A program made the translations under genes and the position numbers. Source: Glycera tridactyla (lineage: Eukaryota). From it: DNA of 64,000 nucleotides. Shown one piece after another: positions 1 to 64,000 of the stretch. Where the stretch lies: the NCBI GenBank assembly GCA_965644265.1, contig OZ286460.1, positions 95,604,001-95,668,000 of the forward strand, written 5' to 3'. Every line of letters begins with the position of its first letter. Position 1 is the stretch's first letter. The notes under the pieces are model-generated. The model was not told the DNA's origin. It saw only the letters and a list, made by a program, of their open reading frames with translations, and made no database searches.

Positions 1-184
1 GTGCATTACGACGACGACGACGACGGCGGCGACGACGACGATGCCCTGGAGCCTTCTACACTGACAGTACATGAATTTAATACCCTGGAACCTACTGCAT
101 CGAGGCGTGCAAAAAAACAAGCTCGACGCCGCGACGTTCAACCGACGTCGCACGACAAAAATCCAATACGTTACATCACACGAC

Positions 185-335
185 AACATTCCAATACATT
201 AGCATAGACTCTGCATGAATGCAGTACATCGCACGACAAATCCAATACATTAGCATAGACTCTGCATGAATGCAATACATCGCACGACAAATCCAATACA
301 TTAGCATAGATTCTGCATGAATGCAATACATCTTG
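185..335. repeat. 51-bp tandem repeat, about 3 copies
   Basis: Unit CGCACGACAAATCCAATACATTAGCATAGACTCTGCATGAATGCAATACAT recurs at 230 and 281; shows as a 17-aa periodicity in ORF 171..377. Confidence 0.9.
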
Positions 336-900
336 CCGGACGACAGACCCAGGCGGGTTAGTGGTAGAGAATGACAAGGGCAGCGATCACACAGAACGTC
401 CTCTTCGGGCATTTTTACAAACGTACCGTCACTTGAGAATACCTGAGATCGCTGCAGTCTGTAACATAGGGAAGGTATTTCGAACCTGCAGTGTAAGATG
501 CATCGCCTAATTGGTGCACAGGACAACTTCAAAAAAGCTTGATGCGACGCTATTTGACGAGGACGACATCACAAGACAAAACCAACACATTAGCATGGAC
601 TCTGCATGAATGCAATACATCTTGCCGGACGACAGACCCAGGCGGGTTAGTGGTAGAGAATGACAAGGGCAGCGATCACACAGAACGTCCTGTTCGGGAA
701 TTTTTACAAACGTACCGTCACTTGAGAATACCTGAGATCGCTGCAGTCTGTAACATAGGGAAGGTATTTCGAACCTGCAGTGTAAGATGCATCGCCTAAT
801 TGGTGCACAGGACAACTTCAAAAAAGCTTGATGCGACGCTATTTGACGAGGACGACATCACAAGACAAAACCAACACCTTAGCATGGACTCTGCATGAAT
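300..900. repeat. 289-bp near-identical tandem duplication
   Basis: ATACATCTTGCCGGACGACAGACCCAGGCGGG... starts at 326 and again at 615; ORFs 176..532 and 507..821 are near-identical. Confidence 0.9.
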
Positions 901-999
901 GCAATTCATCGGCCTAAACTGCGCACCATGCAATACGTCTTGCCGACTATCTGGAGGGGGGGGGGGATCTCATCGAGTGCGCACTCTGGTTTACTGCGA

Positions 1000-2170
1000 C
1001 CCCTTATCGCGAAGACAGTACTTTGAACTTGCAGTATGCCGTGTGCCTGCATAGTACATGAATTTGACACCCTGGAACCTGCTGCATTTAAGGGTGAAAA
1101 ACAGTGGGACAGCGAAATATCAGTGTGCGAGCTTGGCGTATACACCCTGGTTTACTACATTCCCTAGCGTGAAGACAGTATTTCGAACCTTCAATGTGCC
1201 GTGTGCCTACACAGCACATGATTTGATACCCCTTGAACCTGCCGCATTTGAGGGCGAAGATAAAAGTACTCAAGGGTGAAGATAATGGGACAGCAAAATA
1301 TCGCTGTGCGAGCTCAGCGTATGCACTCTGGTTTACCTACATTCCGTAGCGTGAAGACAGTATTTCGAACCTGCAATGCGCCGTGTGCCTGCACAGCACA
1401 TGAATTTGATACCCTGGAACCTTCTGCATTCAAGGGTGAAGATAATGAGACAGCAAAATAATAGTGTGCGAGGGTGGCGTACACACTCTGGCTTACTACA
1501 TTTCGTAGTGTGGAGGCAGTATTTTGAACCTATAATGTGTCGTGTGCCTGCACAGTACCTGAATTCGATACCCCGGAATCTGCCGCATTTAAGGGCGAAG
1601 ATAAAGAGACGGCAAAAAACTACTGGTGAGTGTGCATCGGTGTGACTATAGCGTGCGTACTCTGAATCACTACATTCTATAGCGTGAAGACAGTACTTCG
1701 AACCTGCAATGCGCCTCGTGCCCGCACAGTACATGAATTTGATACCCTGGAACCTGCCGCATTTAAGGGCGAAGATAAAGACACGGCAAAACTACTGGTG
1801 ACTGTAGCGTGCATACTCTGAATCACTACATTCTGTAGCGTGAGGACAATATTTCGAACCTGCACAGTACATGAATTTGATACCCTGGAACCTGCTGCAT
1901 TTAAGGGCGAAGATAAAGAGACGACAAAACTACTAGTGAGTGTGCATCGGTGTGACTGTAGCGTGCATACTCTGATCACTACATTCTGTAGCGTGAAGAC
2001 AGCATTTCGAACCTGCAACATGCCTGCGCAGTGCATGAATTTGATACCCTGGAACCTGCTGCATTCAAGGGCGAAGATAATGAGACGACAAAACTACTAG
2101 TGAGTATGCATCGGGGTGACTGCAGCGTGCATAACCTGAATCACTACATTCTACGGCGTGAAGACAGTAC
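1000..2170. repeat. Diverged satellite array, about 7 units of 140-180 bp
   Basis: Core CAGTACATGAATTTGATACCCTGGAACCTGCTGCATTTAAGGGCGAAGATAA recurs near 1055, 1215, 1396, 1555, 1729, 1867 and 2033, with a related copy near 65. Confidence 0.9.
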
Positions 2171-2267
2171 TACAGTATGCCATGTAACTACACAGAAGAT
2201 CTGGACGGCACAACTGTAGTCCACCTCGCACGAATGAACTGCCAGAAGTGGAGACAGACAGATGGAC

Positions 2268-3146
2268 ATATTTGTTCAAATCGATCGTTCTCAGGACCTC
2301 CCGAGATCGACCTTCTCAAAAAATCTACCTTCATTCAAGCTTACCCCTTCCTACAAAGCAAAAGGAATTAACTTGAATCAGATAGTATCATTGTGTATTG
2401 ATTGATCGTTCCAAAAAATATGCCAATCTTTCATATCATTACATCTATCCCTAACGAGGGACGTATTCACAGTTTTGATTGAGCTGTCCATCTCTCTCTT
2501 TATCCATTTCTAACGTGTTTCTGTTCTCTGCATAACAGATATTTGAAACCGACGGACGCGTTTGCAATTCTGATCATTCAAATTTTTTCGAAAAACCCAT
2601 TTATAGATGCGAGATTATCGAATAAAGAAATTTCGCGTATCCAGGTGACAAACGTATCTGCCCGGTCTGTCTGACCGGTTCGCTCCCATCTATCGGTTAA
2701 ATTTCGGATGATTGATTGCCGGTTAAAAAATATAGATGGCGATTAATCGAACCCGGTCGAAATCGTCCTCTCAACGGACCTATACGAGATCTTTGCGACT
2801 GTCGCTTCCCTGAATCCGTCTACTTAAGATTTTGCGTGATCAGAATGACAGAAGACCATCACCGAATCCAAAGCGGTAAACGTTTCGAGTAGAAAGGAGC
2901 CACTAATCGAGATGAAGGGGCATATAGTTTAAACTATTCTGTGACTAAATCTATCATTTGGGTGAACATGTGGTGGTATGAAAAGCTGGTATATTTTTCT
3001 GACTCTCCAATCATTTTACAATGGTACTATGTGATTCAAGTTAATTTGTTCCCTTTCAGAGTTGGGACATAGTCTTGGGTGCTGTACCTAATTTTTTGGA
3101 GAGGTCGACCTCGGGGGGTCCCGAGGACGACCGATTTAACAAATAT
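2268..3146. repeat. ~880-bp imperfect palindrome at the left terminus
   Basis: ATATTTGTTCAAATCGATCGTTCTCAGGACCTCCCGAGATCGACC (2268) matches the reverse complement of GGTCGACCTCGGGGGGTCCCGAGGACGACCGATTTAACAAATAT (to 3146). Further pairs: AATTAACTTGAATC (~2367) with GATTCAAGTTAATT (~3033), and CCATCTAT (2686) with ATAGATGG (2732). Centre about 2707-2712. Confidence 0.9.
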
Positions 3147-3298
3147 ATCAATTGCCTCTGACTGCACCCAAACAGATTATTGTTGTACTACGGCGTCAAT
3201 ATCTCATGCGGCGAAAATACAGACTGGCGTGGCAATTTAGTACTGTTCGATCGGAGCAACACTACAAGACGAGCTCGATTCTGAGCTGCAGCCTGTCA

Positions 3299-3646
3299 CT
3301 AGCTGAGCAAATCAGCAAAGACATTGTGTGAGGTCCCACAAACCACTTCCAGCCCCTGTACATGTTGGCGTTCTAGACAATCTCTCTCGAGCAACATAAG
3401 TAAGCAAAAACGAACTCTAGGAGGCACCATGACCCATATGATGAATGCGATGAAGGACAACATGTCTTCAACAGTGTGCTCCAGTTCATTTTTTACGTAG
3501 TAATAATCGAAGACGGCTCGCGAAAAAAGCGCCATGCCCTGTATTACGAGTTTAATAAACGAGAATATGTTTTCGTTGGGTTGCTCCAGTTTCATTCTTA
3601 ACCCACAACTGGCCCCAAATCGTCCCACATACAAAGCGCGGATCAA
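3299..3646 (-). CDS. Possible small ORF with a hydrophobic segment, inside the pPolB element
   Basis: 115 codons from a TTG (first ATG about 17 codons in), co-oriented with pPolB, containing MLSFIAFIIWVMV; no homology recognised. Confidence 0.2.
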   Translation of the reverse strand: MIRALYVGRFGASCGLRMKLEQPNENIFSFIKLVIQGMALFSRAVFDYYYVKNELEHTVEDMLSFIAFIIWVMVPPRVRFCLLMLLERDCLERQHVQGLEVVCGTSHNVFADLLS

Positions 3647-3848
3647 TGTTCATCTCAAGTACAGGACAGCTGCCTGCTGTTATTGTACACATCTCAATAT
3701 AGAACACCTACTCGGAAAAAGCATGCTGGCGTTCTCGATACAAGGCAACACACTCCCGCCCCAACTCTCTTCCAGCTGCGAATTAGAATCCAACTGAAGC
3801 AAAATACGACAATGGACGACTGCCGCAAGTGAAATGACAAACAATTCA

Positions 3849-4335
3849 CAGCAAAAGCGACAAATATGGATGGACGGACGGACGGACGAGTGAACGAGAG
3901 ACGGACGGACGGATGAGTGAACGAGAGACGGACGGACGGACGGATGAGTGAACGAGAGGCGGACGGACTGACGGATGAGTGAACGAGAGACGGAAGGACG
4001 GACGGGTGAGTGAACGAGAGATGGACGGACAGACATGTCAACAATAATTCAGTACAGAGATTGTCGTATACTCACACGTGGTCACTGTATCTGGACGGTA
4101 AGTCACAGCAAAAGCGACAAATATGGATGGACGGACGAGTGAACGAGAGACGGACGGACGGACGGATGAGTGAACGAGAGACGGACGGACTGACGGATGA
4201 GTGAACGAGAGACGGAAGGACGGACGGGTGAGTGAACGAGAGATGGACGGACAGACATGTCAACAATAATTCAGTACAGAGATTGTCGTATACTCACACG
4301 TGGTCACTGTATCTGGACGGTAAGTCACAGCAAAA
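3849..4335. repeat. Left subterminal (GGAC)n array with embedded GAGTGAACGAGAGA motif, in a ~240-bp tandem duplication
   Basis: CAGCAAAAGCGACAAATATGGATGGACGGACG... at 3849 and 4106, with a partial third start at 4328; about 9 copies of GAGTGAACGAGA. Confidence 0.9.
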
Positions 4336-4787
4336 CCGCCAACATACACAGCATTTGCAGATAATGTTTCTGCATTCATATAAGGTGGTGCATCTTCTGG
4401 ACAACTGATTATGAAAGAGGCGAGGGTGACAAAACAATAGCACCAAGGTGACATGGGACACATATCTCCCCAAACCATGATTGCTGTACACTGAACGCCG
4501 GCCTCTGGAGGAATGCTTGCAATGCCTGACAGGTATATAATTAGCTTACAAGAAAGACAACACACCGGTGAAGACTTGATTTCTGCCTGCTGCTGCCTAT
4601 ATGGAACAGCTTAATTGCAACCCATGCCGCCCGCTTCACCTGACTGAATGTAGGTGTATGGTCAGCTGAATAACAATATGATTGGTTATGGTAGATACCA
4701 ACTTAGTATATTGTATTTATGCAATAACTACAAACTAGATGATGCACATCAAACAGCGGTTCATGACTCTGGCACTAATTTAGAGCA

Positions 4788-7700
4788 CTACCCCCTGAAT
4801 CCGAACGGCACAGTAGACCCATCCAGTAGCACAACTCGTTTGTCAACTGTGAAATGATATTTCTTGCTGAATTTCCTATCTGTAACCACCGACAAAGTTT
4901 TCTTATCCCTACGAATCTGCTTCTGAGGCACCTCTACAGCAAAATCACAACCGGCTCCATCTCTCAAATATGACTTTGTCATTTCTTTCATTGTATTAAA
5001 ATTAAGAATTTTATCAGCAGCATGTGTGACGGAAAACCCTTTATATTTCAAAACGGTCTCTTTGTTTGACAACCTATATGCATAGCTTTTAGAGCCTGTG
5101 CACACAAACTCTTCAATGGATGTGCCGTCCGGTATCTCTGATGTGAGATTCCCTAAAAAGGGACCGTGTGATGGAGTATACTCCCCATCATTTGCGGTGT
5201 ACATCAAGCTATCTGTGTCGGTGTACAAAAGACGTTCACGGAGCTGTTCCATTTCCTCTAATAATTCGAGCCTACCGTATGCTGTTACAAATGCAGCAAA
5301 GACAACGTTGTTTGCCATCCCTGCCTCAATCATTGCTCTCATGTCAGAATACTCTAACATCAGTACCTCATCTGAAATAATATTAAAATCTTTCAACTTG
5401 ATACGAGGATCTGTCAATTTTGTTATCAACTCATGGGGATTGGCTGATGTCACAAACGTGGTCTGCCTCTTATCTAGACGTTCCGAGAATTTTCCAAAAA
5501 TGGCGTTAAGCAGAACCTTTGCAACATTTCTTTTGGAACTATTGTTTTTTATTTTATTGGGATCTAATTCTACACCTTCATGTGCCAAATAATCTCGACA
5601 ATAGTTCTCTTTCTCTTCATCTGTGACACAATCGAGGGGATATCCACCACTCTCAGTCTTCACCTTCAGCATTTCATTCACATACTTGGAAAAATAATTT
5701 ACAAATTTATCATCAAACGGATCAATTGTATTACGTGTTGTATGTTTATAGTGATAGGTTTCTATGATACGCTTTATCCTATACCTTCTCTTTAATGCTT
5801 GCTGTAATTCTGGGGTCACAAATGTTCCTCTGATCATTCTGTCCTCGTCACCACATTCACAAACATCCTTCTGATTGTTCATCTCAGCACACGTCCTGCA
5901 CAACGTAAATACCAATTTGCCTCTTGCCTTTGATGGAAGGACGGGAAAGAAAAGGTCAGTTGGAGGAAGCACTTCACATTTCACCAAGCCAAATACCTCG
6001 TTGATATCCCCAAAATTGCGCACCCTTATTTCCGGATGGAAACATGGGAACTCCTTATTTTTTTGAACATACGGATAGAGGCTACAGAAATCTGAATATA
6101 GCACCTTCTCCCCTTCAGGAGCAGTATCTCCCGACCAGAGCAACTTTACACATTCTACGCGTCCACCCATAAAGGCATCTCGAGGATCCATAGGCTCATC
6201 AATCTGTAATGTATTATGTATGATTTTGGCATCTTCGTCACCTTCCATTAAAGCCTGAAATTCATGCTCCCAAATGGTGACAACCTTGATACCTAATGAG
6301 CTTAAGTCATTTAAATACATCTGAGAAGAAGCATACATTTCATCAAATGATTTGCCTGTTTTCTTACATTTAATATCGCGGCGACCAGAAGGATAGCATT
6401 TCAGACAAGCATGCCAAAGGCATCCAAAGAAATTGTATATGACAGCAGATGCTGGGGGTGGGCAAGAAACACACTCATTCACATCAGGCTCAGAGTTACC
6501 TGCACCAGGATAATACCCATCAACATGAAACAATTTCCCATCATAACGTCTGATAGTGACCTCTTGCTTATTCCCCGCGTGTAATATTCGAATACTCTCT
6601 TTTTTTGAGATATATTCCAGCCAGGAACAACATTTCTTACTATACAATTTATCATACGAACGATAGCCATCAGCTGGTGTTATTCCAAAAAAAGTTTTTT
6701 CAAATGTCTCTTTAACAACTTCCAATGTTGGAGATGTATTTGCTGGCACCATTCCACACCCCAGATCAACGTTCAGTGCTCCATCTCTCCTAACAGCTTG
6801 GACATCGGCTACAGCAGACGTGTTCTTGTCTCTCACCTTACAGGTGAGAATCTCTGACACATGTTTCTTCCTGAATATCTTCATTGCTAATGAAGCAATA
6901 GTGAAGCATTCACGGAATGGATGCATGCCAGAAAGATCAAATATGATTTTATCAAATGCGATTACAGCCTTCCTCAATATCACTGTATCATTCGTACAAT
7001 ATGAGATGAGCTCGTGCTTAAAATTGAACTTCTGCCCACTCTCCCGTTTTGACTGAATCCATTGATGAAATACTGTCACTTGTGCAGGTTTCATTGTGTC
7101 AACACAATAATCGGCCTCTGGGGGATACGCCCCTTCATAGCCATATTGTGTATGAGCGAGTGTATTGAATAAATGCGGAAAATACCCCTTACACAGTTCG
7201 CCATCAATCTCAGATGTAAGCTCAAACATAGATGGCAACTTCGCTAATGGAACAGGTAAAAACCGTGCCGAATCTATTATTCTTATTTGATGACCAATTT
7301 TCACAAAAAGTAGTTGTCCACCATTCACTACTGTCTTATGAACTTTAACTCTTGATGTTAGCAGTTGACGTAAGACAAAATACTGATCAAACCTACTGCC
7401 ATTATGACTAACAACAGTTGCATATGAATGAAACGCCGAATACATCCACTCGCAAAACTCGGATAAACATGTCAGGCCAAAGAACACACGTCTCCTTCTA
7501 CCACATTTGCTGTTGCGACAATATGGACTTTTGTAGTCATGTATGCCACTGCCCTTCCTATTCCTAACTCTGCAGACAGCACACCTATCGCCACAATGAC
7601 TACAAAATTCTGTCGTGGAAAATGAAGTTTCCTGGCAGAACTTACACCATTTATCGGCAACAACCAAGTTAGGCTGATGGATATAACTTCCACACTTAGC

Positions 7701-9593
7701 ACTTCCACACCTGGTACACTTAACACACTTTGCACATGGATATTCCTGAATGAGACACTTTTGACACCTGTCAGGAGGCGTATACTTATCGTAGCATTGA
7801 TATAATTCATCCTGACAAGTCTCAATATCGAAAGCAATGTATAAAGATATATCATTCTTGCTTGTTGTTCCCTTACGACGGGATTTAATGGACCTAATGT
7901 AACACTGGTGGCGACCTACAACATGCTTCGCACATCTCTTACAAAAGTGTTCTCCGCATTTGTGATCATCTTTCGACCTTGTTTTAGTGTTAACTAACCT
8001 CTTACAATATGGACATAACCATGAATGGGAACACAGAGTATACTGGTACTTCTTGCCTCTCTGTCTTTTATGTTCTTCATAACAAAAAGAACAGGCACAC
8101 AACTTATTACACTCACCACACACAACAGCTGAATCCGGATGAGCACGCCTTTCTGAGAAACATTTCGTGCTCGAACATATGGAACATTTTTTACTACATC
8201 TATGGGTGACCTCCTTCTGACAAGAAGTCTGACAAACATCACAAAAAAAACCATCACCAAATAAACCTTGCGGATTGGTCACGGCATCGTAATGAAAACC
8301 ACCTGATTCAGTCTTCATGTGGAAAACATGAACCAATGTTTCTGCAGAGTGGCGAGTGGCATCGCTGGGAAGTCGCAGCATAGTGTCATGATCAGTAGTT
8401 GATATCACATATACCCCTATGCCTAATGCATCTTCTATCCTATCAATGTCTCCTATTTCAACTGAATACCCATCGTCAAACTTGCACATATTCATAATGA
8501 TTCTGCAACCTGCATTCTGCTCACCTCGAGATGATTTTGTTAGATCTGTATATAATGAATCAGAAAAGCATCTATTCTCTATAGCAATGTCAATCCGTCG
8601 TCTGCCCTCAATGTGGCCATACAACGTCTTCCACTCATTATTCCTAATTTTGGCATGAAATGCCCAAGAAACAAGAATAGCCCGTACAAGACACAGATTA
8701 TCATCGTTATAAATAACGACCATGCTCCTCTTCCTCATCCTATCATTATTCTCGCCTTCTAGGTGCATAAGAGGAAACCTAGCACCTCCTTGGACACGAT
8801 TAATGACCTGCACTTGGATCCTCAACGTAGCATCAGCTTTGAGGCCTCTTTTTGACTGGGAGACGGCTTCTATCCTATCTAAAATAGATTGAGGGGTTAC
8901 ATTCCCTAATTCCTGTAATGGAACTACAACAGGAGAATCAAGTTCGGCCTGATGAATAACCACCCTGAACAACGAGTCTGACCTTGCTTCCTCTCTAATT
9001 GAACCAATAACAATATCGAATAAACGTAGCAAAGTTGAAGATAGATCTGTTAGCAATGGAGCTGATTCTAAAAACATGGAATTAAGAAATACTTCAAAAT
9101 CAACACTCATTCCACGATTATTCAAAAAATTTCTAACATTCACCCTACGAATAGTGAATTCAGGATCAACTCTGGAAACTGCTGATAGAGATAAATCTCT
9201 TCCATCGGAATCACGTTGTATAGGAAAGTCAGATATCTCACCATCAGGACTCGCAATTGGCGGATTAGGAGAAGGATGCGCGGAATCATTGTTACGTGAA
9301 CGTTGGCCCATAGATGGCAATGGAGGCTCCCCTCTAGCGCTAGGACGTTGACCGTTGTCTCCTTCTACTGAACGATCTAGAATCTGGTGCGTTCTTCCAT
9401 CGCTGGTACCCGGCTGGGGGTCGTCATGATGTGCCCCCTGTCTCTGGTCGCTTCCATCTCCCTGATTGGGGACACTATGATCGTGCTTACGATGCCGCCC
9501 CTTCTTACCACGCTTCCCAAATCCGACCTGCTCACTCTGAAATGATAAATCATCATCATCGTCATGTAATTGAATGAAAACAATCCTGAACAA
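4788..9593 (-). CDS. Protein-primed family-B DNA polymerase (Polinton/Maverick type) with putative terminal protein, OTU-like protease, Cys-rich regions and VSR-like nuclease insertion
   Basis: 1601 codons with no stop. ExoI FDIET, ExoII HNGSRFD, DSARFLP, KGYFPHLFN, ExoIII YCTND, DPRDAFMGGRVE, motif A DFCSLYP, motif B KVLLNAIFGKF, motif C YTDTDS. The ORF opens at TTG, so the true start may be a spliced upstream exon. Confidence 0.96.
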   Translation of the reverse strand: MFRIVFIQLHDDDDDLSFQSEQVGFGKRGKKGRHRKHDHSVPNQGDGSDQRQGAHHDDPQPGTSDGRTHQILDRSVEGDNGQRPSARGEPPLPSMGQRSRNNDSAHPSPNPPIASPDGEISDFPIQRDSDGRDLSLSAVSRVDPEFTIRRVNVRNFLNNRGMSVDFEVFLNSMFLESAPLLTDLSSTLLRLFDIVIGSIREEARSDSLFRVVIHQAELDSPVVVPLQELGNVTPQSILDRIEAVSQSKRGLKADATLRIQVQVINRVQGGARFPLMHLEGENNDRMRKRSMVVIYNDDNLCLVRAILVSWAFHAKIRNNEWKTLYGHIEGRRRIDIAIENRCFSDSLYTDLTKSSRGEQNAGCRIIMNMCKFDDGYSVEIGDIDRIEDALGIGVYVISTTDHDTMLRLPSDATRHSAETLVHVFHMKTESGGFHYDAVTNPQGLFGDGFFCDVCQTSCQKEVTHRCSKKCSICSSTKCFSERRAHPDSAVVCGECNKLCACSFCYEEHKRQRGKKYQYTLCSHSWLCPYCKRLVNTKTRSKDDHKCGEHFCKRCAKHVVGRHQCYIRSIKSRRKGTTSKNDISLYIAFDIETCQDELYQCYDKYTPPDRCQKCLIQEYPCAKCVKCTRCGSAKCGSYIHQPNLVVADKWCKFCQETSFSTTEFCSHCGDRCAVCRVRNRKGSGIHDYKSPYCRNSKCGRRRRVFFGLTCLSEFCEWMYSAFHSYATVVSHNGSRFDQYFVLRQLLTSRVKVHKTVVNGGQLLFVKIGHQIRIIDSARFLPVPLAKLPSMFELTSEIDGELCKGYFPHLFNTLAHTQYGYEGAYPPEADYCVDTMKPAQVTVFHQWIQSKRESGQKFNFKHELISYCTNDTVILRKAVIAFDKIIFDLSGMHPFRECFTIASLAMKIFRKKHVSEILTCKVRDKNTSAVADVQAVRRDGALNVDLGCGMVPANTSPTLEVVKETFEKTFFGITPADGYRSYDKLYSKKCCSWLEYISKKESIRILHAGNKQEVTIRRYDGKLFHVDGYYPGAGNSEPDVNECVSCPPPASAVIYNFFGCLWHACLKCYPSGRRDIKCKKTGKSFDEMYASSQMYLNDLSSLGIKVVTIWEHEFQALMEGDEDAKIIHNTLQIDEPMDPRDAFMGGRVECVKLLWSGDTAPEGEKVLYSDFCSLYPYVQKNKEFPCFHPEIRVRNFGDINEVFGLVKCEVLPPTDLFFPVLPSKARGKLVFTLCRTCAEMNNQKDVCECGDEDRMIRGTFVTPELQQALKRRYRIKRIIETYHYKHTTRNTIDPFDDKFVNYFSKYVNEMLKVKTESGGYPLDCVTDEEKENYCRDYLAHEGVELDPNKIKNNSSKRNVAKVLLNAIFGKFSERLDKRQTTFVTSANPHELITKLTDPRIKLKDFNIISDEVLMLEYSDMRAMIEAGMANNVVFAAFVTAYGRLELLEEMEQLRERLLYTDTDSLMYTANDGEYTPSHGPFLGNLTSEIPDGTSIEEFVCTGSKSYAYRLSNKETVLKYKGFSVTHAADKILNFNTMKEMTKSYLRDGAGCDFAVEVPQKQIRRDKKTLSVVTDRKFSKKYHFTVDKRVVLLDGSTVPFGFRG

Positions 9594-9886
9594 GATACAC
9601 TAGGCTTCGCAGCATATGTAATACCAACTGCCGATCATGACACCGCGCCACATCTCCCGGCGATGCCACTCTGCGAAAAGATTAATCCATGTTTTTCGCA
9701 TATAAAGGTGGCCCAGCTAGTTCCATTTTGATGCCGTGACGAATCTACAAGACTATAGTTTTCCTTTGACATTCCAAGTTCTTGTCAAAAACGGTCACCC
9801 ATTTGCAGTAATGAAAACATTTCTTCCTTCCAACACATCCCGATATCACATCTCCCCAAACCGATACTGCCTTTATCACGTCATCA

Positions 9887-10462
9887 TTACATCACTGAAC
9901 TCACCTTCCTGGCACGCCGCTCCGCCAGTGAAGATTTCACTTTAGCAGATGGGGATGGATGCTCACCAAACAGACCATAATAAAACGACAACAAACGTTC
10001 GACAGGAAGAGATTCCGAGATCTCAACAAGCTCCCCTGTGCCGTCACAATCGCGTATTCTCTCCAATGCTCGAGAAGACATATCCCCCTCTACAAGCTGA
10101 GGCAGTTCCTCCGCTGTCATAGACGCAGCCATTTGATTGTAGTAATCTATCAAACTCCGCTGAACGCCTTCATCCGACAGAAGAGATGGATCCTCGGCCA
10201 ACAGCGATTCCGCAGTTTCACCAGGGAGAAACCTAGCAATCCCCCTCGCACTCATCACAGTTTGCCGTTGTTCCGGTTGCAGCTGCTTCAAAACCTCCAA
10301 AAAACTCTCTCTCCACCACTCACTACAAGAAATTCGATGATTACTAGCCACCATTGAGCATAGAAAACGGCCAAAAGAGCTGCACAAATGGTAATCACTC
10401 GATACCATTGATATTTTCATAAGCATGTAAACAATATCAGAGGGCTGTACAAAACTTCCCAT
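9887..10462 (-). CDS. Hypothetical 191-aa protein of the pPolB element
   Basis: ATG-initiated, normal amino-acid composition, co-oriented and directly upstream of pPolB; no recognised family. Confidence 0.6.
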   Translation of the reverse strand: MGSFVQPSDIVYMLMKISMVSSDYHLCSSFGRFLCSMVASNHRISCSEWWRESFLEVLKQLQPEQRQTVMSARGIARFLPGETAESLLAEDPSLLSDEGVQRSLIDYYNQMAASMTAEELPQLVEGDMSSRALERIRDCDGTGELVEISESLPVERLLSFYYGLFGEHPSPSAKVKSSLAERRARKVSSVM

Positions 10463-49300: not shown

Positions 49301-51749
49301 GATGTTGACGGATACAGAATGAATAATCATGGAATGAATGAATGGAATAATATGATTCTCTGCGAATCAATGAATCGATGGATGCATTAATCGATTAATG
49401 AATGAATGAATGAATATACGGATGAATCAATAGATTGATGAATCAACCAATCAATCAATCAACCAATCAGTGAATCAATGAATGAATGAGGAACTACGGA
49501 ACGAGTGAATGATTAAATCAAGTAATAGATAGATTGAATATGGAAGAGATAGTTGGAGGAAGAGACAAATAAGATAAATGGATAGGTGAATGAATGAATA
49601 ATTAGGTGGCATATCTTTGTAGATCTGTGAGTTCTTGAGCAATGGCGCAAAACGTTACTGGAACGACGAGCATGCTGTACCATATGCTGTGGATACCAAA
49701 GATGCCCAATGGTGGGGTTACGATGACGTGGAGAGCCTGACAGGCAAGGTAGGAATATGAAGCTGGAAATTCTGTGCAGATTGGTCATACTTCATTTGCA
49801 ACCATATTGAGATGTACCAATCACATCTCAAATCGCCCCTCTATTTCGATATGCCTCAAAAGTATCATTTTTTCCCTATGGATAGGAAAAACGATTATTT
49901 ATATATGCTGCATGTAACTCCTGTGGATCCCGTGATCCCGGCCATCCCCGTTAGTGTCAGACAGACTGGAATCTGAGTGAAATACTTCAGGGTTATCTTC
50001 TGTTCTCGCACTCTACTTAAAACCGTCCCTGAGGCATATCATCAGGCTCTATCAGAGTAGCTCTAGGAGGGATGACTCTATTCTTCCCTGCTCTTGATAG
50101 GTTGAATGGTTGAAGAAGGAAGGATTTGGTGGATGGATGACCTGGGCTATAGATCTTGACGACTTCTCTGGCGAATTCTGTGGTCAAGGAAAGTATCCTC
50201 TTCACCGTGCCCTGAAAGCTGCCGTAGATGGAGCCAAACCCCCACCACCCCAGTAAGTACATCCCTCGCATATCATTCACTTTGTTCACTCTCATTCTAT
50301 TGGAGTAGCCATGTGAGTCTCTATCCAATTTCCACAGGCATTCATAACAAACAAGAACTTGCCTCAGTCTTGGAATTTAGCCACTATCTTGAATCCCAGG
50401 GAGAGCGAATTTGATTTCGGGAGAAGGAGAGGAACGAACTCACTATCCCAATAGTGAGAGTGTGAGTCTTCTGCCCCCTTAAAAAACCTATTTCCGATCA
50501 GACTCCGCCTACACATGTGCAAGTATTAGCCTAAAGATGAATCATTGGTCAAAGTATGATTGGTGAGACGCAGTTCAATCATATATCAATGATGAGTTAT
50601 AATCATCATCTCAAACAGGCATTAATCACACAGATATCTTACCCCATATGAGCTCTCCCTTCACTGCACAGATTAGGAAGAGTGAATTCATTCTCATGTG
50701 AGTGATTCTCCCAGTGTGCACTCGCAATGGATGAGTGGCTGGGAAAGATTTTTGTAGAAAGATTGCTTCTGAAAATTCAGATACTTCCATTGAGATATTA
50801 CAATGTTCTCCCTGGCCAGGAAGATATCATTGTAAGGTCATTCATCCGACGCATACACCGTTATGTCCTAGAATAACGGGGACTGAGGACGTATTGTAGT
50901 GTATCTAATATACCATGGGAGCCGTCATCTCATTTCCCCAAGTATCCTCCTTTCAAACAAACCTCCTTTCAAACAAACCTCCTTTCAAACAAACCCTACT
51001 AGGAATTCTGTCAATCTGCGAATCTGTTTGAGGATACTGATAACATGTTCGTCTCTCATATACTCACAGGACAACCACCGAGGGAACAGGTGAGACCACA
51101 AAACACACTGGTCAGCCACCGAAGACGACGACCACACGGAAACCTGGTCCGACCCACCCACCAGGAACTTGCCCATACCCCGAAAATCTAGGTAAGTTGA
51201 ACCACCTGATTACCTTGTCGTTAACTGATAGCAAGTGTTTGTACGATGTATATTTTTTCGTAGCTAAAGTTTTCATGTATCGCGTCGTAGCATCGAACGT
51301 ATCTTAAATCGTTGCGAATCCTTCAAAAACCGCTTATAGATTAGGCCCTTGCACCCGTTTCAAACAAGTCTCCCAAGCCGTAGCTCGATATCATATATTG
51401 TGATAGATATCCGAAGGTTGGGAATTTTTCTGTCTCCGTACGCATGTTTCGTTCTGATGTTGATTTCCAACACCCTATATTGTGATAGGTGCATTACAAA
51501 AGGCCCATTTACATGTCCGTCCCCTCATACCGCATGACTTGATACTATCTAGTTACTCACACCTTATATTATCTGGTTCATTTGTTCACTTCTACAGAGG
51601 AAATGTGCGCTGAGCGAGGAGAAGGGAAGTTCTGTCACCCTCAATCGGCTTCTAAATGGGTGTGGTGTACAGAGCATGATATCTTCGAGTTCGACTGTCC
51701 TGCTGGAACCGTCTTCGATGAAAACCTCGAGGTTTGCGTCAGGGGCTAA
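43335..51749 (+). CDS. GH18 chitinase paralogue 3, intact, secreted, with Thr/Pro linker and C-terminal CBM14-like domain
   Basis: Exons 43335-43386, 43679-43865, 44624-44879, 46791-46915, 47622-47745, 49022-49207, 49623-49748, 50101-50252, 51070-51191 and 51598-51749, all GT-AG and in phase. Signal [16 protein letters not shown]; [12 protein letters not shown]; MAYDLHG; ends [17 protein letters not shown]. Confidence 0.94.
44350..44445 (-). mobile_element. tRNA-like SINE head (second family)
   Basis: Reverse strand GGTGGAGTAGCGGTAGGG ... GGTTCAAACCCC resembles A and B boxes, but no full cloverleaf is evident. Confidence 0.45.
44965..45070 (+). repeat. Interspersed repeat (SINE-like 3' end), copy 1
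   Basis: CCCATGCCCATCGCATGGGCGTCACAATATAGCCCAGATGGTGCTGACGTGACGTTAAACC recurs at about 55775-55835. Confidence 0.75.
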
Positions 51750-52642
51750 CTTCGAGTGGAATCCGTCACCAATGTCTTGCTCAAAGATGACATACATCTA
51801 AGACTTGTCCTGAAAAAAATAAGAAATAAAGACATGAGAATATGTGTGCGCTTATGTCCCTGTTGTTCGCTGTGAGGCGGGGTTTCACAGTTATGTCTTA
51901 TTGCTGTATCACAACATCAAATCATCTCTACATGGGCATCTCAATATAGCACTCACAGGCATTCAATTGGCATGAAATTAAGATCAAGTTTCTTAACTAA
52001 AATTGAAGACATCATGCAGAAAAATGGTGGCACGTTGTGCTTGTCCAATTCATACAAACAAATACGTATTCAGTTATGATTCAGAAGAGAATCTGGAGGT
52101 CACCGCCTGTGCATCCCTGGCATCGGTTATCGTGTTAAGCGGATCAAGAAAAGGGAAAGTAGATCAATTTGTTGGGAAAAGGAAAAGACTCGTACCTTAC
52201 TGCGTCGATTGTTTTAATTCAATTCAATTCAATTCAAAAAACATTATTCACACCTTATCATCAAGTGACATCGGTAGTAATAGGCAAATAAAGTATCTAC
52301 ATAAGCAATCAATATATATATATATACGATCACAGGAGCTTAACTGGTGTGGTAGTACCGGACACTCTATTCACTTATGTTCTACTAAGGTCTGAAACTA
52401 ATGTGTCGAATCTACACCAAATCAATAGCATGATCATCGACCACATACCCAATGTCTTTTCAGTAGTCGTTTGAACAAATCGAGTACTTACTCCATTCAC
52501 GTGAGATAATATTGAATTAGAGATAAAATTGAATTAGAGATAATATTGAATTAGAGATAATAATTTATTGGAGTAAGCATAATGACGACTGTCATATTAT
52601 ATGCTAACTAATAGCAAGGGTACAAAACACACACAAAATCTC

Positions 52643-52776
52643 AACTAGGAAACCAGAAACATACAATCTACCATGGCGATATCACATAAAACGTGGAGAT
52701 CACTCGTTATGTGTCTGCATATCCACGTCTTATGTGATATCGCCATGGTAGATTGTATGTTTCTGGTTTCCTAGTT
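52643..52776. repeat. Near-perfect hairpin (55-bp arms, 24-nt loop), MITE-like
   Basis: AACTAGGAAACCAGAAACATACAATCTACCATGGCGATATCACATAAAACGTGGA and its reverse complement with 1 mismatch. Confidence 0.92.
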
Positions 52777-52890
52777 ATCTGATTGAGAGCACACCATCCT
52801 TCTGTGGCATTTGAATGGTGAAGAACCAGAACAAAAAGGGTAGAAATATGTGATGAACCCGGATTGGATCATTCCAATATCAGTGACATT

Positions 52891-52974
52891 ATATCGGTGG
52901 CTCAGCGCAATACTAGCCAACTTACTATACATCAAGTAGGGAGTTAGCCTTGTATTGCGCTAAGCCAGCGATAT
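52891..52974. repeat. Short imperfect palindromic element
   Basis: ATATCGGTGGCTCAGCGCAATAC pairs with GTATTGCGCTAAGCCAGCGATAT (2 mismatches). Confidence 0.8.
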
Positions 52975-54177
52975 CATAGTAATCAAAGATCATAGTAATA
53001 TTGATACAGCAGAGAAAGTAATATGAGTCATTGTGGTATTATCAAATGATAATACGATAATGATAATAATGATAACAATATTAGCAGTAATAATCGTGGA
53101 ATCCAACAGTGTTTCAGAAAGCTGACGACAATCATTTGAGTGGTGAGGGTAATAGAAAGGATCGATGCAACCAATTATTTAATTATCAACACATATACTA
53201 GTCAAGTCGGTGGTTGCAACCAAGTTGACGGCAACACCATCAAGAATCAGTATTACCTCAGCTCCATATATCCAAGAGGCAAAGTTCCAGAATTTCTCAT
53301 TAAATTCTTGTCTATGCTATATTAGACTCATTTGGCCAAGTGACAGTCACTGGTGTGCACCTCTTGCAGATGTTGAATGGATGAATGAATGAATGAATGG
53401 ATAGATGTACGGAACAATTTCGTCGTTCTCATCCCCCATGGATACTCTAAGATGGTGCGGGAAGAATTATAATATGAATCACAACAGGCAAACATATCCA
53501 CGTATATGCAAAAACTAAAATAAAAGGGGGGAGGGAAATGTATCGCAATAGATGATGCAGAATTCAGAAGATTTCAGATCTTCATTTAGGACAGTTCAGA
53601 AGGATTTTAGTCGTGTTCAGCTCATCAAATGCGGGTTCAAAAAAAAGATATTCGTGGTAGTTGGGTATTGGAGCAAAGATGAGGGAAACCAGAGAAGAGA
53701 ATGTAGTATTTTTTGGAGTCAAGGGACATGAGAATTCAGAGGACATGCGAGGATGCATCATTTGATGGACCACCGTACCAATAATGACAGTAATTATGTC
53801 CTGAAGACAAACAAGTCGGACTTGAAAATACTCGAGACGGTTTCAGTAATTCACATTATGACGGGAGGTTTAGGTATTCGCGTCCTGGTAGTCAAATCTG
53901 CCTTTTGATATCTCGATCTCACATCTCGGATTGCTGACATTGAATTAGGTGCAGAATCTGGTAGTCGAACCTATGCACATGGAACCATAGATACAATTCT
54001 TTCAGAGAAACAACGGCAGTCCAACAACTTATGATTTCTCTCAGTGCCCTTTTTCGCTGGGACACCTCGAACATCAGGATATTACAATGCTGATCGTGAG
54101 TAGGTAAGACTTTCATCAACTTTTCATAGGTGGACACTCTACCTTACTGATCGCATCCATAGTTTGGACCATTCGTG

Positions 54178-55613
54178 TTCATGCTGCTGTTCTGTACACA
54201 TGCGCACACGCACATTATGGTGGGCTTATCAATGTTGCTGTTCTATACACAGGCGCACACGCACATTATGGTGGGCTTATCAATGTTGCTGTTCTGTACA
54301 CATGCGCACACGCACATTATGGTGAGCTTATCAATGTCATGTTCTATACACAGGCGCACTTGTACATTATGTTGGGCTTATCAATGTTGCTGTTCTGTAC
54401 ACATGAGCACACGCACATTGTGGTGGGCTTATCAATGTTGCTGTTCTATACACAGGCGCACATGTACATTATGGTGGACTCATCAAAATTGCTGTTCTGT
54501 ACACAAGCGCACACGCACATTATGGTGGGATTATCAATGTTGCTGTTCTATACACAGGCGCACATGTACATTATGTTGGGCTTATCAATGTTGCTGTTCT
54601 GCACACATGAGCACATGCATATTATGTTTGGCTTATCGATGTTGCTGTCCTATACACAGGCGCACACGCACATTATGGTGGGCTTATCAATGTTGCTGTT
54701 CTGTACACAGGCGCGCATACACACTTATGATGGGCTTATCAATGTTGCTGTTCTGTACACAGGCGCACATGCACATTATGGTGGACTCATCAATATTACT
54801 GTTCTGTACACAGGCGCATACACACATTATGGTGGGCTCATCAATGTTGCTGTTCTATACACAGGCGCACACACCCATTATGGTGGGCTTATCAATGTTG
54901 CTGTTCTGCACACAGGCGCACACGCACATTATGGTGGGCTTATCAAGGTTGCTGTTCTGTACACAGGCGCACATGCACATTATGGTTGACTCATCGATAT
55001 TACTGTTCTGTACACAGGCGCATACGCACATTATGATGGGCTTATCAATGTTGCTGTTCTGTACACAGGCGCACATGCACATTATGGTGGGCTTATCAAT
55101 GTTGCTGTTCTGTACACAGGCGCACATGCACATTATGGTGGGCTTATCAATGTCGCTGTTCTATACACAGGCGCATACGCACATTATGGTGGACTTATCA
55201 ATGTCGCTGTTCTATACACAGGCGCATACGCACATTATGGTGGGCTTATCAATGTTGCTGTTCTATACACAGGCCCATACGCACATTATGGTGGGCTTAT
55301 CAATGTCGCTGTTCTATTCACAGGCGCACAGGCACATTATGATGGGCTTATCAATGTTGCTGTTCTGTACACAGGTGCACACGCACATTATGATTGGCTC
55401 ATCAATGTTGCTGTTCTGTACACAGGTGCGAACCCACACCATGGTGGGCTTATCAATGTTGCTGTTCTGTACACAGGCGCACTCACACATTATGGTGGGC
55501 TTATCAATATTGCTGTTCTATACACAGGCGCACACGCACATTATGGTGGGCTTATCAATGTTGCTGTTCTGTACACAGGCGCACAAGCATATTTTGGTGG
55601 GCTTATCAATGTT
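54178..55613. repeat. 51-bp minisatellite, about 28 copies
   Basis: Unit ATGGTGGGCTTATCAATGTTGCTGTTCTGTACACAGGCGCACACGCACATT; gives the 17-aa period of ORF 54175..55650. Confidence 0.95.
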
Positions 55614-55749
55614 GATGATTAGCATCGTGTTCCTTAACCATATTCCTTGACTTCGCAGACCATTCTCTAAACAGGAAAGAATGGCAGTCCTGTTATGACA
55701 CCTTGAGTGTCTGTGAATTTCATAAATTTTCGCCTTCTGTTGTGGATCC

Positions 55750-55858
55750 AGAAGGAGGAGTCTTGAATGATCCCACCCATGCCCATTGCATGGGCGTCAC
55801 AATATAGCCCAGATGGAGCCGACGTGACGTTGAACCCCCAACAAAACAAACAAAAAGC
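55750..55858 (+). repeat. Interspersed repeat (SINE-like 3' end), copy 2
   Basis: Homologous to 44965-45070; ends in a CAAAACAAACAAAA tail. Confidence 0.75.
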
Positions 55859-56499
55859 AGTCCCGTTAGGACCAGAGCAGGATGCAACAGTATCCGATGC
55901 ATATAGTAGCACTTTTCTGTCATGAACACGTATTAGCTAAGTGATGTTACGCGCCATGAGTATGTCGATTACACATTCTCCCATGACAGAGCCATTCTCA
56001 GTGCGAGATAGGGGTGCACTCTTGACCTTAATCTCACACTGGGTGGTGGGACTACGGAAATGAATGCCATGTCGCAGGTGAATCATTGTCACGTCACAAT
56101 CACTGGATGAAACCAAGGTTACTGCCTATCATGACGTCATCAAGCGTCGGACAGGACGCTGAGATGAGAATGCCGGTCGTATGTGCGGGAATTCAAGGTT
56201 CGTTTCTTGCAGTCTTTTCGGTCCCAATCATTGATGATCATCGAAATACATCGAGAAATGTCATGCGAGAAAAGTAAGAACACATTGGCGTGTGAGATCC
56301 GCATTAAGGATTAGAAAGCACAAGGGCGATCTCACTCGCCAATGTGTTCTCACTATATTCTACCCCGGGAGGTCAGACAAGAAGGTATTGAAATGATTGG
56401 TGTAGAGCCGTGAAAGGGTGACAAAACGCAGAATGACGCCGGCATCATTTCGCATTTTGGCATCATTTCGCGTCTCTACATGGGAGATGACATGTCTTT

Positions 56500-56765
56500 T
56501 CATTTCCGATGGAAAGCGTGGCATACACTTTGTTTGTAAGGATGCCTGAAAACGTTCCAGCTGAATTCGCATTTCAAGAAGGTAGAAGACCATACAAGAG
56601 AGTGCGAAATCGTCAACCAGCAACTTGGATCAACACAATGTCGAAAGAATTGAAACAATATGATATCACAATAGCCGAGGCAGTCAACGTCCGGCAAGGT
56701 CCTTGCACTTTTGCACAATTGGTCCACAGCACGATAGCCCAAGGTCACCAGACCAATGCATAACT
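56500..56765 (+). mobile_element. Possible RTE-like LINE C-terminal remnant
   Basis: EGRRPYKRVRNRQPATWINTMSKEL resembles the G.R..GRP..TW tail of RTE-type RT ORFs. Confidence 0.45.
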
Positions 56766-57585
56766 TGCACGGAAAGAAGAGGCCAACTGGCAGAGGACGG
56801 CTCACATAATATCACAATGTACTACTCGTAGGTCAACAGTTTCAGGTTCATTATTCAATCATTCATAATAGTAAATCGGGCCTGATGGGTGCATCACAGC
56901 TAAATCGAGATTACATGCTTGATTCACACCTTGGTGTTCTACTCAATGTATGGAATTATGCATTCGACAAAAGAAATCCGATGCACTTGCAAATTATCAT
57001 ACACACATTCACATAACCTCAATTTCAATGACAATACGCTACATGGTGATCCAGAGTTGGACCTTCACAATGTCTTTATTGCGCAAGATGATGGAATGAG
57101 CAACATATCAGGTTGCATAATGGATACGATATCAGTGATTATAGAAAGATTGGGATGATTAGAGATTCAACCACCTCTTCTTCAATTCAGTTTTGAAACT
57201 ACTCACTGAAACTACTCTCTGATTCTGCCTCTCTGATATAATCTGGGAGAGAGTAACATGCTTTCACTCCCCGTACCCTCGGAATCCAACTAGCAAAGTA
57301 TGTGGTAACCATTGGTAAAAAGAGGCACCATGCTTAGTCTGCCTAGTATTTCGGTATTTGTTATGTATAACCTGCTTAGTCTGCCTAGTATTTCGGTATT
57401 TGTTATGTATCACCTATTCAATTGTCCTTTCTAGAAAGGCATCTCCTCGAAATAGAATGCGACCAACTTGCGGATGAGATAAAGGACTAGATTCGACATT
57501 CAATGACAATCTCGTATATGAAAGCCAAGAAAGTAATCTAGACCAGCCTGAAGGGAATTAATCTGTGATATTCTTTTCATCAATA

Positions 57586-57690
57586 TCATCTGCATATATA
57601 ATGCTGTACCATCTGCATATATAATGCTGTACCATCTGCATATATAATGCTGTACCATCTGCATATATAATGCCGTACCATCTGCATATG
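57586..57690. repeat. 23-bp tandem repeat, 4-5 copies
   Basis: CATCTGCATATATAATGCTGTAC repeated. Confidence 0.9.
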
Positions 57691-58091
57691 GGATCTGTCA
57701 AATTCAAATATGGCGGGTACGTTCCGCACCATAGCTTCGCCATTTTTCGTCTGATCTGAGTTGTTTTTAGCGAATGTATTGTATAGGTATTCCGGTGATT
57801 ATCGAACCTGGGTTCAGGTAGTCAGCATGCTCTCGAAGAGGATACGCTAGCAATTATTTGAATTTTTACAGCGGATCCGGTAGCATTATCGACGATCATT
57901 TGAATGTGAGTGCGAATCCAACGTGAGATCGACATATTTTGCGTTCTGGGGTGAAAACTAAAAAAAAGGAACCTCGCCAAGATTATATTTCTAGTCGTCG
58001 GAGATGTGAACCACATCTATGTGTGAGTCTCATTTAAATCTGATGTGGATTCGTGATACCAGGGCTAATAGGGTACCCACCACGATTGACC

Positions 58092-58400
58092 TTAAGTAGA
58101 TAACAGGACAAAATATCTTATGACATTGATCTCAATCTCGAACAGTAGAGGCCCTTGTATAGAGCCTGGAGGGACTCTATACAACATGGAGCGAGTATCA
58201 GAGCAGGTGTCATGAATGGACTGTAGATGATCAATTGAACATGATTCGAACCATCTGACCGCTCCATGATTGAGACCAACTGAGTAGAGTTGTCTTTCTC
58301 GAAAGAATGCCATAATCAACAGTATCGAATGCCTTTTTCAGATCCATGTAGAGCAGGCCAGTGGGACGCCCTGCATCGGAAGAACGATAAATATCATCCA
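58092..58400 (-). mobile_element. Degenerate LINE RT fragment
   Basis: LLYMDLKKAFDTVDY.IL..K and VPPGSIQGPLLF in two broken frames. Confidence 0.8.
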
Positions 58401-60353
58401 GTGATAGTGAGCTGCACATCCCGATGGAGCAGCGCATGCTAAATCCGAATTAGTGGTTCGATGATATATCATAAGTCGTCAAAAAAGAACACGGTTGTTG
58501 AAGAACTACCCTCACCAAGATTTTACAGAGGGTAGGCTGTATTGAGATGGGGTGGTACTTATTCCCACGTTCAAAGAGAACACAAACAATCACTAACCAT
58601 CAACCACCGGGGAGAAAACACTTGTCTGAATCGCGACATTTAATGGCCAGGCTATCACATATATCACTTGCACAGGGATAAATTTCAGTAAGTGGGATGT
58701 TCGTTTGTTTGTTTGTTTTGACACTTTATTTTCTTTCGTCGCAACAATTAAATGCATGCAAAACACATAACATTCATCTCCAGGTAGACGAAATGGGATA
58801 CGTATTCAATACTGAACATACGATTCGATGGGTAGGTGGTGGCGTGATATATACAGTATGGATGATTGTGAAGGCGCAGATGAATGTGACGAGGTGAGAT
58901 GAAGTGATGTAGGACCCGGTAACTATGACAACATTTCCGGTATTCCTGCTTTTCACCCTCCATCATTATAAACATTCGCTCAGTTATTCATACAGATGCA
59001 TACAATTATCTCATGTTGGGGCGACCAACATCAGTAGTATTGGTTATCTGAGAAATAGTAACAACAATGATATTACCAAATGATCTAATGACAATCAGTA
59101 TGCCTTACTAGGGGTGGTTTAGAATGAAAATTGAAGAATGAAAAATGTGAACTGAAAAATACGAATGAGAAATAGAGCCAAAGACATGATGTGAATTCCC
59201 CATGGCCTCCTACTAAGAAAACTGGTACCATTTCGGATATCTCACCATTTACAGCAGAGAAGTCAAAGCCAGGCGGGCGTTGTGTTATGGAACCATTCTG
59301 GCTGCGTTTATTATTTTTCATGGCGAGCATTTGCTGAGTGTGATAGGGAATAGGTACGTTTGTTAAGTAGGATGAGCAGGTTGATCAGATGCTTGTACGG
59401 CTTCTGTGCAGAACTTCTCTTTTCCCAGATTTGGGTGTTGGGGCCTCCTGTAATGATGTTGATTTCTCTCAGAAAATGAAAAATTTCAGCTACCTATTCG
59501 ATTTGAGGCATCTTCAAGATCTGGAAATTCCCATTCTTAAGTTTGTAGTCCTTCGAATAAGCATACTTCTGTGATGTTGAATAGTTACTATCATCACAGA
59601 TCTCTCTTTTTCGACCGTTATGTTGGAACATCTTTGGTATCTGATAAGGGGACTTGCATCCCCAAAACCATGGTGCATATCCTACTGCATTGGCTCATTG
59701 TGAGCAAAGAGCGGGGGGGGGGGGGGCATGCAATGGAAAACCTATGCTAAAATAGACATGACCTATTTTGTGGAAGGGGGGTTCTCTATATATCGGCATT
59801 TTCTTGGGTGGTCTCTTGTGATGTCACAGACGCTGGTGACGTCACAGCAGATTGATGCTTGGAAAGGATGCGTTTCTTTCAAATCATGGTTCCACCTTCC
59901 CATGTGTGGTTATAGCTCTCATGTACGCAGTATAAAAATAACAAAGATGATCATGATAATATTGATAATGATGATGATAACAATACAGAAAATAATCATC
60001 ATGATGATGATAATGATAATGATAATAATGATGATATTAATGTACGATTCGATATATTTTGTGTAAATATCCAAAGAATGTACACGTATGGCTCGTTGAT
60101 AAAAATACATATACATAGGAATAATCAATATCGTCCATGATGACTGGGTAATCATCGGCTAAACAAGCATATCGAATAATCATATTTGTCTTTATGAGAC
60201 ACCCGGACTGCACGCAGTGCACAATCTTTTTCCATCACTGTCATTGTTAAGAAGAGATCACTCGTGGATTTTGGTGAACATAAACTGATCAATCCGTTTT
60301 CGGAGTTGGTGCTGTGAATATCCAAACCATGGGAAAGCCGTTTTATCTACGAA

Positions 60354-60771
60354 AAAACGTTGATTTGCATGCAACATTTGGCCCAGCATCCAGAAAAAAC
60401 GTTGATCTGCATGCAACATTTGGCCCAGCATCCAGAAAAAACGTTGATTTGCATGCAACATTTGGCCCAGCATCCAGATAAAACGTTGATTCGCATGCAA
60501 CATTTGGCCCAGCATCCAGAAAAAACGTTGATTTGCATGCAACATCTGGCCCAGAATCCAGGAAAAACGTTGATTTGCATGCAACATTTGGCCCAGCATC
60601 CAGAAAAAAAAACGTTGATTTGCATGCAACATTTGGCCCAGCATCCAGAAAAAACGTTGATTTGCATGCAACATTTGGCCCAGCATCCAGAAAAAACGTT
60701 GATTTGCATGCAACGTTTGGCCCAGCATCCAGAAAAAACGTTGATTTGCATGCAACATTTGGCCCAGCATC
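60354..60771. repeat. 42-bp minisatellite, about 10 copies
   Basis: Unit GAAAAAACGTTGATTTGCATGCAACATTTGGCCCAGCATCCA, containing the palindromes TTGCATGCAA and AACGTT. Confidence 0.95.
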
Positions 60772-61915
60772 CTTCATCTGGAGAACTTGATGTGTCGAAC
60801 GTCAATGATGATGTAGGGCAATGTGATGTCAGGACTGGGATTTGAGGAATCTCCCAGACATGACTGCCATCATTCATGTTACAAAGGGACAGGAGTCTCA
60901 TTGGGGGGAAGTCGGCAATGGCAACAGGTGACATCATGACCGGGATAAAGGCAATCTCCGTTGTGATGACCACTGTCGTTGGGGTCCCAGCGCAACGGGC
61001 CCTCAGACATGCTCAACATGGGTTATCCATCTTAATTGATGGATTGATTGAATCACCCCATATATGGAGCTAGGTTGGTGGAAACGAGTACCACAATTCA
61101 CAGCAGTATATTTCAAGGGTGTTTTGATTAAAGTGTGATGTATGCCATTATGAGTAGGCTGGTGATGGAATAATACTATTTCAGTGATATTACAATGTTG
61201 CTGGGATGATCCCTGGCGATAGGTTCAGTGGTGATGATGGAATGAAATGAAATGATTCACGTACAATAATATGAATTCATTGAATCAAGCAGTCGAACAC
61301 TCAACCAATCAATCAATCCGCTAATCAACAAACCGGTCCATCAAATCAATCACGAAATATCATGCAGTTAGGCGACTTAGAATGATGTTATTCAACAGAA
61401 GAAAAAAGAACACCTATTGATTAATCAATGAATTAGTCAATCAAGCGATCAGACGATCAAACATTGGATCCATAGTATGAGCTTTTATTACTTGTTCATC
61501 GCTCTTCCGAATATTCTGTTCACCAGGAAGATTTGGATACATGCGATAAGGTGGCAATTTTATGAAACTGCATTGGAGATTTCTGCCATGAGCTTAATGT
61601 CAGTCATCCGCACGATTTTGACCCCCCTGCACGCGTGGTATTTGGCCCTGCCTTCAGTGACCTGCCACTCCTACATGTCGTGGGTGAACCATGTCACAGC
61701 TCAAATGTCAGGCACGATAATCAATAACAAGGGAAAGTATATAAACCAATGATTACGTCAGTTTGTACATCAGTCAGGTGCTGGTAGCCAAAAGGAACTC
61801 AAAGGTAAGTACAGCATCAATATTCTATCATGATTTTGATGGGTCTGGGATAGCCGCGTCCCCATCCTTGTAATACTATCAGCAATCAAATAGATGCATA
61901 GAATATACTACAATT

Positions 61916-62290
61916 ATAAACACAATCTAGTCTATAACCTGGGGTTCTTCTATACCCTATACTCGATATTCATCAGGATCCATATCCGGTTCCAATTCGA
62001 TCATGTACTTTGAACAATTTCACGAAAACAAAACATAAGTTTCACTATCCGTCCTGTAAGATTCAGAAAATCATTTATATAAGACGATCTTATTGCACCT
62101 TTCTATAAACACAATCTAGTCTATATCCTGCAGTTCCTCTATACCCTATACTAGATATTCATCAGGATCCATATCCCATTCCAGTTCGATCATGTACTTT
62201 GAACAATTTCACGAAAACAAAACATAAGTTTGACTATCTGTCCTGTAAGATCCAGATAATCATTTCTATAAGACGATCTTGTTGCACTTT
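61916..62290. repeat. 189-bp tandem duplication
   Basis: ATAAACACAATCTAGTCTATA... at 61916 and 62105. Confidence 0.9.
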
Positions 62291-62795
62291 TGGTTCCAGA
62301 TGATGACCATTTGACTTGAAAACCACTGACTTGGAGGATGCATTCTCCCTAACCTAACACCCACCTCATTGAATGGCAAATACATGCTTATTCATGAAAT
62401 AGGACCTTATTTTCTCACATTGAAATATATACACATTATTCGACTACACATCTGACATCATTGCTGCTTTTTCAGTCTTGTGTCTGTTACTTTTTTGAGA
62501 GCGCCAATCGTGTCCAGCAGTCAAGAGACTTCTGATACTGGTGTCAATTTCCCTAAGAAATGGATATCGATCAATTTTTTTTCGGTTTATCAAACAAGGG
62601 GGTCTAGTAACTAGTATTGGTATAGGGCAAAAAGTGCAGACCGTTGACTGAATCTGGTCCATGCGCCCCCCCTCCCCTATGACGGGTCTCGTTCCAAAGT
62701 AATGTATCAGGATGTCTATAGGGACGGTCACCAGGAGAATGATTCATGGATGTCATGAAGCCTGGTTTCAATATGTGTATGTTTATTTGTTACAG

Positions 62796-63802
62796 ATGTG
62801 GGCTGTCAAATGCTTGCTCCTCATTGCCATCGCATCACTCGCTGATGGTTAGTTCAGAGTACTCAATCTGTATCTGAAAATGTTATTTGTACATTTCAAT
62901 TGTGTATCGTGAATCATAGTTTTATATAAGCATCTCCCATTGCCTGAATATTTCACAAGAATGGCTTGAACTAGATGGTTTACTGGGTCTCGAGGCGTCT
63001 GTGTGGGGAGTGGGGCATGCTCCTGGCTGTGATGTGTGGCCACTTTTTTGTGGCCACATAGCTCAGTGTGTGAGTCAGCTTGCTCCTCCACTGGCTAGGC
63101 GGTTGGTGCCATGCTGGAGATCCCAGGTTCAAATCCACAAGAATTCGGATGATTTCTGAAAATGTAATTTGTACATTTCAATGGTGTATCGTGCTATATA
63201 GTTACACCCTCAATCTTCAACCTTCTCCCATCACAGGCTTCGAACGTACAAGCTAATCATTTCAACACATGATGCAAAAGCTGAAAGGCTGAATAACATT
63301 CTGTGTGGTTCTACGTTTGCAATTATATGGGAGATTGGTGTCGACGTCACAAAAAAAACAACATATGAATGAATTAAATTTGAGGAGCAATGAGGTGCAT
63401 GTATATCGGTGAGCGCAGCAGAAGTTCATCTGGTACATGCAGAGCAATTGTAAAATAAAAAAAATTGAATGAGCTGAATCAGGGCAAACGCGGTCAGCCA
63501 TAGTAGGTACGTCTATGTCCGATTTCGGGAGTATGATTTGATTTGTGTATGTGTATTTCTGTGTGCAAACTGTGGAGAGACATGATATCCCAAGGTTTTT
63601 GCTTGTTGTTTTTAGCTGGCTACAAGCGAGTGTGTTACCATACCAACTGGTCTCAATACAGGCAGCCAGGAGGCAAATTCTACCCTGAGGATATTGATCC
63701 CTCCCTCTGCACCCATGTTGTCTACGCTTTCGCAACTATGAGAGGAAATCAGCTTCATCCATATGAGTGGAATGATGATGATGAACCATGGATGGTTGGA
63801 AT
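62796..63802 (+). CDS. GH18 chitinase paralogue 4, 5' part (continues beyond the window)
   Basis: 52-bp signal exon 62796-62847 (MWAVKCLLLIAIASLAD) and 187-bp exon 63616-63802 ([15 protein letters not shown]...HPYEWND); same sizes and phases as paralogue 3. Confidence 0.9.
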
Positions 63803-64000
63803 GTAAGTAAAGTACCAAAAATCATTTATCACAAATCAAAGTCAGATGATGTGAGTGATGAGCACATAAGCTCCATGAAGCCTTTCAATCTCAATGGAGG
63901 CTTCCAATCCCAACAAATGTAGGCATCCATAATCATAAATGTTTCCTCATAATTATATTCGTAATTTTCATTATCAATATCAGAATCCCCATCAATATCA

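What the first reader, a model, noticed from the sequence alone, without database searches (positions are those of the whole stretch)
2268..3146. ~880-bp imperfect palindrome at the left end with a conserved central hairpin
Seen: arms 2268-2700 and 2715-3146 are reverse complements, best conserved at the outer ends. The core stem is CCGGTTCG..CCATCTAT/ATAGATGG..CGAACCCGG around a ~38-nt loop containing CGGTTAAA twice. The same core occurs flipped at 12907-12971. Established: palindromic telomeres prime rolling-hairpin replication (parvoviruses) or are resolved by nucleases (poxviruses, linear plasmids), whereas pPolB elements normally use protein priming. Inference: the ends may be hairpin origins or resolution sites, or the palindrome is a head-to-head junction between two related element ends.
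Basis: partly seen in the sequence, partly recalled or inferred. Interest (0 to 1): 0.8.

Follow-up and report, generated by a model that had tools for sequence, protein, structure and literature searches.

The report
Decayed foldback end of pPolB element
The 890-bp imperfect palindrome is real. It is most likely the old, decayed left terminal repeat of a stripped-down virus-like transposon remnant that keeps only an intact DNA polymerase gene, and nothing shows that it works as a hairpin replication origin.

Summary
The palindrome exists at 2262-3152, centred near 2707. The arms are 63% identical overall and 70-78% in the outer 190 nt. The alignment score lies 11.9 SD above shuffles, and the DNA fold z-score is -6.5.

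The inner arm plus the central core (2663-3055) recurs as a mirror image at 12983-12593 (74% identical; core 85%). A 31-nt satellite also flanks the gene on both sides, on opposite strands (3868-4342 and 12086-12316). An intact 1601-aa protein-primed polymerase ORF (4788-9593, minus strand) therefore sits in a ~10.7-kb unit with modular mirrored ends. No integrase or capsid gene was found anywhere in the window.

The right end keeps the core, its asymmetry, and about 40 nt of the outer arm. The palindromic tip therefore predates the duplication of the two ends and is not a chance junction.

The arms are old (K2P 0.33-0.42). The core stems show no compensatory change, and the "flipped" copy is simply the orientation expected of an inverted repeat.

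The closest complete relatives are canonical Maverick/Polinton elements with 180-bp perfect TIRs, a 6-bp target duplication and no terminal palindrome. A more distant lineage does carry foldbacks and a covarying subterminal hairpin.

No other copies could be retrieved, so an independent foldback transposon is not excluded. Interest is moderate to low.

The parts
2262..2707 (+). Outer arm (L) of the palindrome, same orientation as the distal arm D
   Evidence: Pairs with 3152-2792. It is the most divergent of the three arm copies: nhmmer bits are L-R 76-86, L-D 43-46 and R-D 137-177.
2663..2741 (.). Central core: an 8-bp stem (CCATCTAT / ATAGATGG), a 38-nt asymmetric loop, and an outer 8-9-bp stem
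   Evidence: It is 85% identical to the reverse complement of 12905-12983.
2708..3152 (-). Inner arm (R) of the palindrome; the left terminal-repeat partner of the distal arm
   Evidence: 2663-3046 matches 12983-12602 at 73% over 387 nt. nhmmer E 1e-41 to 1e-53. K2P 0.33, ts/tv 2.45.
3868..4342 (+). Left array of the 31-nt satellite (GGAC-rich unit)
   Evidence: TRF period 31, 12.4 copies. It is an inverted match to 12086-12316. The motif is found nowhere else in the window.
4788..9593 (-). [quoted passage not shown]
   Evidence: PF03175, E 1.9e-40. A single unbroken tblastn alignment to residues 163-1598 of a 1599-aa relative. The family profile hits phi29 polymerase 1xhx and OTU1 3by4. No stops or frameshifts (0 breaks).
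9591..9750 (+). Short inverted fragment of a second, diverged pPolB copy, abutting the 5' end of the long ORF
   Evidence: About 54% aa identity to residues 387-442 of the long ORF. DNA inverted repeat 8267-8434 / 9751-9592.
9887..10462 (-). 191-aa ORF of unknown function, on the same strand as pPolB
   Evidence: No Pfam or NCBIfam hit. No relative in any fetched locus.
10774..11754 (-). 326-aa ORF with an acidic tract, function unknown
   Evidence: No significant family hit. Only weak similarity to pPolB residues 473-531 (E 5e-4 pairwise).
12086..12316 (-). Right array of the same 31-nt satellite, on the opposite strand
12490..12904 (+). Distal arm (D), a mirror copy of R. Homology is secure from 12587 and weak for 12490-12586.
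12905..12983 (-). Right-end copy of the core, including about 40 nt that correspond to the innermost part of the L arm. Homology stops at 12983.
   Evidence: nhmmer pairs L positions 401-444 with 12984-12941 (E 0.0012).

Best explanation
The palindrome is the left terminal repeat of a ~10.7-kb unit (2262-12983) derived from a Maverick/Polinton-type element. The unit has kept an intact protein-primed polymerase gene and has none of the other element genes.

The terminal repeat is modular. From the outside in, it has a palindromic tip (the core), a ~440-bp arm, a non-homologous spacer and a 31-nt satellite array. All of these are mirrored on the two sides of the gene.

The repeat unit itself was a foldback (outer arm, tip, inner arm) before the two ends were duplicated from each other. 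The left end still has both arms. The right end has the inner arm, the tip and only about 40 nt of the outer arm.

Shown here: the anatomy, the mirror relation, and the branching order ((R,D),L).

Inferred: these repeats were the end-recognition sequences of a linear, protein-primed, integrase-mobilised replicon. A tip that can snap back on a displaced single strand may have helped end recognition or end repair.

Today the structure is a decayed relic. Arms of 63% identity cannot extrude a stable cruciform, and nothing indicates that it acts as a hairpin primer or a resolution site.
For: Arm and core family: there are exactly three arm copies in 64 kb, and all are on the flanks of pPolB.

Satellite: its motif occurs only in the two flanking arrays, on opposite strands and in mirrored order.

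Mirror relation: the right core matches the left core at 85% as a reverse complement and 53% in direct orientation; for the loop alone the figures are 84% and 45%. The 6-8-nt bulge lies on the inner-arm side at both ends. This rules out head-to-tail tandem junctions.

Right end: it retains about 40 nt of the outer-arm side of the tip.

Branching order: R-D is the closest pair (137-177 bits; K2P 0.33, transition-biased, 9 gap columns). L is the outgroup (K2P 0.42 to both R and D).

Polymerase lineage: it is the Maverick/Polinton lineage. L002 and L027 carry rve integrase, 177-187-bp TIRs at 99% and, in L002, a 6-bp target duplication.

Other lineages: a more distant lineage, L024/L026 (~31% aa identity to the window's pPolB), also has pPolB bracketed by inverted repeat arrays and foldbacks, plus a subterminal hairpin with 3 compensated pairs among 3 copies.

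Literature: palindromes at TIR extremities are reported for endogenous virophages and PLVs (bioRxiv 10.64898/2026.07.28.741278).
Against: No target-site duplication was found at 2262/12983, 2663/12983 or 2262/3152.

The two ends are 26% diverged while the 4.8-kb ORF between them has no break. Either the ORF is under selection, or the repeats were never homogenised ends of this gene's element.

No integrase, capsid, ATPase or protease gene is in the window, so mobility of the unit as such is unproven.

The closest complete relatives have short perfect TIRs without any palindrome.

The end modules are CpG-rich (observed/expected 1.25-1.6), whereas the ORF (0.69) and the rest of the window (0.68) are CpG-poor. 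That could mean a separate origin for the end modules.

The window holds other, unrelated foldbacks, so palindromes are common in this genome.

Only one locus is available. No other copy was found in any collection.
Confidence: 0.5

Rival explanations
1. Independent foldback transposon or MITE. The 890-bp palindrome is a complete copy of a non-autonomous foldback family unrelated to pPolB, and 12490-12983 is a truncated second copy. They flank the polymerase gene by chance or by insertion preference in a repeat-rich region.
For: The two arms end together at 2262 and 3152, with the best conservation at the outer ends, as expected for foldback termini. The order ((R,D),L) is what orthologous arms of two copies of a foldback family would give. 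The arms have a CpG content unlike the gene between them. The window contains several other foldbacks.
Against: There is no target duplication at 2262/3152. There is no third copy in 64 kb or in the scanned collections. The second repeat module (the satellite) is also mirrored around the same gene, in the matching order.
Confidence: 0.2
2. Functional hairpin end. The element family replicates or is resolved through snap-back ends. The core is a hairpin primer or a nicking/resolution site, possibly cut by the nuclease-like insert of the polymerase, and the large palindrome is a fossil turn-around or junction intermediate.
For: The palindromic tip is ancestral to both ends and is better conserved (85%) than the arms (73-74%). 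The pPolB carries an insert whose family profile ranks the Vsr endonuclease first in the PDB, and whose confident model (pLDDT 86.7) lists mostly PD-(D/E)XK-type nucleases. A related lineage keeps a covarying subterminal hairpin. Hairpin priming has been proposed for PLV and virophage terminal palindromes.
Against: There are no compensatory changes, and three positions of the outer stem are unpaired at the right end. The core folds are not clearly better than shuffles (z -2.4, -1.6, -1.0). There is one loop orientation per end, as for any TIR. L is older than the R-D split, so it is not a fold-back copy of R. The nuclease assignments are all below significance (E 0.14 by sequence, 0.047 by fold). 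In the published case the palindromes go mainly with elements that do not use pPolB.
Confidence: 0.12
3. Host-level rearrangement. This would be a segmental inverted duplication in satellite-rich chromatin that happened to enclose a polymerase gene (domesticated or relic) and has no mobile-element ends. If transcribed, the inverted arms could act as a source of hairpin RNA.
For: The unit lies between satellite arrays: 1-2171 on the left and a 355-bp tandem repeat from 13132 on the right. Another inverted fragment of a pPolB copy lies at 9591-9750, which shows local inversion-type rearrangement. The ORF is intact although the repeats are old. Relatives exist as polymerase-only loci flanked by microsatellite (L003).
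Against: The mirrored modules are separated by non-homologous spacers of very different length (715 nt against about 173 nt). The palindromic tip sits exactly at the outer limit of homology at the right end, which looks like an end rather than an arbitrary breakpoint.
Confidence: 0.15
4. Assembly artefact, such as a chimeric palindromic read or a collapsed repeat.
For: The window is a gapped scaffold with eight N runs.
Against: Artefactual palindromes are near-perfect, whereas these arms differ at 37% of aligned columns and by many indels. No gap adjoins the structure. A diverged mirror copy exists 10 kb away.
Confidence: 0.03

Closest known systems
Maverick/Polinton elements (polintoviruses)
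   Same: The polymerase has the same lineage and domain order as in relatives that carry rve integrase, TIRs and a 6-bp target duplication. The unit is bounded by inverted repeats several hundred bp long.
   Different: No integrase, capsid, ATPase or protease gene is present. The ends are 74% rather than ~99% identical. There is no target duplication. The terminal repeat is itself a foldback and includes a satellite module.
Terminal palindromes at TIR extremities of endogenous virophages and polinton-like viruses in Halocafeteria (bioRxiv 10.64898/2026.07.28.741278)
   Same: A palindrome sits at the outermost part of each inverted terminal repeat, and that work discusses a hairpin-priming model.
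   Different: Those palindromes are ~52 nt, lie next to target duplications, and occur mostly in elements without pPolB. Here the tip is ~80 nt, extends to 890 bp at one end, and goes with a pPolB.
Foldback (FB-type) transposons and foldback MITEs
   Same: Long imperfect inverted arms with a short centre, the best conservation at the outer ends, and tandem repeats associated with the arms.
   Different: No target duplication and no dispersed copies are demonstrable. Here the symmetry centre, not the outer ends, coincides with the limit of homology at the second copy.
Streptomyces linear plasmid and chromosome telomeres (PMC4513846)
   Same: Packed palindromes at the ends of a replicon that uses terminal-protein priming. 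This shows that the two features are compatible.
   Different: That system is bacterial, with Tpg/Tap proteins rather than pPolB. Its palindromes are short and act on 3' overhangs. There is no sequence relation.
Parvovirus rolling-hairpin ends and poxvirus concatemer junctions
   Same: An inverted-repeat junction with an asymmetric centre.
   Different: Those need near-perfect palindromes, flip/flop isomers and a dedicated nickase or resolvase. None of these is shown here.
pPolB loci L024/L026 (ENA ERZ21788760), an undescribed relative lineage
   Same: The polymerase gene is bracketed by inverted arrays of short tandem repeats and foldbacks, and no integrase was detected within 10 kb.
   Different: The repeat sequences are unrelated. 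Its 76-nt hairpin was seen only on the downstream side of the gene, and it shows covariation, which the window's core does not.

Membership tests
Maverick/Polinton | [quoted passage not shown] | tested here: met
   PF03175, E 1.9e-40. The profile hits phi29 polymerase. The ExoI and PolC motifs are readable in the translation.
Maverick/Polinton | Retrovirus-like (rve) integrase in the element | tested here: not met
   tblastn with the integrases and all other called genes of L001, L002, L024-L026 finds only pPolB in the window. Pfam on the large ORFs finds nothing.
Maverick/Polinton | Capsid, packaging ATPase and protease module | tested here: not met
   Same searches. Sensitivity is limited, because the relatives share only ~35% identity even in the polymerase.
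Maverick/Polinton | Terminal inverted repeats of hundreds of bp | tested here: met
   2663-3046 matches 12983-12602 at 73%, and the satellite arrays are also mirrored. These repeats are far more diverged than in L002/L027, where identity is 99%.
Maverick/Polinton | 5-6-bp target-site duplication | tested here: not met
   The flanks of 2262, 2663, 3152 and 12983 were read, and no matching direct repeat was seen. L002 has CCCGAT on both sides.
Hairpin-ended replicons (parvovirus or poxvirus type) | Terminal sequence folds into a stable hairpin | tested here: inconclusive
   Core folds are -17.1 kcal/mol (left) and -14.6 / -12.1 kcal/mol (right, two strands), with z -2.4, -1.6 and -1.0. The whole palindrome gives z -6.5, but the arms are only 63% identical.
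Hairpin-ended replicons (parvovirus or poxvirus type) | Structure kept by compensatory substitutions | tested here: not met
   17 named pairs on 2 copies give 0 compensatory changes and 3 unpaired cells. With two sequences the power is low.
Hairpin-ended replicons (parvovirus or poxvirus type) | Flip and flop orientations of the loop | not testable with these tools
   There is one copy per end. The relation is the plain mirror image. A population of copies or reads would be needed.
Hairpin-ended replicons (parvovirus or poxvirus type) | Dedicated nickase or resolvase | tested here: inconclusive
   No HUH or resolvase family was found. The pPolB insert is nuclease-like only below significance.
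Foldback transposon / MITE | Long inverted arms with a short centre | tested here: met
Foldback transposon / MITE | Target-site duplication at the outer ends | tested here: not met
   The flanks of 2262-2268 and 3146-3152 share no direct repeat of 3 nt or more.
Foldback transposon / MITE | Many dispersed copies independent of any autonomous element | not testable with these tools
   The source genome is not in the collections: 0 hits in the viral, metagenome and prokaryotic genome scans. There is no extra copy in the window.

The most novel reading that the evidence does not exclude
A so far undescribed class of minimal polymerase-only elements in eukaryotic genomes. Each would be an 8-11-kb unit carrying one giant pPolB (OTU-like domain, zinc-finger region, embedded PD-(D/E)XK/Vsr-like nuclease), bounded by mirrored repeat arrays and foldback tips. 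The polymerase's own nuclease would nick or resolve snap-back ends, combining protein-primed-type polymerase chemistry with hairpin-type ends. The window, L024 and L026 would be three lineages of it.
Probability: 0.07. Interest if true: 0.75.

Novelty: new variant of a known kind. Interest (0 to 1): 0.35.

Why it matters
If the reading is right, the locus shows a Maverick/Polinton-derived polymerase gene that has stayed open for 1601 codons while its terminal repeats decayed by a quarter to a third. That points to selection on a solo viral-type polymerase in a eukaryotic genome. It also adds a pPolB-associated case to the recently reported palindromic tips of polinton-like and virophage terminal repeats, which so far go mainly with other replication genes. 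For annotation, the practical point is that the palindrome should not be called a hairpin telomere or an assembly error. It is a decayed, modular terminal repeat.

Tried and rejected
1. Other copies of the ends. A 17-base arm motif gave 10 viral hits, but these have no further similarity and are chance.

2. The source genome. The window's polymerase is not in the protein collection (best hit 40% identity), so no same-genome copies could be fetched.

3. Complete linear relatives with ends. A profile-based scan of viral contigs gave 9 loci, none with terminal inverted repeats. A single-sequence scan found nothing.

4. Head-to-tail tandem or circle junction. Rejected, because the right junction is the mirror image of the left one and not a translated copy.

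5. L as a recent fold-back copy of R. Rejected, because L is the outgroup to R and D.

6. Host identification. Rfam and tRNA scans of the window found nothing. The closest relatives' assembly accession is not in the paper library, and their protein clusters carry no names.

7. The upstream ORFs (191 aa and 326 aa). They have no family and no relative.

8. Nuclease insert. Pfam on the window's piece finds nothing, phmmer against the PDB finds nothing, and the profile and fold searches are suggestive only.

9. A4 (the pPolB family alignment) was used only as the query. A7 (the window domain plus proteins returned by the search) was used instead.

Full report
OBSERVATION

The window reads as a gapped eukaryote-type scaffold. 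It has eight N runs and satellite arrays over 1-2171, and no tRNA or Rfam family was found.

The reported palindrome is present. blastn pairs 2262-2444 with 3152-2968 (71%, E 4e-17). nhmmer pairs nearly the full arms (E 5e-26). A global alignment of 2200-2707 with the reverse complement of 2708-3215 gives 63% identity. Identity is 70-78% in the outer 190 nt and 54-62% further in, and the score is 11.9 SD above shuffles.

As single-stranded DNA, 2255-3160 folds at -142.9 kcal/mol, against -93.2 +/- 7.7 for shuffles.

There is an 8-bp stem at 2686-2693 / 2732-2739, a 38-nt loop holding CGGTTAAA twice, and an outer stem CCGGTTCG / CGAACCCGG. A second core lies at 12905-12983.

The second copy is much more than the core. 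2663-3046 matches 12983-12602 at 73% over 387 nt, and nhmmer extends this to 2664-3055 / 12983-12593 (E 1e-53). I call the three arm copies L (2262-2707), R (2708-3152) and D (12490-12904).

A 31-nt GGAC-rich satellite at 3868-4342 has its only other occurrence at 12086-12316, on the opposite strand.

Between these modules lies a 1601-codon ORF on the minus strand (4788-9593). It is a protein-primed family B polymerase (PF03175, 1.9e-40) and aligns without interruption to residues 163-1598 of a 1599-aa relative.

From the outside in, both flanks therefore read tip, arm, non-homologous spacer (715 nt on the left, about 173 nt on the right), satellite, and then the gene region.

No integrase, capsid, ATPase or protease was found in the window with the gene sets of five relatives, and Pfam finds nothing on the large ORFs. 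Two further minus-strand ORFs upstream of the polymerase (191 aa and 326 aa) have no family and no relative.

RELATION OF THE THREE ARMS

- R and D are the closest pair: 137-177 bits, 74% identity, K2P 0.33, ts/tv 2.45, and only 9 gap columns.
- L is the outgroup: K2P 0.42 to both R and D, ts/tv below 1, and 32-39 gap columns.
- The similarity is mosaic. In the outermost ~90 nt, L and R agree and D is barely alignable. Next comes a block common to all three, beginning with AATTAACTTGAATC. In the inner ~220 nt, R and D agree and L differs.

The right core is the mirror image of the left one. Identity is 85% as a reverse complement and 53% in direct orientation; for the loop alone it is 84% and 45%. 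A 6-8-nt bulge lies on the inner-arm side at both ends. Beyond the symmetry centre, the right end keeps about 40 nt that correspond to the innermost part of L, and homology then stops at 12983.

Three conclusions follow:

- The two junctions are related by inversion, so they are not head-to-tail tandem or circle junctions.
- The palindromic tip, including part of the opposite arm, already belonged to the repeat unit when the two ends were copied from one another. It is not a chance abutment made twice.
- The L-R split is older than the R-D split, so L is not a recent fold-back copy of R. The simplest history is an ancestral foldback end (outer arm, tip, inner arm) present at both ends, with the right outer arm later lost.

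IS THE HAIRPIN FUNCTIONAL?

I found no positive evidence. The outer stem has three unpaired cells and two one-sided changes at the right end, and no pair shows a change on both sides. RNAalifold prefers a different structure and also finds 0 compensated pairs.

The core folds are marginal: z -2.4 for the left core, and -1.6 and -1.0 for the right. "Flipped" describes only what any inverted terminal repeat shows. With 63% arm identity, the large palindrome cannot be a present-day resolution substrate of the poxvirus type, which requires a near-perfect palindrome (established knowledge).

RELATIVES

The polymerase has no close relative in the protein collection. The best hits are 36-40% identical, unnamed proteins of about 1600 aa. 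Below them come "uncharacterized proteins" of fishes, Nematostella, mayflies and nematodes at 31-34%. The lineage is therefore that of animal-type Mavericks, and the window's host is probably an animal, although I could not name it.

A family profile hits phi29 DNA polymerase (5.9e-8) and, in the N-terminal part, the OTU1 ubiquitin thioesterase (7.7e-4).

The closest complete relatives are L002 and L027, from 1.7-2.0-Mb ENA contigs. They are canonical elements of about 16 kb with rve integrase and about 12 other genes. Their TIRs are 177-187 bp at 99% identity, L002 has the 6-bp duplication CCCGAT, and neither has a terminal palindrome. L002 additionally has unrelated repeat fragments near its ends, one of them with a local 92-nt palindrome. 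L003 and L004 are polymerase-only short contigs without TIRs; in L003 the gene is flanked by (CA)n.

A more distant lineage, L024/L026 (~31% aa identity), gives three copies in one sample and resembles the window's architecture:

- The polymerase is bracketed by inverted arrays of short tandem repeats and by foldbacks. In L024 these lie at 1640-2377 and 9978-10206. In L026 the inverted pairs are 6485-6547 / 14869-14931 and 9577-9636 / 14446-14503.
- The 94%-identical homology between copies ends about 10 nt after a 76-nt hairpin.
- That hairpin has 34 predicted pairs, 3 of them compensated among the three copies, and the same loop orientation in all three.
- It was seen only on the downstream side of the gene.

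So structured, palindromic sequences near the ends of pPolB units do occur, and in one lineage they are conserved. They are not a general trait of the clade, and their sequences are unrelated to the window's.

AGE AND COMPOSITION

The R-D divergence of 0.33 substitutions per site would have destroyed a neutrally evolving 4.8-kb ORF, yet the ORF has no break. Either the polymerase is under purifying selection, or the flanking repeats are older than, and not co-evolving with, the gene.

The end modules are CpG-rich. Observed/expected is 1.25 for the palindrome and for D, 1.57 for 2501-3000 and 1.62 for 12001-12500. The ORF (0.69) and the rest of the window (0.68) are CpG-poor. Nearly all 890-nt windows with a value of 1.1 or more lie in the two end modules. 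CpGs are conserved at least as well as other dinucleotides between R and D: 0.62 against 0.53.

I cannot explain this. It fits unmethylated, possibly promoter-like or protein-bound repeats, but it also fits a separate origin of the ends.

Foldbacks are not rare in this window: a cluster at 19873-22188 and palindromes at 28247-28300, 52643-52776, 52888-52977 and 56273-56354. This lowers the surprise of finding one.

VERDICT

- Best explanation (0.5): a decayed, modular terminal inverted repeat of a Maverick/Polinton-derived, polymerase-only unit, whose repeat unit had an ancestral foldback tip.
- Rivals: an independent foldback transposon present in two copies (0.2), a host-level inverted duplication (0.15), a truly functional hairpin end (0.12), and an assembly artefact (0.03).

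The unit is not a member of Maverick/Polinton in the full sense, because integrase, the morphogenesis genes and the target duplication were tested and not met. It also fails or cannot be tested on the defining features of hairpin-ended replicons. Compared with the published palindromic TIR tips of virophages and PLVs, it is a new variant: a larger palindrome, associated with a pPolB.
Noticed in passing
window 4788-9593 (minus strand): The 1601-codon pPolB ORF is fully open and its catalytic motifs are readable. Yet no other Maverick gene is in the window, and its flanking repeats are 26-37% diverged. This suggests selection on a solo viral-type polymerase. L003 is a comparable polymerase-only locus flanked by (CA)n.
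   Followed up: partly
window 6099-6638 (minus strand; pPolB residues ~986-1165): An insert between the exonuclease and polymerase parts is conserved in all relatives (DG-aromatic, GC-x-W/F-H-x-C and W-E/S-H/C-E motifs). Its family profile ranks Vsr endonuclease chains first in the PDB (E ~0.15). The AF2 model has pLDDT 86.7, and the Foldseek list is enriched in PD-(D/E)XK-type nucleases, none of them significant. JGI names two relatives 'very short patch repair endonuclease'.
   Followed up: partly
window 9591-9750 (+ strand): An inverted fragment of a second, diverged pPolB copy (~54% aa identity to residues 387-442) abuts the 5' end of the long ORF. The locus therefore holds debris of at least two copies.
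   Followed up: partly
window 2001-4400 and 11601-12983: The two end modules (palindrome, satellite, distal arm) are CpG-rich islands (observed/expected 1.1-1.6) in an otherwise CpG-depleted 64 kb (median 0.69). CpGs are not preferentially lost between R and D. This is unexplained.
   Followed up: partly
window 8211-9176 (minus strand; pPolB residues ~140-460): The N-terminal region of the polymerase family matches the OTU1 ubiquitin thioesterase (3by4, E 7.7e-4 with the family profile). It is followed by a Cys-rich, zinc-finger-like stretch (residues ~470-720).
   Followed up: no
window 19873-22188; 28247-28300; 52643-52776; 52888-52977; 56273-56354: Other foldbacks or palindromes unrelated to the pPolB arms. 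The first is a cluster of 140-180-nt units in alternating orientation (91-94% identical). The rest are four simple palindromes of 54-137 nt.
   Followed up: no
window 1-2171 and 13132-13845: The unit is embedded in tandem repeats. On the left are arrays with 51-, 289- and 159-182-bp units. On the right is a 355-bp unit in two 99% identical copies running into the N gap at 13850.
   Followed up: no
L024 11277-11350; L026 16106-16193 and 18718-18793: A 76-nt subterminal hairpin marks the end of homology between three copies of a related pPolB element. It has 3 compensated pairs and a fixed loop orientation. Upstream of it are repeated CTATGGAGGAA-like motifs.
   Followed up: partly
L026 10001-14320 and 20195-24320: Two pPolB copies, 81% identical, lie tail to tail about 6 kb apart with several palindromes between them. 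The second copy is called as two genes.
   Followed up: no
window 10774-11754 (minus strand): The 326-aa ORF shares a short DDPQP-x-TS motif with the N-terminus of the polymerase ORF and has weak similarity to its residues 473-531 (pairwise E 5e-4). It may be a remnant of another copy's N-terminal region.
   Followed up: no
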